In this document: positions 1 through 64,000 of the stretch, in pieces | How the letters are laid out: each line of letters starts with the position of its first letter | Numbering within the stretch: position 1 is the stretch's first letter | IMG/VR virus record: IMGVR_UViG_3300003322_000423 | Coordinates: 1-64,000 of that record | From: a virus | Length of the DNA: 64,000 nt | Strand: one strand, 5' to 3' | Position numbers and translations under genes: made by a program | The notes under the pieces: model-generated | What the model was told of the DNA's origin: nothing | Database searches by the model: none | What the model saw: the letters and a program-made list of their open reading frames with translations, nothing else

Positions 1-10
1 CGATCTTGAA

Positions 11-31
11 AAGCCCCTCCTGAGAGGGGCT
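11..31 (-). terminator. Intrinsic terminator-like hairpin ending the leftward early operon
   Basis: AGCCCCTC-CT-GAGAGGGGCT inverted repeat, followed by a U-run on the minus strand. Confidence 0.65.
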
Positions 32-52
32 GATGATCTTGTGGTTGTCAGC

Positions 53-232
53 TCAGGTGCTGTCAGGGATGCGGGTTGCCGGGTACTCGATGCTGCCCAT
101 GTAGCCCTTGCAATCCCAGAACTGAATCTCCCCGTCACCGGAGATCTCGACAGCACGGCCGTCATGCAGCCACACTGTGAACGATTCGTCGTCCTTGGAC
201 AGGGTAACGTCTTCAATCTTCGCTGTTGCCAT
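53..232 (-). CDS. Small hypothetical protein (59 aa, MATAKIEDVT...), below the ORF-track cutoff
   Basis: Open frame read by hand; GGAGAG plus TGATCACCATG start motif shared with neighbours. Confidence 0.75.
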   Translation of the reverse strand: MATAKIEDVTLSKDDESFTVWLHDGRAVEISGDGEIQFWDCKGYMGSIEYPATRIPDST

Positions 233-241
233 GGTGATCAG

Positions 242-436
242 TCACTCTCCCTTGAGTTCGTCAAGGCTGAGGGCGGTTTCGGTGCTGTCGATGCCGTCAT
301 CCCAGCACACCGTGAACAGGGTCGTCCCGCTAGGACCGGTCGTGGTCCGCAGGATACGGCCATGGTTCGGTTCGTCTCCCCAGATGTTGTCAGGGACGAT
401 GTCTCCGACGCTGTATTTGCTCAGGCTCACTGCCAT
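242..436 (-). CDS. Small hypothetical protein (possible SH3-like beta barrel)
   Basis: ORF with GGAG and TGATCACCATG start; YSVGDIV...V.WDDG pattern. Confidence 0.7.
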   Translation of the reverse strand: MAVSLSKYSVGDIVPDNIWGDEPNHGRILRTTTGPSGTTLFTVCWDDGIDSTETALSLDELKGE

Positions 437-441
437 GGTGA

Positions 442-606
442 TCACTTGCTCCCGAACGAGTTGGTGTGCCAGATCAGGTACCGCAGAGCCCTCAGGTCGT
501 TCTGTGCGAGGCGTCCGAGGTTCTCCCGGACCACTGTGTCGCGAGCTGTGGTGACTTCACCTGTGGTGAGGTTGATGCTGTCTCCGGCCTTGAGGACGGT
601 GCTCAT
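442..606 (-). CDS. Small hypothetical protein (MSTVLKAG...)
   Basis: GGGAG-TGATCACC-ATG start directly downstream of a promoter. Confidence 0.7.
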   Translation of the reverse strand: MSTVLKAGDSINLTTGEVTTARDTVVRENLGRLAQNDLRALRYLIWHTNSFGSK

Positions 607-649
607 GGTGATCACTCCCTGATCCGGTGTCTCGTTGCCTTGTGCTTTT

Positions 650-678
650 AATATACCCCGGGCGACGTGCTGTGTAAA
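650..678 (-). promoter_or_regulatory. sigma70/HrdB-type promoter
   Basis: TTTACA-17 bp-TATATT on the minus strand. Confidence 0.75.
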
Positions 679-814
679 CAGATCAAGCTGATCTGTTTCA
701 AGATCTTCTGGACAGAGCAAGCGCTTATTCAGTTGATCATGGTCAAGGTCCAAAAATGATCGATCGTCCATTCAGCAAGCTAAATACACAAATGGCAGTA
801 CAAAGGGCAGTACA

Positions 815-833
815 AAGGGCCCTTTCGGGCCCT
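815..833 (-). terminator. Terminator-like hairpin
   Basis: AGGGCCC-TTTC-GGGCCCT, followed by TT on the minus strand. Confidence 0.55.
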
Positions 834-846
834 GAGAGGAGATCGG

Positions 847-1029
847 TCACCGCCACCTGTAGGTGAACTCATGTACGTTTTCCCAGCCTCCCTCAGAGCG
901 CCTGCGGTGAGCGAAGAGGGTGGTGATGCCGTAGCGGTGATTCACGTCCCGGATGATGCGGTACAGGTTGCCGTTGACCTTGAGGTAGCGCTCATCGTCT
1001 GCGATCTCGAAGCGCTTCAGGGTGGCCAT
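847..1029 (-). CDS. Small hypothetical protein (MATLKRFEI...)
   Basis: ORF with TGATCACCATG start, coupled to the upstream stop. Confidence 0.7.
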   Translation of the reverse strand: MATLKRFEIADDERYLKVNGNLYRIIRDVNHRYGITTLFAHRRRSEGGWENVHEFTYRWR

Positions 1030-1034
1030 GGTGA

Positions 1035-1205
1035 TCACTCACCTTCCGCGTAGAAGTAGATGCTGCCGTCACTGGCGTACTCGCCGACGATCACGCCGTC
1101 CTCGTTGCGGTAGTACTCGTCCCACGGGTCGTACGCGGTGAAGGGGACAGGCTCCGGGTCGTAAGTCTGGGTCTGGGTCTGGGTCTGGTTCTCGGTGCTG
1201 TTCAT
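1035..1205 (-). CDS. Small acidic hypothetical protein (56 aa, QT repeats)
   Basis: Read by hand: MNSTENQTQTQTQTYDPE...; GGGAG-TGATCAAG-ATG start. Confidence 0.7.
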   Translation of the reverse strand: MNSTENQTQTQTQTYDPEPVPFTAYDPWDEYYRNEDGVIVGEYASDGSIYFYAEGE

Positions 1206-1243
1206 CTTGATCACTCCCTGTCCTTGTTCTTCCTTATGCTTCT

Positions 1244-1271
1244 AATATACCCCGGTTCCGCGCGGATGCAA
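1244..1271 (-). promoter_or_regulatory. sigma70-type promoter
   Basis: TTGCAT-16 bp-TATATT; shares CCGGGGTATATTA with the 650-678 promoter. Confidence 0.65.
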
Positions 1272-1345
1272 CCCCCTGGGCGAATCTTTTCCAAGATTCT
1301 TTTCCCAGGGAGTGCGGCTGTCCAGGGGCGCTGTGCGCGTGCTGG

Positions 1346-1594
1346 CTACCGGGTGAACGCACCCTCTATGTAGTCCCCCGTGGAGGGCACATACACGTCC
1401 TTGTGGCCCAGCACGAGGTAGAAGCCGTTCGCTTCGTCCCAATCCCAGCACACGCTGTCTTTCTGGCCCTTCGTGCTGTCGCACCAGGACACGGACGGGT
1501 GGCGCTCAGGACGCGTCGTGTTCGCGTGGGAGGTGGCTGTGGAGAGTACCGCCAGGATCAGAGCTGCGATCGCGGTGGCTGTCTTCTTGATCAT
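1346..1594 (-). CDS. Small secreted protein
   Basis: Sec-type signal peptide MIKKTATAIAALILAVLSTATSHA; GGAGAGG RBS. Confidence 0.7.
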   Translation of the reverse strand: MIKKTATAIAALILAVLSTATSHANTTRPERHPSVSWCDSTKGQKDSVCWDWDEANGFYLVLGHKDVYVPSTGDYIEGAFTR

Positions 1595-1624
1595 CGTCTT
1601 GCCTCTCCGTGTGTTCCTGGTTCT

Positions 1625-1653
1625 GTTATACCACTGTCCCTGTCCGGTGTAAA
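1625..1653 (-). promoter_or_regulatory. sigma70-type promoter
   Basis: TTTACA-17 bp-TATAAC. Confidence 0.75.
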
Positions 1654-1777
1654 CACAGAATCTCAAGATCTTGCTGCGTGATCTTGCAATCGTTAGCTTT
1701 GCTCACAAAGGCAATTCGCCGGCTGTTCATGTTGATCTTGAAACGGGCTGCGAAACGATCTTGATACGAGTGATGAT

Positions 1778-2365
1778 ATGATGGGTCGTCAGCAGAACAC
1801 TTATGGAGTGGAACAGAGCATGAACAAAGAACAGGAGTGGCACCGTAAGCAGCAAGCGTATGACATGCGATTACGCGGCAAGACGTACCGGGTGATAGCT
1901 GATGAACTCGGTGTCGGTGTCGGAACGGTTCACAGATGGGTGCAAGAGGTACTCGACTCCATCGTGCTGCCCACGGTCGAAGCTGTCCGCAAGCAAGAGG
2001 TCGACAGACTCATGCGCTATCTCGATGTGCTTGACACCAGGATAGAAGACGGCGACGACAAGGCAGTTGGTCTTGCGCTCAAGGTGTCCGAGAGACTCGC
2101 TAAGATGCTCGGCGTCGATATGCCCACACAGGTACAGGTCGAGCGTACCGAAGTCACTCAAGTGGATCTGGCCATACGGGACTTGATAAGCAGTCAGGCT
2201 GCTAAGAACCGTGCCCGTCTTGAGGCTGCGTCACATATCAGATCATCAGGTGACACACCATCACATGTTGATGTTTCAACTGATGACATGTCAACTGACT
2301 ACACATCAACTGATGTTGTCTCAACTGATGAGCTGTCAGTTGAACGTATCGTGTTCGACAACTGA
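1778..2365 (+). CDS. HTH DNA-binding protein, putative terminase small subunit
   Basis: N-terminal HTH (YRVIADELGVGVGTVHRWV) followed by helices ending ERLAKMLGVD, a layout typical of phage small terminases; same strand as terL. Start may be 1820. Confidence 0.6.
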   Translation: MMGRQQNTYGVEQSMNKEQEWHRKQQAYDMRLRGKTYRVIADELGVGVGTVHRWVQEVLDSIVLPTVEAVRKQEVDRLMRYLDVLDTRIEDGDDKAVGLALKVSERLAKMLGVDMPTQVQVERTEVTQVDLAIRDLISSQAAKNRARLEAASHIRSSGDTPSHVDVSTDDMSTDYTSTDVVSTDELSVERIVFDN

Positions 2366-2460
2366 CACAAGATCAAACTGATAGATCGTCAACTGGCGTT
2401 GTGCTGGCCAGGGTTGCGATTTGGACCAAGATCATTTGTAGCTGAAGGGCCGTCAACTGC
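2276..2460. repeat. Phased TCAACTGA repeats (15-bp period)
   Basis: Copies at 2276, 2291, 2306, 2321, inverted at 2336, degenerate near 2359, 2375, 2389, 2453. Confidence 0.85.
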
Positions 2461-2854
2461 CCGTTATATCACGCCCCTTTATGCAGGGGCCGTTGCACTG
2501 TAGATCATTTAGGAGGGGCTGTTATGTCCACGCGCGTATCTGAACACACATCACCTGAGATCGACTCAGATCCGGTGCCGACCATGGCGGTTGTGGCTGA
2601 GGCCGATGATACGGCTGATACCGATGACGGCGTTTACATCTCCCACGCCCTCTTGAACCAGCTTGTACGTACGGCGTCTTACAACCGGGGCGTTCACTGC
2701 TCTTCCTGCCGCTGTACCCCGTCTGCCTAGCCTTTGCCTTGCTCACCCTTCAAGCGCCTTTCCCACAGCGAGAGGCGCTTTCTCTTTGCCCCGTTCCCAG
2801 GGTTGCCATTGTCTTTGTGCACTTACCCCGCATTGCACTCACACCCCCTCTTGC

Positions 2855-3037
2855 ATACACCTACACATATACACCTACCTGCATATACGTACATACACAT
2901 ATACGCATACATACACATACATACGTACATACATACACATATACATACATATACATATATACATACATACCTATACACATAGTGCATATACATACATATA
3001 CCATATACACATATACATATATACATAATAATACATT
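2855..3037. repeat. Degenerate (CATA/TACA)n microsatellite-like tract
   Basis: About 180 bp of A/C/T tetramer-like repeats with very few G on the + strand. Confidence 0.95.
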
Positions 3038-3084
3038 CATCAATTCACATTTCCAATTTCGTTTTGCCCGAAAAATTCAGAGTT

Positions 3085-3385
3085 GAGAAAAGGAAATGCG
3101 GTGATGAGAGATGATGGGATGACGAGTGGAGAGTGGTGGTGGCAGTGGAGTGGTGGTGGATGGACGGAGTGTGGTGATGGAGTGTCAGGGCAAGGAGTGA
3201 TGGACAGTCAGAGAGTGATGGGATGGAAGGTGACAGGGTGACAGAAGTGATGGTGAGTCAGATGTGATGGGATGTCAGGAGAGGAGAGGGACAGATGTGA
3301 TGGTGTGTCAGATGGTGACAGGGTGAGAGGTGATGAGCAGTCAGAGCTGACGGGGCATAAGCTGACGAGTGGTGAGAGGATCATG
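3085..3385. repeat. G/A/T-rich low-complexity tract (GTGATG/GGAGTG/GACAG units)
   Basis: About 300 bp strongly C-depleted on the + strand. Confidence 0.85.
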
Positions 3386-3481
3386 GGCATACCCCTGGGG
3401 GGTATTTACGGGATCTTGATAGCGGGGGGAGAGCCGATTTTTGTGCGACCAAAATTTTGAAATGTTTGTGCTACGGTGTAA

Positions 3482-6400
3482 TTATATGCCGTCTCCGTTC
3501 ATCGCACATGTGAAGCATCCGTCGTCGCACGCGAACCCATGCCTGTGAGGTTCCTCATATCCGCATCCGGGGTCGTCGATGCAGTCCGGGTACGGGCACT
3601 CACATATCCAAGGGTAGTAGATCCCGCAGCTTCCGGGTACATCTATGAATTTTCTGTGTACGGGGCAGTCTTCAGCGTTCATCAGAGGGCTCTACTTTCA
3701 CAAGACAACGCCAGCAATAGGCACCGTATCCTCCGGACACCCAGTACTTGTGTCTGCACAGAATACCCCCTAGTACTACCATGTAAAAAGTCTTCCACCA
3801 GACTTGTTTTTCGAAATCTTCGACTTCCCCGCTCCGGGGGACTAGTATCTTTTTATTCATTCGTTGTCCGTTGTGTCCAGGTTTCGGGCGATGTTGTCCA
3901 CAGCTTCGGTCACACGGTCTGTGGCATCAAGATATCCGGCTATGTAACATGCCCGGACAAGGTCCATGTGGTTTTCGATAAACAGTTCTTTGTTGTCCGT
4001 CCAGGCTGAGGGTATACCTTCATCCCATACAATAGCCAGATGACGGGATATTTCAGCCATGTGCTCTTCGAATTCAGTCATCTTTATCCTTGGATTGTTT
4101 CTCCATACGGGGCCAGGTGAGTCCGCAGCCACAGGTCTTGCCGGAGTGGCACAGACACTCGCAATGCCCGATTACCACGCAGTCAGGGTTATCACATTCT
4201 TCATAATCGCAGTACCCCATCAAATACCCTCCGTAGCAGAGGTACACCTTGCAGTTCTCGTGATTATGGGTCATCAGTTTCCTACTCTGGCCATGGCTCA
4301 TCTTCTACGTGACAGATGCAGTCACACCGGTATGGGTACAACACCTCTCCATCGTCGTCTATTATCATGTTACCCCACTGGCAGCAGTCATGAATTACAG
4401 TCATTACAGTCATTACAGTCTCCACAGGCATCAAGGTCAGACGCGTCTACAGCTCCGCAAGTTTCCTCTACCTTACAACAGGATTTTGAGTTGGTGTAAC
4501 CTCCTGGGCCGCAGGAACACCAGACCGAGGGGCGGGCGCAGTCTGCTGGACCGGCAGGACATACGCAGGAGCCGCCTGGGGCGCAAGGGTCCACGGCTCC
4601 GCAAGTACCCCTGTGTGCTGCGAAGTGCTCCAGTCTCTCTACAAAACTTATGAGCACACTCATGGCGGATATACGGCCCTCGGGGGTTTTCCGACCTTCC
4701 CAGTCGCACACCATGGTCATGAACCTCATGCGCTGTTCAGGAGTCATTACACATGTCCTCTTCCCGGATGTATCTGAGGGATTCGTCCCCGCCACCACAA
4801 ACATCTTCGTCAGGGTCTTCCATTTGAGGGTCTCCGTGTTCCGGGCAGTCGGGGTGAGCATAGGCAATCCCGACATGACCGTATTCAGGGAATCCTATAT
4901 CGGCAGGGGTCAGACATAGACCATTGCACTCAGAGGTAATCATTGGTCCCCTTTATTTGTTCAGCAGCAGCGTCAGTACGACAACCTGTAGTATGACACC
5001 TGTCACAGCACAGAAAGTACGTAGAATCTCTGCCGCATGGCGGATGTTCTTGTTATGGATAACAGTTTCTAAGCGGTCATTCATAGGTCTCCTAGGGGTT
5101 GGTATGGGATTAAAACCCACATTTAGGGCAAGGTTCAGTCTCCAGCTCGGCGCATTTGTCACAGCTCAGAGGTGTACCGGAGGGATGGTCTATACCTACA
5201 AGCCTGGCTCCGCATAACGCGTATGTTTCAAAAGGTATGTTTACCGGAAAACAAACCCAGCAGACTATGTGGACCGGTAATTCTGAGCCTGTGAGGGAAA
5301 TTTCTATGGCCTCAGCCAGTTCGGTGTTCATTCTGCTCCAGATACCGGGTTATCGCGTCTTGAATACACTCTTGCGAGGGTACACATGAGCCATGGCGAT
5401 TCAGCAGTGTCGGGTAGGCATTGGTCATAAGAAAGTTATCCACCGGGTCCGACCAGGACTTCGGCTCCCAGCCAGTCATGTTATCGTCTCGATTACACAT
5501 CAGGACTCCAGTTCGTCAATACAGTCCCAGCACAACAGCCATTTATCACCCCTGTGCCAGTCTGGGGAGTCCCGCCACTCGAACCCATTTGGGTTGGTGT
5601 CGGTACTATCGCTTACGTCCTCCGGATGAAACGATTTGCCCTCTTCACAATTGTCACAATGCACCCAGGCTTCAAACGAGATGCCCATGTCAATTACTTG
5701 AACTTTCGTAGCCTATAGGATAGTCGTCGGAATTATCGTGATCAAGGTCACCGGGATGGCTGTCTGTTCTGCATTCAATATGATCTGTATAACGATCGTG
5801 GTAAAAGCACCAGATTCGAGTTTCACACATTTGTCGCTCCGTCACCAGTTTTCATACTGTCGTACGCCCGCCCATCGTGACACATCACCCCATTTGTCTT
5901 CGAACCACTCACCTTGATCATCTATACTCTTGCCCGTGGCTATCCAGGTGAAAGGGCTGAGGACAATTAGAAACATTGCTCCTAGTAGCATAAATGGCAA
6001 TAGCAGGATATAAGCGATACGGCGAAATACAGCGTCAGTTTTCCTCACAAAGACGCTCCACTCTTATGGTTATCTTACTGTCTTCGGCTTCTTGGTATTG
6101 TTCCGACAGGAAGTGAGGCAAGTCAACCAGGTTGTTCTGGTCTATCTCAGCACCTTCCCAGGGATCGGTTGTGTCATAGTCCTTCTGAAGGGTTGTCTCG
6201 TCGACATCGTAGTAGTAGGTCACAGTCACATGAAAACGGTACATCAGGATTCCTCACGTAGTTTGCAGTCGGGGCAGAAAGCGGGCATCTCGGGATCATC
6301 CGACACCCACCAGTGTTGTTCTCTGGCTCGTATCGCTAGCTCGTCCCGACCAGGGGTGTACACCACACCCCGCCAATTAGCCAGAAACACCCCACAGTCG

Positions 6401-6963
6401 TCGCACACCAGGTATAGAGCCCTACGCGTTGTCATAGCTTGCCATTTTCTTGATTGCATAGGTGGTCATGTTCATCCGACATGGTATGCAAATATCCGTC
6501 GGTACCAAAGCTACAGTGTGGCCGTCATCATCCAAGTCAAAGGTCCATGGTGGACCCCCGTGCAACCCAAAACAGAGGCAGCATATGTCTTGGTCGAAGC
6601 CGAGACCCTGAAAGTGACGCATCAAAATCTCCCGTGTTTTACGTGATCGTTCCATCGTAAGACATAGTCATACCCCTTGTCGAACTCTTGGGTAACTTGA
6701 TTCGTGTAGCAGCTCTTCTGACCACAATTGCGCATGAGCCATACGTACTTCTGATTCTTTTTCCGGATGTTGCCCATATCTATCGAGAAATGACGTCCGA
6801 ACGACATATAGAACTCGAAGTTTCCTAGTTGTACGTTGATTGTCCAGTGGTCGGCATTCGTCGGGGTGGTGCCCCCGATGTAAACGCTGTACCACTTGAA
6901 ACAATCGGCCGTGGCGAACACCGTCCAGGTACCCAGGTTTCGGTTACGCTTGAAGAACTTCAC
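3482..6963 (-). other. Tight array of about 15-18 small leftward ORFs, many with CxxC/Zn-ribbon motifs
   Basis: Abutting or overlapping ORFs (e.g. 3482-3682, 3672-3860, 4074-4301, 4737-4943, 5110-5331, 5500-5688, 5842-6048, 6035-6244, 6244-6459) with ATGA-type overlaps. Confidence 0.7.
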
Positions 6964-7292
6964 TCGGGCTTCCGTTTCTTGGACCAGTAACGGTCCCGGG
7001 ACTTCGTCTTGTAGTACTCCCGGAGACTCTCGTTCTCCTTGTACCGCTGGTTCTGGTACTCGTTCCACGCGGCCGTACACGGCTCACAGCGGCAATTCCA
7101 GTTGGCGTACGTGGATTTCCTGCCATGTCGGTCTTCAGGGAGCGTAGAGGGGTCTCTCTGCCTTCTCCTGCGGTCGCAGCGCCTTGCGTTGGCAGCCTTG
7201 CATACCTCACACCGGCATCCGTGATGGGAGTAGCAGGTTCCCGAGGCTTTTCGTGGGCAATCCGGATCACACCGGAATGTGTCGTCAGTCAT
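6960..7292 (-). CDS. Zn-binding putative DNA-binding protein with two H/G...CRCxxC motifs; leaderless
   Basis: YSHHGCRCEVC and HGRKSTYANWNCRCEPC; basic C-terminus. Confidence 0.7.
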   Translation of the reverse strand: MTDDTFRCDPDCPRKASGTCYSHHGCRCEVCKAANARRCDRRRRQRDPSTLPEDRHGRKSTYANWNCRCEPCTAAWNEYQNQRYKENESLREYYKTKSRDRYWSKKRKPE

Positions 7293-7298
7293 GCTTAT

Positions 7299-7327
7299 AC
7301 TGTATCACTCACAATCGCACGTGTCAA
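7299..7327 (-). promoter_or_regulatory. Promoter for a leaderless mRNA
   Basis: TTGACA-17 bp-TACAGT with TGn extension, 6 nt before the ATG at 7292. Confidence 0.75.
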
Positions 7328-7504
7328 GGTCGGATTCACAGAATCCGTCACATGCACCCGAGTTGTTGTTTACATGGTCTTCTTTACAGCAACGGCAGCA
7401 ATCGCAGTCGAGAAAATCCCATGACAGTTCTTCACGCACACAAACCACCCCTATTGGCCACACGGCTTTGACAGGGGTGGTTTGTGTTTAAACGACAGGC
7501 TAAG

Positions 7505-7726
7505 TCAGTCAAGATCGGCTCCATGAATACGGTTCCAAAGGACGTCATCCAGGATGAGCCACAACAGCTTGGTTTCCCGGGGTATGAACCCTGTCTCCCG
7601 CCAGTTCATGAACGTCGTGGGTGTCATACCCATGTGCTTGTACAGATCATCCCTGGTCAGGTTGTCGGTGGCCAACCACTCATCAAGCTTGGCCAACAGG
7701 TATTTCTGCCAGTCTTCGTCCGTCAT
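7505..7726 (-). CDS. Cro/Xre-like HTH protein
   Basis: LTRDDLYKHMGMTPTTFMNWRETGFIP. Confidence 0.6.
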   Translation of the reverse strand: MTDEDWQKYLLAKLDEWLATDNLTRDDLYKHMGMTPTTFMNWRETGFIPRETKLLWLILDDVLWNRIHGADLD

Positions 7727-7878
7727 GGGTCCAGCATACACGCATATGACGCCCGTGAACACACTCCCAGTCTATGTCACATGTGCAACCCATCACATTT
7801 CCGTCACAGTCCCAGCACCCTTTGCAGTTGCATGGGCTGAAGGGTCCGTGAGACACACCTTTACAGAACAATGGCTCA

Positions 7879-8370
7879 TCACTGGTTGACATTACCTGTC
7901 CAATCCAGATCACCTTCGTAGGACATACCTGGGGAGGGTTCATCCCAGGGCTGCCCGGGGCCAGTTTCGCAACCTTCCCCGCCAGGACAGTAAGGATCTT
8001 CAGGACACTTGGTATACCCGTCGGTTGTCACCGGACAGGTGGATCTGTCAGAGGGAGCAGTCTGTTTGGGCTGGCAGGGGGCTCCGTCACTACAAAACGA
8101 GGGTTTACCCGGACACTTCACCATGCCCGAGGTCGATATCAAACAATTCGAGGAATTGTCGCTGGATTTTGACGGTGAAGTCAATGTCGGCGGGGCTGTA
8201 GGGCTTGAGGAATCCGTATCGTCTATCGTAGTAGGTGTCACGGACGGTACGACCTGTGGGCGAGAATTGCTTCCCGCAATCAGCGCAACTCCAGCCACCA
8301 CTGTTATTGCGCCTAAAAGTAGAATGGCTACTGCAAACAGATTCTTCGGATTCAGATCCGGCAATTTCAT
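7879..8370 (-). CDS. Membrane-anchored protein with P/T/S linker and two Cys-rich repeats
   Basis: N-terminal TM helix; CLISTSGMVKCP...C...C and CPVTTDGYTKCP...C...C. Confidence 0.7.
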   Translation of the reverse strand: MKLPDLNPKNLFAVAILLLGAITVVAGVALIAGSNSRPQVVPSVTPTTIDDTDSSSPTAPPTLTSPSKSSDNSSNCLISTSGMVKCPGKPSFCSDGAPCQPKQTAPSDRSTCPVTTDGYTKCPEDPYCPGGEGCETGPGQPWDEPSPGMSYEGDLDWTGNVNQ

Positions 8371-8391
8371 CAGACATACTTCCTGCTATAA

Positions 8392-8613
8392 TTACTTTTT
8401 GTTCCACGGACGGTTTACATCTGTACGCCATGCGTCAGGGTCATGCTTGACAGGTACTTCGTCGGGAGAGACACCTACTGGCAAGAGGATCATCAGGAGG
8501 GACAGGGCTGCCATAGGTAGAAGTATCCATATGAACAAACCTAGCAAACCCCAGATCACTGCCCACAAACAACAGAACTGTACCCACATCTGACGCTTCT
8601 TGTTGTTGTTCAT
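8392..8613 (-). CDS. Small membrane protein
   Basis: Two hydrophobic segments; start MNNNKKRQ. Confidence 0.55.
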   Translation of the reverse strand: MNNNKKRQMWVQFCCLWAVIWGLLGLFIWILLPMAALSLLMILLPVGVSPDEVPVKHDPDAWRTDVNRPWNKK

Positions 8614-8820
8614 TGGGGCTCCAAGAGACACAGGCGATCTTGCCTGAACCTTAACTGTAGCACTAAGGAGAAGGACAATCAACCCCCAGGATTACTGCGT
8701 AGATGGTGGCCCTCACGGCTGGGACACCATAGGAGAGTGTGTAAACGGCTGTGATGACGGCAACTGCTGTGTCGAGTGTGCCGAGTGCGGTGTAAACGAC
8801 TGTTATTGCGAGGATATGTA

Positions 8821-9009
8821 ATGTATTACAGTTGCGATATATGCGGGGCAATGGTCGCCCATGACGACACAGGAAAACACGCTGATTACCATCAAATGGT
8901 GATGGAGTCCTTTGTAGGCTTCGTGGAAATAATCAAGCAGATGGCAGGGCCGGAATTCCAGGTTGTGATAGATCGCCTAGAAGGCAGGGAAACAGAAGAG
9001 GACGAGTAA
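8821..9009 (+). CDS. Small Zn-finger protein upstream of terminase
   Basis: CDICG...H...H; GAGGA RBS; abuts the terL start. Confidence 0.65.
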   Translation: MYYSCDICGAMVAHDDTGKHADYHQMVMESFVGFVEIIKQMAGPEFQVVIDRLEGRETEEDE

Positions 9010-10566
9010 ATGTCCATAACGGTAGATTTAGGCTATACAGTTGAAAACTGGCAAGACCGAGTCGCAGAAATAGATCCCAGATTACTGGAAACCACTGAAG
9101 GTCGGAAAGCTTTATGCGAAACCGATCCCTTTTTGTTTGCTCTCATATACTTTGCAGATCACCTGAAAGACGACGACGGTAATATCACCTTCGGTGAAAA
9201 CCATTTTTCCTGGGTCAATCTTGCATGCAACTGGATGCACCCGAAACCTCAGCCACGGCAGTTCAGGGATGCGTTTCTGGCCCCCCGAGCTTCAGGTAAA
9301 TCTACCTTTTGGTTTACAATCATCCCTTGCTGGTTCGCCGCGTTCGGTTATTCCAAGTTTCTTGCGGCTTTTGCGGACTCTGCTGAACAGGCGGAACGTC
9401 ACTTGGCCACTTTTAAGCAAGAGCTTGAAGAAAATGAACTCCTGAACGAGGATTTCCCGGAATTGTGCCGCCCTGGTACACGTAAACGTGGTACGGTCAA
9501 GGGTGACGCAAAGAACATGCGCTGGTGTGCCAATGGATTTGTGTTCATTGCTAAGGGTATTGACTCTCAGTCCCTCGGTATGAAGGTCGGTAAAACTCGT
9601 CCTGACACCCTTCTTTTTGATGATATTGAGCCCGATGAATCCAACTACTCGATTTATCAGATGGAACAGCGTCTGATGACCATTCAGGATGCTGTTTTAC
9701 CTCTTAATGAACGTGCGAGAGTGGTTTTATCCGGGACTGTCACCATGCCTGGGTCCATTACCCACCAGTTGGTAAAACATGCAGCAGGTATCGAAGATCC
9801 TGACGGTGAACGTAAGTGGATTGATGAAGAAAACTTCAAGGTTCACCACCAGTTACCTATTATAGACAATGGTGATGGTACCGAACGGTCTATGTGGCCT
9901 GCCAAATGGCCTCTTGAGTATTTGCAGAAATATCGTCACACCCGTGGGTACCAGAAGAACTTTCTTAACGACCCTATGGCCGCTGACGGTGAATACTGGA
10001 CTAAAGATGACTTCACGGTGGGAGATCTGGATTGTACATACACAATCTTATCTATCGATGGTGCCGTAACGACAACCAAGGAATCTGACTATTCTGGTAT
10101 ATCCGTAGTGGGGTATCAACCTGCACAGTTTAAAGAGGGTAAAAGGGTGTCTCCCGCCCGATGTGTGGTCAAGTATGCCAGAGCTGTGAAACTCAAGGGT
10201 GATCCGTTACGAAAATTCATCCACACCGTACTGGATTCGTTTCCAGAAGTCAACGCTATTCTGGTTGAAACCAATCAAGGTGGAGACCATTGGTATGACG
10301 TTCTGCACGGTATGCCTGTCAAAATTATGACCGTAAACAATACAGAGAAAAAAGAGTCCCGAGCCGGACGTTTGTTAAACCTCTATCAGTTGATCCCTAC
10401 TCGTGTTCTGCATCAGCAACAGTTGTATGCGCTGGAAGAACAAATGGTCAGCTTTCCTAATGGGCTGAATGATGACCTCGTGGACTCTGTAGGCAATGCG
10501 GTACTGCGGTTCCTGAGTCCACTCAGAAAACAAAAGGTCAAAACAAAGACACTGACACCGCGTTAA
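9010..10566 (+). CDS. terL: Terminase large subunit
   Basis: Walker A (APRASGKST), Walker B (LLFDDIE), nuclease SDYS and DDLVDS motifs; precedes portal. Confidence 0.93.
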   Translation: MSITVDLGYTVENWQDRVAEIDPRLLETTEGRKALCETDPFLFALIYFADHLKDDDGNITFGENHFSWVNLACNWMHPKPQPRQFRDAFLAPRASGKSTFWFTIIPCWFAAFGYSKFLAAFADSAEQAERHLATFKQELEENELLNEDFPELCRPGTRKRGTVKGDAKNMRWCANGFVFIAKGIDSQSLGMKVGKTRPDTLLFDDIEPDESNYSIYQMEQRLMTIQDAVLPLNERARVVLSGTVTMPGSITHQLVKHAAGIEDPDGERKWIDEENFKVHHQLPIIDNGDGTERSMWPAKWPLEYLQKYRHTRGYQKNFLNDPMAADGEYWTKDDFTVGDLDCTYTILSIDGAVTTTKESDYSGISVVGYQPAQFKEGKRVSPARCVVKYARAVKLKGDPLRKFIHTVLDSFPEVNAILVETNQGGDHWYDVLHGMPVKIMTVNNTEKKESRAGRLLNLYQLIPTRVLHQQQLYALEEQMVSFPNGLNDDLVDSVGNAVLRFLSPLRKQKVKTKTLTPR

Positions 10567-10654
10567 ACGTGTTGCCTAAAATAGGGTGCATGTTTATTGA
10601 TATACTTTTGGATTAGTATGTACTTACCACGGATTTTAAGGAGGGCGGGCACAA

Positions 10655-12544
10655 ATGGCTGATATTGTCCCAGATGACTTAGTTAGAGGCTATCAAGAGC
10701 TTTTAGCTGCCCGTCCAGCGTATGAACGTGCAGCAGCTTTTTATGAGGGAACTGTAGATGAAGTATATGCATCGGCCAAGGTTACACGTCTGCTGACAAA
10801 ATTCGGCCTTGATGCTATTGACAGCTTCAATTTTGCCCACATTCCCGTGGATGCCATTGCTAATAAGCTGCACATCAATGCCGTGACCGTAGACGACGGC
10901 ATGGAAGACCCGTCTCAACTATTGTCTGCAAAAGCAGCTCAAGCGTCAAAGCAAGGGCAATTTACCCCTCCTCAAAACACTTTTAAAAAGCCAGGTTCTA
11001 CAGACAATTCAACACCGGGGGCCTCTTCAGAGAAAGCTCAATCTGTAAGCAAGCCTACAGATATTCCTGTAAAGAAGCCAGGCCCTAACTTTGCCCGCCC
11101 ACAAGACACTTTTAACAAGACGGCTAACCCTGTCAACCAGATTATTGAAGATCTGTGGGAATACAACGAACTTGGGGAAGAACTTCCAAACCTTCACCGT
11201 AACATCGGTAAGTACGGTGATTATTACATGCTGGTCTGGCCCGTCGTTGGTGATGACGAGTCAGATAAGGGTAAGGCTTACGACCCTAAAACCACAGCAG
11301 CCGCTCTAAGTGGGGTATCTGTACCGAGTGAAGAGCAGTCAGACCCCCTAGAAGACCCTGCTACTAGTCCAAGTAAGAGTATAGTAGCTGTGGACATGAT
11401 TTGTCATGATCCGTTGACTACTCGTGCATTTTACGACACGGAAAACCCAAGAAAGATGCTTTACGTGCTCAGATCTTGGGAAGAAAATGAAGGTCAAAAT
11501 CTAATAGTACGGGCTAATCTTTACTACAAAGATCGCATTGAGCGTTGGATGCATAAAGGACGTCCTCCGAAGCGCAGAAATTCACAAAACAAGTGGATAC
11601 CTTACGTTGAGGATGGTTCCCAGGCAGTATTGCCCAACCCGTTCGATCAGATTCCGTTTTTCCACTACCGTACAGACCGTACATACGGAAAGCCTGACCA
11701 TCTGTATGCCTATGGCCCCCAGCTAGCTATCAATAAGCTCGTAACCAGCCACTTGGCAACTGTTGATTATCAGTCATTCCCCCAGCGATATGCACTTACA
11801 GATCCTACAGCAGATCCGTCATCCCTACAGGGCGTGGACAATGATCCATTCTCTCCAGAAGACGACGGAGACCCTGAGGACGACAACTTTACACGTCTTG
11901 ATGCTGACCCATCATCTGTATGGACGCTTCAAGGTTTCAAATCCGTAGGACAATTCCAGGCAGCCGATCCTAAGGCATACCTAGACCCGTTTGACAGATA
12001 TGTCAAAGCCATGTCTCAGGTTACTGGAATTCCTCTCCACATGTTTGATAAGACCGGTGAACGTCCTCCAAGTGGGGAGAACATTCGTCAGGTCAACGAA
12101 CAGATGAACTCCAAGGCTGAGACACGTCAGCTAGGAGTCGGTGCAACGCACCGAAATGCCTTCACATTTGCTCTTAACCTTCTAGGTCAAGAAGTAGAGC
12201 GTGTGAAAATAACCTGGCGCCCTCTTGAGGTTGTTACTGACCTTGCAGGATGGCAGGCGATTAATGAGAAGCAGCTAGCGGGTGTTCCTGCTGAGGTGAC
12301 TCTTATTGAGGCTGGCTACCTTCCCGAAGAAGTGGCTCCGTGGAAGGACGAGTGGGATCGTCAGGCTATTGAGGCTCAGAAAATTGAGCAGCAACAGCTT
12401 GAGATTCAGCAAAGCCAGATTTCTTCATCAAACGTGGTTCGTTATTCAGGCGCTCGTAAAAACGTTCGTCAGGCAACCACATCTAATGGCACACCACGTC
12501 CCGGATCTAATGGAGCGGGCAATCAAAATGGTGGCAAAAAGTAA
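10655..12544 (+). CDS. Portal protein (SPP1 gp6-like) with low-complexity insertions
   Basis: Position after terL; FYEG...NF...PVDA start; NPF..IPFF, FPQRY and PSGE motifs. Confidence 0.88.
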   Translation: MADIVPDDLVRGYQELLAARPAYERAAAFYEGTVDEVYASAKVTRLLTKFGLDAIDSFNFAHIPVDAIANKLHINAVTVDDGMEDPSQLLSAKAAQASKQGQFTPPQNTFKKPGSTDNSTPGASSEKAQSVSKPTDIPVKKPGPNFARPQDTFNKTANPVNQIIEDLWEYNELGEELPNLHRNIGKYGDYYMLVWPVVGDDESDKGKAYDPKTTAAALSGVSVPSEEQSDPLEDPATSPSKSIVAVDMICHDPLTTRAFYDTENPRKMLYVLRSWEENEGQNLIVRANLYYKDRIERWMHKGRPPKRRNSQNKWIPYVEDGSQAVLPNPFDQIPFFHYRTDRTYGKPDHLYAYGPQLAINKLVTSHLATVDYQSFPQRYALTDPTADPSSLQGVDNDPFSPEDDGDPEDDNFTRLDADPSSVWTLQGFKSVGQFQAADPKAYLDPFDRYVKAMSQVTGIPLHMFDKTGERPPSGENIRQVNEQMNSKAETRQLGVGATHRNAFTFALNLLGQEVERVKITWRPLEVVTDLAGWQAINEKQLAGVPAEVTLIEAGYLPEEVAPWKDEWDRQAIEAQKIEQQQLEIQQSQISSSNVVRYSGARKNVRQATTSNGTPRPGSNGAGNQNGGKK

Positions 12545-12584
12545 ATGGGCAGTAAGCCCTATAATATGAAAAGGATAACCGGTA

Positions 12585-13322
12585 ATGGTTGAGTCAGGCT
12601 TAGACATAGACGAAAACGACATTGTAGACGACGACGAACTTGACGATGATGTTGAGGAAGTTGAAGACGACTGGACTCCTCCTACTAAGGAAGAGTACGA
12701 GAAGCTACTAGCTGGAAAGCAAAAGGCCGATAGTGAGGCCGCTGCTCGTAAACGTTGGATGAGAGAAGCAGGACTAGACCCTAAGACTGGTAAGCCTGTG
12801 GCAAAGCGGGAAGTCAAGTTGGACTTTAATGCTGATACCACAGATGATGAAGATGAGACGGACGAAAGTGCATCAGACAATGCACGCGCTATGGCCGCTG
12901 CTGTTAAGCAGCAAAAAGCCGATATAGCTCGTTCACAGCGCGAATTACAGCGTCAGCTTGAACGTGAAGTCGCTAAGACAGAACAAAGCGAACGCGCAAG
13001 AGCAGCCGTTCTTATTGCTGCCGTACCTGCGGCTTTAAATGATGCAGGATTCAATGGACGCAACATGGAACGAATGCTACGACTCATGGACCTAGATGCC
13101 GTAGAAATTGATTCTGACGGTGAAATCGAAGGTCTTACCGAACAGGTTGAAGAACTTAAGAAGGATTTCCCTGAATTCTTCAAGCGTTCGCGCATGAAAG
13201 ATGCAGCCGAAAAGGTTGCTGACACAAAAACGGTGAGTGGCAGTAAAAAAGCCGCTCCTGCATCGGAAGAAAACCTAGATTTCGCTACCCGATTGAGAAA
13301 CCAACTTTATCGTGGTAAGTGA
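12585..13322 (+). CDS. Capsid scaffolding protein
   Basis: Acidic coiled coil, LKKDFPEFF motif, directly before the capsid gene. Confidence 0.8.
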   Translation: MVESGLDIDENDIVDDDELDDDVEEVEDDWTPPTKEEYEKLLAGKQKADSEAAARKRWMREAGLDPKTGKPVAKREVKLDFNADTTDDEDETDESASDNARAMAAAVKQQKADIARSQRELQRQLEREVAKTEQSERARAAVLIAAVPAALNDAGFNGRNMERMLRLMDLDAVEIDSDGEIEGLTEQVEELKKDFPEFFKRSRMKDAAEKVADTKTVSGSKKAAPASEENLDFATRLRNQLYRGK

Positions 13323-13412
13323 CGCAAATTTCAACTTTGTTGAATGGGCCTTGTGCCCGAGGCTTGCCGAGTAAGGCATTAATTTCGTAAACTCTATGAA
13401 AGGTTTGGCACA

Positions 13413-14348
13413 ATGGCCATAGTTGGATCACTCACCAGTTATCAGGATGACTGGATTCCCATTGAGTGGGACTCCGAAGTCATCATGCGTGTTCTCCGTG
13501 CTTCTGCTGTTGAGGCATTAGGTGAGCGCCACGACATGAATACCTCTACAAAGCGTATTCTCCGTCAGCAGGGATACCTTGTCACTGCGGGTAAGACATA
13601 CACCCGTGATGACAGCGACCTTGACTACGTCACTCTGACAGCCCGTCGCTTCATGGGTATGTCAGTACTCGATGAGGACGACACAGCCGACGCAAACATG
13701 ATCGTGGACACTGTTTCACGTCGTGCGGCTGACTGGGCAGTTTCTTACGCAACAGCGTTCGACAATGCTTGTCTCGGTGTCACAGCGGCAGAGAACGGTA
13801 CAACTGCTCCGTTCACATCCGTTTACAAGGCAATTCGTACAGCCGACACAAACGCAGGCTACACAGCAAACGCAAACTACGTCAACCACGCCGGTGCTGC
13901 TTCCGCGTTCTACGACGACGCTTCTGCGACACTCCGTCTCGTAGAGACAAGCGACTACTGGGACGGCAACAACGCGCTTATCATTGCGCACCCTGCCTTC
14001 CGTGACGTTCTACGCCGTACCAAGGACACAGTAGGTACACCTATCTTCGTTCAGGGTCAGGGCGGTGACTCAGGTCAGCCTGACACTCTGTTCGGTGTAG
14101 AGATCTTCTGGAGCCGTGGTGCTAAGACAGCCCCTGCCATGGATTCAGCCCCTTCTGGTAACCCACTTCTTATCTTCGTGGGTAACCGTAACTTCCTGAA
14201 GCTAGGTGTTCGTTCAGGTCCTGAGACCCGCATGGACGTAGCCGATGCCCACAGCGACGTCGACGACATTGCGGTCAAGTTCCGCTCACGTCGTGGATTC
14301 CAGCTTGGACACGTAAAGGCGTTCAGCGTACTGGAGAAGACTGCGTAA
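13413..14348 (+). CDS. Major capsid protein (HK97 fold)
   Basis: WIPIEW, FDNACLG, KD..GTPIF, TLFG motifs; strong codon bias; followed by a terminator. Confidence 0.9.
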   Translation: MAIVGSLTSYQDDWIPIEWDSEVIMRVLRASAVEALGERHDMNTSTKRILRQQGYLVTAGKTYTRDDSDLDYVTLTARRFMGMSVLDEDDTADANMIVDTVSRRAADWAVSYATAFDNACLGVTAAENGTTAPFTSVYKAIRTADTNAGYTANANYVNHAGAASAFYDDASATLRLVETSDYWDGNNALIIAHPAFRDVLRRTKDTVGTPIFVQGQGGDSGQPDTLFGVEIFWSRGAKTAPAMDSAPSGNPLLIFVGNRNFLKLGVRSGPETRMDVADAHSDVDDIAVKFRSRRGFQLGHVKAFSVLEKTA

Positions 14349-14361
14349 TAGCAGTATAAAA

Positions 14362-14410
14362 CGACCCCCACCAGGCACTGTCCGCCCTCCCGTGCCTGGT
14401 GGGGGTTTCT
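14362..14410 (+). terminator. Terminator after the capsid gene
   Basis: ACCCCCACCAGGCAC...GTGCCTGGTGGGGGT followed by TTCT. Confidence 0.8.
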
Positions 14411-14429
14411 CCTTGAAAGAGGTGATTTT

Positions 14430-14921
14430 ATGTCTGCATGGGCAACCATCTCGGAAACGCTTGCGTATACACGTATAAACGTAGAACAGGAAGATATAGA
14501 CGCTGCACAGGTCATGATCGAAATTTTTGTCGATTGTGTCTATAACCAGACTGTTGATGCTTCTGGTTCACCCTTAATAGGTTCCAAAAACCTCAGACTA
14601 TTAAAAATGGCTGTAGCGTATCAGGCAGCCTGGATGACTCAACACCCTGACCTGTTTACACACACAGATATTCAGTCTATCAACCAAGACGGTATTTTCT
14701 ATGTACATCAGCACGAAAACTCTTATCTATTAGCTCCTATGGCTCGAAGAGCTATAAAGAGACTCAGTTGGAACAGGAACAAGAGTATTCGTGTTCGTCC
14801 TGGTACTAACAGGGTTGTACGTAAATACTATGTGCAAGATGATTCGTCTATACAGAGAAATGTAAGTTACTGGGGTCTAACCGCAGAACAAGAAGACAAC
14901 ATCCCTTGGGAGTCGATGTGA
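14430..14921 (+). CDS. Head-to-tail adaptor
   Basis: Synteny; LKMAVAYQAAW and LAPMARRAIKRL motifs. Confidence 0.75.
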   Translation: MSAWATISETLAYTRINVEQEDIDAAQVMIEIFVDCVYNQTVDASGSPLIGSKNLRLLKMAVAYQAAWMTQHPDLFTHTDIQSINQDGIFYVHQHENSYLLAPMARRAIKRLSWNRNKSIRVRPGTNRVVRKYYVQDDSSIQRNVSYWGLTAEQEDNIPWESM

Positions 14922-15253
14922 TATCAAGGGCTACTACAGTTGTCACAATATATAGAGGTGAAGGGGTTGACGAATACGGAGACCCGATAGATTCGGATAC
15001 CGTAGTAGTCCGTCATCTACCTGTTTCTATACTGGAACAGACGGTAAAGGCGTGGACAGAAGTAACTACTATTCCTCGTAATTTTCGCTGGGCCAAAATG
15101 AGAATAACTCAAGGTTATGACATCCAACAGAATGATCGAGTGTACGACGAACGCACAGGTGATATATGGACAATTGTCCAGATAAGTCGTAGAGCAAACC
15201 CTGTCAGAGGGACGGATGTGCGTGTCGACTTGGAGATGATGAACTCTACGTGA
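14918..15253 (+). CDS. Head-to-tail stopper/closure protein
   Basis: DEYGDP and DI...DRV motifs; synteny. Confidence 0.7.
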   Translation: MISRATTVVTIYRGEGVDEYGDPIDSDTVVVRHLPVSILEQTVKAWTEVTTIPRNFRWAKMRITQGYDIQQNDRVYDERTGDIWTIVQISRRANPVRGTDVRVDLEMMNST

Positions 15254-15404
15254 TCCAGTATAATTCCATATACAGCGAGTAGAGATTTAAACTGCCCGAA
15301 AACGGCAGGTCTCGAAAACTCTTGATCTCGAAAAGGGAGAAGGACCGTAAAGCCCGTGCTCCCTCGGCATGTCTGCTTACGGTCCTTTTTCATTTGGAGA
15401 TGTC

Positions 15405-15752
15405 ATGGCGCGAATTGTATGGCATGAAGCGGGTTTTGCAGGAATTGACGCTGAAATAGTCAAGTTTATGCACAAGCTGGGTGAACGGGTTCAAAAGGCG
15501 GCCAAAGCCTTGGCGCCTGTCCATACAGGGGCTCTTCGAGCGTCCATAGAGCTTGAGATGGCCGGGAAAACTGCATATGTAAGTGCGAACACCTTTTATG
15601 CACTTTACCAGGAACTCGGTACAGGCCCGCATGAAATCACGGGTAATCCTTGGTTGAGCATTGATGGGGGCCACCCGGTTCATTCTGTTCAACATCCAGG
15701 TAACCCGGCAGTACATTATCTATTACAGGCTCTAATGGCGGCAGGTGGCTAA
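15405..15752 (+). CDS. HK97 gp10-like tail completion protein
   Basis: APVHTGALRASI...YALYQELGT. Confidence 0.85.
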   Translation: MARIVWHEAGFAGIDAEIVKFMHKLGERVQKAAKALAPVHTGALRASIELEMAGKTAYVSANTFYALYQELGTGPHEITGNPWLSIDGGHPVHSVQHPGNPAVHYLLQALMAAGG

Positions 15753-16255
15753 TGGCTCCAAAACACAATAACTCGGAGCAAGTAGCTATAGCTTGGCTCA
15801 GAGCGCAAACAGACTTGGCGGGGGTAGGCATAGGAACCACCCTTCCACAAGATCAGTCCACTTGGGCTGACAAAGGCTTCATACAAGTATCCATAACAGG
15901 ACGTGGTCATTCAAGGGACGACATCGGATACAGATGTCCCGTAGTCACAGCACATTGCTGGGCAACAAACCAGAACAAGCAAAGACCCCCATGGGGTAAG
16001 GCCAACGACCTTGCCGAGATAGTGTGGACTTGTTGTCTGGGTCCTAATGGACTTAATGGCCACAATGGCATGGAAAATGTTACTACTGCATTATCAGGTG
16101 CACCTAAGGTAAGGATACTTCAGGTATGGGGAGTACAAGAACCTAGGCGGCACAAATGGGGATTCCCCACAATGGACACCGGAGCGGTAATCAATCCGGG
16201 AAATATGGCTCACTATACAGTTGAGTTCGAGTTAGCTTGGGCGGAGCTTACCTAA
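15752..16255 (+). CDS. Tail terminator protein
   Basis: Synteny and size; VAIAWL N-terminus. Confidence 0.7.
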   Translation: MAPKHNNSEQVAIAWLRAQTDLAGVGIGTTLPQDQSTWADKGFIQVSITGRGHSRDDIGYRCPVVTAHCWATNQNKQRPPWGKANDLAEIVWTCCLGPNGLNGHNGMENVTTALSGAPKVRILQVWGVQEPRRHKWGFPTMDTGAVINPGNMAHYTVEFELAWAELT

Positions 16256-16479
16256 TGATTTACGTTATAGTCGGACAGAAGACAGGCGAACCCCTGACGT
16301 ATAAAGGTCAGGTCATAGTGCATACAAGCAAAGCAGAGTTTGAATATCTGTTTCCTGAGTCTCGTATAGAGCCTGCACCAGGGTGGGTGCTGTCAAGCCC
16401 GACGATAAAACTGGAAGACCATCCAGATATGAATGCGGTTCAATTTCCTATCGTAGATCATATGAATCAATTCAGATAG
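16255..16479 (+). CDS. Hypothetical protein
   Basis: TAATG overlap with the previous gene. Confidence 0.6.
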   Translation: MIYVIVGQKTGEPLTYKGQVIVHTSKAEFEYLFPESRIEPAPGWVLSSPTIKLEDHPDMNAVQFPIVDHMNQFR

Positions 16480-16480
16480 G

Positions 16481-16831
16481 GTGAAAATGAAATCTAAGAT
16501 CAAAATACTTATTATGTCTAGCATAATAGGTACTCTGGCTTTATTTATCATGCCTTATACGTCTACAGCTAGTTCGGGGGACGTTGTATATCAAAGTTGT
16601 TCCACGGCGCATGCAGTAACAACAGATGATAACGACATAACAGTAATCTGTGAAGACTGGCCTAAATTTGCCGGAAATAAGTGGATGCCCAAGTTAACCC
16701 CTTCTGGTGGATTACCTACAGTGTCTTTATGGGGTACATGTTCAGTTCCCGGGTTGCAGGCGAAAATTTCTGGAGGATCTACTGTTACATGTGTCAGAGC
16801 ATTTAGCGATTATGCATGGTTTATGTATTAA
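16481..16831 (+). CDS. Secreted Cys-containing protein (moron-like)
   Basis: Signal peptide, 4 Cys, AT-richer than flanking genes. Confidence 0.6.
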   Translation: MKMKSKIKILIMSSIIGTLALFIMPYTSTASSGDVVYQSCSTAHAVTTDDNDITVICEDWPKFAGNKWMPKLTPSGGLPTVSLWGTCSVPGLQAKISGGSTVTCVRAFSDYAWFMY

Positions 16832-16946
16832 ACTTCCTTCACTTGTGGAGGTAGAGGGCGATTTACCCTCACCAAGGGATTTCCTTTCGGTGAGTACATC
16901 TAGATGAAAATAGAAATTATAATTACTCACAGTAAGGAGATACACC

Positions 16947-17522
16947 ATGGCTGTGACCGTGGCGAACCTCGTACAGGGTCCCGCAACCCTCTACATCGGA
17001 GCTTTTCAGGCTACTGAGCCTGCGGACAACGCAGTAAACACTGCACCTTCTTCAGCCGTTTGGACAGACCTCGGCGGTACTGTTGATGGGGCTGAGCTTA
17101 CAATCAAGCAGGAGTACAAGGAACTTGAGGTTGACCAGGTTGTAGACATTCCTGGTCGTCGTCTCACCAAGCGCGACATGCTTGTAAAGACAAAGCTTGC
17201 TGAGCCTACCTTCCAGAACCTCGTATATGCTCTTAACGACGGTACAACTGCTACCGGTACTGGCTACAAGAACTTCACACCTGCGTTCACCGACTCTGCT
17301 ACTCAGCCTACATACCGTGCTCTCATCCTTCACGGATGGGCTGCGGCGGCTGGTGGCGGTGGTCAGAGCAAGCGTCGTATGGTTATTCTTCGTCGTGTTC
17401 TGTCTTCTGACGACGTTGAAATGAGCTACATGAAGGACAAGCAGACACTTCTGACTGTCACATGGTCTGTCCACTACGTAGACAACGCCACAGCTCCATT
17501 CAAGATCATCGACGAAGCCTAA
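16947..17522 (+). CDS. Major tail tube protein
   Basis: GPATLY, WTDLGGT.DG motifs; strong codon bias; AAGGAG RBS; terminator follows. Confidence 0.9.
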   Translation: MAVTVANLVQGPATLYIGAFQATEPADNAVNTAPSSAVWTDLGGTVDGAELTIKQEYKELEVDQVVDIPGRRLTKRDMLVKTKLAEPTFQNLVYALNDGTTATGTGYKNFTPAFTDSATQPTYRALILHGWAAAAGGGGQSKRRMVILRRVLSSDDVEMSYMKDKQTLLTVTWSVHYVDNATAPFKIIDEA

Positions 17523-17530
17523 TTTTATCT

Positions 17531-17560
17531 GAAAGACCCCTCAACTTGAGGGGTCTTTTA
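17531..17560 (+). terminator. Terminator after the tail tube gene
   Basis: AAAGACCCCTCAA-C-TTGAGGGGTCTTTT. Confidence 0.85.
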
Positions 17561-17627
17561 CATTTTCACAGAAAAAATGCTATAATCAGAGTAATTTGTT
17601 TCCTAGCCACAGAGGGTGGTTTTTAAA

Positions 17628-17978
17628 ATGGCAAAGACAGACACAGTGAGCAACTCACAGCCTGGCGGCGATGTTCTCAAGTTCGAAACACCTAAGGATA
17701 AGACCGAAGACCGTGTGGTGTTGTTCACAATTGACGACAAAGAGTTTGACGTCCCTAAAAAGCCGGGCATGAAAGTTATTATGCGATACCTTAACGTATC
17801 CCGAAAGACCGGCAGTGATCTATTCGCTGCTCAGAAGCTTGTTGAGGACATGTTAGGTGAGGAAAAGTGGGAAGAGTTCCTCGCGTGGGACGGCCTTACA
17901 GATGAGATTGTTAGCACAGTTATTTCTAAGTGCATCACAATCGCTACAGAGTCTGTTGAGGAAGAAGCAAAAAACTAA
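17628..17978 (+). CDS. Tail assembly chaperone (G)
   Basis: Between tail tube and tape measure; ends in the slippery heptamer A-AAA-AAC. Confidence 0.85.
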   Translation: MAKTDTVSNSQPGGDVLKFETPKDKTEDRVVLFTIDDKEFDVPKKPGMKVIMRYLNVSRKTGSDLFAAQKLVEDMLGEEKWEEFLAWDGLTDEIVSTVISKCITIATESVEEEAKN

Positions 17979-18343
17979 GTGAGCGAACCGGACAATACCT
18001 GTGGTTTCCCGACTATATAAATGAAATTGAAACAGATTTTGCAGCTATATACGGGATTAGGGATATGTGGGAATTAGATTCCTCCTACTTTGTCCGGTTT
18101 GCATCTCGTTTACCCTATTATTCAGGTGCAGTGCATTCTAAGATAAAGACGGATTATCAAGATCACCTGGATGAAAACGGCAATGCAGTTATCAAGGATT
18201 CGGCGGTTGAGAAGACTGTAAAAATGAAATTGTCGGACGCTATAAGTCAAACAGTTTCTGATGATTTTTCAGCTCTTAACCATGAATCTCAAATGTCCGG
18301 TATGGGTGACTTGTTCGAAAGGGTAAGTGTGCCCGGAAATTAA
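17628..18343 (+). CDS. Tail assembly chaperone G-T fusion via -1 frameshift at 17969-17975
   Basis: The -1 frame is open from 17975 into ORF 18065-18343 (30 codons checked). Confidence 0.85.
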
Positions 18344-18371
18344 ACTCTAGACCTCGGAAGGAGGTTGCACT

Positions 18372-21300
18372 ATGCCAGCAGGTTTTCACGTAGCTTCAGC
18401 GTATGTAGATATCCATGCTGAAGACGCAGGCTTACGCGGAGAGATTCGTTCCGCCATTGAAAGTGCTGTAGCAGGTCAAAACGGCAAGGTAAAACTTGAT
18501 GTTGATACAAGTGCTTTAAGAGCTAAGATCGAATCTGCTGTAAAAAGTGCAGCCGCAGGGGCAAAAGGGGAAGTAAAGCTAGATCTTGATGCAGGGGCAT
18601 TACGTGCAAAAGTAGAAGAAGCTGTTAAAGCTGCTGCTGCCGGTGCGCGAGGCAAGGTCGGACTAGAGCTAGATGAAGCAGGATTACGCTCTAGGGTATC
18701 CGCTGCTGTAGCAGCGGCGGGGGCTGGACAGAGAATCCGTGTCGGTATAGATGTAGATAACCGACCCTTGGGGACTTTAGGTAATGCATTACGAGGTGTA
18801 AATAGAGACACTAACAATGCATCAAACTCGACACGCAGACTATCTCGTGATTTTGACGGCCTCACAGGTTCAACAGGTCATTGGGCAACTATTGCTGCTG
18901 CGGCATTTGTGGCGGTTAACCCGCTAGCTGCGGCATCTTATCAGCTCATAAAGACTACAGCGCCTGCTATGGGTGTTCTGGCATCTGCAACAGTAGCAGC
19001 CGGTTTGGCCTTTGCCGCAGTAGCCGTTGGAGCCGACGGCGTGGGTAAAGCGTTAAAGGAACAAGCCAAGGGTGGTGAAAAATATTATGAAGCCTTGGGT
19101 AAGTTGACCCCTGCTGCCCAAGATTTTGTGGGGGCTATAGGGGAACAGAGAACTGCTATGCAGGGTCTCAAAGCTGCCACACAAGAAAGTCTATTCCAAG
19201 GCTTTGGAAATGCCATGCGTGAGATGGGACAGGCTACTATGCCTGCTGTCACCGCAGGGCTTACAGGCATGGCCGGTGTTCTTAACAAAATGGGCACAGG
19301 TGTCATGCAAACACTTACTGACCTAGGTAAATCTGGCACCTTGATGCAGTTGTTCACAGGTGCTACACAGGCTATGAAGCCTCTTCAGAACATACCTGGT
19401 CAGTTTACCGATGTATTTGCCAAAATTGCTACAGCTAGCATGCCTCTGTTTGAGCGCATGAATACAGCCATGGGCAACAGTATGTCCCGTCTGTCTGATC
19501 GTGTAAACACAGCATTCGAAACAGGTGCATTGCAGGGTAGGATTTCTGCTGCCGGAGATACAATCAGCGGATTCTTTAAGAGACTGGGTGACAACCCTGA
19601 AATTCAGCAGTTCCGTAGCAATATGAAAGCTATGGGACCAGAAATGGCGAGCACCCTTGGGAATATAGGTAACGCCACCCTAGGTCTTGTTAATGCTATG
19701 CAGCCTGTAGCAGGTGCAGGTACAAAGGTTATGAATAGCCTGGCATCCGCAATCAACACCATTCCTGCCCCTATCCTGACAGCCGGGCTAGGTCTGATGA
19801 CGTTCGGTAAAGCAGGACAGTGGGTAGCAGGTCGTGTAACAGCTTTACGAGGGCTGGCAGCAACCTCGGGAATAGCTATTGGTAGACTAGGTGCTACTGC
19901 TGCTACAAGCGCTGGTTTTGTCAACCTATTGGGTATGAATGCCACTAATGCTGGTCTTGCTGCCAGAGTGTCTACAGGATCAGTAATTGCCATGGGCGCA
20001 GGTATGACCCGAGGTGCTGCCGCTGGTACATTGCTTAAGACTTCCCTGGGAGCAGTAGGTGCAGCGCTAGCCGTTAAACCTATGGTTGACTGGATGCTAG
20101 GTATTGACAAGTCAGTACCTTCCACTCAGAACATGACACAACAGATTCAGAAGTTAACTGCTCAGGGTCAGAATGCTCAGCAAATCCTGGGCAAAATGGA
20201 CTTCGGTGGTATCTTTGGTGCAGGTAAAAAAGACCTAGGTGACGCCCTACAGCAGATCTACAAGCCAAGTAACATGGATCAGTTCAAGCATGCCATGGAT
20301 GCCGTAGGTTTGGGTGGTAATAAGCTAAAAGACTCAAACAAGTTCATTAATAACTTGGATAAGTCTCTAGCTGAACTAGTACGCGGAGGCAATGGGGACA
20401 CTGCTGCTCAAATCATGGGACAGATTAGCCAGAAGGCTGCTCAAATGGGCATCCCTGTTGGCAATGTAACTAAGAAGTTCAACGACTACAAGACTGCTCT
20501 CAAGGAACAAGCTGTAGCCCAGCAAGCTGCGGAACAGGCATGGATCAGAACTCAGGGTGCTTTCGGTGCACAGGCATTAACCACCCAAAAGAATATCCAG
20601 TCTCAGATGCAAGGTGTGCAAGGACTACAAAATTCTTATGCCGCTCTAAACCAGATACAGCAAACTGGTATAGGGGGTCAGATTGCTACAGCCGCTGCTA
20701 TTTCAGCCGGTACTGCCATCCTGAAGGATCACGGCGGAACGCTGAAGATGGTTGGCGGCCAGATGCAGTTGAACACTGTAAAGTCCCAGGAATCCGCAGG
20801 TGCTCTACTTCAGATTGCTCAGGCTGCAAACCAGGCGGCACCTGCTGTACTTGCGGCTACAGGAAGCGCCAAGCAGACTGCGGCTGTTTACAATTCAGCT
20901 CGTGACGCTGTTGTTAAGCAGGGTCAGGCTTTCGGTCTTACAAAGTCACAGGCCCAGGAATACGCCAACACTGTTATCCGTATGCCCCCTATGCAGCAAC
21001 TTCTAGGTGAGCAGTTCAAACAAGCAGTGCCTAATATTCAGGCTGTGGGTCAGTCTCTTAAAAACTTCGGGCAGATCATACCTGGCATTAAAATGCCTAA
21101 TCTCAAGGTGGATATGCCTCGCGCAAGCATGCCGTCAATTCAGGCTCTGAAGGATCTAGGTCTAGGTGTAGGTACCAACAAGGACGGTACCTTCAACATC
21201 AAGTTTAACGTACAAGGTGCTGAAAACCTGAAGAATCTTCAGGGCATCATTGGTGGTTTGGGCAAGGGTAAGCCCATCCAGCTCAAGACAGATCAGGCCA

Positions 21301-24300
21301 ACATGGATAAAACCGTTGCGGCTGCTAAAGAACTCGGGATGACCGTAACAAAGGGTGCTACTGGTGTTTACACCTTCAAGACTCCTGATGGTCAGACTGT
21401 AGAAGTTTCTATGGGTAAGACTCAAAAGGCCGTAGAAAAGACAAACAAAGAAGTCAGCAAACTTCAGAATACTCCTATGGCCTCTAAGAGTGTTGCTGAT
21501 CAAAAAGCTCAACAATTTGAGGACTCCCTTAAAAGAGCCGGTGTCGCAGCGGAGCAAGCCGGTAAGGGTCAAAAGGAACTTAACGCAGCCGTTGATGAGT
21601 TCTCTAAGAATCCTCTTATTAAAAACGGGCAGGGTTTCAACAACTTCATGCCTAAGAATCAAGACCTTGCCAAATTCCAGCAGTTTGCTGATATGTTTGG
21701 TGGTATGGGGGCGGGTAAAGGTCAAATAGGTGTATCTGTGATGATCTCAGGTACAGAACAGATCGATAAGCTTCAAGCGCTTAACGCTGTCAATAACAAG
21801 ATCATACAAGTGTCTGTAAACATCTCGGGTACAGAACAGATCGAAAAACTACAAGCATTGAATGCTGTTAACAATAAGATCGTTCAGGTATCTGTAAACA
21901 TTTCAGGCACTGAGCAGATAGAAAAGCTTCAGGCACTCAACGCTGTAAACAACAAAATTGTTCAGGTATCTGTAAACATTTCAGGTACTGAACAAATTGA
22001 CAAGTTGAAGGCTCTTAACGAAGTCAACAACAAGATGGTACTGGTAAACGTCAGTATCTCTGGTGTTGAGCAGATAGAAAAGTTGAAGACTCTTAACCAG
22101 GTCAACAATAAGAGCGTCATTGTCAATGTGTCCATTACGGGTGCGGACCAGGTAGAAAAGCTCAAGACGCTGAATCAGGTCAACAACAAGAGTGTTACAG
22201 TAAATGTAAGTGTTACAGGCGCCGATCAAGTTGAGAAACTCAAGACTCTTAACCAGGTCAGCAATAAGAGCATTACAGTAGCTGTAAACATCTCAGGACA
22301 GATTGACAAGATTGACAAGCTTAAAGAGCTTAACTCTGTATCTAACAAGAGTCTAAATGTCTCCGTTAACATTTCGGGTAATATAGATAAACTTAGCGAA
22401 TTGAAGAGCATTCCAGCTAGCAAATCTGTTTCAGTTTCTGTTTCAGTTTCTGGAGCCGCAAGCCTGGATAAAATTAAAAGTATTCCATCAAGCAAGGCTG
22501 TAAGAGTAACGGTCACTGCGTCTGGAGTAGAATCTGTCGTTTCTAAGATCAATAGTATTCATTCCAAGAGTGTCACTGTCACTGTGTCAGAAAGTGGCAC
22601 AGCCGCAGTTCAGTCAAAGATTGATGCTATTCATGGTAAGACAGTTACTATCCAGGTACAACAGCAAGGTGCTGAAGCTGCTCAGGCTGCTATTGACGCC
22701 ATTCACGGCAAAACAGTTACTGTCACAGTCAACGTGGTCAAGGTAGGTTCTGTAGCAACCGGCGGATTCCCCGATTCTTCTGCAATTCCCGGGTTTGCGT
22801 CAGGTGGTAGCAGTGGTCGCCGCTACCCTTCTGGTGGAAGCGTAGTGGGGCCTGGTAGCGGTACTTCGGACAGTATTCTTGCACGTATTTCAAATGGTGA
22901 GTTCATCATTCGTGAAGCCATGGTAAAGAAATATGGTCCTGAATTCTTGGCTGCTATTAACCATGGGGTGTACAACCCGATGGCATCAGCAATTTTCGGC
23001 AATAAAACATTACGTAAAATGCTGCCTCATTTTGCGAGTGGAGGGTCTGTAAGTTTAGGGAACGTTCAGCCAGGTGCTCAGAACAATGAAGTTCTTCTGA
23101 TTCAGAAAGCCCTAAAACAACTATTCCCTAACTTTGATTACTCTTCAGGGCCAGGTATATTCGGCCCACGTACCACAGCAACGTATGCTCAATTCCAGAG
23201 ATCTCTGGGATTCTCTGGTTCCGATGCTGATGGTGCACCGGGAATGCAGTCACTCTTGGCTCTTCAGAATCGCACCAACGAATTCACTATTAAGGCAAGT
23301 ACTGCTACAACCAAGTACATCATTCAATGGGGTGACACTCTTACCAGTATCGCTCGAAAGTTTGGTACTTCTGTAGACGCACTTGTCAAGCTGAACAACA
23401 TCAAGAACCCTAACTTGATATATGCTGGTGCTACTCTGAAGATCCCCGGTTTAGGTGGAGGGGGATCTACAACTCCTAAGCCTCCTCCGGGTGTAATTCC
23501 AGGTACAAAGCCTGGTGACTGGAATTACCTTGTCAAACCTAAGTTTGGTAAACTTGCAGTCAATACCGAAAAGGACGGCGATAAGAAGGTAAAGCCTGTT
23601 CCTGAGGTAGAAGGTCTGCGAGAGCTTGCAGGATTCAGCCTTACCAAGACCAACCATTTCTTTGCCAACATGACTGGTACTAACGCTGCTAGTCTTGTAA
23701 ACAAGATCAAGGACGCTACAGATAAAGCCGCTCTGGCAGGCGTTCTTGATGAAATGCGAGGCGGAGTATATAACGCGTTCAAACCCGGCAAGGGGCGGGA
23801 TCAACTTCAAGATTACCTTTACAAGGGTGCGAAGATCGAGCTGGAATACCAGAAGCGGTTGGAGGACACTAAAAAGAGTCTTGAAGATGCTCAAAAAGAG
23901 TTGGATGATGTAAACAGCAACTTCAAGCAGCTCAAAGAAAGCATTCAGCAGAATGTCTCTCAGTTTGCAACCTTGACAAAGACAGGTAAAGCCGGTGCTA
24001 GCACCGAAACCATGATCCGTCAGTTGACTAAGGATACTGGGACTGTACAGGCGTTCTCCCAGGGTATCGATGCTCTTAAAGGACGCGGTCTTAATGGCAC
24101 CACCCTGGGTCAGATTGCTGCTCTTGATCCTGTAGAAGGTCTGCGCACCATCAACTCTCTGGTGAAAGCAACGCCAGAACAGTTGAAGCAGATCAATGAT
24201 CTTCAGACGCAGATTGACAAGGCCGGTACTGCTGCCGGTACTACAGCGGCTGAGACAATGTATCGTGCAGGTATTCAAGCGTCTCAAGGTCTTGTCGATG

Positions 24301-24743
24301 GTCTGAAAGCTAATCAGTCTGCTATCGAAAGCCAGATGAAGCTTATTGCTGAGGCAATGAAAACAGCTATCATTCAGGCTCTCGGTATCAAGTCGCCTTC
24401 ACGAGTGATGCATGGTTATGGTGTAAACACCATGCAGGGTCTCATTCAGGGTATGCAGGTTCAGGGTCGTGACATTGGTCCTGTGGTACGTAGTCTTGTC
24501 TCCCAGATCACAGACAATGCGCAGAATGTACCTGTAGGCGCGAATGCTGTTCCTGTACCTGGAACTGCTGGGGCACAGAGCAATTCACAGGGTGGTGGAG
24601 ATATTCACATTGGTAATATTCACATCACTATCAAGTGTGATGCGGATACTGTCAAGAACCCGGAAAACGCCGAAGCCTTCGCACGTAAGTTAGTACCTTA
24701 CATGATGGAAGAAATCCGCCGCGAGAACAATAAGAGGAAGTAG
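18372..24743 (+). CDS. Tape measure protein with internal repeats, peptidoglycan-binding and LysM domains
   Basis: 2123 aa, Ala/Gly-rich; [10 protein letters not shown]...GEF motif; LysM ([17 protein letters not shown]); LGIKSPSRV. Confidence 0.93.
21744..22400 (+). repeat. 78-nt (26-aa) tandem repeats in the tape measure gene
   Basis: About 8-9 copies of [26 protein letters not shown], degenerating toward the 3' end. Confidence 0.9.
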
Positions 24744-24745
24744 AT

Positions 24746-25981
24746 ATGCCACATTCATCATCTGGCTATGGCGAGATACGGTTGAATCGTATCTACTTGG
24801 TCGAAAAGGAAAGCGCCAAAGAAGATATGGAGGGGAAACTGACTCTCTCAGGTCAGGAGAGCAGCCCTCCCACTACTGTCGCTATGGTGACAAATCTTCA
24901 CGGCCAGATCAGTTCTCTGCAAAAGGGTGTACCTATACCCGTCACGTTCAGAGACAAAAATGAGCGTGACGGGTACTACACCATTAACCGTGCGGATTCT
25001 GATCTTAAGAACTGGCAAAACGAGGTAGCTACATCAGACTGGACTTTAGATCTGCTGAGACGTGGTTCTCATACCGAATGTGACATACAGTCCCGTCTTA
25101 CCGGGGCTGTACGTCAGAACGATTTCAGTCAGACTGGTGAACGCTGGCACGCCCCGGCAATCGGTCACTACAGCTATCAGACAGGTCTTACTGACGTTTC
25201 TAGCTGGGTAGACCGTACAAGTGCTGACGGAACGGTTCGTGTATACAGGGGTATCCCGACAGGGACACACCCTAAATGGGGCTGTACACCAACTAACTAT
25301 TTCGGCGGGCGTGTACGTGTTACAGACACGCTAGAAGTCTCTACAGAAAATGAATTAGAAGGTATCAACCGTCAGATGTCTGCTTCGGGCTGGTCTATGT
25401 CAAATGGGCTTGTAAACGTGACAGCAACTGCTTCAGCAGGTATAATTGACGTACAGTCATACGATCCAGATGTATCGGCATACAGAAGCACTCAATGGAA
25501 AATACAACGTAACGGCGTTAACGTACAGACTTGGAGTTCTGTAACTGTTGTACGTAATACTTTTGAACATTGCATAATTCGTCTTACAGCAAATATTGTG
25601 AGCGCTCCTGGACGTGTAACTGTAGATCTCAGCCTTAAACGAGGCTCTAGATTTGTTGAAGGCTATTTTCAGAGTAGTTCCAGTACCACTTTGAAAATAG
25701 TGCAGAACAACACTACAGCGAGCACTACAGGCACAGGTTATGTCATAGCAACATCTAACGATGCAAACGGCAATAAACCTATAGTCGGAAGTGCTCGTTC
25801 TTTCACAGCGGATACAACAAATGGTGGTTTATCCAAAGCGTCTACCACCTCTCTAGATTTTTACATAGGTGCAGTTATTCAGCCTGGTGGGGGTGCAGCC
25901 GCATCAGGTGATGCAGCAGCAGACTTGCAAAACCAATACATAGGCACTCTTCCAGAATCAACGTACATCGTAAGGCGGTAA
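24746..25981 (+). CDS. Minor tail protein (distal tail-like position)
   Basis: Immediately after the tape measure; beta-rich. Confidence 0.7.
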   Translation: MPHSSSGYGEIRLNRIYLVEKESAKEDMEGKLTLSGQESSPPTTVAMVTNLHGQISSLQKGVPIPVTFRDKNERDGYYTINRADSDLKNWQNEVATSDWTLDLLRRGSHTECDIQSRLTGAVRQNDFSQTGERWHAPAIGHYSYQTGLTDVSSWVDRTSADGTVRVYRGIPTGTHPKWGCTPTNYFGGRVRVTDTLEVSTENELEGINRQMSASGWSMSNGLVNVTATASAGIIDVQSYDPDVSAYRSTQWKIQRNGVNVQTWSSVTVVRNTFEHCIIRLTANIVSAPGRVTVDLSLKRGSRFVEGYFQSSSSTTLKIVQNNTTASTTGTGYVIATSNDANGNKPIVGSARSFTADTTNGGLSKASTTSLDFYIGAVIQPGGGAAASGDAAADLQNQYIGTLPESTYIVRR

Positions 25982-25983
25982 AG

Positions 25984-28900
25984 ATGACAGTCTCAGAGGT
26001 CAAGGAGGCGTTAGGTACTTTCAGTTTGAAACTGAAACCTAACGTCCCTCGCGATGTACTGGACCAGATAGAATACTTTGGTCACATTGCTGTCATCCCC
26101 GGACGTATGGATGCCCGCACCTATGGTGATGGCACACTGGATTCTGCCAGATACGTTGGTGTCGTGCGTAAGAAAAGAATTACGGACAATGGTACCTTCG
26201 GAGCTGAAACCTCTGAGACTGCTGTCACCCTAGAGGGTGTCGGGATGAACTTCTGGCTAGGGGATGAAAATGATAAAGGTACAGTCATTGAGGATGAGAT
26301 ACAGCTTACTGCTGTGAACTTCTCTGCGGCTGTCTCAGCCCTTCTACCCCCTGCGGTGACAATAGGTACCGTCGGAGGTGTTTCAGGTTCTTACAGTGGC
26401 TTCCACCAGTGGCAGACACCTCGTAAAGCTATTCAGTACGTGTGTCAGACAATGACACAACCGGCTGAACCCACCAACCTCATTTCTGCCGCAAACTCGT
26501 CTTTTGAGACTTCAGGGGGTGTGGGGGGCTGGACTGCTGTAAGCAACTGTGCTATTGCCGCCACAGGGGCATACTCTTATCTCGGTACACAGTCCATGCA
26601 GGTGACACCCTCATCTGTCGGCGCCATGGTGGCAAAGACAAACGGTACGGCAAATGCTGCTAACGTCACTGCTGGAGATACCTACGTCGTTTATTACTGG
26701 GTGCTGGCTACTGGCACATCCTGCTACGGACGAATAGGCGTGGACTACAGAGATGGCACGTATACTCAGCAAGGCTCAGCTTCGGCAGACACTTTCCTCG
26801 CGCTACCTCAGAATGCGTGGACACAAGTTTCTCGTACTATCACTGTGCCTACAGGGGCGGGGATCACACAGGCTGACTTCCTGGTCAACCTTCAGAGCAA
26901 TGCATCCGGGGACAAATTCTATGTGGACAATGTCTGGGTGTACAAATCTCAGGTAGCGACCCCCGTGTCTTTCCGTGTAAACAACCGAGGTGCTATAGAC
27001 GCAGGGCCTGAAAGCAATCTTTACGTTACAAACCCTACATGTATTCTTGTACGTCAGGGAAGTATCAACGGCGAAGATCTGCGTATAAGAGCTGTACCTG
27101 GAACCGTGGGCCTGGATCAGGACATGGAAGACTTCGCAACTCGCGTTGTTCTTCTTGCCGGATCTGACGGACAACAGTTCAGCACTGGACAATCAGACAT
27201 CGGTACCATTTCTCCTGGTACAAATATTTACAAAGACATTCACGGTAACCCGCTCAATCTGACAAAGCTCATGAGCGAGTCAGAAACAAGTGACGACAAC
27301 GCAGACACCAGAGCTGAATTGGCGTTAAGAGATCTTATCACCCCTCACCGTGAGATAACACTCAATACAGACGACTATGACATTTACGGGTCTTTCAGCG
27401 TAGGTGACTATGTCTATTGCTATGACCCTGATGGCAATCTGACCGACACGGCTAACGAAGTCACAGTACGGGGTATCCGTATCAATCCCATAAAGCTTCA
27501 GGTTACTGAGGCGGAGTGGCCTGTAACTGATGATTATTCTATTGGGTACAGAGCTGCTGATGGTACTTGGTATGACCTGACAGACTATGTTGCATTTGAA
27601 GACGACCGTGCTACCCGAGTCGTTATCGGGGACTTCAAGCGCACTCTTGACAACGGTCTTACCAGTGTCACTGCCCGTCTAGGGACAAATATCGCCCCGG
27701 ACAATCTGACACCCGATCAGACTGACTGGATAGTGGGTTCATTTCAGGCTGTAGCGTATCTGGACAGAACAGGCATGGCCCGAGCACAGCAAAAGGTGGC
27801 TTGGTCTACACCTAACAACACAGATGGTAGTGCCATCACAGATGGGTCTCATTATGAGATTCAGTTCAAGCTAAGTGTGGGGCATTTGTACTCCCAGACG
27901 TGGGGAGCTGTGGCTAATATCCACTGGGCGGACATGTTCACCTGGGATCAGCCTGTACAGCCATCCACAGTCCACTGGGAGACTCGTATGGTGACATGGG
28001 GTACAAATACCCTTGTCATCAACGATCTTGCCTGCGGTACTGCGTATGATTTCCGCATTCGGGCCATTGACAAGAGCAACAATATAGGTGCTTGGTCTGC
28101 TGTAGAGATTATCACGACGGCAGAAGATGACATTCCACCGTCTCAGCCCGCCTCCCCTGAAGTAGCTAGTTCTTTGATTGCCGTACAAGTTACACATCAT
28201 CTAGGTAAAAGTTCTGGCGGTACATTCAACTTAGAGCGAGACTTGGCATACCTTGAGGTACATGCTGAATACGAGCCAGGTTACACCCCGGTAGAATCTA
28301 CAAAGCTCGGTAACCTAATTGCCAACGCCGGACTTCTTGATGCCCAGACACCGGCTGTGGGGACATTCCCTATTGCCGATACTACCAATGTGTACATCAA
28401 GGTTGTAGCTGTAGATCAGTCGGGTAACAGATCTCAACCTTCACCGGCTGTTCAGGCAAGTGCACAACTGATCGACGATGCCCACATTTCGGATCTGACG
28501 GTATCAAAAGTCACTGCTGGAACCATTACAGCAGACTGGCTGTTGTCCGGAAATATCAGTACAGGAGTCGATGGACAGCGTGTAACTCTAAGCCCCACAG
28601 GTATCCAGACGTATAACGTTGACGGAGATCTGACTACAAACATTTCATCCGATCCGTCACAAACTAACGACTTCATCACGTGGCGAGGAACAGATGGAAC
28701 TGTGTTGGCGTCTGTCAACAGTCTAGGTCAAGGGGCTTTTCAGGATGTCAGCGTCACAAATGACCTGGTTGTACAAGGTACAGATATTCTCGATGAGTTG
28801 CTGACACGACCTAAAGGTGTTGTAGCGTACGGATCGTCAAGCTCTGCCACATTTGATATCTCCATGATTTCAGATGCCACCGCTGAATATGGATACATGG

Positions 28901-29811
28901 AAGTGTCTTTTGTTGCCGAAGCCGGTCGTATGTACAAACTGAGCCTTTCAGGTCAGATCAGTAATACTCAGCCTGATGCACGTAGCAAATGGAGTATCAG
29001 GTATACCCAAGATGGGTCAAGACCTCTTGTCACGAGTACTTTGATTGCCAGTGAGTACAACTATTCTGGGTCCGCTAGTGGTGACCGAACAAACCATTAC
29101 CAGTCGTTCTACACTACGTTCAATCCAGGGTACACCCGACTTTTGTGGACCCTAGATGGTTCCGCAGGTCGCCAGACCATTTACGCCTCTACAGGTCCCA
29201 GCCAATTCACTGTAGAGGATGCTGGAGACATCAGCTTGTTCGACAATGTGGCAGTTCTGAACGATGGTCAGGCAGATGATACAACAGGTACTCCGGGAAC
29301 CGGAGGTGTGGTGTCATTCGTGCGCACTTATGGTGCAACATGGACACGCACTTATATATATGACGATTCTTTGCGAGCTGTCAATGGAACCTCTTTGCTT
29401 TACCAGGGTAGATATGACGGTAATTTAGGTCAGCAAAAGAGTCTCATTGGATTTGATTACAATTCCATTAAATCTGATTTGTCTACCGCAACCGTAAAAA
29501 AGGTGGAAGTGTATCTGTATGCCGAACACTGGTATTACGACTACGGTACAGCTCTGATAGGTACACACAACTTTAGTAGCTCCCCGGGCACCTGGTCTTC
29601 TGGATCGGTTAACGCTATTAGAAAGCAGGTATCGTCTTGGAACAGAGCTACAGGTAAATGGGTGGATATCGGTACAACTATAGGTAATGAGTTTAAAGCA
29701 GGTACCACAAAGGGTATAGCTCTCGGTCCTACTAGCAATACAAACCAGCTCTACTACGGCTATTTCACCGGAGGTTCAAGCCCGAAGCTCCGTATTACAT
29801 ACACTAAGTAA
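25984..29811 (+). CDS. Large minor tail/baseplate protein with a CBM4/9-like insert and FN3-like domains
   Basis: NLI..NSSFET...YVDNV carbohydrate-binding pattern; YDFRIRAIDKSNNIGAWS FN3 pattern. Confidence 0.8.
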   Translation: MTVSEVKEALGTFSLKLKPNVPRDVLDQIEYFGHIAVIPGRMDARTYGDGTLDSARYVGVVRKKRITDNGTFGAETSETAVTLEGVGMNFWLGDENDKGTVIEDEIQLTAVNFSAAVSALLPPAVTIGTVGGVSGSYSGFHQWQTPRKAIQYVCQTMTQPAEPTNLISAANSSFETSGGVGGWTAVSNCAIAATGAYSYLGTQSMQVTPSSVGAMVAKTNGTANAANVTAGDTYVVYYWVLATGTSCYGRIGVDYRDGTYTQQGSASADTFLALPQNAWTQVSRTITVPTGAGITQADFLVNLQSNASGDKFYVDNVWVYKSQVATPVSFRVNNRGAIDAGPESNLYVTNPTCILVRQGSINGEDLRIRAVPGTVGLDQDMEDFATRVVLLAGSDGQQFSTGQSDIGTISPGTNIYKDIHGNPLNLTKLMSESETSDDNADTRAELALRDLITPHREITLNTDDYDIYGSFSVGDYVYCYDPDGNLTDTANEVTVRGIRINPIKLQVTEAEWPVTDDYSIGYRAADGTWYDLTDYVAFEDDRATRVVIGDFKRTLDNGLTSVTARLGTNIAPDNLTPDQTDWIVGSFQAVAYLDRTGMARAQQKVAWSTPNNTDGSAITDGSHYEIQFKLSVGHLYSQTWGAVANIHWADMFTWDQPVQPSTVHWETRMVTWGTNTLVINDLACGTAYDFRIRAIDKSNNIGAWSAVEIITTAEDDIPPSQPASPEVASSLIAVQVTHHLGKSSGGTFNLERDLAYLEVHAEYEPGYTPVESTKLGNLIANAGLLDAQTPAVGTFPIADTTNVYIKVVAVDQSGNRSQPSPAVQASAQLIDDAHISDLTVSKVTAGTITADWLLSGNISTGVDGQRVTLSPTGIQTYNVDGDLTTNISSDPSQTNDFITWRGTDGTVLASVNSLGQGAFQDVSVTNDLVVQGTDILDELLTRPKGVVAYGSSSSATFDISMISDATAEYGYMEVSFVAEAGRMYKLSLSGQISNTQPDARSKWSIRYTQDGSRPLVTSTLIASEYNYSGSASGDRTNHYQSFYTTFNPGYTRLLWTLDGSAGRQTIYASTGPSQFTVEDAGDISLFDNVAVLNDGQADDTTGTPGTGGVVSFVRTYGATWTRTYIYDDSLRAVNGTSLLYQGRYDGNLGQQKSLIGFDYNSIKSDLSTATVKKVEVYLYAEHWYYDYGTALIGTHNFSSSPGTWSSGSVNAIRKQVSSWNRATGKWVDIGTTIGNEFKAGTTKGIALGPTSNTNQLYYGYFTGGSSPKLRITYTK

Positions 29812-29822
29812 GGTGACAACAA

Positions 29823-31022
29823 ATGTCTAGTACAACCTCACGTATGGCTATGTACAAGCCTGCAAGCGGTGAAAACGTAAATGTTGTCACCGACCTTAAC
29901 AACAACCTTGACAGTCTCGATTTAAACATGAACTTTCGTACGTGTACTTCCAGTACACGTCCGTCAGTTAAATGGGATGGTATGACTATCCATGAGACTG
30001 ACACACGAAAGTCATATGTTTGGAATGCTACACCAGCCGTCTCAGGATGGTATGAAATCTTCACCGCAGAAACACCGTTGACTCAGGTGAATTTAGCACA
30101 GTCTGCCACGGGATCATTTACATTGACAAGTAAAATCAACACCGACACAACTTCCCGTTTACAGGTTAGAGGTGATGGACGTCTGGAATGGGGTCCGGGA
30201 GGTGCAGCCGCCACAGATACATTTTTAAGTAGATCTGGCTCCAACGCTTTAAGTACAGCCGGAGATTTCACTGTTACAGGTAATACCACTATCTCCAGTA
30301 CTACAGAGTCTACAGCCCTTAACGTTTCTGGTGGAGGCACTATCTCAAAGAGTCTCACGATTGGAGGTTCTGCATCATTGGGAAGCGGACAGGGTGTACT
30401 TACTCTTCGCAACGCCACAACACCTCCCACAGCCAACCCCACAGATGGTGCTATTAACTGGGTGTCTTCCGACAGACTATTTTTCAGATCCTCTAAAGGT
30501 ATGCAACTTGTAGGTGTTGGGGCTCAATCAGTGGTAGCTGACTCTACCAAAACAAACCCTTCCACCGAAACTCTTATGTACACTTTTACTATTCCTGCCA
30601 ATGACTCGACAACAGGTTCTACATATAGAATTCGCGCATGGGGTACTTTTAACTCTAATGGGGCTGCTACCGCCACCTTTAAAGGTTATATTGGTGGCAC
30701 GGGTGGTACATTGCTTGTAAACAACGGAGGTATAGCTTCTACAGGTACCGTTTCTAACCGTATCTGGAACGCAGAAATTTTTGTAGTCAATACTTCTGGA
30801 GGGGCATCAGGTAAATGTAATATGCACGGTATCTGGTTTACTAACATATCCACTAATGGTTTGGGTACTGCCACACCGGATTCTCGTATGAGCGGTTTTA
30901 CGGAAGCTTCTAACATTAACTGGACAGCAAATCAGGACATTGCGTTAACTATACAAATAACACCCTCAAACGCAAGCAATAACTTAAGAATAATGGGCGC
31001 TATAGCTGAGCGATGTAACTAG
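29823..31022 (+). CDS. Tail fibre/receptor-binding protein
   Basis: T/S/G-rich; LNNNLDSLD...CTSSTRPS, EWGPG motifs; last gene of the tail operon. Confidence 0.7.
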   Translation: MSSTTSRMAMYKPASGENVNVVTDLNNNLDSLDLNMNFRTCTSSTRPSVKWDGMTIHETDTRKSYVWNATPAVSGWYEIFTAETPLTQVNLAQSATGSFTLTSKINTDTTSRLQVRGDGRLEWGPGGAAATDTFLSRSGSNALSTAGDFTVTGNTTISSTTESTALNVSGGGTISKSLTIGGSASLGSGQGVLTLRNATTPPTANPTDGAINWVSSDRLFFRSSKGMQLVGVGAQSVVADSTKTNPSTETLMYTFTIPANDSTTGSTYRIRAWGTFNSNGAATATFKGYIGGTGGTLLVNNGGIASTGTVSNRIWNAEIFVVNTSGGASGKCNMHGIWFTNISTNGLGTATPDSRMSGFTEASNINWTANQDIALTIQITPSNASNNLRIMGAIAERCN

Positions 31023-31023
31023 A

Positions 31024-31056
31024 AAAACCCCCGTCGATTTGACGGGGGTTCTTTTA
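31024..31056. terminator. Bidirectional terminator between convergent operons
   Basis: AAAAACCCCCGTC-GATTT-GACGGGGGTTCTTTT. Confidence 0.85.
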
Positions 31057-31329
31057 ATCCTCATCTCTTTCTACAACTTCGCCTTGAATAACAGAGGGGG
31101 TTGCTTCATTCATTTTGTCCAGTAGTTCAATGATTCTTTCATCTTGGTTGTTTATTTTGCGCTTCAGTGTTTCATTTTCTTCCGCAAGGGTCTGATTACT
31201 GTCTCTCTGACTTTTCAGTTCAGATTCCAGCATCTCAAGAGCTGCATCCCTGACAATCACATCGTGTGTGCGATTTGCCAAAAGTTCTTTATACCTGTCA
31301 AGTATTTTCTGGTTGGGTACTTCAGTCAT
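31054..31329 (-). CDS. Small coiled-coil protein
   Basis: Heptad pattern; ATGA overlap with the upstream GT. Confidence 0.7.
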   Translation of the reverse strand: MTEVPNQKILDRYKELLANRTHDVIVRDAALEMLESELKSQRDSNQTLAEENETLKRKINNQDERIIELLDKMNEATPSVIQGEVVERDED

Positions 31330-31924
31330 TTAAAGCATCTCCCTTGTCCGGCCGTCCTGAGGTATTACCACCGTCTATATTCCAAATGAACGTCTCCTTG
31401 AGAATATGGTGGAATTTTGCTCCCTCGTCAAGCATCCTGTTGTAGAAACCCCAGTCATCATAGGCTCCGTTAGGGTCTTGTTTAAACTGAAAACCCCCAC
31501 ACGCTTGAGCAAGTTCTGTTCTCACAAGCGACACAACAGGTATATATGACTTCTGGCGCAACAGCTCTGGATCAAATATGTCAGGCCCTCCGGCCTCGAA
31601 AAACCGCTGACATACCTGACCTTGTGCGTTCACTATACGGGGCAACCCGTAAACAACATCTGCCCCGCTGTCTACATGACCCACAATCAGGTCTCGGACA
31701 CCCGTCGAAAGTAACTGGTCATCATCGTCCAGGAACACCGTGAACTCTGTCTGAGATGCCATAAGAGCCCTGTTACGGGTAACCGCAGAACCTTGGCCCC
31801 AACGGTCTACAGCGATGCTGACAGAAGCTACAGGATATTCCTGAGCCATCACACTGGCTACAGCTTTTCTCAGTTTACCCTTACGAGCGGGAATGGTAGG
31901 TATGGCGACTGTTATGTCATACAT
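31322..31924 (-). CDS. Glycosyltransferase family 2
   Basis: ITVAIPT...RN..FLDDDD (DXD)...DW.F. Confidence 0.88.
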   Translation of the reverse strand: MYDITVAIPTIPARKGKLRKAVASVMAQEYPVASVSIAVDRWGQGSAVTRNRALMASQTEFTVFLDDDDQLLSTGVRDLIVGHVDSGADVVYGLPRIVNAQGQVCQRFFEAGGPDIFDPELLRQKSYIPVVSLVRTELAQACGGFQFKQDPNGAYDDWGFYNRMLDEGAKFHHILKETFIWNIDGGNTSGRPDKGDALND

Positions 31925-32147
31925 CCTGATTTTCTTCCCTGCATTCTGAGATGGGTTGGGGCAGACCCAACATAGGAACATCTACTGTACACAATTTACA
32001 GTAACAGCCTTGAATAGTGAGATCAACAATTTCATCTGATGCAAAACCTGACACATCGTTGACCATCAGGGGTTCGTGTCTTGTAGGGCTGCCGCCATCA
32101 GATTTGATGTCCGGGTAATCCCAGTAAAGATGTAAATACCGCGCCAT
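31917..32147 (-). CDS. Small hypothetical protein
   Basis: Fills the gap between two GT genes with overlaps. Confidence 0.5.
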   Translation of the reverse strand: MARYLHLYWDYPDIKSDGGSPTRHEPLMVNDVSGFASDEIVDLTIQGCYCKLCTVDVPMLGLPQPISECREENQDV

Positions 32148-32150
32148 TAT

Positions 32151-32753
32151 TCAGTCTCCGTATCCGGGAGGTGGTGCATCTCCCTGACCGGGAACCCCTC
32201 CGCTATTACGGCCGTGCATATTCCACAGCCAAGTCTTATAGGGACAGTGTACTATCTTTGCACCTAAATTCATACACCCCAGAGTAAAGCGCATATCCTC
32301 ATCTGAAACCCCGTAAGTTCCTGGCCTCGGGGTGTTGTAGTCAAGAAACCCCACTTGTTGGGCCAGTTCTGTACGTACAAGTGTGGTGATGGTGGTATGC
32401 CTTGGGTTGTCGTTGTCCCACGGTTTTCCGAAATCTGCTTCGAATGGATTGTAACCTCCCCAGGTGATCGGGTGGGAAAATACGAAATCCGCGTTCTCTT
32501 CTAGAGCTGTTCCATACAAGAGTTCTAAGTGTTGAGGGTACAGACTATCATCACTATCCAGAAAGGCTACATAGGGTGTAATAACCTTCATAAGTCCCTT
32601 GTGGCGTGTCCGTGCAGCACCTAAGCGTTCGGTGTCTATTTCAACGATAACCGCCGAAGGCGGTAGGGTTTGCTCGAAAGCACTTCCTACCGCCTTGGCC
32701 GTCATACCGTTGGTCAGACGCTCACCATGTGTAGGTATGACTACGGAGATCAC
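32151..32753 (-). CDS. Glycosyltransferase family 2
   Basis: ISVVIPT...VAFLDSDD...ED; paralogue of 31322-31924. Confidence 0.88.
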   Translation of the reverse strand: MISVVIPTHGERLTNGMTAKAVGSAFEQTLPPSAVIVEIDTERLGAARTRHKGLMKVITPYVAFLDSDDSLYPQHLELLYGTALEENADFVFSHPITWGGYNPFEADFGKPWDNDNPRHTTITTLVRTELAQQVGFLDYNTPRPGTYGVSDEDMRFTLGCMNLGAKIVHCPYKTWLWNMHGRNSGGVPGQGDAPPPGYGD

Positions 32754-32980
32754 TATTGAACCTGTATTATCTGCTGAATAGTGCTGTAAGGAATAAAGAC
32801 CTTAGCCGTTTGGCCAGGTTCGTTAGGATAGATAACTGTAACCCCTGCCGGGTGGCTAAAGTCTATATCCGTTATACCTGTAAAATCCCACGTACTAGAC
32901 CCACCCAAGGTGGTGTACATACGTACGATTATGCTATTACCGGTCTCTCTAAAATCTAGAGCTGATATATTAGTACTCAT
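32753..32980 (-). CDS. Small beta-rich protein (paralogue of 32981-33187)
   Basis: MSTN start; ID....GV.V.Y; VFIPYSTIQQIIQV. Confidence 0.65.
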   Translation of the reverse strand: MSTNISALDFRETGNSIIVRMYTTLGGSSTWDFTGITDIDFSHPAGVTVIYPNEPGQTAKVFIPYSTIQQIIQVQ

Positions 32981-33187
32981 TTAGAGCACCTGCCAAATAG
33001 ACTCTACAGCCTCGTAAGGGAAGAACACTCTAACGTCATTGTTTACGTCATCTGTGTACTCTACAAACACACCGTCTGTCTGCCAGTCTATAGCATCTAC
33101 TGTTACTGTAGGCGCTCCTGACAACACTCTCTTCAAATAGGTTGTTTTAGTCGGGTCTAAAACAATCTGCTTCACATTTGTCGACAC
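32981..33187 (-). CDS. Small beta-rich protein (paralogue of 32753-32980)
   Basis: MSTN start; ID...GV.V.Y; VFFPYEAVESIWQV. Confidence 0.65.
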   Translation of the reverse strand: MSTNVKQIVLDPTKTTYLKRVLSGAPTVTVDAIDWQTDGVFVEYTDDVNNDVRVFFPYEAVESIWQVL

Positions 33188-33197
33188 GTTGTCTCCT

Positions 33198-34487
33198 TCA
33201 ATTTTTACGTCCCAGACGAATAGTGGTCACTCCATCTTTATCCGGCATGTATCCGAAAGGGTCTATAACGATAGACCCGGGAGGGAATGTCAAGTCTTTA
33301 TGATCTTCATGTTTAGCCCCTATGAAAAACACAGAAGCAGGTATGTTTTCAAAGTCATGTGATGTATCTGAATACACATGGGGGTCGTATACCGAGTGAA
33401 TCACATTCTTATCAACAAGTTGATTCTTGAGCAGTAACGCCGGAGACCCCAAAGTTAAATTGCTTTCCGGCTTGTAGGCCACACCTAAAATAACCACTGG
33501 GAGACTTGTAAGCTCTTGCCAGTCCTGCAACAGCTCTGCCAGCCACAGTGATTGATCCGTACGAGCCTGGGTGACAAACTCAAACGGGTTGGCGTGAAGT
33601 CTCAAGTCCTGTGCAAGCTGCTGCATAGCGATGTTGTCTCTTGGGTGACAACCTCCGCCATCCCCCATACCCCCATGCATGTAAGCACCGGAGGCAATCC
33701 GCTGGTCTGCGGCAGCAAGAGCCTGTGTGACTTCGTCTACATCAGCACCGGTCTTGTGGGCAATCTCCATAAGAGTATTGGCGAATACAATCTTCATGGA
33801 AATGAAGGTGTTGTAGCTGACTTTTGTAAGCTCAGCCGATTCCACGGACATTGGCCGTACGGGTCTGTCGTGAACAGTTCTATACAGATTTGTTACGGTT
33901 TCCAGTGCTTCTTCATCGCTGCCCCCGAGCAAAACAAATTCTGGATTTATGAAATCCCAATAAGTTGTCCCCATAGCGATAAAGAATGGGTTATATACAA
34001 ACTTGACATACTCATTGGTAAGCGGAAGGAGATGTTTATGCGAAGTACCTGGTAGCACAGTAGATATGACTACTAAGGTTATAGGTTTTTTAAGAGACTT
34101 AGCAGCATTACAGACGTCTCGTACAGCATTTACCAGATAGCTGTATTCAAAATCTCTGTACTCCCAGGCAGGGGGTTCTGTCTCTCCACCGAATTTAGGG
34201 CTGTGCGGGGTTTGGGCGGAAACAAAGACAACCGAACCGGACTGAAGCTGTGTGATTGCACCCATAACAGACCCATTCAAATTGATCCTGGGATCATCAT
34301 GATTTCGTTGTAACAGGCTTTGAATGTTGGCCTCCTGAAAAGGATCTACATCCCCGGACAAAATCTGTCCTGGTCTGTCAGATACATCATAGCCCTCAAT
34401 TACAATGTCTTCAGAGCTGTCATGAGCCAACGCTAATGCACAGGTCAAACCTAGTTTGCCAAGACCTATCCAACCTACGGTTGTCAT
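33198..34487 (-). CDS. UDP-glucose/GDP-mannose family nucleotide-sugar dehydrogenase
   Basis: GLGKLG Rossmann motif, STVLPG, SAELTK, GGGCHPRD catalytic Cys, GVAYKP. Confidence 0.92.
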   Translation of the reverse strand: MTTVGWIGLGKLGLTCALALAHDSSEDIVIEGYDVSDRPGQILSGDVDPFQEANIQSLLQRNHDDPRINLNGSVMGAITQLQSGSVVFVSAQTPHSPKFGGETEPPAWEYRDFEYSYLVNAVRDVCNAAKSLKKPITLVVISTVLPGTSHKHLLPLTNEYVKFVYNPFFIAMGTTYWDFINPEFVLLGGSDEEALETVTNLYRTVHDRPVRPMSVESAELTKVSYNTFISMKIVFANTLMEIAHKTGADVDEVTQALAAADQRIASGAYMHGGMGDGGGCHPRDNIAMQQLAQDLRLHANPFEFVTQARTDQSLWLAELLQDWQELTSLPVVILGVAYKPESNLTLGSPALLLKNQLVDKNVIHSVYDPHVYSDTSHDFENIPASVFFIGAKHEDHKDLTFPPGSIVIDPFGYMPDKDGVTTIRLGRKN

Positions 34488-35236
34488 AGTTCCTTCTTCC
34501 TAAGCACTGCGGCTAGATATCTAGAGTCATCCGTTATGTATTCGAATCTTTCTATAGTGAAAAGATCCCCAAACATTGTATCTAACTTTTCTCGGTTGTA
34601 CCAGTCTGCATAGAGTCCCACGGCATCAAACGCGCGGACAAAAGACATAAAGTTGGGATCAGCTTTTGTATTTGAGGGTGGCTCTGTGCCAACGTACTTA
34701 CGCCATCCTGTATCTGAGTACACCATTAGCCGGACTTCTCCACCCTTCCTAAGAAGTTCGTGTGCCCGTTCCATTATGTCTCGTGCCCATTCTATATGGT
34801 GAAGAACCCCATTACAGTAAAACACATCGAAAGACCTTTTTCGTGCGTTTAAAAACGGAGCCTCTCCAGATACTAAATAAGTTTGAACAGGGTTTTTCCC
34901 ATAGAGACCTAGGACTCTTGTACCTAGTTTAAGATTGTCTGTGCTCAAGTCTGCCAAGGATACTCTATTACCTGCAAGGGCTAATTCTAGAGAATCTACA
35001 GACATGCCGCAACCGAAGTCTAATATATCCTTGTCTGTTAAACTGTCCAGCCCCATGACTTCACGCCACAAGTTATTGTGGTTTCTCCAACCTGTATAGC
35101 GAGTCTCTCTCATGTTATCAACCATGATTTTAAAGTCTCGCTCTTCCATGTTCACCAACATAGAAGATCTGAAGTAGCCTACATCATCTACAGGCGGTGA
35201 TGACCACTCATGAACATGTCTCTCCCAAGAACTCAT
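34484..35236 (-). CDS. Class I SAM-dependent methyltransferase
   Basis: ILDFGCG, FDVFYCNGVLHH, LRKGG. Confidence 0.88.
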   Translation of the reverse strand: MSSWERHVHEWSSPPVDDVGYFRSSMLVNMEERDFKIMVDNMRETRYTGWRNHNNLWREVMGLDSLTDKDILDFGCGMSVDSLELALAGNRVSLADLSTDNLKLGTRVLGLYGKNPVQTYLVSGEAPFLNARKRSFDVFYCNGVLHHIEWARDIMERAHELLRKGGEVRLMVYSDTGWRKYVGTEPPSNTKADPNFMSFVRAFDAVGLYADWYNREKLDTMFGDLFTIERFEYITDDSRYLAAVLRKKEL

Positions 35237-35874
35237 AGATTTAGACCTCGTATCGTTTCCGTGTCTTTGTTTATCAAATTCTGAATCATGGGGCTGTAGT
35301 ACGACTGAGTGGTGTAATTAGATTGCCCCTCGTTCCAGATAGAATCGTTGTTCTGCCCGGATAGATCATATCTTCTATGGTCTATGTACGCTGGGACAGA
35401 CTGTATTGTGCCTGAGGCCCTCCCTATATCTTGCCAATACGTATCGCAGTGATTAGTGTATAAAGAAAAACCACCCACAGCATTTACAGCTTTTCGGCGT
35501 ACAGCCGGGAAACAGCATAAACCGGGAGAGTGTTGAGATTGCATATCTGCAACCATGACCGATGAATCAAGACCCTCTATAAGACGGTCCCAACCCACTG
35601 TGGTCATAATGGCGTCATCATTCCAAAGGAATAACCAGTCTCCGGTGGATCTTTCAGCTAATGCATTGTAATATAGATGTAAATTTCTGTACCCATATCG
35701 TTCTGGAGCGATCCAACAGGTGTTTGGATCTACTAGTCCTTCATATGTGTCTACGTCATCAGGGTCTAAACCTACACACACTTCAAATTGAGAGAGGGCT
35801 GTATTTCTTAAGGACGCTAAAGATTCTTGATATAAAGCGGGTCTACCACGAGTCGGAAGCAGAACTGAAATCAT
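35233..35874 (-). CDS. Glycosyltransferase (GT-A fold)
   Basis: ISVLLPTRGRP...WNDD...WD. Confidence 0.85.
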   Translation of the reverse strand: MISVLLPTRGRPALYQESLASLRNTALSQFEVCVGLDPDDVDTYEGLVDPNTCWIAPERYGYRNLHLYYNALAERSTGDWLFLWNDDAIMTTVGWDRLIEGLDSSVMVADMQSQHSPGLCCFPAVRRKAVNAVGGFSLYTNHCDTYWQDIGRASGTIQSVPAYIDHRRYDLSGQNNDSIWNEGQSNYTTQSYYSPMIQNLINKDTETIRGLNL

Positions 35875-36887
35875 AATAACCACTCCGGGTGCTCTCTGGT
35901 CCAAAATACAGTCTTTGCTAGAGAGTCTTCAAAAGGCATAGGGTGATGCCAGTAAAGCTCTCTACGTATTTTGCTTCCGTCCAGCGCATATCTGAGGTCG
36001 TGACCCGGTCTGGACGAATGAAAATCCACCCGGTTTATAAGGGGCTGTACCCCAAGTATGTTAGCTATTATTTCCACCATTTCATCGTTGGCCACTTCCC
36101 TTTCACCAACGATGTTGTACCTGTCCGGCCGCTCAAATCCAGCTTTGTACTTAGCAGGTAAATGGTTGTTAGAAAGAGTCAGCCACGCATCTGCTAAATT
36201 ACGAGCATGCAAATAAAACCTAGAACCTGCCACACCTTCGGGACTTGCATGTACTTTAACAGATTTGCCAGCAAGTAGGTTTTTTATAATCAATGGGATG
36301 AACTTTTCTGAAGACTGCATCTCTCCAAAAATGTTCATGGTGTTGGTGATGACAACAGGAATATCATACGTACGCCAGTAACTATATGCTATGGCTTCCT
36401 GAGCTGCCTTGCTGGCACTGTACGGGTTGGATGGTTGTATGGTAGACCATTCGGTGTGTTGTACACCTTCAGAAGCCGGACCGTATACTTCATCTGTAGA
36501 CATTTGTAGAAACAAGGTAGGACCGACCTGACGGGCAAAGTCCAGAAGATTAGTCATAAGGGATACATTATTTTGAATGAATGGTCCGGGTTCGTATATA
36601 GACCGGTCCACGTGAGACTCTGAGGCTACATTCCAGATCTCATCTATACGGCCTATCCGGGAAGTAGTAGGCTGGTCTATGGGGGCTGTCAAATCCAGCA
36701 TGATGACGGATACACGCCTTGCCCAATCTTCGTTACCTTCCAGGGCGGAGGCTATACGGTCGTTTTTACCCTGGTGTGTAAACGTTACAGGGCAAATCAG
36801 TTCCCAGTCGGTGTTTACCAGGACATGTCGCAAGACGTGGGAGCCTACGAATCCCCCGGCCCCTGTCAGGAAAATTCGTTTAGTCAC
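35871..36887 (-). CDS. NDP-sugar 4,6-dehydratase (RmlB-like)
   Basis: TGAGGFVG, ASESHVDRSI, STDEVYG, YSASK, RPGHDLRYALD. Confidence 0.92.
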   Translation of the reverse strand: MTKRIFLTGAGGFVGSHVLRHVLVNTDWELICPVTFTHQGKNDRIASALEGNEDWARRVSVIMLDLTAPIDQPTTSRIGRIDEIWNVASESHVDRSIYEPGPFIQNNVSLMTNLLDFARQVGPTLFLQMSTDEVYGPASEGVQHTEWSTIQPSNPYSASKAAQEAIAYSYWRTYDIPVVITNTMNIFGEMQSSEKFIPLIIKNLLAGKSVKVHASPEGVAGSRFYLHARNLADAWLTLSNNHLPAKYKAGFERPDRYNIVGEREVANDEMVEIIANILGVQPLINRVDFHSSRPGHDLRYALDGSKIRRELYWHHPMPFEDSLAKTVFWTREHPEWLL

Positions 36888-37908
36888 TGAAAAGTACCTT
36901 TTCCCACTCGCCTATGTGATCCTCTAGAATCTGAGTCCTGGCCCATGCCTTGGCATTCTGACCTATCTCATTTCTCATGGCCTCATCGTTGACAAGGGCA
37001 TTAAGATACTTGGCCCATTCGTGGTCCCGCTTTACAAGGAATCCTGTCTCGCCGTGTTTAATAATACGAGCATAAGGGCCAGAGTCAGCGGCGACTGTAG
37101 GTATTCCGAGTGCAGAGTTTTCGAGGAATTTAAGATGAGACTTAGATTGATTGAAGAGGTGGTGCCGCAGGGGGATGACTCCGATGTCATAATCAATCGC
37201 CTTCCAGTATTCTTCTACACTAGGAATCCAGCCAGCAGCGCTCACCTGGTCCACAGGAAGCCCTAATTGGACCTGGGCCTGAGCTAGGTGACCACCTATG
37301 AGACGGAACGGCATACCGCTACGCTTCAGGTATCGGGAGATATGTGGGCCGTCAGCAGCCCAGTCCATTCCATGTGTACCTGATCCACCCCAACCAATTG
37401 TGAGTTCATCCCTGTGCGGGCGCTCCCAGTCCAGCACCCACCTAGGGATGTAGTTTGGAACGACGTGAACGTTATCGTTCCACTTACCCAAAAGATCTGC
37501 CAGAGGCTCTGTAGAACATGTAACAGCGTCGGCTAGAGCAATGTTGCGCCGTAAATTGGACTGTACATTGTGACGGTGGCCCTCATCATCTATACCATTG
37601 ATGAACCAGCGGAAAGCATCCCCGTTTGTTACATCTATGTTCCATAGATCGTCGTCCAGCTCAAAAACCATACGAGGACGTTCCTTTTTTACTCCGATGT
37701 AAAACCAGAGATCCGATGGACCGTCCTTGCATACTCGCTGCCCTATTAAAGTTTTAGGGAGTTTACTTTCATCAGATGATAACTTGACATCATGTCCGGT
37801 TACATAGCCTAGTTCGGAAGCCAGTGCGTCAAGAGGTTGCATTATACGTAGAGTGCCACACCCTGTCTTATCTGCTAACCAGCCGAATGCGTCGAGTTTT
37901 TCAGTCAT
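36880..37908 (-). CDS. Glycosyltransferase (GT-B fold, GT4-like)
   Basis: ELDDDLW, DIGVIPL...FN.SKS.LKFLE..ALGIP.VA, GETGFLV. Confidence 0.88.
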   Translation of the reverse strand: MTEKLDAFGWLADKTGCGTLRIMQPLDALASELGYVTGHDVKLSSDESKLPKTLIGQRVCKDGPSDLWFYIGVKKERPRMVFELDDDLWNIDVTNGDAFRWFINGIDDEGHRHNVQSNLRRNIALADAVTCSTEPLADLLGKWNDNVHVVPNYIPRWVLDWERPHRDELTIGWGGSGTHGMDWAADGPHISRYLKRSGMPFRLIGGHLAQAQVQLGLPVDQVSAAGWIPSVEEYWKAIDYDIGVIPLRHHLFNQSKSHLKFLENSALGIPTVAADSGPYARIIKHGETGFLVKRDHEWAKYLNALVNDEAMRNEIGQNAKAWARTQILEDHIGEWEKVLFSD

Positions 37909-38440
37909 TTAGAAGCCATTTCTGAAAGTGTTCATCTGAATATTCCTGACCAGGTTTCCAGTCTTTTAATCGGTCACGGTGGTATCGAAACTTCTTAGAC
38001 TCGACGTCATATACGTTGGGTAGAGTTTGTAAGAGATCGAAATTATAGGCGGAAATATCCCGGTCATGTCCTGCCCCTGCCCCAGACCTGATATTTTCCG
38101 GTATACCTCCCCATACCCCATAGCGCTCCTTGGAAGCGCATGCAAACTCAAGACATTGGAGACGGATCGGACAGTCAAAACAAACGTCAGCAGCGATAGC
38201 AGACGGCTTGGTATCTCCGGGACAGTGCCATAGATCTTTGGACAGCTCACCTGCTTTTACCTTCTTTGCGCATAGAGCTTCCGACCAATCCACATCGACC
38301 GCAGAGCCTTTTATGAATCTCTCCATAAGTCTGGAGATTTCACGTTCAACTCTGCGGCGGTTTTCTTCTGGGCCTACGTATTCAACTAGGTCATCAAAGA
38401 ATACGTCTTCCCCATACTCCAGCTCATCCCAATCTGACAT
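37901..38440 (-). CDS. WhiB-family transcription factor
   Basis: W..ALC...VCFDCPIRLQCLEFA...YGVWGG. Confidence 0.9.
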   Translation of the reverse strand: MSDWDELEYGEDVFFDDLVEYVGPEENRRRVEREISRLMERFIKGSAVDVDWSEALCAKKVKAGELSKDLWHCPGDTKPSAIAADVCFDCPIRLQCLEFACASKERYGVWGGIPENIRSGAGAGHDRDISAYNFDLLQTLPNVYDVESKKFRYHRDRLKDWKPGQEYSDEHFQKWLLND

Positions 38441-40830
38441 CAGATCCTCAGCATGTTCGTGATCTCGATATCCAGGAATGTCATACGTCCGCGTTCCATG
38501 TCCCAACGCCAGCGGTCCTTGTACTTGCCTTCACGCACATCGGTCCATATGGACTTGGACGACGGAGGACGACCGCTTGAATAATGATCGTCATACCAGT
38601 CGCGGAATGCCTTGTAGAGTACCGTTCCGTCTTTCTTGCCCCCCACAGATTCCTCTGTGCACTGGTTCATGAAGATAAGGAAAGGGTCGTTCTCTTCCAA
38701 CATCATAATGGCATCGAGAGCCAGATCAATAGGCACATCGAGACCGTTTTCAAGATAGTCACGAGTACCCTCTAATATCCAGTTAAGGATACCGGATGAT
38801 TCTCTTTTGGTCAAGTAGTTGAATGGTGTCGAATGGTGGGGTGATGTAAATGAGTCCCATTGTTCTGAAGTAGGCTCCACAGACCATCTAACCGGTCGGA
38901 ACCTTCTAACGATTGAACGATCTGTAGGCAAATCGGGCATGTGGTTGGTTCTAAAATGGAGAGTAAATTTTGGGGTGTATTCCCAGGGGTTGACATTCTT
39001 GGCCTCCGCCTTGATGGCACCACCACCAGTCACATCCTTTAGTAGGGCCGTGTCCATCTTCTGATTGTCATTCAGCTCGTCAACTAGGACGATTCGTTTT
39101 CCTTCGAACGATGCGATGTCTGCCGGAATTCGGTTGCTGTTGCTCTTGCGTACGAACGAATCACGCTGACCGGTGGTAGAGTATTCCCCCAGTACATGAG
39201 CGCAACAATCCAGGAACACACCCTTACCGTTACCACCAGAACCAATATGAAGCGCGAAAATCTGGTCACGGACTTCTCCAATCATTGTAAGACCCATGAG
39301 CCGCTGTAGATACCTACGGTGCTCGGGATTGGGCTGAGTCATTTCCAGAAAACGTAGCCATTCCGGACATTGAGCTGTCGGGTCATAGGTCACGTTGGAA
39401 ATGTTGGTACACATATAGGTGCGGTTGTGTGGGTGTAAAGCGCCTGTACGTATATCTACTACACCGTTTGCTACATTCAGAATATACGGGTCGATATCAA
39501 AATCGTCACCGGTTGTCCAGAGTGCCTCACGGCCCTTTAGAATCAAAGAGGTGGCAGTAATTTTTCCTGCAAATCGCTGCTTGGCTGACCATTCGAGGAA
39601 GACTTGCCGATAAGTTTTCGGAGTTGATTTTGATTTGCTAAGCTCAGCAGGAGGGCAAGTGCCAGGGTTGTAAAACAAAGCTTCCGTGTTAGGGATTTTA
39701 GTGATGACATCTTCTACCAGACTTAGAATTCGGCCCTCTCGGGCTGGTACCCATTTCTTTTTGTCAAAGGTGTAAAACTTTTCCCGGTCGGGATCATAGC
39801 GAATGTCTGATCCTTTCCAGAACACGACCCGGTTGGCGTTACCGATGTCGTCCATCTGGAACGTCTCGATAATGTCTCTGTCATCTGACAGGGCATCGTC
39901 TAGCGGATCGGGGTTTTCATCTGCTGCTCGTCGTCCGCTATCGATAGCCAGTATGGCTCGGTCACGGGGATGATGTCCGGCTGTTGCAGCGTCTTCCAGA
40001 AGTCTCTGGGCTTCGTCATCGTCCAAGACGCCATGGAAGCACAAAGAGAACAGAACACGTGCAGCCGTGTACAGATAAGTGTTCTGGTGCCCGTTGGGGG
40101 CTGTACGGATTTTTCCTGTCCAATAGTCGACAGTCTTTTGAATCTGTTCGCTAAGAGGTTCTGAAATGGCCTCGGGGTTGTAGTCCTGTCGCTCTACTTG
40201 ACGAAGATTGCGGCTTCCCTCTGACCACTTGAACTGGGCCTGGTGATTGAAGATGGCGTCTCTGAGCCACTTAGGTGCAGGCTTGGCGTCTTGAGTATCT
40301 TCAAAATCATAACCAGGGGTTGGAGGGACAAGGTGGTATCCACCTTCACCTTTGATATCGATACCGGGCCATAGGCGCCCTGAAATAGCGTGAACATCAA
40401 AGTTAGGCAGTTCAAATATGAAGTGCTTGCCACCCGCAGGGGTGGTGTTGGTTTCCGTGTCCAGCGGGTCATCAGGGTACTGCTCTGACAATTCTTGAAA
40501 AGACACATCCCCGCCATTACGGGGATCATAATCGAACACAAAAACCCCGCTGGTGCGGCCAGTGGCCACAGCGAGGTGCATATCTGGGGTTTCTCTAACC
40601 CACTGCTCTATGACACCTAAATCATCCGTAGCGGCGTAGAAGCCATGACAACGGGAGTACGGGTCATTCATGCATGCACAATTGGAGCGATGTTCTGGAG
40701 AACTCTCTCCCCGGCAAGCGTCACAGTTGGGGAAGGGTATTTTGTTAGAGGAAATGCCGAAGACCTTACGCCCGCGAGCGATAAGGTCTCTAGCAGCCTC
40801 TACTAATGCTTCCTGGTAGTCACTACTCAC
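38440..40830 (-). CDS. Bifunctional primase-polymerase / D5-like SF3 helicase
   Basis: HGFYAAT, DYDPRNGG, TPAGGKH, GIDIKGEGGY; GSGGNGKG Walker A; TNHMP. Confidence 0.92.
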   Translation of the reverse strand: MSSDYQEALVEAARDLIARGRKVFGISSNKIPFPNCDACRGESSPEHRSNCACMNDPYSRCHGFYAATDDLGVIEQWVRETPDMHLAVATGRTSGVFVFDYDPRNGGDVSFQELSEQYPDDPLDTETNTTPAGGKHFIFELPNFDVHAISGRLWPGIDIKGEGGYHLVPPTPGYDFEDTQDAKPAPKWLRDAIFNHQAQFKWSEGSRNLRQVERQDYNPEAISEPLSEQIQKTVDYWTGKIRTAPNGHQNTYLYTAARVLFSLCFHGVLDDDEAQRLLEDAATAGHHPRDRAILAIDSGRRAADENPDPLDDALSDDRDIIETFQMDDIGNANRVVFWKGSDIRYDPDREKFYTFDKKKWVPAREGRILSLVEDVITKIPNTEALFYNPGTCPPAELSKSKSTPKTYRQVFLEWSAKQRFAGKITATSLILKGREALWTTGDDFDIDPYILNVANGVVDIRTGALHPHNRTYMCTNISNVTYDPTAQCPEWLRFLEMTQPNPEHRRYLQRLMGLTMIGEVRDQIFALHIGSGGNGKGVFLDCCAHVLGEYSTTGQRDSFVRKSNSNRIPADIASFEGKRIVLVDELNDNQKMDTALLKDVTGGGAIKAEAKNVNPWEYTPKFTLHFRTNHMPDLPTDRSIVRRFRPVRWSVEPTSEQWDSFTSPHHSTPFNYLTKRESSGILNWILEGTRDYLENGLDVPIDLALDAIMMLEENDPFLIFMNQCTEESVGGKKDGTVLYKAFRDWYDDHYSSGRPPSSKSIWTDVREGKYKDRWRWDMERGRMTFLDIEITNMLRI

Positions 40831-40905
40831 ACAACCAGCCTTTCAGAGTAGAGGCATTAATCAAGTCAGATGGATCATCTTAGCATGGTTCCCGATAGTT
40901 TGCAA

Positions 40906-41523
40906 CTAGAAGATTAAACACCAGTAACCGCCGTATCCACCTATACCCACTCTGTTTACACCTGTAGGAATCATGGAAGGGTCTGGCTGTCCGCTGGCTG
41001 ACATGGAACACACCGGATCTCCGACAACTCCCCTAGCAGCCATCCTTTGGGCAGCAAGTACCGCTGTACGTGAGGTATACCACTCAGTGGTTGCACCTGT
41101 CGCACTCGCAGGAGGCGTGGTAGAGGTGGTCGGTACCGAAGTCGTAGGTGTCGATTTCGGGATTGCAGTCGGTACAGGCACCGCAGGCGTCCCAGTCTTC
41201 GGGGTCGACGGCGCCACAGGTTTCGGAGAGACAGGTGAAGTAGTAGGTGTCACAGACACAGGGCTCTTCGTGGGTTTCGGCTTGTGAGGCTTCTTCGTTG
41301 CTGATGGCTTCACCTGCTTGGGTAAAAGATCGTGAGGTATAAACGGATCAGGGGCCTGACCTGAATACGTCGGGCGTTCAGGTTTGTCCGCCTTGACCTG
41401 AACAGTAGCACCTGCTACCACAAACGCCAATAGGGACCCGGCAAATAGAACCAAGGTCCCTACTGCGGCTATGATCTTAGGAAAGACCTGGACCCGCAGT
41501 GGCTTGCGGTAATGTGGCTGCAT
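40906..41523 (-). CDS. Membrane-anchored Pro/Thr-rich protein
   Basis: TM helix, long P/T/K linker, small C-terminal domain with 2 Cys. Confidence 0.7.
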   Translation of the reverse strand: MQPHYRKPLRVQVFPKIIAAVGTLVLFAGSLLAFVVAGATVQVKADKPERPTYSGQAPDPFIPHDLLPKQVKPSATKKPHKPKPTKSPVSVTPTTSPVSPKPVAPSTPKTGTPAVPVPTAIPKSTPTTSVPTTSTTPPASATGATTEWYTSRTAVLAAQRMAARGVVGDPVCSMSASGQPDPSMIPTGVNRVGIGGYGGYWCLIF

Positions 41524-41860
41524 AATTTATCACTACCGTGTCATCATTAGAGGTTATGAGAGATATCAAATCATCGGCCATCACATTGTTTCGGGAGTCT
41601 ATTATCTCTCCGGTGAAAGACCCGGCTTCTTTGTGCATCTGAACAAACAAGGGTTTGGGGGCCGTCTTCAGCCATTGGACTATGTTGGTTCGCAGAGTGT
41701 ATTCAGGGTCGGACTCGGAAAAGAAATCGCTTTCAGGTACTTCCACCCGAGCGAGTTTGAATGTCTGGGTCACTTTGATACCGAAGCCAAGATCGAGAAT
41801 TGCTGTGACCGTGTTGGTGTTTAGAAGGCGGGTTACTTTTTCCACGCGATAATAGTACAT
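41477..41860 (-). CDS. SNase/thermonuclease-like protein with a degenerate active site; leaderless
   Basis: MYYYR...V.R...T...ILDLGF.I...F.LA.V..PE; TATAAT 6 nt before the ATG. Confidence 0.65.
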   Translation of the reverse strand: MYYYRVEKVTRLLNTNTVTAILDLGFGIKVTQTFKLARVEVPESDFFSESDPEYTLRTNIVQWLKTAPKPLFVQMHKEAGSFTGEIIDSRNNVMADDLISLITSNDDTVVINYAATLPQATAGPGLS

Positions 41861-41883
41861 AGTCGGATTATACCTAAACAACA

Positions 41884-41915
41884 GGGTCCCAGTCAAAGCG
41901 ACTGGGACCCTTCTA
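41884..41915 (-). terminator. Terminator-like hairpin after the Rpf-like gene
   Basis: GGGTCCCAGTC-AAAGC-GACTGGGACCC. Confidence 0.7.
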
Positions 41916-41926
41916 TTCTTTATCTA

Positions 41927-43297
41927 TTACAGGGAAACACCCTTGCCTGCCATATAGCTGACAGGGTTGAGGAAGTTACCTACATAGAACTGGGTGGCGT
42001 TGAAACGGATCTCGAAGTGCAAATGAGGACCACTTGCGTTACCTGTTGATCCCACCTTTCCTACTTCCTGTCCGGCTGCAACACTCTGGCCTTCTGAAAC
42101 AGAACGGCTCTGAAGGTGAGCGTACAGCGCATACTTTCCATCCGGAAGCTTTATGGTCACATAGTTTCCATAGGCAGATCCGGCACCACCTGAACCTGTA
42201 TCGACAACAGTTCCGGCCGCAATCGCACGTGCGCTTGTACCCGCATTTGCGATCATGTCCAGTCCACTGTGGCCACCACAGCTACGGCTGATGCAACCAC
42301 TTCCCACGATGATGTTGTCACCTAGATAATATGTTCCCTTTGCAAGGGGTGATACATAACCCTGAGAATTTGAAGGTGGTGTAGGTGTTGTAGGTGTTGT
42401 AGGTGTTGTAGGTGTTGTAGGAGTGCTAGGTGTTGATGACACACCTGAAACCACTAACACCGTACCCACTGTGATCTTGTCCGGGTTAGACCCGATGACT
42501 GACTTATTGGTGTTGTACAGTGCCTGCCATCCACCAGAAACCTTAAGGTTTGTGGCGATGCTTGACAGAGTGTCCCCCTTCTTAACTGTGTACTTGACAA
42601 CAGCACGAGGAAGGGTGAGCTTCTGTCCAGGATAGATCAGGTCAGGATTAGATCCAATTACGCCCTTGTTAGCGTTGTAGAGCGCCTGCCACCCGCCGTT
42701 CACCTTGTTGGCAACAGCAATAGCTGAAAGAGTGTCTCCGCTCTTCACAGTGTACTTTGTACCGCCGCTAGGGGTTGTAGGAGGTGTAGGTGTTACAGGG
42801 GGCTTGGGTGTACTTGGGGGGTTGGGTACGGTTGGAGTTGATGGTGTAGAAGCGTATGGATTAGGTCCACCACGGAACATGGAATCTGAGCTACTACGGA
42901 GAGGGTACCCCACCATAGAGTTACATGCCCACGCGTCTGGTCCCTGCATAGCTAGCAAAGCTTCCCCGGCTAAAATCTGCTGCTGCTTTGTAGCTGAACC
43001 TAGGTTATCCCAGCTAGGATAAGCTGAGGTGTCAAAACCTTTGTCTCTTAAATACTGAAGTGCTTCATTCCATGAAGCACGCTGAAACTGGAGACCACCC
43101 TTTGAGCGTCCGTTGTCTCCATAGTTGATGCTCCAGTTGCCGTTACTTTCACACTGGGCAATTCGGTCCCATTGGTTTACGGTTGCTGCGTTTGCCATTC
43201 CCGAACTGAGGACGGGAACAACCATAGCAGCACTCAATACGACCATAGTCGCAATTGCAGTGTTTACGCCCTTCTTGTTCTTGTTTTCCAATGACAT
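41927..43297 (-). CDS. Secreted Rpf transglycosylase + 2 LysM + M23 peptidase (RpfD-like architecture)
   Basis: Signal peptide; WDRIAQCESNGNWSIN...GGLQF; two YTVK.GDTL; HSGLD...YAHL...GPHLHFE. Confidence 0.92.
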   Translation of the reverse strand: MSLENKNKKGVNTAIATMVVLSAAMVVPVLSSGMANAATVNQWDRIAQCESNGNWSINYGDNGRSKGGLQFQRASWNEALQYLRDKGFDTSAYPSWDNLGSATKQQQILAGEALLAMQGPDAWACNSMVGYPLRSSSDSMFRGGPNPYASTPSTPTVPNPPSTPKPPVTPTPPTTPSGGTKYTVKSGDTLSAIAVANKVNGGWQALYNANKGVIGSNPDLIYPGQKLTLPRAVVKYTVKKGDTLSSIATNLKVSGGWQALYNTNKSVIGSNPDKITVGTVLVVSGVSSTPSTPTTPTTPTTPTTPTPPSNSQGYVSPLAKGTYYLGDNIIVGSGCISRSCGGHSGLDMIANAGTSARAIAAGTVVDTGSGGAGSAYGNYVTIKLPDGKYALYAHLQSRSVSEGQSVAAGQEVGKVGSTGNASGPHLHFEIRFNATQFYVGNFLNPVSYMAGKGVSL

Positions 43298-43466
43298 TTT
43301 ACTCGCATCCCTTGGGGTTTAGGGAGCTGACATGCCCTCCAAAGGCAACTCACTAGATATTGTTTAAACGTGAAGGACCATTATACCATTCTTTAGACAT
43401 CTCTTAACTACTAGCTCAAAGTGATCAGTTGTAAAAGCCAGGCACCCCGTTTTGGATGCCTGGCAC

Positions 43467-43985
43467 TTAATCTTCCCACCCTGGAACTACAAATACATAG
43501 ATTCCTAGATCTTGCCATAGACGAACAATACTTGGGTTGTCGTCTATGGCATAAACGACCTTCCATCTGTTTCTATCTTGTATCTCTTTGTATATGTCTC
43601 TCTTTACATCTACGTCAGCCCTGTAATCCTTTTCTTTTCTCATGAAAAGCTCGGTACAGGGAACTGCGTATTTTTCCAGCCACTTTTCAGTGGTCTTTCT
43701 GTAAGGTTCTCCACGAGCTGTGACAATTAGAATATCACAACGTTCCATGGACCAGAAAGAATGTACCTTGTCCAGGGTGGACCAGATGGCAGGACAGTCA
43801 ATACTTTCTTTGTGGAAAGCATCAAAGTTCTTTTTGGTGTATGTGCCGTCAGGTTTCAACGCTTTTCTAACATGATGCCGAATAGAGGATACGTTGACCA
43901 ACGTACCGTCCACATCGACAATGACAGCTTTTTTCAAGCCCTCTTTCAAAACGATCCCCACTGCCGTTTCCGTCTCTTTCCCCAT
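43467..43985 (-). CDS. HAD-family phosphatase (PNKP 3'-phosphatase-like)
   Basis: IVDVDGTL, VTAR, LFMR...D.R.D..VK, IDD. Confidence 0.85.
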   Translation of the reverse strand: MGKETETAVGIVLKEGLKKAVIVDVDGTLVNVSSIRHHVRKALKPDGTYTKKNFDAFHKESIDCPAIWSTLDKVHSFWSMERCDILIVTARGEPYRKTTEKWLEKYAVPCTELFMRKEKDYRADVDVKRDIYKEIQDRNRWKVVYAIDDNPSIVRLWQDLGIYVFVVPGWED

Positions 43986-44167
43986 TTACCGCAGCAGAAG
44001 CAATGGGATTTCAGTTTGACATCTCGCCACTGCACATCACATTTATGGCACATGAAATCACGTAACCGTCCGTCTTCTACTTCTTTCGGTTCCTTAACCG
44101 CTTTAGGTTCTATCACAAGTGGTGCACTAGGTATACCTAAGAGTGTCTGAATATAGGCTCCATACAT
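43946..44167 (-). CDS. Small Zn-ribbon protein
   Basis: CHKCDV.W...CFCCG. Confidence 0.6.
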   Translation of the reverse strand: MYGAYIQTLLGIPSAPLVIEPKAVKEPKEVEDGRLRDFMCHKCDVQWRDVKLKSHCFCCGKWGKRRKRQWGSF

Positions 44168-44260
44168 CCTTCTACCCTACACTGTTTAGACTATACAGTC
44201 AAGACCCTAGCTGGTATAATCAATATCTGACTGTCTCCTGACCTTCGAACGGACTGATCC

Positions 44261-44707
44261 ATGGGTGAGCCTTACTTTATACCTGGCGCAAAAAGAATAG
44301 CGGCTGCCCTGAAACTAGCAGGGTTCAAGGACTCTGAACTAGTCACCATGGTGGCCATCCACGGACAGGAAACCTCCGGAAACGTCTGGGTCAAGGGTGG
44401 TCCTAACAAGGATGGTACTTACGACTTTGGAGCCTTCCAGATCAACTCTAACAGCCCCGACGGTCCGCAGAACTGGAAAGACTACTGCCAGAATGCCAAG
44501 TACGCTAGGGATATCTATCTGCGCCAGGGTTACAAAGCCTGGTATGCATATGCTAAAGGTCGCTTGACCAACAAGCCAGGTTTTGTAAAGCACAGTAATT
44601 GGAATTGGCTGGACTGGGCACAAGATGGTGTGAACCAGATGAATGCTGACCTCAAGCGAGGCTACAGCTTAGAGCGTATAGCGTCATTCTATGGTCTGGA
44701 AGGTTAA
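44261..44707 (+). CDS. Lysozyme-like/lytic transglycosylase
   Basis: AI..ETSG...NKDGTYDFGAFQIN...NA..A..IY..QG.KAW. Confidence 0.85.
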   Translation: MGEPYFIPGAKRIAAALKLAGFKDSELVTMVAIHGQETSGNVWVKGGPNKDGTYDFGAFQINSNSPDGPQNWKDYCQNAKYARDIYLRQGYKAWYAYAKGRLTNKPGFVKHSNWNWLDWAQDGVNQMNADLKRGYSLERIASFYGLEG

Positions 44708-46018
44708 ATGAGAACCACAGCGGCTAAAGTCATAAACCAGTGCGCTTCACAAGAGGGTTATCGTGAAGGTGCCGATAACTACAATAAGTACGCCCCTATT
44801 GCTGGCCACGCCAATCACGAGGCTTGGTGTGCGACCTTCCTTGTTGCAGAATTCAAGGTAGCAGGTCAGGAATTACCACCCGGTGCGGACACAGCGGGAT
44901 GCTGGGAGAATGTACAGGCTTTCAAAAGAGCTGGGCGATTCTCCGTATACCCTGCCGTAGGTGCTATTTTCTTCATCGGGGATTCTGGTGATGAACACAC
45001 CGGATTAGTGTACAAATACGATGGCTCGAATATCTATACAATAGAGGGTAATACAAATACCGATGGTTCCGCCAACGGTAACGGTGTCTATAAACGGGTA
45101 CGTGAACGTAGCTCTATCTACGGGTACGGATATCCTAATTATTCAGATGCCATAGTGTCAGCAGACCCCAAGTGGGGTGGTACAGCCACTCCTCCCTCAA
45201 CCACACCCCCGTCTGGAGGTTCTACAGTGCCTAGCATCAGGTTAACAGATGTACAGCCGGGAGACAACAACAGTTCCGTTCTTCTGGTACAGAAAGCTCT
45301 CAAAAAGGTGTACCCCGACTTTGACTATTCGTCAGGGCCCGGAGTGTTCGGCCCCCGGACAACAGCCGCTTATGCCAGGTACCAGCGCTCATTGGGGTTC
45401 TCAGGTGCGGACGCTTCCGGTACGCCCGGGAACACTTCTCTTGTTGCGTTGGGTAAGCAAACAGGGTTGTTCACCGTGTCGGGTGCCACTTCAACACCTG
45501 CGCCCTCTATACCTAGCACACCGTCCCAGCCTTCAGGGCCTACAACAGGGTCTAACTACGAGACGCGTCCTGAACCCTCTATGGACATGACCCGGACCAC
45601 TTACGGTGGACGTACTGTCAACCAGAGAACAAAGGTTTTGTTGCAGCGTGCTGCCGAAATCTACGGATCTCCGTTCTATCTGGTTCAGGGTTCGTACAAC
45701 CGAGGCGGCGTGTCTGCCTCTGCCGGTACCCACGACGGTGGCGGAGTTGTTGACGTCGATGTGTCAAATATGAATACAAGTCAGCGTCTAAACGCTGTAC
45801 AGGCTCTACGTAAGGCAGGTTTCGCAGCCTGGCTTCGCACTCCTGCCGAAGGGTTCTCCTACCACATCCACGCATGTGCGATAGGGGATAGAGAAATGGC
45901 TTATGTTGCCAAGGATCAGGTACAAAGCTATTTCAATGGCCGTAATGGTTTGGTGTCAAATGCACGTGTAACTGACGCCCTTCACTGGCCGAATTGGGCA
46001 GACAAGTACAATTACTGA
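44708..46018 (+). CDS. Endolysin: CHAP/NlpC-like + peptidoglycan-binding + C-terminal Zn-peptidase-like domain
   Basis: AWCATF...HTGLV...IEGNT; PGBD; QGSYN..GTHDGGG..D...HIH. Confidence 0.88.
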   Translation: MRTTAAKVINQCASQEGYREGADNYNKYAPIAGHANHEAWCATFLVAEFKVAGQELPPGADTAGCWENVQAFKRAGRFSVYPAVGAIFFIGDSGDEHTGLVYKYDGSNIYTIEGNTNTDGSANGNGVYKRVRERSSIYGYGYPNYSDAIVSADPKWGGTATPPSTTPPSGGSTVPSIRLTDVQPGDNNSSVLLVQKALKKVYPDFDYSSGPGVFGPRTTAAYARYQRSLGFSGADASGTPGNTSLVALGKQTGLFTVSGATSTPAPSIPSTPSQPSGPTTGSNYETRPEPSMDMTRTTYGGRTVNQRTKVLLQRAAEIYGSPFYLVQGSYNRGGVSASAGTHDGGGVVDVDVSNMNTSQRLNAVQALRKAGFAAWLRTPAEGFSYHIHACAIGDREMAYVAKDQVQSYFNGRNGLVSNARVTDALHWPNWADKYNY

Positions 46019-46056
46019 TATCAGATTGGGCAACAGCCCAGAAAGAAGTTAAACAC

Positions 46057-46254
46057 ATGTTCAGTCGTGAATTTTTATTGAAGGTCGCCAAGGAGGCCGT
46101 TCTTACATTCGTCGGCACTGCCGGGTCTGTATTCCTGGCCTTCGGGGATGGCCTTGAGAAGGCTGCTGTAGTCGGTGGCGTCGTTGCGGGTGTCCGTGCG
46201 GTTGTAGGTGTCATCGTCAAGAACGTTGGTACACCTAACTCACCTCACCTCTAA
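46057..46254 (+). CDS. Holin
   Basis: 65 aa with two hydrophobic segments, directly after the endolysin. Confidence 0.7.
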   Translation: MFSREFLLKVAKEAVLTFVGTAGSVFLAFGDGLEKAAVVGGVVAGVRAVVGVIVKNVGTPNSPHL

Positions 46255-46272
46255 AGATAAAATCCATAGGGG

Positions 46273-46863
46273 GTGCATGGCACCCCCACGTACCCCCTAT
46301 CGGAGTTACACATGCAAGAAGACGGCATCAAGTGGCACCCCAAGGTGCGTATAGACAAGTACTCCCCGGAACAAATCAAAGTATGGACTGAATTTCTGGG
46401 TCACGAGCCCACAAGCGTGGATTTTGCAGACTGGGAGATCGAACCAGAGTCTGTAACCGAACTAGATGGAAATCAATTGGTGTCTGTAGGTCTCACACGT
46501 ATCAGGGATCTGATTCTGGGCACTGGAGCAACAGGTATCACATCCACATCCGCACGTATCGGAGTAGGTAACGGTACAGCGGGTTTTTCTGCTGCCCATG
46601 TAGATCTGCAAGGTGCATCCAAGAGATTCAACATTCTCGATTCGCTCACCCCTGGAACAAGTAAGTTCACCGCAGTTGCCACCTTTGGCACGGGTGATGC
46701 CAACTTTGCCTGGGAGGAGTGGTGCATAGACATCAAGAATACCGGGTCAGCCACCTCAGGTAATACTATTAATGATGTATTGCTGAACCGAAAAGTCGGC
46801 TCTCAGGGAACTAAAGCTTCCGGTGCCGTCTGGGTATTCACTGTAGATGTGACTATCTCATAA
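46273..46863 (+). CDS. Putative virion structural protein
   Basis: IGVGNGT...ATF...ANFAW.EW...LNRKV...GTK motif set; first gene of the second structural block. Confidence 0.6.
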   Translation: MHGTPTYPLSELHMQEDGIKWHPKVRIDKYSPEQIKVWTEFLGHEPTSVDFADWEIEPESVTELDGNQLVSVGLTRIRDLILGTGATGITSTSARIGVGNGTAGFSAAHVDLQGASKRFNILDSLTPGTSKFTAVATFGTGDANFAWEEWCIDIKNTGSATSGNTINDVLLNRKVGSQGTKASGAVWVFTVDVTIS

Positions 46864-46916
46864 AGACTTAGAGTAAGGGCAACGTTATGTTGCCCTTATA
46901 GTTTATTGGAGAGGGT

Positions 46917-49022
46917 ATGGCTAAGGACTTATTCAACAACAACGCTACCACAACCGTGACTTCTGGTGGAACCACAGCCCCTGCACAGGGCACCACTCAA
47001 ACATGGACAGTGGCTAGCTCTTCATCTTTTCCTGCGGCCAGCAACTCCAGCAGTCCTGCTACACAGTTCTATGTGTGCGATCCAGCATTGTCAACGGAGC
47101 TGATACTTGTCACTAATGTCTCTGGTAGTACCTGGTCTGTTACTCGCGGAGCAGATGGTACAACACCTGTCGCACACACGTCAGGCTTTACGGTACGCCA
47201 GATTGTTCCTGCTGCGTTTTTGAACAAGATAGAAACACAGGATGATGGTGTATTCAATGTCAAGCTCTACGGAGCTTTAGGGGATGCCAGTACGGATGAC
47301 ACATCCGCTTTCAACGCATGTATAAGCGCAGCAGAAACCTACGCGGCATCAAATGGCATGGCCAAAGTTGTAGTGCCTCCGGACTCCTACAAAATCAATG
47401 GTCCTGTAACTGTCAAGGGCGATATAACATATGATTTCCGTGGGGCTTATATATTCAACGGCAACACTTTTTCAAGCAGTGGTAGTGGTTGGCACATGTT
47501 CAACTACACAGCCGCTTCAGGCTACGCCGGAGAAAGTAATGTAACTGTTCTCGGGGGTGTGTTTGATGCCAAAGGGCAGAATGCCGCCACGTGGACCAGT
47601 GGTGGAGATATCGCAAAGAACATTTTCCTTATCGGAGATGGCCGTAACTACCGGTTTGAGAGCTGCACTTTTAGAAATGTACCCAGCTATCACGCCTTGG
47701 ATGTAAATGGTATTGACGGACTTGTCGTCAATAACTGTCGTTTTGAAGGATTCACAGACAACAACAGCCCGTCCAGACGTAGCAACTCAGAGGCTATTCA
47801 GCTTGAAAACGGTACTGGTGGAAGTCCTTGCAAGAACGTCAAAGTGACTAACTGTTATATGGGTCCTGCGGTTGACGGTTCAGGCTTAGGTGGATTTGGC
47901 AGACTGGTGGGATCTCATACTGATACAAACGGTACGTATCTGTCAAACATTGTTGTCACAGGAAACACTATCGAATCACCTTTGTCTCACGGGGTGGGCT
48001 TCTATTCCGTTACAGACAGCGTGATAGCCAACAACGTCATCACCGGGGCGGGTAAAGACGGCATCAAGCTGACAGCCGGAAACACTTCCAGCACAAATCA
48101 AAATTTCAACGTAACAATAGCTAACAACATAATTCGGGACTGTACTCTTGCTGGCATCAACCTAGAGGCATCCAAGAAATGTGTTGTGACTGGTAATTTT
48201 ATTTATGATACAGATCAACAAGGTATAAATCTGTCTAAGCCACCTACCGGGTCTGATAACCCTGGCGGTAATGCTCAGCCTTGCCCAGACAATATTATCA
48301 CCAATAACACCATCATCGGTGTATGCCGAAGTGCTGGCACCTTAGGGGCTATCAATATTTCAGGAGATAACAATACCAAAAACTACATAGTAGGTAACAG
48401 CTTCAGACAGTACGGGTCGGGTACTGAAGCTGCTGCACCTATCCGTATTGAAGGTACAGGTGCAGGCAATAACTATTTTGTAGGCAATATCTTTGGTCAA
48501 GACTGGTTTGCTAACTACGACAGCAATATAGTAACAAGCAATGCAGCTTTCTGGGATAATGAAAGATGGCACACTAAGGTAAAAACTGCGGATCAGGCTG
48601 TTACTAGCGGTACTCTGACGGACGCTACAGATCTGGTATTCAGGGCAGATGGGAACGCTGTATATGAAATTGAGTTTTGTATACGTTTCTCCACAAATGC
48701 CACGGGAACACTATTCCGAAGCTCCTGGACAGTGCCTGCGTCCACTACAGGTATAAGACTAATTACAAGCCCCACAAATAATACAGCCACCTTTACAGGC
48801 AACCAGGACACCAATGCTAGGTTTGAGGGTAGATCCTATACCAGTAATATGGATACAGCGGGTGCAGGTAACTCCAATGTTGATCAGTTAATCCTAGAAA
48901 GAACTATATTGACCACATCGTCAACTGCGGGTAATGTTCAGTACCAGTTCTGCAATGTAAATGCCACTACCGCCACTTTAAAGACTGGTTCTTATGTAAG
49001 ATGGCGTAAACTAGAGGCATAG
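46917..49022 (+). CDS. Tailspike/depolymerase with right-handed beta-helix (pectate lyase-like)
   Basis: TRGA.GT...AH N-terminus; FNVK.YGA.GD..TDDT.AF; repeated I.NN.I strands. Confidence 0.85.
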   Translation: MAKDLFNNNATTTVTSGGTTAPAQGTTQTWTVASSSSFPAASNSSSPATQFYVCDPALSTELILVTNVSGSTWSVTRGADGTTPVAHTSGFTVRQIVPAAFLNKIETQDDGVFNVKLYGALGDASTDDTSAFNACISAAETYAASNGMAKVVVPPDSYKINGPVTVKGDITYDFRGAYIFNGNTFSSSGSGWHMFNYTAASGYAGESNVTVLGGVFDAKGQNAATWTSGGDIAKNIFLIGDGRNYRFESCTFRNVPSYHALDVNGIDGLVVNNCRFEGFTDNNSPSRRSNSEAIQLENGTGGSPCKNVKVTNCYMGPAVDGSGLGGFGRLVGSHTDTNGTYLSNIVVTGNTIESPLSHGVGFYSVTDSVIANNVITGAGKDGIKLTAGNTSSTNQNFNVTIANNIIRDCTLAGINLEASKKCVVTGNFIYDTDQQGINLSKPPTGSDNPGGNAQPCPDNIITNNTIIGVCRSAGTLGAINISGDNNTKNYIVGNSFRQYGSGTEAAAPIRIEGTGAGNNYFVGNIFGQDWFANYDSNIVTSNAAFWDNERWHTKVKTADQAVTSGTLTDATDLVFRADGNAVYEIEFCIRFSTNATGTLFRSSWTVPASTTGIRLITSPTNNTATFTGNQDTNARFEGRSYTSNMDTAGAGNSNVDQLILERTILTTSSTAGNVQYQFCNVNATTATLKTGSYVRWRKLEA

Positions 49023-49050
49023 TAAGTATCATACCTTTGGGAGGTGAACC

Positions 49051-49905
49051 ATGGCTCAGCACACATCACAACCCGGCTTGGCTCAGCCTGGTTTGCTTAT
49101 TCCGGGTTTTCCGGGAGACTGGACCACTTCTGACAGTGAATCCATGTCCTTGGTGGATTCCTCTGTAGTAGCCCTCAACAGTACTGATTCAGTGAGTTTC
49201 ACCGATCTGTCCACTCTGACGCTGACCTCTTCCGACGGTCTTACCCTGACGGACACTGAGACGCCTGCCGCTGCTGTATTGTTCAACTCTGATTCTATAT
49301 TCATTGTTGATACTTCTGTGCGTCTGGCCACTGACAGTCAGGCGGGCAGAGATCTTGTACAAGGCCCGGCTCTTGTATATGTGGCTGATTACGGAACCCC
49401 GGAGCCGACAGATATGTCATCCCTTAATCCTGCGGTATGGACATCCCTGGGAGGCACGCTAGGAGGGGTGGAAATAGTTATAAGTCAGACCCTAGAGGAC
49501 AAGGCAAAGACTGTACAACAGCCTGATTCATCCATGGGACGATACGTAAAACGGTCTATGACAGCAAAGATGAATTTGGCTGAAGTGACATTACAGAATC
49601 TTTTATATGCCGCAAATGTGGGCTCTGTAACTTCAGGTGCAGGTTACTCCTATTTCTTGCCAGGAACCGTTGACAGAGCAACACCCTTGACGTACAAAAC
49701 CGTGATCATAGACGGTTGGGCACCTGCCAAGGATGTAAACAGTCAGGTGACAAAAAGACGTAGACTCATAATGAGGAAATGCCTGTCGACGGATTCTTCA
49801 GTTGTCTCGTATTCCAAAGAAAAGCAGACTACCCAATCTGTGCTCTGGACAGTTCACGGCATTTCGGATTCCGTGACCCCGTTCAAGATAATAGATGAAG
49901 AGTAG
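49051..49905 (+). CDS. Tail-tube paralogue with an S/T/D-rich N-terminal extension
   Basis: C-terminal ~190 aa align by eye with 16947-17522 (LVQGPA, WT.LGGT, LAE.T.QNL.YA, KRR...R..LS.D, PFKIIDE). Confidence 0.85.
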   Translation: MAQHTSQPGLAQPGLLIPGFPGDWTTSDSESMSLVDSSVVALNSTDSVSFTDLSTLTLTSSDGLTLTDTETPAAAVLFNSDSIFIVDTSVRLATDSQAGRDLVQGPALVYVADYGTPEPTDMSSLNPAVWTSLGGTLGGVEIVISQTLEDKAKTVQQPDSSMGRYVKRSMTAKMNLAEVTLQNLLYAANVGSVTSGAGYSYFLPGTVDRATPLTYKTVIIDGWAPAKDVNSQVTKRRRLIMRKCLSTDSSVVSYSKEKQTTQSVLWTVHGISDSVTPFKIIDEE

Positions 49906-49979
49906 GTGGAACGGCTTTTAAACAGATTTATGCGGTATACTTGTAGGGCCATAAACATACTACAGAAGACGGAGCGCGT

Positions 49980-50318
49980 ATGTCTGCCTTTTATCTCATA
50001 ATCGAACAGGGCACTACATCGCAGTACGCGTGGCCTGTCTATGATGATGACAACAATTCCGTAGCCGTTTCAGGTTACACAGCAAAAGCCCAGGTAAGAC
50101 GGTCTGTCAGTGACTCAACGGTACTGCATGAGTGGTCTACAGCCAGCGGAACAATACTCCTGCAAGGAAACCTCGTAATCCTCGTAACCCCGCCTGCTAC
50201 ATCTCTGGCGTGGACGTGGACCAAGGGGGTTTATGACATTCTCATAACTGCACCAGACACAACGGTCAGCCGAGTTGCTGAAGGAGTAATAGAGGTCAGC
50301 CGGAGCGTCACAAGATGA
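49980..50318 (+). CDS. Small Ig/BppU-like virion adaptor protein
   Basis: IEQG...GYTAKAQVR...GVYD...EG.I.V...VTR. Confidence 0.7.
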   Translation: MSAFYLIIEQGTTSQYAWPVYDDDNNSVAVSGYTAKAQVRRSVSDSTVLHEWSTASGTILLQGNLVILVTPPATSLAWTWTKGVYDILITAPDTTVSRVAEGVIEVSRSVTR

Positions 50319-50530
50319 AAATACGTCCTCCTGTGAACCTGACACCTGTACATACCGGCGAGCCGGTATCTTTGACTGACCCTGAACCTTTACCAGGAGT
50401 GGTTATCTATGATCGATCACTCTGGTTCCAGGGTGAGGGTACACCACCTAATCCGGATACTATCGGGGCTAAAGATGGCGATTGCTATCTAGACACCCTG
50501 ACAGGTGATGTCTATCGCTTGGAGGTCTGA
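50315..50530 (+). CDS. Small virion protein
   Basis: WF.GEG.P....GAKDGD.YLDT.TGDVY. Confidence 0.65.
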   Translation: MKIRPPVNLTPVHTGEPVSLTDPEPLPGVVIYDRSLWFQGEGTPPNPDTIGAKDGDCYLDTLTGDVYRLEV

Positions 50531-50776
50531 ATGGGTTGGGTGTATATAGCAAACATACGCGGGCCTCAAGGAGCATCAGGCGGAGATATTTTTGAGTTCG
50601 AGCAAGTCGGCCCGTTATTTGATTGGACTATCAATCACAATCTGGGCAGGTATCCAGAAATCACAATTATCGGGGTAGATGGCAATCAGTTGGTTACTGA
50701 CGTAGAACATGTCAGTAAGAACACGGCCATTCTCCACTTTGGAATAGCAACTAGCGGGAAGGCTGTGTGTAACTAA
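50531..50776 (+). CDS. Small virion protein with HNLG motif
   Basis: NIRGPQG...WTINHNLGRYP...SGKA. Confidence 0.7.
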   Translation: MGWVYIANIRGPQGASGGDIFEFEQVGPLFDWTINHNLGRYPEITIIGVDGNQLVTDVEHVSKNTAILHFGIATSGKAVCN

Positions 50777-51774
50777 TGGCATTGAAAATCGGTAATGGTC
50801 TAGATCTACTAAACCAGAGAATTGTTAACGTAGGTGACCCTACAGGTGCTGCTGATGCAGCTAACAAACAATATGTTGACAACGTAGCACGCGGCTTAAA
50901 CTGGAAAGAAGAAGTCAAGGCTGCCACTACAACAACTCTTGCAGCAAACACCTACAGCGCTGGAGGTAAGACTCTTACAGCCAACGCCAACGGGGCTCTG
51001 TCTACAATTGACGGTGTAAGCTTAAGTGTCAATGACCGTGTATTAGTCAAAGATGAAGCAACTGGCTCTAATAACGGCATTTACACTGTAACCTCTCTCG
51101 GCAGTGGTGCTGCACCTTGGGTATTCACCCGAGCGGTAGATGCTGATACTACAGCAGAATTTGCCAAGGGTTGTACTGTAACCGTAATGGCTGGTACTGC
51201 AAACGGCGACAAGGCGTTTACTCTTACCAACGATACGGCCCCAACGCTTGATTCAAGTTCTCTTACCTTTGGTGTTGTAGGCGGTGGACAGACCTATACC
51301 GCAGGAAACGGTCTGACAGGAAGCACAACATTTTCCGTGTTGGCTAATGGTACATCTATAGATGTATCTTCCTCAGGTATTAAGATTGCGGATGCCGCAG
51401 CCGGTAACGGTCTGGGTGTTTCAGCCGGTATTCTTAGCGTAAACGCTGGGACAGGTCTGGAAATAAACACAGATAACCTCAGAATTGCTACAACTGCTGC
51501 TGGTACAGGTCTTACAGGTGGTGGTGGTTCCGCATTAAGTATTGACACTACCCTGACTTGCCGCAGGTATTCCACACTTATTGGTAATGGTTCTTCTACA
51601 GCTATCACCGTAACCCATAACCTTAATACCAAGGATATAACGTGGAGCATCCGAGACACAGCAGATGACTCTTTTGTGTTTGCAGATGTAGTAGCTACAA
51701 GCTCTACTCAGGCTACATTTACCTTTGCTACAGCTCCGGCCAGCAATAAATACAGCGTCACAATTACAGGCTAA
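50776..51774 (+). CDS. Fibre-like virion protein
   Basis: DAANKQYVD, DRVLVKDE...NGIY, AG.GL repeats, THNLNT. Confidence 0.75.
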   Translation: MALKIGNGLDLLNQRIVNVGDPTGAADAANKQYVDNVARGLNWKEEVKAATTTTLAANTYSAGGKTLTANANGALSTIDGVSLSVNDRVLVKDEATGSNNGIYTVTSLGSGAAPWVFTRAVDADTTAEFAKGCTVTVMAGTANGDKAFTLTNDTAPTLDSSSLTFGVVGGGQTYTAGNGLTGSTTFSVLANGTSIDVSSSGIKIADAAAGNGLGVSAGILSVNAGTGLEINTDNLRIATTAAGTGLTGGGGSALSIDTTLTCRRYSTLIGNGSSTAITVTHNLNTKDITWSIRDTADDSFVFADVVATSSTQATFTFATAPASNKYSVTITG

Positions 51775-51793
51775 TAGCTAAGGGAGGGCAGCT

Positions 51794-53554
51794 ATGCCTA
51801 AAAATGTAATGCCGGATAAAACTCTAGAGGCGTTTACAACTCAGGCATTTGCCTCTGTCTTTACTCCGGATATCTCCAATGCGAGTATGGTGCAGGTCAC
51901 TCTGACAGGTTTGATGTCTCAGGTAAATTCACCTACGGGTAGAACCTTTGGGGTATTCACCCTGTCGTTTGTCCAGAATGCCACTGGGGGCAACCTTGTA
52001 GGTTGGAACACCACAGACTACCCTGATTTCTCTGGAAGCGGGTGGACCCCCAATTTGGCCGCTAACTCTGTGTCCAGCATATCCTTTTACTATGATTCTA
52101 ACTCAAGTAAATGGCGCCCTTTCGCCTCTTTCAATGGGGATGTGTGGGCGTTCCAAAGCTCTGGCACAGCTAACGGTAACAACGTTCTCCGGGTGGGTAA
52201 CAAAAGTCTAGGGTCAGATGCTAATGGTATAACCACCAGTACCCTTACAGCGTCAACGGTTTTGCAAAGCCCCACTATACAAGGGAGTACCTCTTCTGGC
52301 GGTACTCTGACTCTTACATCTACAAGCAATGCCACAAAGGGGAAAATCCTTTTCGGTACATCAGCCTACGATCAAGTCAACAACCGACTCGGTATCGGCA
52401 ACAACGCCCCGGGTGTAGAGCTTGATGTAACTGGTTCTGCTGCTGTAAGCACTGCTGTCACCTCCCCCACCCATAGAGGAGCTACTACCTCGGGTGGAAA
52501 CATGACGTTGCAATCAACGTCAAATGCCACCAAGGGGAAGATTCTTTTTGGTACCTCGGCATACGATGAAGTAAACAACAGGCTGGGTATAGCCAACAGC
52601 GCTCCTGGTGTTGCCCTAGATGTCACCGGCGCTGCCGCCGTTAGTACCAGCGTTACTACCCCGACTGTCAGCGGTTCATCCTCTGCCTCGGGGACTCTGA
52701 CACTTGGTTCTACCTCTAATGCCACTAAAGGGAAAATCCTATTCGGCACGTCAGCCTATGATGAGGTCAACAACCGCCTAGGTGTTTCAAATGCAAGCCC
52801 TGCCGTAGCCTTAGATGTAACTGGCTCAGGCAATATAACTTCTGACTTGACTGTTCCTACCATTCAGGGAAGTTCTAGTTCGGGCGGTACGTTAACCCTC
52901 AAATCCACTACAAACGCGACTAAGGGCAAGGTGCTGTTCGGAACCTCTGCTTACGATGAGGTCAACAACAGGCTAGGTATCGCTAACTCGTCCCCCACGG
53001 CACCTCTGGACGTTACAGGGGCAGGAGTATTCTCCAGCACTGTGACTGCTGCTGACCCTACAGCTTCTACTCACCTGGCCACAAAGAACTATGTAGATCA
53101 ACGGCAATTAGGGTCTTTGGTTAGTAGCGCAACAGCTATTGGTACTACTATTACAGCTACAGGTATGAGCATCTCTAGTGTCCCAGCAGGTTCCTGGACT
53201 TTATATGCTTATATACCTGTAGTAACTGTCGGTACTACCATGTCTTGTACCATAACACTATCCCCTAGTAGTGGGCCCACAGTAACTTCTTTGTTTTATA
53301 ACTGGAATAGAACCACACTTACTACTACTCTGGCTTCATCATCCCAAAACACCGTTATACCCTCATCACAGGCATTTAATCAAAGTCCTAGTATATATGG
53401 TACAACTAATACGGCAGGTACCTACCTAATAGAACTACAGGGGGGTATGGTATCCACCACTTCGGGAACCATCAGTATAAGTATGACTCGAACCGGGGGC
53501 ACTTCCATCACGGTACAACCGGGCTCCTACCTTAGACTTGAAAGAGTTGGTTAA
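51794..53554 (+). CDS. Fibre protein with four internal repeats
   Basis: 4 x STSNATKGKILFGTSAYDEVNNRLG....P...LDVTG at about 65-aa spacing. Confidence 0.75.
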   Translation: MPKNVMPDKTLEAFTTQAFASVFTPDISNASMVQVTLTGLMSQVNSPTGRTFGVFTLSFVQNATGGNLVGWNTTDYPDFSGSGWTPNLAANSVSSISFYYDSNSSKWRPFASFNGDVWAFQSSGTANGNNVLRVGNKSLGSDANGITTSTLTASTVLQSPTIQGSTSSGGTLTLTSTSNATKGKILFGTSAYDQVNNRLGIGNNAPGVELDVTGSAAVSTAVTSPTHRGATTSGGNMTLQSTSNATKGKILFGTSAYDEVNNRLGIANSAPGVALDVTGAAAVSTSVTTPTVSGSSSASGTLTLGSTSNATKGKILFGTSAYDEVNNRLGVSNASPAVALDVTGSGNITSDLTVPTIQGSSSSGGTLTLKSTTNATKGKVLFGTSAYDEVNNRLGIANSSPTAPLDVTGAGVFSSTVTAADPTASTHLATKNYVDQRQLGSLVSSATAIGTTITATGMSISSVPAGSWTLYAYIPVVTVGTTMSCTITLSPSSGPTVTSLFYNWNRTTLTTTLASSSQNTVIPSSQAFNQSPSIYGTTNTAGTYLIELQGGMVSTTSGTISISMTRTGGTSITVQPGSYLRLERVG

Positions 53555-53555
53555 C

Positions 53556-53789
53556 ATGGTATTAGGCTTAACACCTGAGGCATACATTGTATATTACTTA
53601 CCAGATCTGTTAAACAATCCTGTGGTAGCCTCAGTGAATGGCGGGCTGCTATTCTTCAGATCTTATTCAGATGCAAAACAAGCAGCAGAGATCTTTCTAG
53701 CATCTTTTACAGACCCTGAGCATTACGGACCACCTCCGTACGTATGGATACAACCAGCCTCTAAACTATGGATTAATGGAGTAGACTAA
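53556..53789 (+). CDS. Hypothetical protein
   Basis: Short ORF directly after the fibre gene; lower GC. Confidence 0.55.
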   Translation: MVLGLTPEAYIVYYLPDLLNNPVVASVNGGLLFFRSYSDAKQAAEIFLASFTDPEHYGPPPYVWIQPASKLWINGVD

Positions 53790-54085
53790 TGTTTGAACCA
53801 AGTTACCCTGAAACCTTCAATAAACTCTACTGGTTCTATTACACTTCTATTGTTTATTGGGACGATTCTGGAGAAACTCAAGAAGCCTATCTGGTTCTAG
53901 CTTCTGGAATAGAGGATGATCTATATACACGTGCGGAAGAGGGGCACAATTTGCTGATGTCTGGAGAAGTACCATTTATCAGTCTCCCAGAAACGGGCGG
54001 TAGGTTTTTAAATATAAATTCTGTAATATCCATAGGGCCGATAGAATCTGTGTATAAAAACTACATTGCAACTATAGACGAGTAA
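53789..54085 (+). CDS. Hypothetical protein
   Basis: TAATG overlap; lower GC. Confidence 0.6.
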   Translation: MFEPSYPETFNKLYWFYYTSIVYWDDSGETQEAYLVLASGIEDDLYTRAEEGHNLLMSGEVPFISLPETGGRFLNINSVISIGPIESVYKNYIATIDE

Positions 54086-54108
54086 TATTATCGTTAATGC
54101 CATATACT

Positions 54109-54142
54109 CAAAGGTGAGGTAAACTGCTACTTCACCTTTTTA
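54109..54142 (+). terminator. Terminator
   Basis: AAAGGTGAGGTA...TACTTCACCTTTTT. Confidence 0.7.
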
Positions 54143-54153
54143 TTTAGTCGCCA

Positions 54154-54369
54154 TCACCAGAGGTGAAGAAACAGCCAGGTGAAGAACCCGGCAAACACAG
54201 CCTTACCCAGCTTGCTCTTCTTATGAACCCCCAGAACCTCCCGGAGATGGAAGCTCAGGGGCGCGTGGGGGTGCTTGGTGCGCAGAGCCTGCGTCTCAGC
54301 AGCAGCAAAGAACGTAGCCCACGCAATCCACACAAGTCTCCAGCGTTGTACATCAGAAAGCTTGTTCAT
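54154..54369 (-). CDS. Small membrane protein
   Basis: GGAGGT RBS; W..W...F...E...PLS..LR; C-terminal WL..H. Confidence 0.65.
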   Translation of the reverse strand: MNKLSDVQRWRLVWIAWATFFAAAETQALRTKHPHAPLSFHLREVLGVHKKSKLGKAVFAGFFTWLFLHLW

Positions 54370-54417
54370 GGTCCACCTCCGACTCAAGCGACTAATCTAA
54401 CTAAATTGTGGCACACG

Positions 54418-54448
54418 AAAGCCCCTTACGCAAGACGTAGGGGGCTTA
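54418..54448 (-). terminator. Terminator of the tRNA operon
   Basis: AAGCCCCTTACG-CAAGA-CGTAGGGGGCTT immediately after the last tRNA. Confidence 0.75.
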
Positions 54449-54452
54449 AAAG

Positions 54453-54526
54453 TGGTGGCGCCGCCCCGAGTCGCACGGGGGTCAAAGGGTTATGAGCCCT
54501 TTATGGAACTCCTCCACTACAGCGCA
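54453..54526 (-). tRNA. tRNA-fMet (CAT), CCA encoded
   Basis: Three G-C pairs closing the anticodon stem, 1:72 mismatch, T-loop UGCGACU. Confidence 0.8.
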
Positions 54527-54527
54527 G

Positions 54528-54601
54528 TAGTTCTGACGGGATTCGAACCCGTGATCTTCTCCTTATGAGGGAGCTGCCCTAAACCACTAGGCCACAGAAC
54601 T
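54528..54601 (-). tRNA. tRNA-Met or Ile2 (CAT)
   Basis: Cloverleaf; loop CTCATAA. Confidence 0.8.
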
Positions 54602-54672
54602 ATAGAAAGGAACAATGTCAGGTACAGCCGTGTCTCCTGATGTGGCCTGGCCCAGCTACTCATTGTTCCTTG

Positions 54673-54747
54673 TTCCACCGACGGGATTTGAACCCGTGAC
54701 CAACACATTATCAGTGTGTCACTCTTACCAGACTGAGTTACGGTGGA
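54673..54747 (-). tRNA. tRNA-Ile (GAT)
   Basis: ACACA-CTGATAA-TGTGT. Confidence 0.9.
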
Positions 54748-54826
54748 GATGTGACGGTTTTCCTGAGGCCCTACTTAAAGGATGCTGCGCTCTTGCCCCT
54801 CAGAGGTCGAACCGTCAAACCTCGCG

Positions 54827-54899
54827 CGACCTAGACGGGGATCGAACCCGCGACTTCCACCTTGACAGGGTGGTGCTCTAACCACTGAACTACTAGGCC
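54827..54899 (-). tRNA. tRNA-Asp (GTC)
   Basis: CCACC-CTGTCAA-GGTGG. Confidence 0.92.
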
Positions 54900-55083
54900 A
54901 AAACCCTGCCCACAAGGAACAGGATGGGTTATAAATTATACACATATTTCGTAAGGTTCAAGAGACTTTCCCACCTGGTACAGAGGTGTTCTCCATTGCT
55001 ACTTACGATCCTTTATTACCCGTCTCTTTTCAGGGAGCGATTCCGTGTACCCGGCAGACGGAGCGTGATGTGTTTACGCCGCG

Positions 55084-55160
55084 TGGAGCTAGACCGAATT
55101 GCACGGTCCTCCGGAAGCCTCCGCATGCGGCCCTACTTCCGTCGAAACTAAATTAGCCCC
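55084..55160 (-). ncRNA. Mini-tmRNA-like RNA (tRNA-like domain only, no mRNA-like domain)
   Basis: GGGGCUA/UAGCUCC-A acceptor with G3.U, unpaired D-loop ending UUCGAC, GGAAGU/GCUUCC helix, GGAG linker, T-arm. Confidence 0.7.
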
Positions 55161-55207
55161 TTGCCCGGTTTTTGTGTATACCTGAACCGTGGTGACAAAA
55201 CAGGTAG

Positions 55208-55280
55208 TGGAGATGACAGGACTCGAACCCGCCGCCTTCTGCGTGCAAAGCAGACGCTCTTCCCGATGAGCTACATCCCC
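55208..55280 (-). tRNA. tRNA-Ala (TGC)
   Basis: G3.U70; loop TTTGCAC. Confidence 0.92.
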
Positions 55281-55336
55281 AAACCAGGTTTTTGATAACG
55301 CAGAACCCCGTCTCCCGAAAACTGCGTGTCTAAGTG

Positions 55337-56452
55337 TTATTCGTTGCAATTACAGTCTAATTGTAGCGGAGGTTCCCAGATTTGTCCATCCCCTGGAACC
55401 TGCGATTTAGGCTGATAGTCCAGCGGACTGAACAACAGATTTGCATTCGTCTCGTTACGTGTACCAAGCCATAGATCTACACCTTGATATGGTACACCGT
55501 CGACCACGCTGACTGTTCTGGGCTGTCCGCCACATGAGGCCCCGTTGAAGATGCGACGCCCGTATACCGGCGCACCCCAACCGACGTTCCCGGGAGCTGT
55601 CCAGCCGCTGTAGAGACTGGAACTAGTGGCATATCCGATCGGGGTACCTGCACAGTAGCCGCATCCCTGATCAGAATATGTTATCACATATTCCTGTGAT
55701 CTTTCATCCCAGAAACCGCCGGGACCTTCCGTATGACTCAGACTTGCCACATTCGTGACACCTAGAGCCGTCCCCCCGCTACCCCAGTAATTCAATTGCT
55801 GGATATTCATTCCAGTATTGCCGGGAAGAGTGCAGATGATAGCTGGTGGTCCGGAGCGAGCCTGGATTATACCGAAGTCCCCGTTGCCCGTACAGATACT
55901 CAGATTAGGTTTGTTGTATGAGCCCCAGGGCTTTCCTGCATTAGGCCCACAAGGTCCGGCAGGCCCGTTGCATCCCATAACGTTATACCCGCTCTGGGCG
56001 CCGTCAGACTTGTGCCTAGGGGCGTTGAACCAGAGTATGAACGCGCCGTCGTTGTGGCCCCAGCCTGTACGCTGGATCATCCGAGGATTGAAACATCCCT
56101 GGCCGGTACCACCACACGTGGTCTGCCACGAAACCTTCTTGTACGGGTCCTGTTCGTTAGGGTTGAACAACAGCTTAGGTTCAGACCATGGACCCTCTAT
56201 GCTCTGGGAGGTGCTCACACCGAAGCCACAGAAAGGTGTGTTTTTGATACTCCACTGGAAACCACATTTGTACATGGTTCCGTACAGGTAATAGGTGTTC
56301 CCGAACTTGGCTAAATGTCCATCGTGAAGATCTACACCCTGAATGTTCAGAGGTCTAGGATCAGACTGAGTCTCGGCGTTTACAGGTCCGGAAAATAAAA
56401 ATACAGTTGCCGTTACGACAACTGCGACAAGTAATCTATATAGCCGTTTCAC
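55337..56452 (-). CDS. Secreted glycoside hydrolase (GH43-like five-bladed beta-propeller)
   Basis: Signal peptide; LHDG.....G.TYYLYG; GPW; EGP; repeated blades. Confidence 0.7.
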   Translation of the reverse strand: MKRLYRLLVAVVVTATVFLFSGPVNAETQSDPRPLNIQGVDLHDGHLAKFGNTYYLYGTMYKCGFQWSIKNTPFCGFGVSTSQSIEGPWSEPKLLFNPNEQDPYKKVSWQTTCGGTGQGCFNPRMIQRTGWGHNDGAFILWFNAPRHKSDGAQSGYNVMGCNGPAGPCGPNAGKPWGSYNKPNLSICTGNGDFGIIQARSGPPAIICTLPGNTGMNIQQLNYWGSGGTALGVTNVASLSHTEGPGGFWDERSQEYVITYSDQGCGYCAGTPIGYATSSSLYSGWTAPGNVGWGAPVYGRRIFNGASCGGQPRTVSVVDGVPYQGVDLWLGTRNETNANLLFSPLDYQPKSQVPGDGQIWEPPLQLDCNCNE

Positions 56453-56473
56453 TGCCCTCTCCTAATAGATAAG

Positions 56474-56547
56474 TAGGCCCGTCGGGATTTGAACCCGCAT
56501 CACCTGTATATAAGACAGGCGCTCTTACCTGATTGAGCTACAGGCCC
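56474..56547 (-). tRNA. tRNA-Ile (TAT)
   Basis: CCTGT-CTTATAT-ACAGG. Confidence 0.85.
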
Positions 56548-56722
56548 ATTGACACTAACCAAGTCTAGGTGTCTGTCCGTGTCATCTGTCTCCGACTACC
56601 GGCTTGTCACTTGGAAATTCTCTCTGATCCGGATGACACTTCGTCCAGAGAACGGGCCTGTGTCGTGGCCCCAGTGCTTGCAGTATCTTACTGACAGATG
56701 GTGTTCAGACTTACAAGCAAAG

Positions 56723-56807
56723 CGGAAGCGGTGGGACTCGAACCCACAAGGATTGGTTACCCAGCCGCTTTCAAGGCGGTGTATCTCTCCCATGTGACAG
56801 CACTTCC
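56723..56807 (-). tRNA. tRNA-Ser (TGA)
   Basis: Loop CTTGAAA; long variable arm; G73. Confidence 0.85.
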
Positions 56808-56810
56808 AGG

Positions 56811-57203
56811 TTACTTCTTAAATCTTTGCCATGTTCGTTCTCTGTGGCAATTAGAACAAACCAAATCACACTTAGCTATTTCGGCTTTGATATCTTCAAC
56901 TGTAGCATGTCTATAGGTGATACCTATGTTGAATAACTTAATCTCATCAGGTCTGTGATCAAAATCCATAACATAGTGGGGGTACTGAACGCCACAATCC
57001 ATACAGGGCTTACCCGCCTTGTAGTCTTGGATGAATTGACGCTTTTCACCCCGCCTAACATGCTGTCTCGATATATTCTTATTCTTTTGATCTACGCCAC
57101 AGTAGTAGGACACAGTGGATTTAGAACATCCTAGTTCCTTAGCTATAGCGTTGTACGTGTAGCCAGCTTCTCTTAACCTAAAGATATCTGCCTCATATGT
57201 CAT
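56811..57203 (-). CDS. HTH + HNH endonuclease; leaderless
   Basis: YNAIAKELGCSKSTVSY; CMDCG...DFDH...EIAKCDLVCSNCHRERT. Confidence 0.88.
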   Translation of the reverse strand: MTYEADIFRLREAGYTYNAIAKELGCSKSTVSYYCGVDQKNKNISRQHVRRGEKRQFIQDYKAGKPCMDCGVQYPHYVMDFDHRPDEIKLFNIGITYRHATVEDIKAEIAKCDLVCSNCHRERTWQRFKK

Positions 57204-57226
57204 GAGGCAAGTATATCAAAGGTTCG

Positions 57227-57300
57227 AGGCCATTACCAGGATCGAACTGGTCCAATGTAGATTTGCAGTCTACCGCTTACTTCCAGCAAGCTCAATGGCC
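57227..57300 (-). tRNA. tRNA-Cys (GCA)
   Basis: GTAGA-CTGCAAA-TCTAC; U73. Confidence 0.88.
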
Positions 57301-57304
57301 ATTA

Positions 57305-57360
57305 GGTGCAGGTGCCGGGACTCGAACCCGGGAGTCATGACCTCCGACCGTCATCGCACC
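57305..57360 (-). ncRNA. D-armless tRNA-like element (56 nt)
   Basis: Perfect T-arm CCGGG-TTCGAGT-CCCGG, one further hairpin, GGTGC/GCACC closing stem. Confidence 0.6.
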
Positions 57361-57368
57361 ATTCCCAG

Positions 57369-57453
57369 CGGAAATGACAGGATTCGAACCTGCGGACCTG
57401 TTACAGTCTCTGCTTTAGCAAAACAGTGCTTTCACCCACTCAGCCACATTTCC
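57369..57453 (-). tRNA. tRNA-Ser (GCT)
   Basis: Loop TTGCTAA; long variable arm. Confidence 0.88.
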
Positions 57454-57456
57454 ATG

Positions 57457-57527
57457 TTCGTCCTACGGATTTCGATACCGCATCTTCGGGCACGTTCCCC
57501 GACGTTCTACCTTTGAACTAAGAACGA
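57457..57527 (-). tRNA. Atypical tRNA-like RNA (ACG centred in a non-canonical loop)
   Basis: Full cloverleaf, but loop GA-ACG-TG and an altered T-loop. Confidence 0.55.
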
Positions 57528-57530
57528 ATG

Positions 57531-57612
57531 TGCTAGAGGCCGGATTTGCACCGACACAGCCTGAGGCGACACTTTTACAGAGTGCGGGGCTCCACTAATG
57601 CCCAGCTCTAGC
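57531..57612 (-). tRNA. tRNA-Tyr (GTA)
   Basis: Loop CTGTAAA; variable arm; T-loop UGCAAAU. Confidence 0.85.
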
Positions 57613-57683
57613 GTGTGGGACCTTTTAACCGGAGTCCCAGACGGAGCATCTTCGGACCTCGTCCCGGTATGTGCTATACCCCG

Positions 57684-57756
57684 TACACCTAGAGAGACTC
57701 GAACTCCCATCCCTGGTTCCGTAGACCAGTGCTCTAATCCTTTGAGCTATAGGTGC
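57684..57756 (-). tRNA. tRNA-Arg (ACG)
   Basis: CTGGT-CTACGGA-ACCAG. Confidence 0.9.
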
Positions 57757-57874
57757 ATTGCCCTAAGCGCCTTGGTGGACGCCTTGCAAATCCGGGCCAG
57801 ACTCAGAGACTCTTGCTAGCTAGAATCTCACAGCGACGTGTCCGTATGAGGTAACAGCGGTCGACTGGCTTGCG

Positions 57875-57946
57875 TCCGGGTGGGGATAATCGAAATCCCT
57901 ATACGACTTCCCAAAAGTCGCGTGTTAACCATTACACTACACCCAG
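57875..57946 (-). tRNA. tRNA-Pro (TGG)
   Basis: CGACT-TTTGGGA-AGTCG. Confidence 0.85.
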
Positions 57947-57950
57947 TCAG

Positions 57951-58021
57951 AGCGATATAGGAGAATCGAACTCCTGTAGTCTGTTTGGAAGACAGAGGCT
58001 TTACCATTAAGCTAATATCGC
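57951..58021 (-). tRNA. tRNA-Gly (TCC)
   Basis: TCTGT-CTTCCAA-ACAGA; U73. Confidence 0.9.
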
Positions 58022-58071
58022 ATTGCTATTTTCGTCCACGTAGGCGCCCTGGAACCGGCATAGCTGCCTCG

Positions 58072-58143
58072 TACCCAGTAACAGATTCGAACTGTTGACA
58101 CGCGCGGTGTAAACGCGATGCTCTTCCCCTGAGCTAACCGGGT
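58072..58143 (-). tRNA. tRNA-Val (TAC)
   Basis: Loop TTTACAC. Confidence 0.88.
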
Positions 58144-58193
58144 TTATGGGCCCCCGGAAAGTTTATAGTCTGTCGGTTCCAGCCCTAGACTTG

Positions 58194-58266
58194 AGCCCCC
58201 AGTACGATTTGAACGCACGACCTGCCGCTTACAAGGCGGCTGCTCTAACCCCTGAGCTATGGAGGC
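58194..58266 (-). tRNA. tRNA-Thr (TGT)
   Basis: GCCGC-CTTGTAA-GCGGC. Confidence 0.9.
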
Positions 58267-58279
58267 ATGTATTTAGTTA

Positions 58280-58352
58280 TGTGACCACAGGGAATCGAAC
58301 CCTGATCTTGCGGACCACAACCGCGTGCACTAGCCATTGTGCTATGGTCACC
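58280..58352 (-). tRNA. tRNA-His (GTG)
   Basis: Loop TTGTGGT; G-1 present. Confidence 0.88.
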
Positions 58353-58353
58353 G

Positions 58354-58427
58354 CTCCCGATCTATGACTCGAACATAGAACCTCTGCGTCCAGAGCGCAG
58401 CGCAACTACCAATTGTGCTAATCGGGA
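58354..58427 (-). tRNA. tRNA-Gln (CTG)
   Basis: CTGCG-CTCTGGA-CGCAG; U1-A72; G73. Confidence 0.88.
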
Positions 58428-58546
58428 TTGATTCAGTTATAAGACCTTACTACCCGACGACCTCGTGCCGCCCTAACCTAACCATGAACGAGAGGGGTTG
58501 CAACCACTGTGACATCTCGTTCCCCTACTTTCCTCGTAAGGTCTCG

Positions 58547-58633
58547 CTCAGGTGGCTGGAATTGAACCAGCGAAGGATTTCTCCGAAACGGTTAACAGCC
58601 GCACCCAACATCGCCAACGGTTGGCCCACCTGA
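58547..58633 (-). tRNA. tRNA-Asn (GTT) with an atypical long variable arm
   Basis: GCGG-CTGTTAA-CCGT; extra GGA-GAAA-TCC hairpin; 5-bp D-stem. Confidence 0.8.
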
Positions 58634-58638
58634 TCGCT

Positions 58639-59064
58639 TTATGCAATTATATCTGAACCCGAGTACAACCCTGTTCGGTACAGACGCTTTGCGGTCTTAC
58701 ACCTATCACATCTACAGGTCATCTCGTGATACATTCTAGCAGTGCCGTGGTAGTATTCACCTCGAATACCTTTATTCCAAGGCGTGATGGCACCGTCTCT
58801 CCACTGCTGTTTAGTCTTTTCATCATGACAAGTTTTACACACTACTTCACACTTGTCAAGTTCTTCTAGAATACTTTTCCAGGATCTATCTAAACCCGCC
58901 CCGGATAAAGTAAACGACTTTGTAGTGGGGTCTTTGTGGTTAAGCTCTAAATCATCAGGACTGCCACAGTCTACGCATTCACTACCGGACAGGTCAAATA
59001 ATTTTTGTCGACGTGTTTTACGTCGATTGGCCATATAGGTCTTCATATATTCGTTAGTAGGCAT
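58639..59064 (-). CDS. HNH endonuclease with a C-terminal HGT...CRCxxC motif; leaderless
   Basis: CVDCGS...LELNH.DP..KSF...ELDKCEVVCKTCH..KT; HGTARMY...CRCDRC. Confidence 0.85.
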   Translation of the reverse strand: MPTNEYMKTYMANRRKTRRQKLFDLSGSECVDCGSPDDLELNHKDPTTKSFTLSGAGLDRSWKSILEELDKCEVVCKTCHDEKTKQQWRDGAITPWNKGIRGEYYHGTARMYHEMTCRCDRCKTAKRLYRTGLYSGSDIIA

Positions 59065-59070
59065 ACATTC

Positions 59071-59099
59071 ATTTTAACATGAAATGCTCTACCAGTAAA
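59071..59099 (-). promoter_or_regulatory. Internal promoter for the leaderless HNH mRNA
   Basis: TTTACT-17 bp-TAAAAT with TGn, 6 nt before the ATG. Confidence 0.7.
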
Positions 59100-59102
59100 G
59101 AG

Positions 59103-59173
59103 CAGGCCCAGAAAGAGTCGAACTTTCCCTTTGAGACTTGGAAACTCATGTGCTTCCGATACACTATGGACCC
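59103..59173 (-). tRNA. tRNA-Trp (CCA)
   Basis: Loop TTCCAAG; G73. Confidence 0.8.
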
Positions 59174-59217
59174 GTGAGAGACCATGATAACACATAGTCT
59201 CTGTTTTGTCTATTCTG

Positions 59218-59287
59218 CCGGGATACTGGGATTCGAACCCAGGTAGGGCTTCAGGGACCCGGTACTTGGCCGCTGTACGATACCCCT
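59218..59287 (-). tRNA. Atypical tRNA-like RNA (CTG-centred loop with C33)
   Basis: Perfect T-arm, GTAC/GTAC D-stem, loop CCCTGAA, 2-nt variable region. Confidence 0.55.
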
Positions 59288-59484
59288 ACCCACAAGGTCG
59301 ACTTCTTGCGGGCTCCCCTCAGCGTTTCGAACCGCATTGAGGGGCAACAGAAAACGTGTCAGCTTTCGCTGATCAAACCGGGCACCGAGGATATCTTAAA
59401 CCAGACTTCTAATCCCGCAGGACGTTGTCACTGGCTCGGTGCGCCCCCTTGTGCACAGGGCGCTAAGGCGACCCAGGGGGTTTG

Positions 59485-59557
59485 CGCTCTTGGAGGGATT
59501 CGAACCCCCGACCTTGACGATAGAAGCGTCTTGCTCTTTCCACTGAGCTACAAGAGC
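59485..59557 (-). tRNA. tRNA-Arg (TCT)
   Basis: GACG-CTTCTAT-CGTC. Confidence 0.9.
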
Positions 59558-59623
59558 TTGGAGCCTGCACGTTGCCCTCAATGGCAGGCTCTATTCAGTT
59601 GTATTGACCCATCCTAAGGTCAG

Positions 59624-59698
59624 TACCGGTGACGGGGCTCGAACCCGCGTTCTTCTGACTGAGAATCAGATGAGCTTTGCCAACAGCTCCACACCGGC
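59624..59698 (-). tRNA. tRNA-Glu (CTC)
   Basis: TCTGA-TTCTCAG-TCAGA. Confidence 0.85.
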
Positions 59699-59799
59699 AA
59701 GCCCACAGCTTTTATTTCGGTACCTTCGGGCTGGAGTTCCCAGGTCTTACTTAGGCTGTGGCGGTATTCCAGAGTTACTTCGAATAGCCTCTAGAACCG

Positions 59800-59876
59800 T
59801 ATCCGAGACCGGAATCGAACCGGCGTCTTCTCCTGATTGAAAGTCAGGGCACCCCTGCCAACAGAGTAACTCGGAC
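59800..59876 (-). tRNA. tRNA-Glu (TTC)
   Basis: CCTGA-CTTTCAA-TCAGG. Confidence 0.85.
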
Positions 59877-59967
59877 TTGGACCGGTTTTTGTTTCTAACC
59901 AGAGCACTCCGGGGGCTACCCGGCACTATACTGGCCCTAATTCAGAACCCGTCCCCGAAACTGAACG

Positions 59968-60043
59968 TACCTGTGAAAGGACTCGAACCTTCAAACCTTC
60001 TGATCCTAAGTCAGACGCCTCTACCAAATTGGGCTACACAGGC
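59968..60043 (-). tRNA. tRNA-Leu (TAG), short variable region
   Basis: TCTGA-CTTAGGA-TCAGA; no long variable arm. Confidence 0.85.
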
Positions 60044-60127
60044 TTAAAACCCTGGGCTGGAAGCATCCAGCAGTATGGAAACTTATAGTGGTTGACTTGT
60101 GAGGGAAAACGCACTACCCAGGGTCAG

Positions 60128-60201
60128 TACTCCGACTCGGACTTGAACCGAGGACACGCGGATTAAGAGTCCGCTGCTACTACCAACTGAGCTACCGGAG
60201 C
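60128..60201 (-). tRNA. tRNA-Lys (CTT)
   Basis: GCGGA-CTCTTAA-TCCGC. Confidence 0.9.
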
Positions 60202-60505
60202 GAGAAAAAACTATTCTAGCATACCCCGAAGGGTGGCGGGTGGGGTGATTTCCCACAACAGAGGGCAGGCCATTAGCCGATTTAATTACCTCTGAACCAC
60301 ACGTTAGCCGCTAAGCACGAATTCAGGCGCATCGCTAAATGCCCTTCCGTCAACTTCCTCACCGATTGGCTCTGGATAAAGGGGTGGCCCTTTGGGGTGC
60401 CCGCCCAAGCTTACGTTTGTCTTCCGCCGTGTGTACAATCCATCCCCCGATCTGCATAGGGGATCGTTTCTGTCACCGCCCACACTTCCCGTCGGAAGTG
60501 TGTTG

Positions 60506-60585
60506 TACCCACAGAGGGATTCGAACCCTCACGCCATAAGGCATCGCTTTTGAGGCGACTGACTATACCGTTCGTCTATGCGGGC
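60506..60585 (-). tRNA. tRNA-Leu (CAA)
   Basis: TCGC-CTCAAAA-GCGA; variable arm GCC-TTAT-GGC; A73. Confidence 0.87.
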
Positions 60586-60759
60586 CTCACCCTTGATTGC
60601 GCTACCACGCTCAAGGGCTTACCTCAGCTCTAGGTGAGGTCACAACAGCTCTCTAAACCCGGAGCCAGGGCGCCTCACGGTTTATGGTAGCTCCGTGAGA
60701 ACTTCAAGCTTGTGTCACCCCTCTGCCGGGGGGAAAGGAAACTCGGCAGAGAGGGACGG

Positions 60760-61161
60760 CTAAAGGTCTTCCACCATTATATGGAAACCGTATGCATAGT
60801 AGAAAGGGTTCCCCGCTGACCAGCCAACATCAAGCTTGAGCACATCACCCATGTCGGCGTAAATGTGCCAAGTCTGGTATCCGTCAGTCGTACCCACGCC
60901 CGTGATAATGTGGTCAACCATTTCGGGGTGGAGCAGAAAACCTTCAAGTTCTGTATAGGCGCAACAGTCGCTCTCACCGACAAGGGTCACTGCTTTACCG
61001 TTGTCCAGTATGATCCGGCCTTCGGGTGACACGCTGACGATTTTGTGGCCTACGACAGCTTCAGCAAGAGCATTCTTGCTGTCAACCATTGTACCGTTGT
61101 CTGTTTCTTCGTCAAGGATTTCCTCTTTGTACAGACGTTTGTGCTTGTACTTTTTGGCCAT
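60760..61161 (-). CDS. Hypothetical protein within the tRNA array
   Basis: AAAGGAG RBS; DCCA and GNPFYYAYGF motifs. Confidence 0.75.
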   Translation of the reverse strand: MAKKYKHKRLYKEEILDEETDNGTMVDSKNALAEAVVGHKIVSVSPEGRIILDNGKAVTLVGESDCCAYTELEGFLLHPEMVDHIITGVGTTDGYQTWHIYADMGDVLKLDVGWSAGNPFYYAYGFHIMVEDL

Positions 61162-61180
61162 GATAACTCCTTTCAAAAAG

Positions 61181-61252
61181 TAGCTCCCCGGAGACTCGAA
61201 CTCCGCACTCAGGCACTTCACGCCCGTGCTTTTCCTGATAAGCTAAAGAGCC
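61181..61252 (-). tRNA. tRNA-Phe (GAA), atypical anticodon loop
   Basis: CGGGC-GTGAAGT-GCCTG. Confidence 0.75.
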
Positions 61253-61405
61253 ATTTGGATGTCGCGCAAGACTTTATGATAGTCCCACCACATCCTCTGT
61301 CCCTGCCCGGAGGCAGGTGCAGCCGTTTCATGTACACGCTATTCACTAGTCAAAGTTCTCGGTTACAGCTTCTCCGGTTTCCCGTGTCCCGCTGTTGTGA
61401 GTACT

Positions 61406-61434
61406 AACTTACCTGATCTGTGGAGGTCTGTCAA
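61406..61434 (-). promoter_or_regulatory. Promoter of the tRNA operon
   Basis: TTGACA-17 bp-TAAGTT; the -35 overlaps the deaminase stop codon. Confidence 0.7.
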
Positions 61435-61800
61435 CCCCTGATTCGCTCTATCTCGAAGATTCCTTCATTGGTGGTGTAAACGACCTTCTTCACACCGGCC
61501 AGTAAGAGAGCGTTGTAGCAGGCTGGACAAGGTCTCGCCATGCGTGGGTCACCTGCCCGGTTGACCCGTGCAACGTAGATGGTCGCTCCCTTTGACCGAT
61601 AAAAGGCACTCCCGTAGGACGGCCATCTCCGCATGGGTGGTGGCGTTCATGTGGTCTATGTCGGGGCGGTTGCGGAAGCGGTTGGTGGACCAGCCGAGCA
61701 CGTTGCCGTTGTTGACTACAAGGGCGCCAAGCTGCCAGCGATATGTGGAAGTTGAGGCAACGTCAAGCGCCCTCTTGATATAGCGTCTATGGGTGTTCAT
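61431..61800 (-). CDS. Zn-dependent cytidine/dCMP/tRNA deaminase-family protein split by a +1 frameshift (~122 aa fused)
   Basis: HAE in frame 0 (61549-61800) and GATIYVAR...PCPAC in the +1 frame (to 61431); junction CTT-TTA at 61605-61600. Confidence 0.85.
61600..61613 (-). promoter_or_regulatory. Candidate prfB-like +1 frameshift cassette GGGAG-TGC-CTT-TTA
   Basis: Internal SD 3 nt before a CUU-U shift site; A-site codon UUA. Confidence 0.6.
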
Positions 61801-61890
61801 ATGTCTCCTGACATGTCAAAGGGCCGGATGCGGTTCTCACCTTGTCCATCCGGCCCGTTCCCCGAGCTGTCCCCTCCTAGGCTCGGGAGA

Positions 61891-62118
61891 TCAGAGAGAC
61901 TTAGCCAACTTGCGGGCTTCCTCTAGCAGATCCACCTGTCGCTGACGGCGGTTGTCCACGTAGATCTCGCTCAGTACGGCCTCAAGTCGCTTGACCTTGG
62001 TGGCTCGGATAACCTTCCAGCCGTCCTTGGTCAAAGCCTTACGGACCTTGTCAGCCACGGCCTTGGTAGGACCCGAGGTGATGGCGGATGCAATGCTGGT
62101 GGTGGGTGTCTTAGACAC
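61891..62118 (-). CDS. Small basic hypothetical protein
   Basis: AGGAG RBS; GTG start. Confidence 0.7.
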   Translation of the reverse strand: MSKTPTTSIASAITSGPTKAVADKVRKALTKDGWKVIRATKVKRLEAVLSEIYVDNRRQRQVDLLEEARKLAKSL

Positions 62119-62198
62119 TACCGACTCCTAATTAGTTTGATTAGCAGTGATCAAGTAGGTATAGATTAAGGATGTTTGACAGAAAGTTCAAGAGGGGG

Positions 62199-62960
62199 TC
62201 ATGAGATGCCTGTCACATCGATACCGGCAAGGCGATGCCTGCCTCTACCGTACTTAGCACATCCCCGGCACTGAAAACGCTGATACACACCTGTGGTGGT
62301 GTATGCCTTTCCATCGGGACGCAGATCAGTTCCCCCACAGTTTCCACAAGCGTCTAGGTCGCCCGTGTAAAGACCGAGGTGGGGGTGGGGTTGAATCCAG
62401 GGTAACAGTTTATCATAAAGTTTTTCCGTCAATACCACATCTTGCTTGTTGTATTGGCGCATCAACTTCCACGCGGAAGCTTTACCTGCCATACAATCCA
62501 GCCAGAGCTGGAATCCGTTATGACTGGTTTTACCACCTAATCCCAACTCACTGGCCACGTGGTCAAGTTTGTTGCTGGCGAACTTGAAGTTTTTACGGGC
62601 TACTTGAAGGAGATCAACTTGAGCATACGGCGCCGGAGGGTCCATATCCGCGAGAATGAATTCGCGATTAAGGTGTTTGACATCGAAACTCTTAGAATTA
62701 TAACCTACTACTATGTCAGCTTCAGAAAGAAGTTCATGTGCCGCACGTAACATGACAGGTTTACTGTCGTGATAAGTGGAATAGAACAATACTTTCTTGT
62801 CCCCATGCCATTTGGCCGCGAATGAGATCATTTCCACAGGTTCTACCAACTGTGTAAGACCTATGGACTGATCAAACAACCCCCATGTATATGCGAGGTT
62901 GGGCCGGTTTTCTATGTCCAGCGTCAGGATTCTCGGACCTGAATAACTTTTGGATTTCAC
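62199..62960 (-). CDS. RNase H-like 3'-5' exonuclease with a C-terminal Zn ribbon
   Basis: LTLDIE, GYN..SFD, SNKLD, YNKQDV; CGNCG...CRGC. Confidence 0.88.
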   Translation of the reverse strand: MKSKSYSGPRILTLDIENRPNLAYTWGLFDQSIGLTQLVEPVEMISFAAKWHGDKKVLFYSTYHDSKPVMLRAAHELLSEADIVVGYNSKSFDVKHLNREFILADMDPPAPYAQVDLLQVARKNFKFASNKLDHVASELGLGGKTSHNGFQLWLDCMAGKASAWKLMRQYNKQDVVLTEKLYDKLLPWIQPHPHLGLYTGDLDACGNCGGTDLRPDGKAYTTTGVYQRFQCRGCAKYGRGRHRLAGIDVTGIS

Positions 62961-63142
62961 GCTTTCTCGTCCTCCCAAAGATTGGGAGTGCTGAATTGCT
63001 TCTCCCACACCTCCGCCGGTTGGTGCATACAGGTGCAACCCTTACAACCCCAATGGGGGGATTGCCCGTGTTGTTCAGCCGAGCCGGATTCATATGCTTC
63101 GCGGTTGCTGTCAGCCATATCGGCACAATGACTACATATCAT
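62957..63142 (-). CDS. Small Cys/His-rich protein
   Basis: MICSHC...H.GC.GCTCMH; GTGA overlap with the exonuclease. Confidence 0.6.
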   Translation of the reverse strand: MICSHCADMADSNREAYESGSAEQHGQSPHWGCKGCTCMHQPAEVWEKQFSTPNLWEDEKA

Positions 63143-63237
63143 TTTCGACGTCCTCTTCTGCACATAGATCACAGTCGGGGTACAACCTTCTGTGCCATTC
63201 GTCGGCTGTCTCCCCACCTACCGCAGAGAGGTTTTTC

Positions 63238-64000
63238 TCACTGGAAGTCCCAGGTTGTGTAATCTCGGGTTGGGTCATAACCGCCCTTTTCCTCATCACA
63301 CGCGTAGGCGTAATCCGGACCAATACCTGTGTCCACGAAGAACGGAGTGTCCGTCTCGACAGGAACGTCTGTCATGACTTCTTCAATCAGCTTCACAGCC
63401 TCATGAACCTTGTCCTTGTGGATAGAGAAAACAATAGAGTCGTGAACCGTGAGGAGCACGCGGCCATAATTCTTCTCTCTGAGCATCTTAGTCAACAAAA
63501 TCACTCTTGTCAAGCAGATGTCAGATCCAGTGGACTGACTCTTGAAGTTGGTGGCCTGATTCTCCACCTTCCAGAGGTTGTCAGCGGTGATGAGACTCCA
63601 GCGACGCTTACGGCCGAATTCTGTGGTCAGTACGCCGGTCCGTACGGCTTCCTGCTTCCACCCTTCCTTGACCTCATTCCAGACCTTGTAGCGGTTCCAG
63701 AAAGCGTCCAGCATCTCTTGGGCCTTCTCCTTACCACCACCGATTGTTTTACGGATGTCTGGATTCTTGGAGAGTTTGCCCGCTTTGATGTTGTAACCGG
63801 AAGCCAGTACCACCGGCTTAACTGCCTTACGTTCCTCCGCTGTGACCTCTTCGTACGCCTTTCGGAAGATGTCCTGCGCAGTAGCTTTATAGATGTCGCG
63901 CGTTGTGAGGTCTTCAAGAAGCTGTGCATCCTTAGTGAGGTGATGCGTGACGAACATTTCAAGAGCCTTATAGTCGGAGTTGACGATAAGGTCCCCGTCG
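63238..64000 (-). CDS. DNA polymerase family A, C-terminal part (continues beyond the window)
   Basis: Motif A (NSDYKALE at the window edge), motif B (ERKAVK...Y), T.FGRKRR, motif C (LTVHDS). Confidence 0.9.
   Translation of the reverse strand, partial: DGDLIVNSDYKALEMFVTHHLTKDAQLLEDLTTRDIYKATAQDIFRKAYEEVTAEERKAVKPVVLASGYNIKAGKLSKNPDIRKTIGGGKEKAQEMLDAFWNRYKVWNEVKEGWKQEAVRTGVLTTEFGRKRRWSLITADNLWKVENQATNFKSQSTGSDICLTRVILLTKMLREKNYGRVLLTVHDSIVFSIHKDKVHEAVKLIEEVMTDVPVETDTPFFVDTGIGPDYAYACDEEKGGYDPTRDYTTWDFQ

Follow-up and report, generated by a model that had tools for sequence, protein, structure and literature searches.

The window, a stretch of 64,000 nucleotides from the virus record IMGVR_UViG_3300003322_000423, contains on its minus strand a 77-nt RNA gene (55084..55160). 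Based on its sequence, the gene encodes, with a probability of about 0.9, a homologue of tmRNA which consists of the tRNA-like domain (TLD) only. The gene itself is real and lies far beyond chance. It is an additional member of a known, largely unannotated phage RNA family, and a divergent one with regard to its T-loop (UGCAAUU), its D-loop (UAG) and its linker (GGAG). The initial annotation had proposed an alanine-type tRNA-like domain of tmRNA from which the mRNA-like domain and the pseudoknots are missing; this description is borne out by the family model, by the covariation of the helices and by the likeness to the ends of genuine tmRNAs.

Sequence, anatomy and detection of the element

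Read 5' to 3' on the minus strand (55160..55084), the element consists of GGGGCUA, AUUUAGUUUCGAC, GGAAGU, AGGG, CCGCAUGCGG, AG, GCUUCC, GGAG, GACCG/UGCAAUU/CGGUC, UAGCUCC and A, exactly as the initial annotation had written it. The acceptor stem is formed by GGGGCUA (55154..55160) and UAGCUCC (55085..55091) and has seven base pairs (G1-C72, G2-C71, G3.U70, G4-C69, C5-G68, U6-A67 and A7-U66), with G3 at 55158 and U70 at 55087. The discriminator A is located at 55084, with CGC as the next three letters; the gene thus encodes no CCA. The stemless D-loop AUUUAGUUUCGA (55142..55153) ends in UUUCGAC and aligns with the tmRNA consensus ...UGGuUUCGAC at permissive Rfam thresholds; it carries the 'AG' variant instead of the usual GG. 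Helix 2a has seven base pairs (CGGAAGU, 55135..55141, with GCUUCCG, 55112..55118) and is found both in the minimum-free-energy fold and in the covariation of the family. Its two strands are separated by 22 nt, which contain neither pseudoknots nor a tag ORF. The apical hairpin CCGCAUGCGG (55121..55130) is placed within an internal loop (AGGG, 55131-55134, and AG, 55119-55120) and is folded into three base pairs and a CAUG loop (CCG-CAUG-CGG). The remainder of the GGAG linker (55109..55111) connects helix 2a to the T-arm. The linker, whose family consensus is GGAC, lies opposite the D-loop's 5' GAC, an arrangement known from tmRNA, where tandem G.A pairs form at the foot of helix 2a. The T-arm GACCG-UGCAAUU-CGGUC (55092..55108) has five base pairs and a 7-nt loop with a G instead of U55. 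Concerning the elbow contacts, G19 and C56 are kept in the window element, while A18/G55 replaces G18-psi55. The minimum-free-energy fold gives the same architecture overall, at -31.9 kcal/mol (z = -2.6 against shuffles).

The element is not called by ARAGORN or by Rfam at gathering thresholds, which is no surprise when the central portion of a tmRNA is missing. At permissive Rfam thresholds the tmRNA families alone touch it, with 7-20 bits against cut-offs of 47-84: the 5' part GGGGCUAAUUUAGUUUCGACGG aligns with the tmRNA_permuted consensus and the 3' part GGAGGC-UUCCGGAGGACCGUGCAAUUCGGUCUAGCUCCAC with that of beta_tmRNA. In the permissive cmscan the mitochondrial CDS-less tmRNA model (RF02544) gives no match to the element at E <= 10. 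The same holds for the tRNA model RF00005, and a D-stem and a 7-nt anticodon loop are both absent. ARAGORN calls no full-length tmRNA across the whole phage record, and the mRNA-like domain is absent from the element. A bacterial Y RNA (YrlA) module was considered and rejected: no TROVE domain is found in the record, and the element's two ends pair as a tRNA acceptor stem instead of a helix for Ro binding.

Two covariance models of the mini-tmRNA family were used. R2, which was built from 89 non-redundant members with the window excluded from training, gives 61.0 bits (E 7.7e-13) for the window element over the full model length, and its next best match in the window is tRNA-Ala with 24.4 bits. 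The sister model R1 gives 65.5 bits. On the family models, tRNA-Ala genes reach 22-35 bits, against 47-96 bits for members of the family. Also, the ends of the family consensus match those of an ARAGORN-called Synechococcus tmRNA (GGGGCUGCAAUGGUUUCGAC... and ...GGACAGCGGUUCGAUUCCGCUCAGCUCCA).

Distribution and conservation of the family

Two pattern scans of IMG/VR returned 133 distinct homologues with a length of 70-83 nt (nearly all 75-81, mode 79), and the size of the window element is therefore not due to deletion or misassembly. As a scenario against its reading, the initial annotation had named the loss of a full tmRNA in this isolate alone, or an error of assembly. This scenario is excluded by the homologues of near-equal length and by a read-derived contig: an independent Logan contig (root metagenome, the probable source sample) covers 55051-55342 with zero differences and zero indels. 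A scan of genome contigs gave 25 matches, six of which are true members (Actinomycetota, a Bacteroidota MAG and a Bacillota MAG). Eleven cyanobacterial matches are the hosts' own permuted two-piece tmRNA genes; nine of them score 30-38 bits on R1, while two were assigned on the grounds that their sequence matches the rest. The haloarchaeal and the remaining matches are chance hits in GC-rich coding sequence with neither a T-stem nor an acceptor stem.

No tRNA is found in the fetched locus for 70% of the family members, and some members are placed between the prohead protease gene and the capsid gene. The genes around the 133 members belong to the common phage repertoire (capsid, prohead protease, portal, endolysin, primase/helicase, endonuclease VII). 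A conserved protein partner was sought near all of them, and no ORF family occurs in more than 14 loci.

In the family alignment 95% of the cells are paired, against 38-53% in slid-partner controls, and double changes are present in 18 of the 22 pairs. Neither the observed covariation score nor the percentage paired was reached by any of 500 shuffles. Looking at each helix separately, double compensatory changes are found in six of the seven pairs of helix 2a, and all three pairs of the apical hairpin covary, as do all five of the T-arm, where 100% of the cells are paired. The exact hairpin motif CCGCAYGCGG is present in 29 of the 89 non-redundant members; the shortest members (L073 and L054) have no apical hairpin. 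The linker is GGAC in 80 of the 89, and GGAG in the window element and in one family member (L095). Inside the element, conservation across the family is highest in the D-loop (UUCGAC), in helix 2a and in the linker (GGAC), the presumed region of contact with SmpB.

There is also a correspondence between the two loops of the elbow: a D-loop GG occurs with a T-loop UUC (45/45), and a D-loop AG with a T-loop xGC (6/6, window included). This covariation represents a change of the elbow contact of tRNA from G18-psi55 to A18-G55, and the variant shows the tRNA-like fold to be under selection. Given its divergence, recognition by SmpB and EF-Tu would be less certain for the window copy than for the consensus members.

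Concerning the acceptor stem, a scan which left it unconstrained found G3.U70 in 98 of 99 sequences and A73 in all 99, with 27 different acceptor stems. Pairs 4-7 vary freely in the same scan, while G1-C72 and G2-C71 are essentially invariant. The retention of G3.U70 and A73 across so many stems argues for selection on alanine charging.

Genomic setting and known relatives

The virus record (98.6 kb, from soil) is actinophage-like, and the mini-tmRNA gene sits inside an array of 25 tRNAs (54453-61252), flanked by spacers of 46 and 184 nt. Its upstream neighbour is a tRNA-Ala(UGC) gene (55207-55280, minus strand; ARAGORN and Rfam, 62.6 bits), on the same strand and separated from it by the 46-nt spacer. 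The location directly after tRNA-Ala, pointed out in the initial annotation, thus applies to the window; it is not a feature of the family, since in Streptomyces phages the gene lies between tRNA-Val and tRNA-Ser and most members have no tRNA in the fetched locus. A weak candidate for a sigma-70-like promoter (TGGACA-17-TACAAT, 55360..55388, minus strand; 10 of 12 consensus matches) is located about 80 nt upstream of tRNA-Ala, and the number of promoter and terminator sites in the region is not above that in shuffled sequence. The sequencing runs which match the stretch yielded only DNA contigs, all from one root-metagenome study, with no RNA run among them. SmpB, RtcB, Ro/TROVE, Pth, RF-1/ArfB and a CCA-adding enzyme were not found in the 98.6-kb record, an absence which is not proven because the record is about 85% complete. 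With no SmpB encoded by the record, the RNA must use host factors.

Comparison of the 2.5-3 kb region with cultured phages (megablast/blastn) gave the tRNA genes as the sole matches. When the neighbouring 371-aa ORF was used as a query for syntenic relatives, two distant loci were found (47-56% aa), with neither tRNAs nor the element. The structural genes of the window phage are nearer to those of Yara- and Zuko-type Streptomyces phages; the closest cultured phages based on terminase and capsid (Yara, Wentworth, Zuko and KimJongPhill) do not contain the element.

The initial annotation knew of no characterised phage case, but one is already on record. This is the 'TLD only' tmRNA of mycobacteriophage DS6A (tmRNA Website tmID 11587, Phage__Mycobacterium.9), which is reported to inhibit the cell's own tmRNA upon expression in E. 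coli, a heterologous host (Mao et al. 2009, RNA Biol 6:355, as cited in passages of PMC4131195, i.e. Hudson, Lau & Williams 2014, and PMC11915505). The DS6A RNA (JN698994, 28478-28557) scores 66.7 bits on R1 and thus belongs to the same family as the window element. The two have in common the acceptor stem with G3.U70 and A73, the stemless D-loop, helix 2a, the CCGCAYGCGG hairpin and the T-arm. They are of similar length (80 nt in DS6A, 77 in the window), and both are phage-borne, actinobacterial and without an encoded CCA. However, DS6A is a 60-kb temperate phage whose copy stands alone between gp33 and the DNA polymerase III gene, whereas the window copy lies in a tRNA array of a phage of about 100 kb. 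It is also the window copy that has the rarer A18/G55 elbow and the GGAG linker. Of the two, DS6A alone has functional data.

Unannotated copies are also found in the Streptomyces phages BRock (Borockvirus), LuckySocke, GiJojo and pSt2308, with 73-84 bits on R1. Like the window copy, these lie inside tRNA arrays of large actinophages (112-115 kb). They differ in their neighbours, as described above, and in their acceptor stems (GGGUCUG, GGGUUUG), in which G3.U70 is retained; also, genes for a Ro-like protein and for RNA ligases are present in these phages and absent from the window record. Neither ARAGORN nor tRNAscan-type tools nor Rfam detect the family, which is therefore unannotated even in cultured phages (the four above and DS6A).

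Full-length tmRNA (ssrA; RF00023, clan CL00001) has a homologous TLD, with the alanine-identity acceptor, a D-loop ending in ...GGUUUCGAC, helix 2a, the GGAC linker and the T-arm. Full tmRNAs are also encoded by phages (the mycobacteriophage Bxz1 group, Bacillus phage G and Melnitz). The window element, in contrast, lacks the pseudoknots as well as the resume codon, the tag ORF and the stop codon, and cannot template a tag. Engineered TLD fragments have reportedly served to obtain crystal structures with SmpB and complexes with the ribosome (Gutmann et al. 2003; Bessho et al. 2007; Neubauer et al. 2012); such fragments reportedly bind both SmpB and EF-Tu and reach the A site of the ribosome. 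They are of the same design, with the acceptor, the D-loop, the T-arm and a helix 2a closed by a short loop; they are laboratory constructs, whereas the mini-tmRNA is a natural gene. CDS-less tmRNAs are present in organelles: in the mitochondria of jakobids and of oomycetes (RF02544; Jacob et al. 2004) and, as forms of about 65 bp, in the plastids of Mallomonadaceae (passages of PMC11915505). These also have a TLD without a tag frame and raise the same question of what follows alanine transfer. They belong to independent lineages, however, and to organelles with a dedicated nuclear-encoded SmpB, while the phage RNA would act in a cell which already holds a full tmRNA.

Possible role during infection

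Trans-translation is the main system of ribosome rescue and protein tagging in bacteria, and a drug target in mycobacteria. By analogy with DS6A, there is roughly an even chance that the mini-tmRNA suppresses host trans-translation tagging during infection. We infer each step from tmRNA biology. The RNA would be a tag-less homologue of the tmRNA TLD in which the pseudoknots and the tag template (about 270 nt) have been swapped for a short, hairpin-capped helix 2a. It would be transcribed together with the phage tRNA array, trimmed by host RNase P and 3' nucleases, extended with CCA by the host CCA enzyme, and charged with alanine by host AlaRS through G3.U70 and A73. Host SmpB would bind the elbow of the D-loop and helix 2a, and the complex of alanyl-TLD, SmpB and EF-Tu would then compete with host tmRNA for SmpB and for stalled ribosomes with an empty A site. 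Nascent chains would receive an alanine at most and no proteolysis tag. The predicted net result is less tagging in the host, with the ribosome afterwards either released (tag-less rescue) or trapped. Titration of SmpB alone could suffice, and the published data do not require ribosome entry. The benefit of blocking ribosome rescue for a phage with a full set of tRNAs is not obvious.

The two functions put forward by the initial annotation, a sponge or competitor for SmpB and a tag-less rescue factor, are those discussed for the DS6A homologue (in passages of PMC4131195 and PMC11915505). The second is a tentative alternative, with perhaps one chance in four. It shares the early steps of the inhibition model and differs in outcome alone: the charged RNA and host SmpB would take the nascent chain on alanine, and the peptidyl-TLD would then be resolved by one of three routes (host ArfB, Pth following drop-off, or recycling). 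This would free the ribosomes and spare phage proteins the proteolysis directed by ssrA. The strictness of G3.U70 and A73, which a pure protein sponge would not need, is consistent with such a role. So are the many members located among translation genes (tRNA arrays) and the persistence, alongside a dedicated SmpB, of the CDS-less tmRNAs of jakobid and oomycete mitochondria, for which a helpful role is assumed (passages of PMC11915505). On the other hand, genes for a release factor, ArfB or Pth were not found in the phage record, and the sole phenotype given for the DS6A RNA in the passages cited is inhibition of tmRNA function.

A pure sponge, i.e. an RNA which sequesters host SmpB off the ribosome and for which charging and ribosome entry are irrelevant, is improbable. 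The presumed SmpB contact region does contain the most conserved internal features of the family. The acceptor stem, however, is essentially invariant at G1-C72, G2-C71, G3.U70 and A73 while the rest of it covaries, which points to selection on recognition by AlaRS. Slightly less probable still is a template-free C-terminal tailing with alanine on 70S ribosomes, which would give the phage its own counterpart of RqcH-type Ala-tailing, or a tag-less rescue with a single alanine which keeps truncated phage products from ClpXP. As alanine would be brought without a template, the A site would be empty again after transpeptidation and translocation, and successive complexes of alanyl-TLD and SmpB could add several alanines. 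A role at the level of the ribosome would fit the strictly conserved alanine identity set.

It is very unlikely that the unit is mere processing punctuation (a t-element), which directs where RNase P and RNase Z cut a polycistronic transcript and is neither charged nor bound by SmpB. The tRNA array and the spacers of the window would suit this. However, G3.U70, A73, the tmRNA-specific D-loop and the GGAC linker are all conserved though punctuation needs none of them; most members have no tRNA in the locus, and some members are located between the prohead protease and capsid genes. Hardly credible is a decayed tRNA-Ala whose anticodon arm is lost, or a remnant of the attP type derived from the tmRNA gene of a host: the acceptor is of the alanine type, the element adjoins tRNA-Ala and many phages integrate into ssrA, but the tRNA model and the family scores separate it from tRNA-Ala, its acceptor stem is unlike that of the neighbouring gene, the TLD is present with both of its halves and these covary, whereas an attP core holds the 3' half only, DS6A integrates at tRNA-Lys and not at ssrA, and conservation and covariation over 133 distinct sequences contradict both forms of decay.

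If the inhibition model or its rescue variant is true, trans-translation would have a natural inhibitor or re-router in a small phage RNA which draws on the AlaRS, SmpB and EF-Tu of the host. The cultured carriers provide experimental systems for the fate of the ribosome after alanine transfer without a template, a question which also applies to the CDS-less mitochondrial and plastid tmRNAs. For the window itself, the value lies mainly in the correct annotation of the gene, and the A18/G55 elbow variant is added as a data point.

Anatomy of the element and its family

The minus strand of 55160–55084 reads GGGGCUA-AUUUAGUUUCGAC-GGAAGU-AGGG-CCGCAUGCGG-AG-GCUUCC-GGAG-GACCG-UGCAAUU-CGGUC-UAGCUCC-A, exactly as written in the initial annotation. 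Seven pairs, G3.U70 among them, make up the acceptor stem; after the discriminator A the sequence continues with CGC, and CCA is therefore not encoded. The MFE fold (-31.9 kcal/mol, z = -2.6) pairs the acceptor stem, leaves the D region unpaired, and forms a 7-bp helix (C20-G49 to U26.G43) topped by an internal loop and the hairpin CCG-CAUG-CGG, and a T-stem of 5 bp with a 7-nt loop; this thermodynamic fold reproduces the architecture initially annotated. Only 22 nt separate the helix-2a strands. Compared with a full tmRNA, the element lacks the four pseudoknots, the resume codon, the tag ORF and the stop codon, all of which lie between those strands. Neither ARAGORN nor Rfam at curated thresholds calls it. 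At permissive Rfam thresholds the tmRNA families are the sole RNA families touching the element: its 5' 22 nt align with the tmRNA_permuted consensus GGGGgUGaAaUGGuUUCGACgg and its 3' 42 nt with the beta_tmRNA 3' end. Neither the Rfam model for tRNA nor that for mitochondrial tmRNA matched it at E <= 10.

Relatives were sought in IMG/VR with a pattern based on the element's sequence (GGGGCT-N6-10-TTCGAC-N35-65-AGCTCCA). It matched 114 stretches; filtering on acceptor stem and T-arm left 53 distinct sequences, of which 51 (70–81 nt) were kept as clear homologues. The other matches lack a T-arm and were discarded as chance. A second pattern, in which the acceptor stem is free (GGTTTCGAC-N26-38-GGAC-N4-GTTCGANTC), matched at least 120 stretches. 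Across all fetched loci a structural detector found at least 133 distinct candidates of 70–83 nt (mode 79), one of which is a false positive. With the first covariance model (R1), members score 47–96 bits, tRNA-Ala genes up to 35 and chance pattern matches up to 23. Since R1 had seen the window sequence, a second model (R2) was built from 89 realigned non-redundant members without the window copy. R2 matches the element at full length (61.0 bits, E 7.7e-13), the next best hit being tRNA-Ala at 24.4 bits. The element belongs to a family and is not a one-off.

The family consensus (GGGGCUGGAAUGGUUUCGAC ... GGAC-nnGGG-UUCGAUU-CCCnn-CAGCUCCA) matches both ends of genuine tmRNAs. Its ends agree with those of the ARAGORN-called permuted tmRNA of Synechococcus WH 8017, whose coding piece begins GGGGCUGCAAUGGUUUCGAC and whose acceptor piece ends GGACAGCGGUUCGAUUCCGCUCAGCUCCA. 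Although no characterised phage case was known to the initial annotation, one had been published: a list by Hudson, Lau and Williams 2014 (PMC4131195) includes 'Mycobacterium phage DS6A (TLD only)', that is, with the tRNA-like domain only. The DS6A element (JN698994, 28478–28557) scores 66.7 bits on R1, which places it in the same family as ours. A passage of PMC11915505 describes CDS-less tmRNAs of mitochondria and, as a new finding, of two plastids, and inhibition of tmRNA function in E. coli by the DS6A homologue. That the element is an attachment-site relic can be rejected, since DS6A integrates at tRNA-Lys and not at ssrA, according to a statement in PMC10865867. The copies in Streptomyces phages BRock, LuckySocke, GiJojo and pSt2308 have no RNA annotation in GenBank, and the one in GiJojo is overlapped by a CDS labelled as a hypothetical protein. 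Thus the DS6A type is known, barely characterised and unannotated by standard tools; our literature search found no paper describing the breadth of the family. The window element is a somewhat divergent new member of this family of phage TLD-only tmRNAs. The family model, covariation and likeness to tmRNA ends all support the structural reading first proposed, and our confidence in calling it a TLD-only tmRNA homologue is about 0.9.

Selection on the fold and on alanine identity

In the 89-sequence alignment standard pairs fill 95.3% of cells (67% in shuffles, 38–53% with slid partners), and compensatory double changes occur in 18 of 22 pairs: all five of the T-stem, six of seven in helix 2a, three in the hairpin, and pairs 4–7 of the acceptor stem. 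The set of 51 sequences agrees. The structure is under selection, as are the alanine identity nucleotides: among the matches listed from a scan with an unconstrained acceptor, 99 distinct sequences carry 27 acceptor stems, with G3.U70 in 98 and A73 in all 99. The single G3.U70 exception looks like a detector offset error.

The D- and T-loops also covary. A D-loop ...GG-UUUCGA is paired with the T-loop UUCRANU in 45/45 members, and ...AG-UUUCGA with G at T-loop position 2 in 6/6, the latter having three T-loop types (UGCRAWU, AGCGUUA and GGCAGUA). We read this as the tRNA elbow contact G18-psi55 swapped for A18-G55, with G19-C56 retained. The window copy (UUAG with UGCAAUU) is in the A18-G55 minority, which explains its odd T-loop and shows that the L-shaped fold is maintained. 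One viral contig (IMGVR_UViG_3300017527_000281) has two copies 1.2 kb apart (5–81 and 1317–1392, plus strand; R1 52 and 57 bits), one being the A18/G55 variant (D-loop AUAG, T-loop GGCAGUA) and the other canonical (GG with UUCGAUU).

The 'GCAUG' hairpin noted initially is real: the apical motif CCGCAYGCGG is found in 29 of the 89 non-redundant members and covaries as a 3-bp hairpin. Its absence from the shortest members (L073, 70 nt; L054, 62 nt) makes a structural cap likelier than a relic of coding sequence. UAA or UAG occurs often, though not always, in the A-rich 5' internal loop, and we therefore do not read a stop codon there.

Distribution and proposed action

Among the loci listed, a tRNA gene lies within 300 nt of 24% of the 133 distinct elements, and for 70% the fetched locus contains no tRNA. 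The neighbours are ordinary phage genes, none of whose protein families turns up at more than 14 loci; the RNA thus lacks a dedicated protein partner and has to rely on host factors. In one lineage (L112:3602-5368, L149:1053-2374) the mini-tmRNA belongs to the late structural operon and not to a tRNA group: it has the prohead serine protease gene (Peptidase_S78) on one side and the major capsid gene on the other, all on one strand. In BRock, pSt2308 and LuckySocke a gene for a Ro-like RNA-binding protein lies a short way upstream of the tRNA array holding the element, and these phages also carry a set of RNA-repair genes (RNA ligases and a phosphoesterase). An RtcB-like ligase is encoded by DS6A; the window record has neither Ro nor RtcB.

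The acceptor-free pattern was also run over genomes from 185,579 species of bacteria and archaea. Only six true members were found (Streptomyces, Cellulosimicrobium, and Mycobacterium, Acidimicrobiales, Sinomicrobium and Bacillota MAGs), so the element is essentially a phage trait; the two beside tRNA arrays look prophage-like. Archaeal matches fall by chance in coding sequence, and cyanobacterial ones are the hosts' own permuted tmRNA genes. In Synechococcus and Cyanobium the acceptor piece of these genes opens with a second GGUUUCGAC motif 30–40 nt upstream of GGAC and the T-arm and hence matches the DNA pattern, as at L234:5397-5474 (minus strand) and ten like loci (L215, L219, L222-L225, L228, L232, L233, L238); these pieces have no paired acceptor 5' strand, and R1 gives 30–38 bits for the nine loci hit. 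Among related phages the element is sporadic, and the closest cultured relatives of the window phage lack it.

The sequence analysis establishes the anatomy, the homology and the selection; the following course is inferred from tmRNA biology. The element would be co-transcribed with the tRNA array, processed by RNase P and 3' nucleases, given CCA by the host and alanylated by AlaRS. Host SmpB would bind it at the elbow of D-loop and helix 2a, and EF-Tu would deliver it to ribosomes with an empty A site, where the nascent chain would be transferred to alanine; with no template in the element, no tagging could follow. At minimum, it would compete with host tmRNA for SmpB and stalled ribosomes. 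We consider the odds on this mechanism roughly even, and rank a charged competitor suppressing tagging first among the readings, because the alanine identity is invariant while its neighbours covary. The ribosome may then be freed (tag-less rescue) or trapped, the same question that organellar CDS-less tmRNAs pose. A single instance would not surprise a tmRNA specialist; the family offers a tractable route to this question. A pure SmpB sponge would also engage SmpB but would not need the invariant alanine identity set. Conservation of the tmRNA-specific and AlaRS-specific nucleotides sits poorly with a processing signal or a decayed tRNA.

Phage genome and tRNA array

The source record is a 98,589-bp IMG/VR virus (estimated 85% complete, GC 50%). 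Its terminase shares up to 51% aa identity, and its major capsid protein 41–48%, with Streptomyces siphophages Yara, Wentworth, Zuko and KimJongPhill and a Microbacterium phage, and it has a tape-measure-sized ORF (2,123 aa); it is an actinophage-like siphovirus. It contains a single copy of the element. Within this 85% complete record we found no full-length tmRNA and no SmpB, peptidyl-tRNA hydrolase, RF-1/ArfB domain, CCA-adding enzyme, RtcB or Ro/TROVE protein. Public runs with the region come from one root-metagenome study only. An assembly deletion had been raised initially as a concern; an independently assembled Logan contig of that study covers 55051–55342 with no differences, indels or joints, so the short form is not an IMG assembly artefact.

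ARAGORN calls an array of 25 tRNAs (54453–61252), all on the minus strand, with the element inside it. The tRNA-Ala(UGC) lies 46 nt upstream of the element, as first placed. Directly upstream of this tRNA is a 371-aa ORF (55337–56452, minus) with a weak, sub-threshold Glyco_hydro_43 match (19.7 bits) and two viral relatives (47–56% aa identity), both at tRNA-free loci. Weak evidence marks a possible sigma-70-like site at 55388–55360 (minus). Between the mini-tmRNA and tRNA-Asp, within a spacer of 184 nt, TTGAAC-N15-TGTGTATAAT (54930–54965, minus) resembles an extended -10 promoter that the consensus scan did not report because of its 15-nt spacing; if real, it would make the mini-tmRNA the end of one transcription unit and tRNA-Asp the start of the next. 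The array also holds tRNA-Ile(UAU) and two tRNA-Met(CAU) side by side. Five calls fall below the Rfam gathering score: Met 54453, Ser 56722, Cys(GCA) 57226–57300 (minus), Gln 58353 and Asn 58546. The last (88 nt, anticodon at position 38) may have been mispredicted or be an unusual tRNA. A 'tRNA-Cys' with the unusual anticodon ACA (58071–58143, minus; 56.8 bits with Rfam tRNA) could be another isoacceptor or have A34 modified to inosine.

Follow-up and report, generated by a model that had tools for sequence, protein, structure and literature searches.

To our knowledge, very few natural and conserved +1 programmed frameshifts exist in bacteria and phages, the textbook case being that of prfB, the gene of release factor 2 (RF2), which shifts at AGGGGG-UAU-CUU-UGA-C. 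The +1 frameshift of yeast Ty1, at CUU-AGG-C, is of the "hungry codon" type. None of the 2,658 Actinomycetota surveyed has the prfB frameshift, whose motif yields only ~6.6% shifting in M. smegmatis (PMC12421855). UUA-triggered bypassing in the terminase gene of the Streptomyces phage Hau3 is a partly tested proposal (Smith et al. 2013; Antonov et al. 2023, PMC10732093), and in Bacillus subtilis cdd a -1 frameshift at A_CGA_AAG is SD-stimulated (mentioned in PMC5009743). In full-text literature searches, neither a phage deaminase with a frameshift nor a CUU-UUA site turned up.

We describe here a locus at which the prfB architecture (an SD-like run, 3 nt, then CUU_U) recurs in a phage gene family unrelated to prfB and in which a rare sense codon stands in for the stop. 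Comparison with its relatives makes it probable that the gene encodes one CDA-fold deaminase of 122 aa, which can be made only through a programmed +1 ribosomal frameshift in the style of RF2. The gene lies in the window, the whole stretch of 64,000 nt that was analysed, which forms the first 64 kb of a 98,589-nt IMG/VR viral contig with ~50% G+C and an estimated completeness of ~85% (CheckV). An earlier note on this DNA had interpreted the locus as an RF2-style +1 frameshift working as a bldA-dependent switch; the RF2-style core of that interpretation is strengthened by conservation, by the signs of selection and by intact relatives that lack the cassette, whereas the switch is a conjecture.

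The zinc motifs of the deaminase are divided between two reading frames (Table 1). HAE, which supplies the zinc ligand His and the catalytic Glu, sits in the frame-0 ORF, and PCPAC is contained in a +1 ORF that is open from 61634 to its stop at 61433-61431 on the minus strand; the junction between the two reads cgg gag tgc CTT TTA tcg on the same strand. If CTTT is read as a single Leu, the result is a 122-aa product (P0001) with HAE at residues 56-58 and PCPAC at residues 90-94, which matches Pfam PF00383 with 52.9 bits (cut-off 25) over positions 1-101 of 102; the separate pieces score 27.5 and 22.1 bits. Its length is that of the intact relatives (C-L-x-x-x-[KR]-G). The zinc motifs (H/C-A-E and P-C-x-x-C) and the PF00383 score above cut-off place the joined product in the cytidine/deoxycytidylate deaminase superfamily. 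The earlier note had claimed that the zinc motifs are split between frames, that GGGAG stands 3 nt before CTT and TTA, that slippage would give a product of about 122 aa with plausible motif spacing, and that the unshifted product has 83 aa and lacks two zinc ligands. Direct reading of the minus strand agrees with each of these claims, the slipped product forming one continuous PF00383 match.

Table 1. Coordinates of the split deaminase gene, its putative shift site and the neighbouring tRNA genes in the window.
Feature	Position	Strand	Remarks
Whole deaminase gene, two frames	61431..61800	-	Joined product 122 aa (P0001), HAE and PCPAC
RBS AGGAG	61805..61809	-	4 nt upstream of the ATG at 61800
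Frame-0 ORF, 83 aa	61549..61800	-	Holds HAE; TGA 17 codons past TTA
+1-frame segment	61431..61601	-	TAT (Tyr, 61601-61599), then ...KGATIYVARVN...PCPAC..., stop 61433-61431
Internal SD-like GGGAG	61609..61613	-	3 nt upstream of the shift codon CTT
Spacer TGC	61606..61608	-	Between GGGAG and CTT
CTT, putative P-site shift codon	61603..61605	-	Overlaps T4 run 61601-61604; next T permits UUU re-pairing
TTA, frame-0 A-site codon, putative slow codon	61600..61602	-	In all broken relatives
Second TTA, codon 99 of the joined CDS	61503..61505	-	+1 frame, downstream of the shift site
tRNA-Phe(GAA)	61180..61252	-	First gene of the 25-tRNA array; synteny kept in relatives
tRNA-Leu(CAA)	60505..60585	-	Second tRNA of the array; in relatives also downstream of the deaminase
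tRNA-Leu(UAG)	59967..60043	-	Phage-encoded

We found both intact and broken relatives of the gene. A search of 5.8 billion proteins retrieved the intact relatives P0002 (122 aa, 64% identity) and P0003 (120 aa), which read ..RQCL[CN]AA[KR]GGT.YVARV.. and have the length of the joined product. The N-terminal pieces P0008, P0012, P0017-P0021, P0023, P0028 and P0044 end in ..[CR]-L-L-x..stop, and the C-terminal pieces P0025, P0026 and P0036 begin with ..GG[AV]FY[RQ]AKG.TIYVARV..; in all, about 10 relatives at the protein level (roughly 57-79% identical) end or begin as the break predicts. Since L-L in one frame is matched by F-Y in the next, the underlying DNA must be CTT-TTA-Y. In one case an N-terminal piece (P0012) and a C-terminal piece (P0093) both come from a single contig of 98,426 nt. 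Among 1.84 billion cluster representatives searched, the deaminase family comprises only 48 clusters, of which more distant ones add further shortened N-terminal pieces, such as P0044, ending ..ARCLLFSQGSDGLRC.

At the level of DNA, junctions were read in five genes with a +1 break and one with a +2 break; those of the other broken relatives, among them P0008, P0012, P0017, P0019-21, P0023 and P0044, are deduced from protein ends only. On four other metagenome contigs (L052, L053, L057, and L058) the junction reads (C/G)(G/C)G-AGG-TG(C/T)-CTT-TTA-C with PCxxC in frame +1, and the SD-like run is GGAGG or GAGG at the spacing seen in the window, so that CTT_T is present in 5/5 of the +1-broken genes read as DNA. 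The arrangement that the earlier note had suggested looking for in homologues, an SD-like run 3 nt before CTT-TTA at a frame break, is found in these four contigs, and the cassette is kept in divergent relatives and missing from the intact ones.

Other searches returned little. Neither blastn nor tblastn of the gene against 50,697 GenBank phage records gave a match. Scanning IMG/VR with the query's own peptides returned only relatives of at most 46% identity, each matched in a single frame segment, and scanning it with an alignment of the N-terminal pieces returned one intact relative. The junction pattern GARATGGC..TGYCTTTTA had 11 matches in IMG/VR, all of them by chance and none in a deaminase.

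One broken relative differs from the others. At the codon where the others are broken, L056 has 2 extra nt (GCG-AGG-TGC-TAT-TTA-GCA), and its PCxxC lies in frame +2. Slippage from CUU to UUU cannot by itself account for the net shift of +2 (or -1) that this gene needs. With +2 the product would be as long as the nearest intact relatives of L056 (C-Y-...), and with -1, at U_UUA, it would be one residue longer. The 1-nt and 2-nt variants alike have TTT in the new frame directly after TGC.

A split gene on a metagenome-assembled contig, with a T4 run that is a typical indel site, invites a reading without recoding, be it a mistake in sequencing or assembly, a pseudogene left by a recent inactivating mutation or two polypeptides that assemble. 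By chance, the +1 ORF of the window even has an ATG at its start, supplied by the HAE codons (cATGcg). However, the same break occurs as DNA in at least six independent assemblies and as protein ends in about 10 more. Among the broken genes, dN/dS is 0.06-0.25 on both halves with synonymous sites near saturation (pS 0.54-0.79), a pattern indicating purifying selection on the two halves alike. Where the gene is broken, the SD-like run is present too. Furthermore, the C-terminal piece has no conserved start: the +1 frame of L057 and L058 is closed by a TAG 3 codons upstream of TTT and offers no start codon ahead of ..ARV, and therefore the C-terminal half is not a separate protein. Conservation, dN/dS and the absent start codon led us to reject the pseudogene, sequencing-error and two-polypeptide readings, and we regard translation without recoding as very unlikely.

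The relatives also delimit where the frame changes. In L052, frame 0 stops 2 codons past TTA; together with the TAG of L057 and L058, this confines the shift, across relatives, to a window of at most 7 codons, inside which CTT_T is the only slippery site that allows re-pairing. Among the +1-broken genes the block GTG(C/T)CTTTTA is invariant despite the near-saturated synonymous sites. A GGAG or GAGG ends 3 nt before the shift codon in 6/6 broken genes and in 0/6 of the intact relatives read as DNA (L051, L054, L055, L059, L062, and L065), which have CGT-CAG, AGG-CAA, AGG-CGA, CGC-AAG, GCT-AAG and AAG-AAG at that place. For the Arg before Cys, the broken genes use AGG, the rarest codon of the phage. 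No broken relative, L056 included, has anything but TTA in the frame-0 A site. After the Leu, the +1-broken genes all continue with Tyr (TAY); the intact relatives have C, N, P or R there, never Tyr, so that the protein sequence does not dictate the TA of TTA. Within the phage itself, an SD-like 4-mer within 1-4 nt accompanies 3 of the 75 in-frame CTT_T sites in ORFs, and the deaminase site is alone among the 75 in combining such a 4-mer at 3-nt spacing with TTA. These comparisons indicate that the cassette is more than a product of chance. A search for conserved mRNA structure at the site and in the sequence after it was negative, the covariation term being unfavorable.

In the tree, 12 +1-broken and 4 intact rows form one clade (support 83/85) with L056 outside it, and P0044 falls in a second subclade, nearest to the intact P0048 and L051. 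The break has therefore either persisted for long with some reversions or arisen repeatedly. Whether its origin was single or repeated, the break would either way be tolerated or selected.

The frame could also be restored by a route other than slippage of a P-site tRNA, namely by transcriptional slippage with the loss of one U, by quadruplet decoding with a special tRNA or by an out-of-frame, abundant phage Phe-tRNA on UUU after Cys. The last of these would make the junction residue Phe instead of Leu and, with L056 read as TGC-[TA]-TTT, would be compatible with that gene as well. Such routes draw on the T run at the break, on the TTT that follows TGC in the new frame of both the 1-nt and the 2-nt variants, and on tRNA-Phe(GAA) being the first gene downstream in nearly all relatives. 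However, the T3 and T4 runs are far shorter than known transcriptional slippage sites, the SD-like run, conserved at a distance of 3 nt, implicates the ribosome, and tRNA-Phe also lies downstream of intact relatives. In addition, a search for a frameshift-suppressor tRNA with ARAGORN and Rfam found none with an 8-nt anticodon loop; the Rfam extras, a weak tRNA-like hit at 59218-59287 and a tmRNA-like fragment at 55081-55160, both lack one. We judge these routes improbable as a group.

The RF2-style frameshift that we prefer would proceed as follows. A ribosome in frame 0 would arrive with CUU in the P site and UUA in the A site, while the SD-like run 3 nt upstream would pair with the 3' end of 16S rRNA and push the ribosome forward, as in prfB. 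While UUA awaits its tRNA, the peptidyl-tRNA-Leu would slip from CUU to UUU, and translation would resume at UAU (Tyr) in the +1 frame and continue through the PCxxC zinc ligands. Normal decoding of UUA would instead lead through a short, non-conserved tail to termination and leave an inactive 83-aa fragment, so that active enzyme would come from only a fraction of ribosomes, a fraction that is probably small and would fall as UUA decoding quickens. We infer that the ribosome rather than the polymerase shifts, that it is the P-site tRNA that slips, and that UUA is slow in the host, and our view of the shift efficiency has the same basis. The tRNA-Leu(UAG) of the phage might decode CUU through wobble and fit UUU just as well. 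In E. coli, RF2-type cassettes with a sense codon in the A site shift poorly, and the yield may therefore be very low; the yield of full-length enzyme would probably be low if the host is actinobacterial.

The structural genes of the phage bear on its host. Its terminase (~50% identity), capsid (45-48%) and portal (~31%) are closest to those of Streptomyces phages, and capsid and portal match actinophages only. Judged by the similarity of these three proteins alone, the host phylum is likely Actinomycetota. Directly downstream of the deaminase gene lies an array of 25 tRNAs, all ordinary according to ARAGORN, among which tRNA-Leu(UAA) is absent. The ORFs of the phage contain ~190 TTA codons (7.6 per 1000 codons, 10% of Leu), and four other in-frame CTT-TTA sites occur in the phage, including ones in the portal and DNA polymerase genes.

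These features are relevant to a further reading that would sit on top of the frameshift, in which the site senses a bldA-type tRNA-Leu(UAA) of the host: the deaminase would be made mainly when UUA is decoded slowly, as in vegetative Streptomyces, and would be switched off when the tRNA is abundant. The invariance of TTA in all broken genes, even in L056 with its different shift codon, speaks for such a sensor, as does the Tyr codon that TTA forces on the broken genes and that intact relatives lack. In addition, the broken relatives' genes have no other TTA (the window excepted), terminase, capsid and portal resemble those of Streptomyces phages, the phage carries no tRNA-Leu(UAA) of its own among its 25 tRNAs, and UUA-triggered recoding has a published precedent in the Hau3 terminase (PMC10732093). 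However, structural-gene similarity is the one line pointing to a Streptomyces host, and the invariance of TTA is partly forced by the U required for re-pairing. The ~190 TTA codons, some of them in the portal and DNA polymerase genes, also weigh against a dedicated switch, because a host state without UUA decoding would block the whole infection and not just the switch. The shifted frame of the window itself has TTA at codon 99, and therefore no full-length enzyme would be made where UUA is not decoded at all. Of the inverted bldA switch proposed in the earlier note, the invariant TTA and the Streptomyces-phage-like structural genes speak in favor, whereas the many TTA codons, including the one at codon 99, do not fit; we consider a bldA sensor rather unlikely.

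What the enzyme acts on was approached through its fold. The model of the intact relative P0002 (pLDDT 87) shows a generic CDA alpha/beta fold, with Z scores of 13-14.6 against cytidine and dCMP deaminases, 12.9 against the RibD deaminase domain and 11.6-11.7 against TadA. Because the CDA families score alike, no substrate can be assigned; Foldseek and VIA-align likewise gave a generic CDA fold without separating cytidine, dCMP, RibD, guanine and TadA-type substrates. A sequence search of the PDB with the deaminase gave no match, and the deaminase reached none of the NCBIfam equivalog cut-offs. Some relatives are labelled TadA in JGI records through automatic naming; TadA identity was rejected, as NF008113 scores 21.4 bits against a cut-off of 150 and the Z scores of TadA are not above those of the other CDA families.

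The surroundings of the gene are more distinctive. Most close relatives with enough flanking sequence, whether broken or intact, have the deaminase followed by an array whose first tRNAs are tRNA-Phe(GAA) and tRNA-Leu(CAA), and homologues of at most 44% identity mostly lack this linkage. The phage also encodes a second deaminase (G000 75754-76215), a canonical dCMP deaminase that matches phrog_2369 at 3e-47 and phrog_174 at 1.8e-45; the small deaminase matches phrog_174 at 7.5e-19 only. Since the small deaminase heads a tRNA array and the phage has a separate dCMP deaminase, a tRNA-related or otherwise special role is plausible for it.

Taken further, this synteny would allow a feedback loop like that of RF2, in which the deaminase edits a phage tRNA of its array, raises UUA decoding and thereby lowers its own frameshifting. 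Conversion of C34 to U34 in tRNA-Leu(CAA), for example, would create a UUA reader, or another anticodon-loop base might be the target, and the CUU-UUA frameshift would measure the capacity for UUA decoding and switch deaminase synthesis off. If true, the phage would be adjusting how its (probably actinobacterial) host decodes a codon seldom used there. The logic mirrors prfB exactly, tRNA-Phe(GAA) and tRNA-Leu(CAA) follow the deaminase in most close relatives, broken or intact, the array has no tRNA-Leu(UAA) despite the ~190 TTA codons, and the canonical dCMP deaminase is a separate gene. However, synteny is the one line of evidence for the tRNA link, and intact relatives that have no frameshift share the same synteny. 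The generic CDA fold, in which TadA is not preferred (Z 11.6 vs 13-14.6; NCBIfam 21 bits vs 150), also argues against tRNA editing, and we know of no C34-to-U34 tRNA editing in bacteria or phages. We hold a loop of this kind to be extremely unlikely.

Several consequences would follow if the frameshift is confirmed. The site would offer a compact natural cassette for studying how tRNA supply sets frameshift efficiency. It would also serve as a warning for annotation, as "split" or "truncated" deaminase ORFs beside tRNA arrays would be one gene, and it would flag a deaminase subfamily that heads phage tRNA arrays, suggesting an unexplored link to tRNA biology.

The site is most like that of prfB, with which it shares the internal SD-like run, the 3-nt spacer, a CUU followed by U that would let peptidyl-tRNA-Leu re-pair on UUU, conservation of the cassette across homologues and, as proposed here, a slow frame-0 codon in the A site that sets the efficiency. 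It is unlike prfB in that the A site holds the sense codon UUA in all cases and not UGA, with the frame-0 stop 2-17 codons further on, and in that the gene encodes a phage deaminase rather than a translation factor, with no known autoregulation from the product back to the A site. The structural genes of the phage point to Actinomycetota, the one large phylum without the prfB frameshift (PMC12421855); since the frameshift is missing there and its motif is weak in M. smegmatis, a rare sense codon would be a sensible substitute for UGA. Like Ty1, the site has CUU as the shift codon, from which tRNA-Leu would re-pair at +1, and a rare sense codon in the A site that would provide the pause. The phage encodes tRNA-Leu(UAG), whose anticodon is the one that slips in Ty1, and a part for it here is conjectural. 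Ty1 is unlike the present site in being eukaryotic, in having no SD stimulator and in landing on UUA, whereas the landing codon here would be UUU.

B. subtilis cdd is alike in being a gene of a CDA-family deaminase with an upstream SD that stimulates ribosomal frameshifting. It is unlike the phage gene in that its shift is -1, lies at the end of the gene, extends the protein and is regarded as incidental; the shift in the window would be +1, in mid-gene and obligatory for the zinc site. The Hau3 terminase resembles the deaminase in being a phage gene (here probably of an actinophage) interrupted right after UUA, with an internal SD proposed as the stimulator and UUA supply proposed as a read-out of host state. 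It differs in that 7-10 nt are bypassed there, against 1 extra nt here relative to intact relatives (2 in L056), and in that 3/100 terminase genes are affected there, against a break conserved through the gene family here. The deaminase site thus looks like a recoding signal in a new gene family and a new natural programmed frameshift rather than an error, and, if confirmed, it would be a second UUA-linked recoding in actinophages, mechanistically unlike the bypass of the Hau3 terminase.

In one relative (locus L056, contig OFCZ01000443.1, 1896-1906), the deaminase frame is interrupted by two extra nucleotides at the same codon as the 1-nt breaks of other relatives. The junction reads GCG-AGG-TGC-TAT-TTA-GC, with PCxxC in frame +2 and with both the spacing of the SD-like AGG and the A-site TTA kept. 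On its sequence, this break would need a net shift of +2 or -1, for which the CUU-to-UUU slip, the best explanation for the 1-nt breaks, gives no account. In two distant family clusters (P0053 and P0088), the protein sequences include N-terminal pieces whose last residues are ..KGC, so that they end just where the shift codon would lie. A stop codon may have taken its place in a variant of the deaminase recoding site, or the genes may simply be broken.

In-frame CTT-TTA occurs in four further phage genes, portal and DNA polymerase among them, and an SD-like run upstream of it is absent in all four, which makes these genes useful internal negative controls in frameshift assays. The phage contains about 190 TTA codons despite a tRNA array (see table) without tRNA-Leu(UAA); genes for tRNA-Tyr, Val, Lys(UUU), and Gln(UUG) are also absent among its 25 tRNAs. 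Many of the array tRNAs read A-ending codons (AUA, UCA, CCA, GGA, ACA, GCA, AGA, GAA, and CUA), a bias that would suit a high-GC host. Four calls of tRNA or tmRNA type in this region are unusual: two by ARAGORN (the ACA and "Asn" genes) and two by Rfam, all listed in the table.

Locations of the tRNA array, its components, and other genes discussed
Feature	Location	Strand	Remarks
Second deaminase, intact, 153 aa	G000:C1:75754-76215 (full phage contig; locus L001, outside window)	minus	phrog_2369 at 3e-47
Array of 25 tRNA genes	window 54453-61252	minus	directly downstream of split deaminase
DUF7448 / phrog_2131 protein gene	window 60760-61161	minus	inside array, between tRNA-Phe and tRNA-Leu(CAA)
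tRNA-Leu(CAA)	window 60505-60585	minus	81 nt
tRNA-Leu(UAG)	window 59967-60043	minus	77 nt
Borderline extra tRNA-like element	window 59218-59287	minus	Rfam, 29 bits; degenerate Gln-CUG-like loop
"tRNA-Asn," 88 nt	window 58546-58633	minus	ARAGORN; not confirmed by Rfam
tRNA, anticodon ACA ("Cys")	window 58071-58143	minus	ARAGORN
tmRNA-model fragment	window 55081-55160	minus	Rfam, 31.7 bits, under model cut-off
Gene with in-frame CTT-TTA	window 10655-12544
Gene with in-frame CTT-TTA	window 40906-41523
Gene with in-frame CTT-TTA	window 49051-49905
Gene with in-frame CTT-TTA	window 63238-65781

The longest ORF call of the DUF7448 gene overlaps tRNA-Phe, so the start is probably an internal ATG near 61161. 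Bacterial tRNA-Leu usually has a long variable arm, which is missing from the short phage tRNA-Leu(CAA) and tRNA-Leu(UAG), both in the window and in the relatives (74-75 nt in L051, L052, L057, L062, and L065); their charging with leucine is therefore putative.

Judged by its sequence, the intact 153-aa protein is the canonical dCMP deaminase of the phage, and it partially matches the NCBIfam anti-phage dCTP deaminase model. Homologues of the split deaminase are found intact at 43% identity in six Streptomyces chromosomes from GTDB (L066-L071); no tRNA genes lie beside them in flanks of roughly 2.5 kb, and they carry HAED and PCxxC with about 33 aa between.
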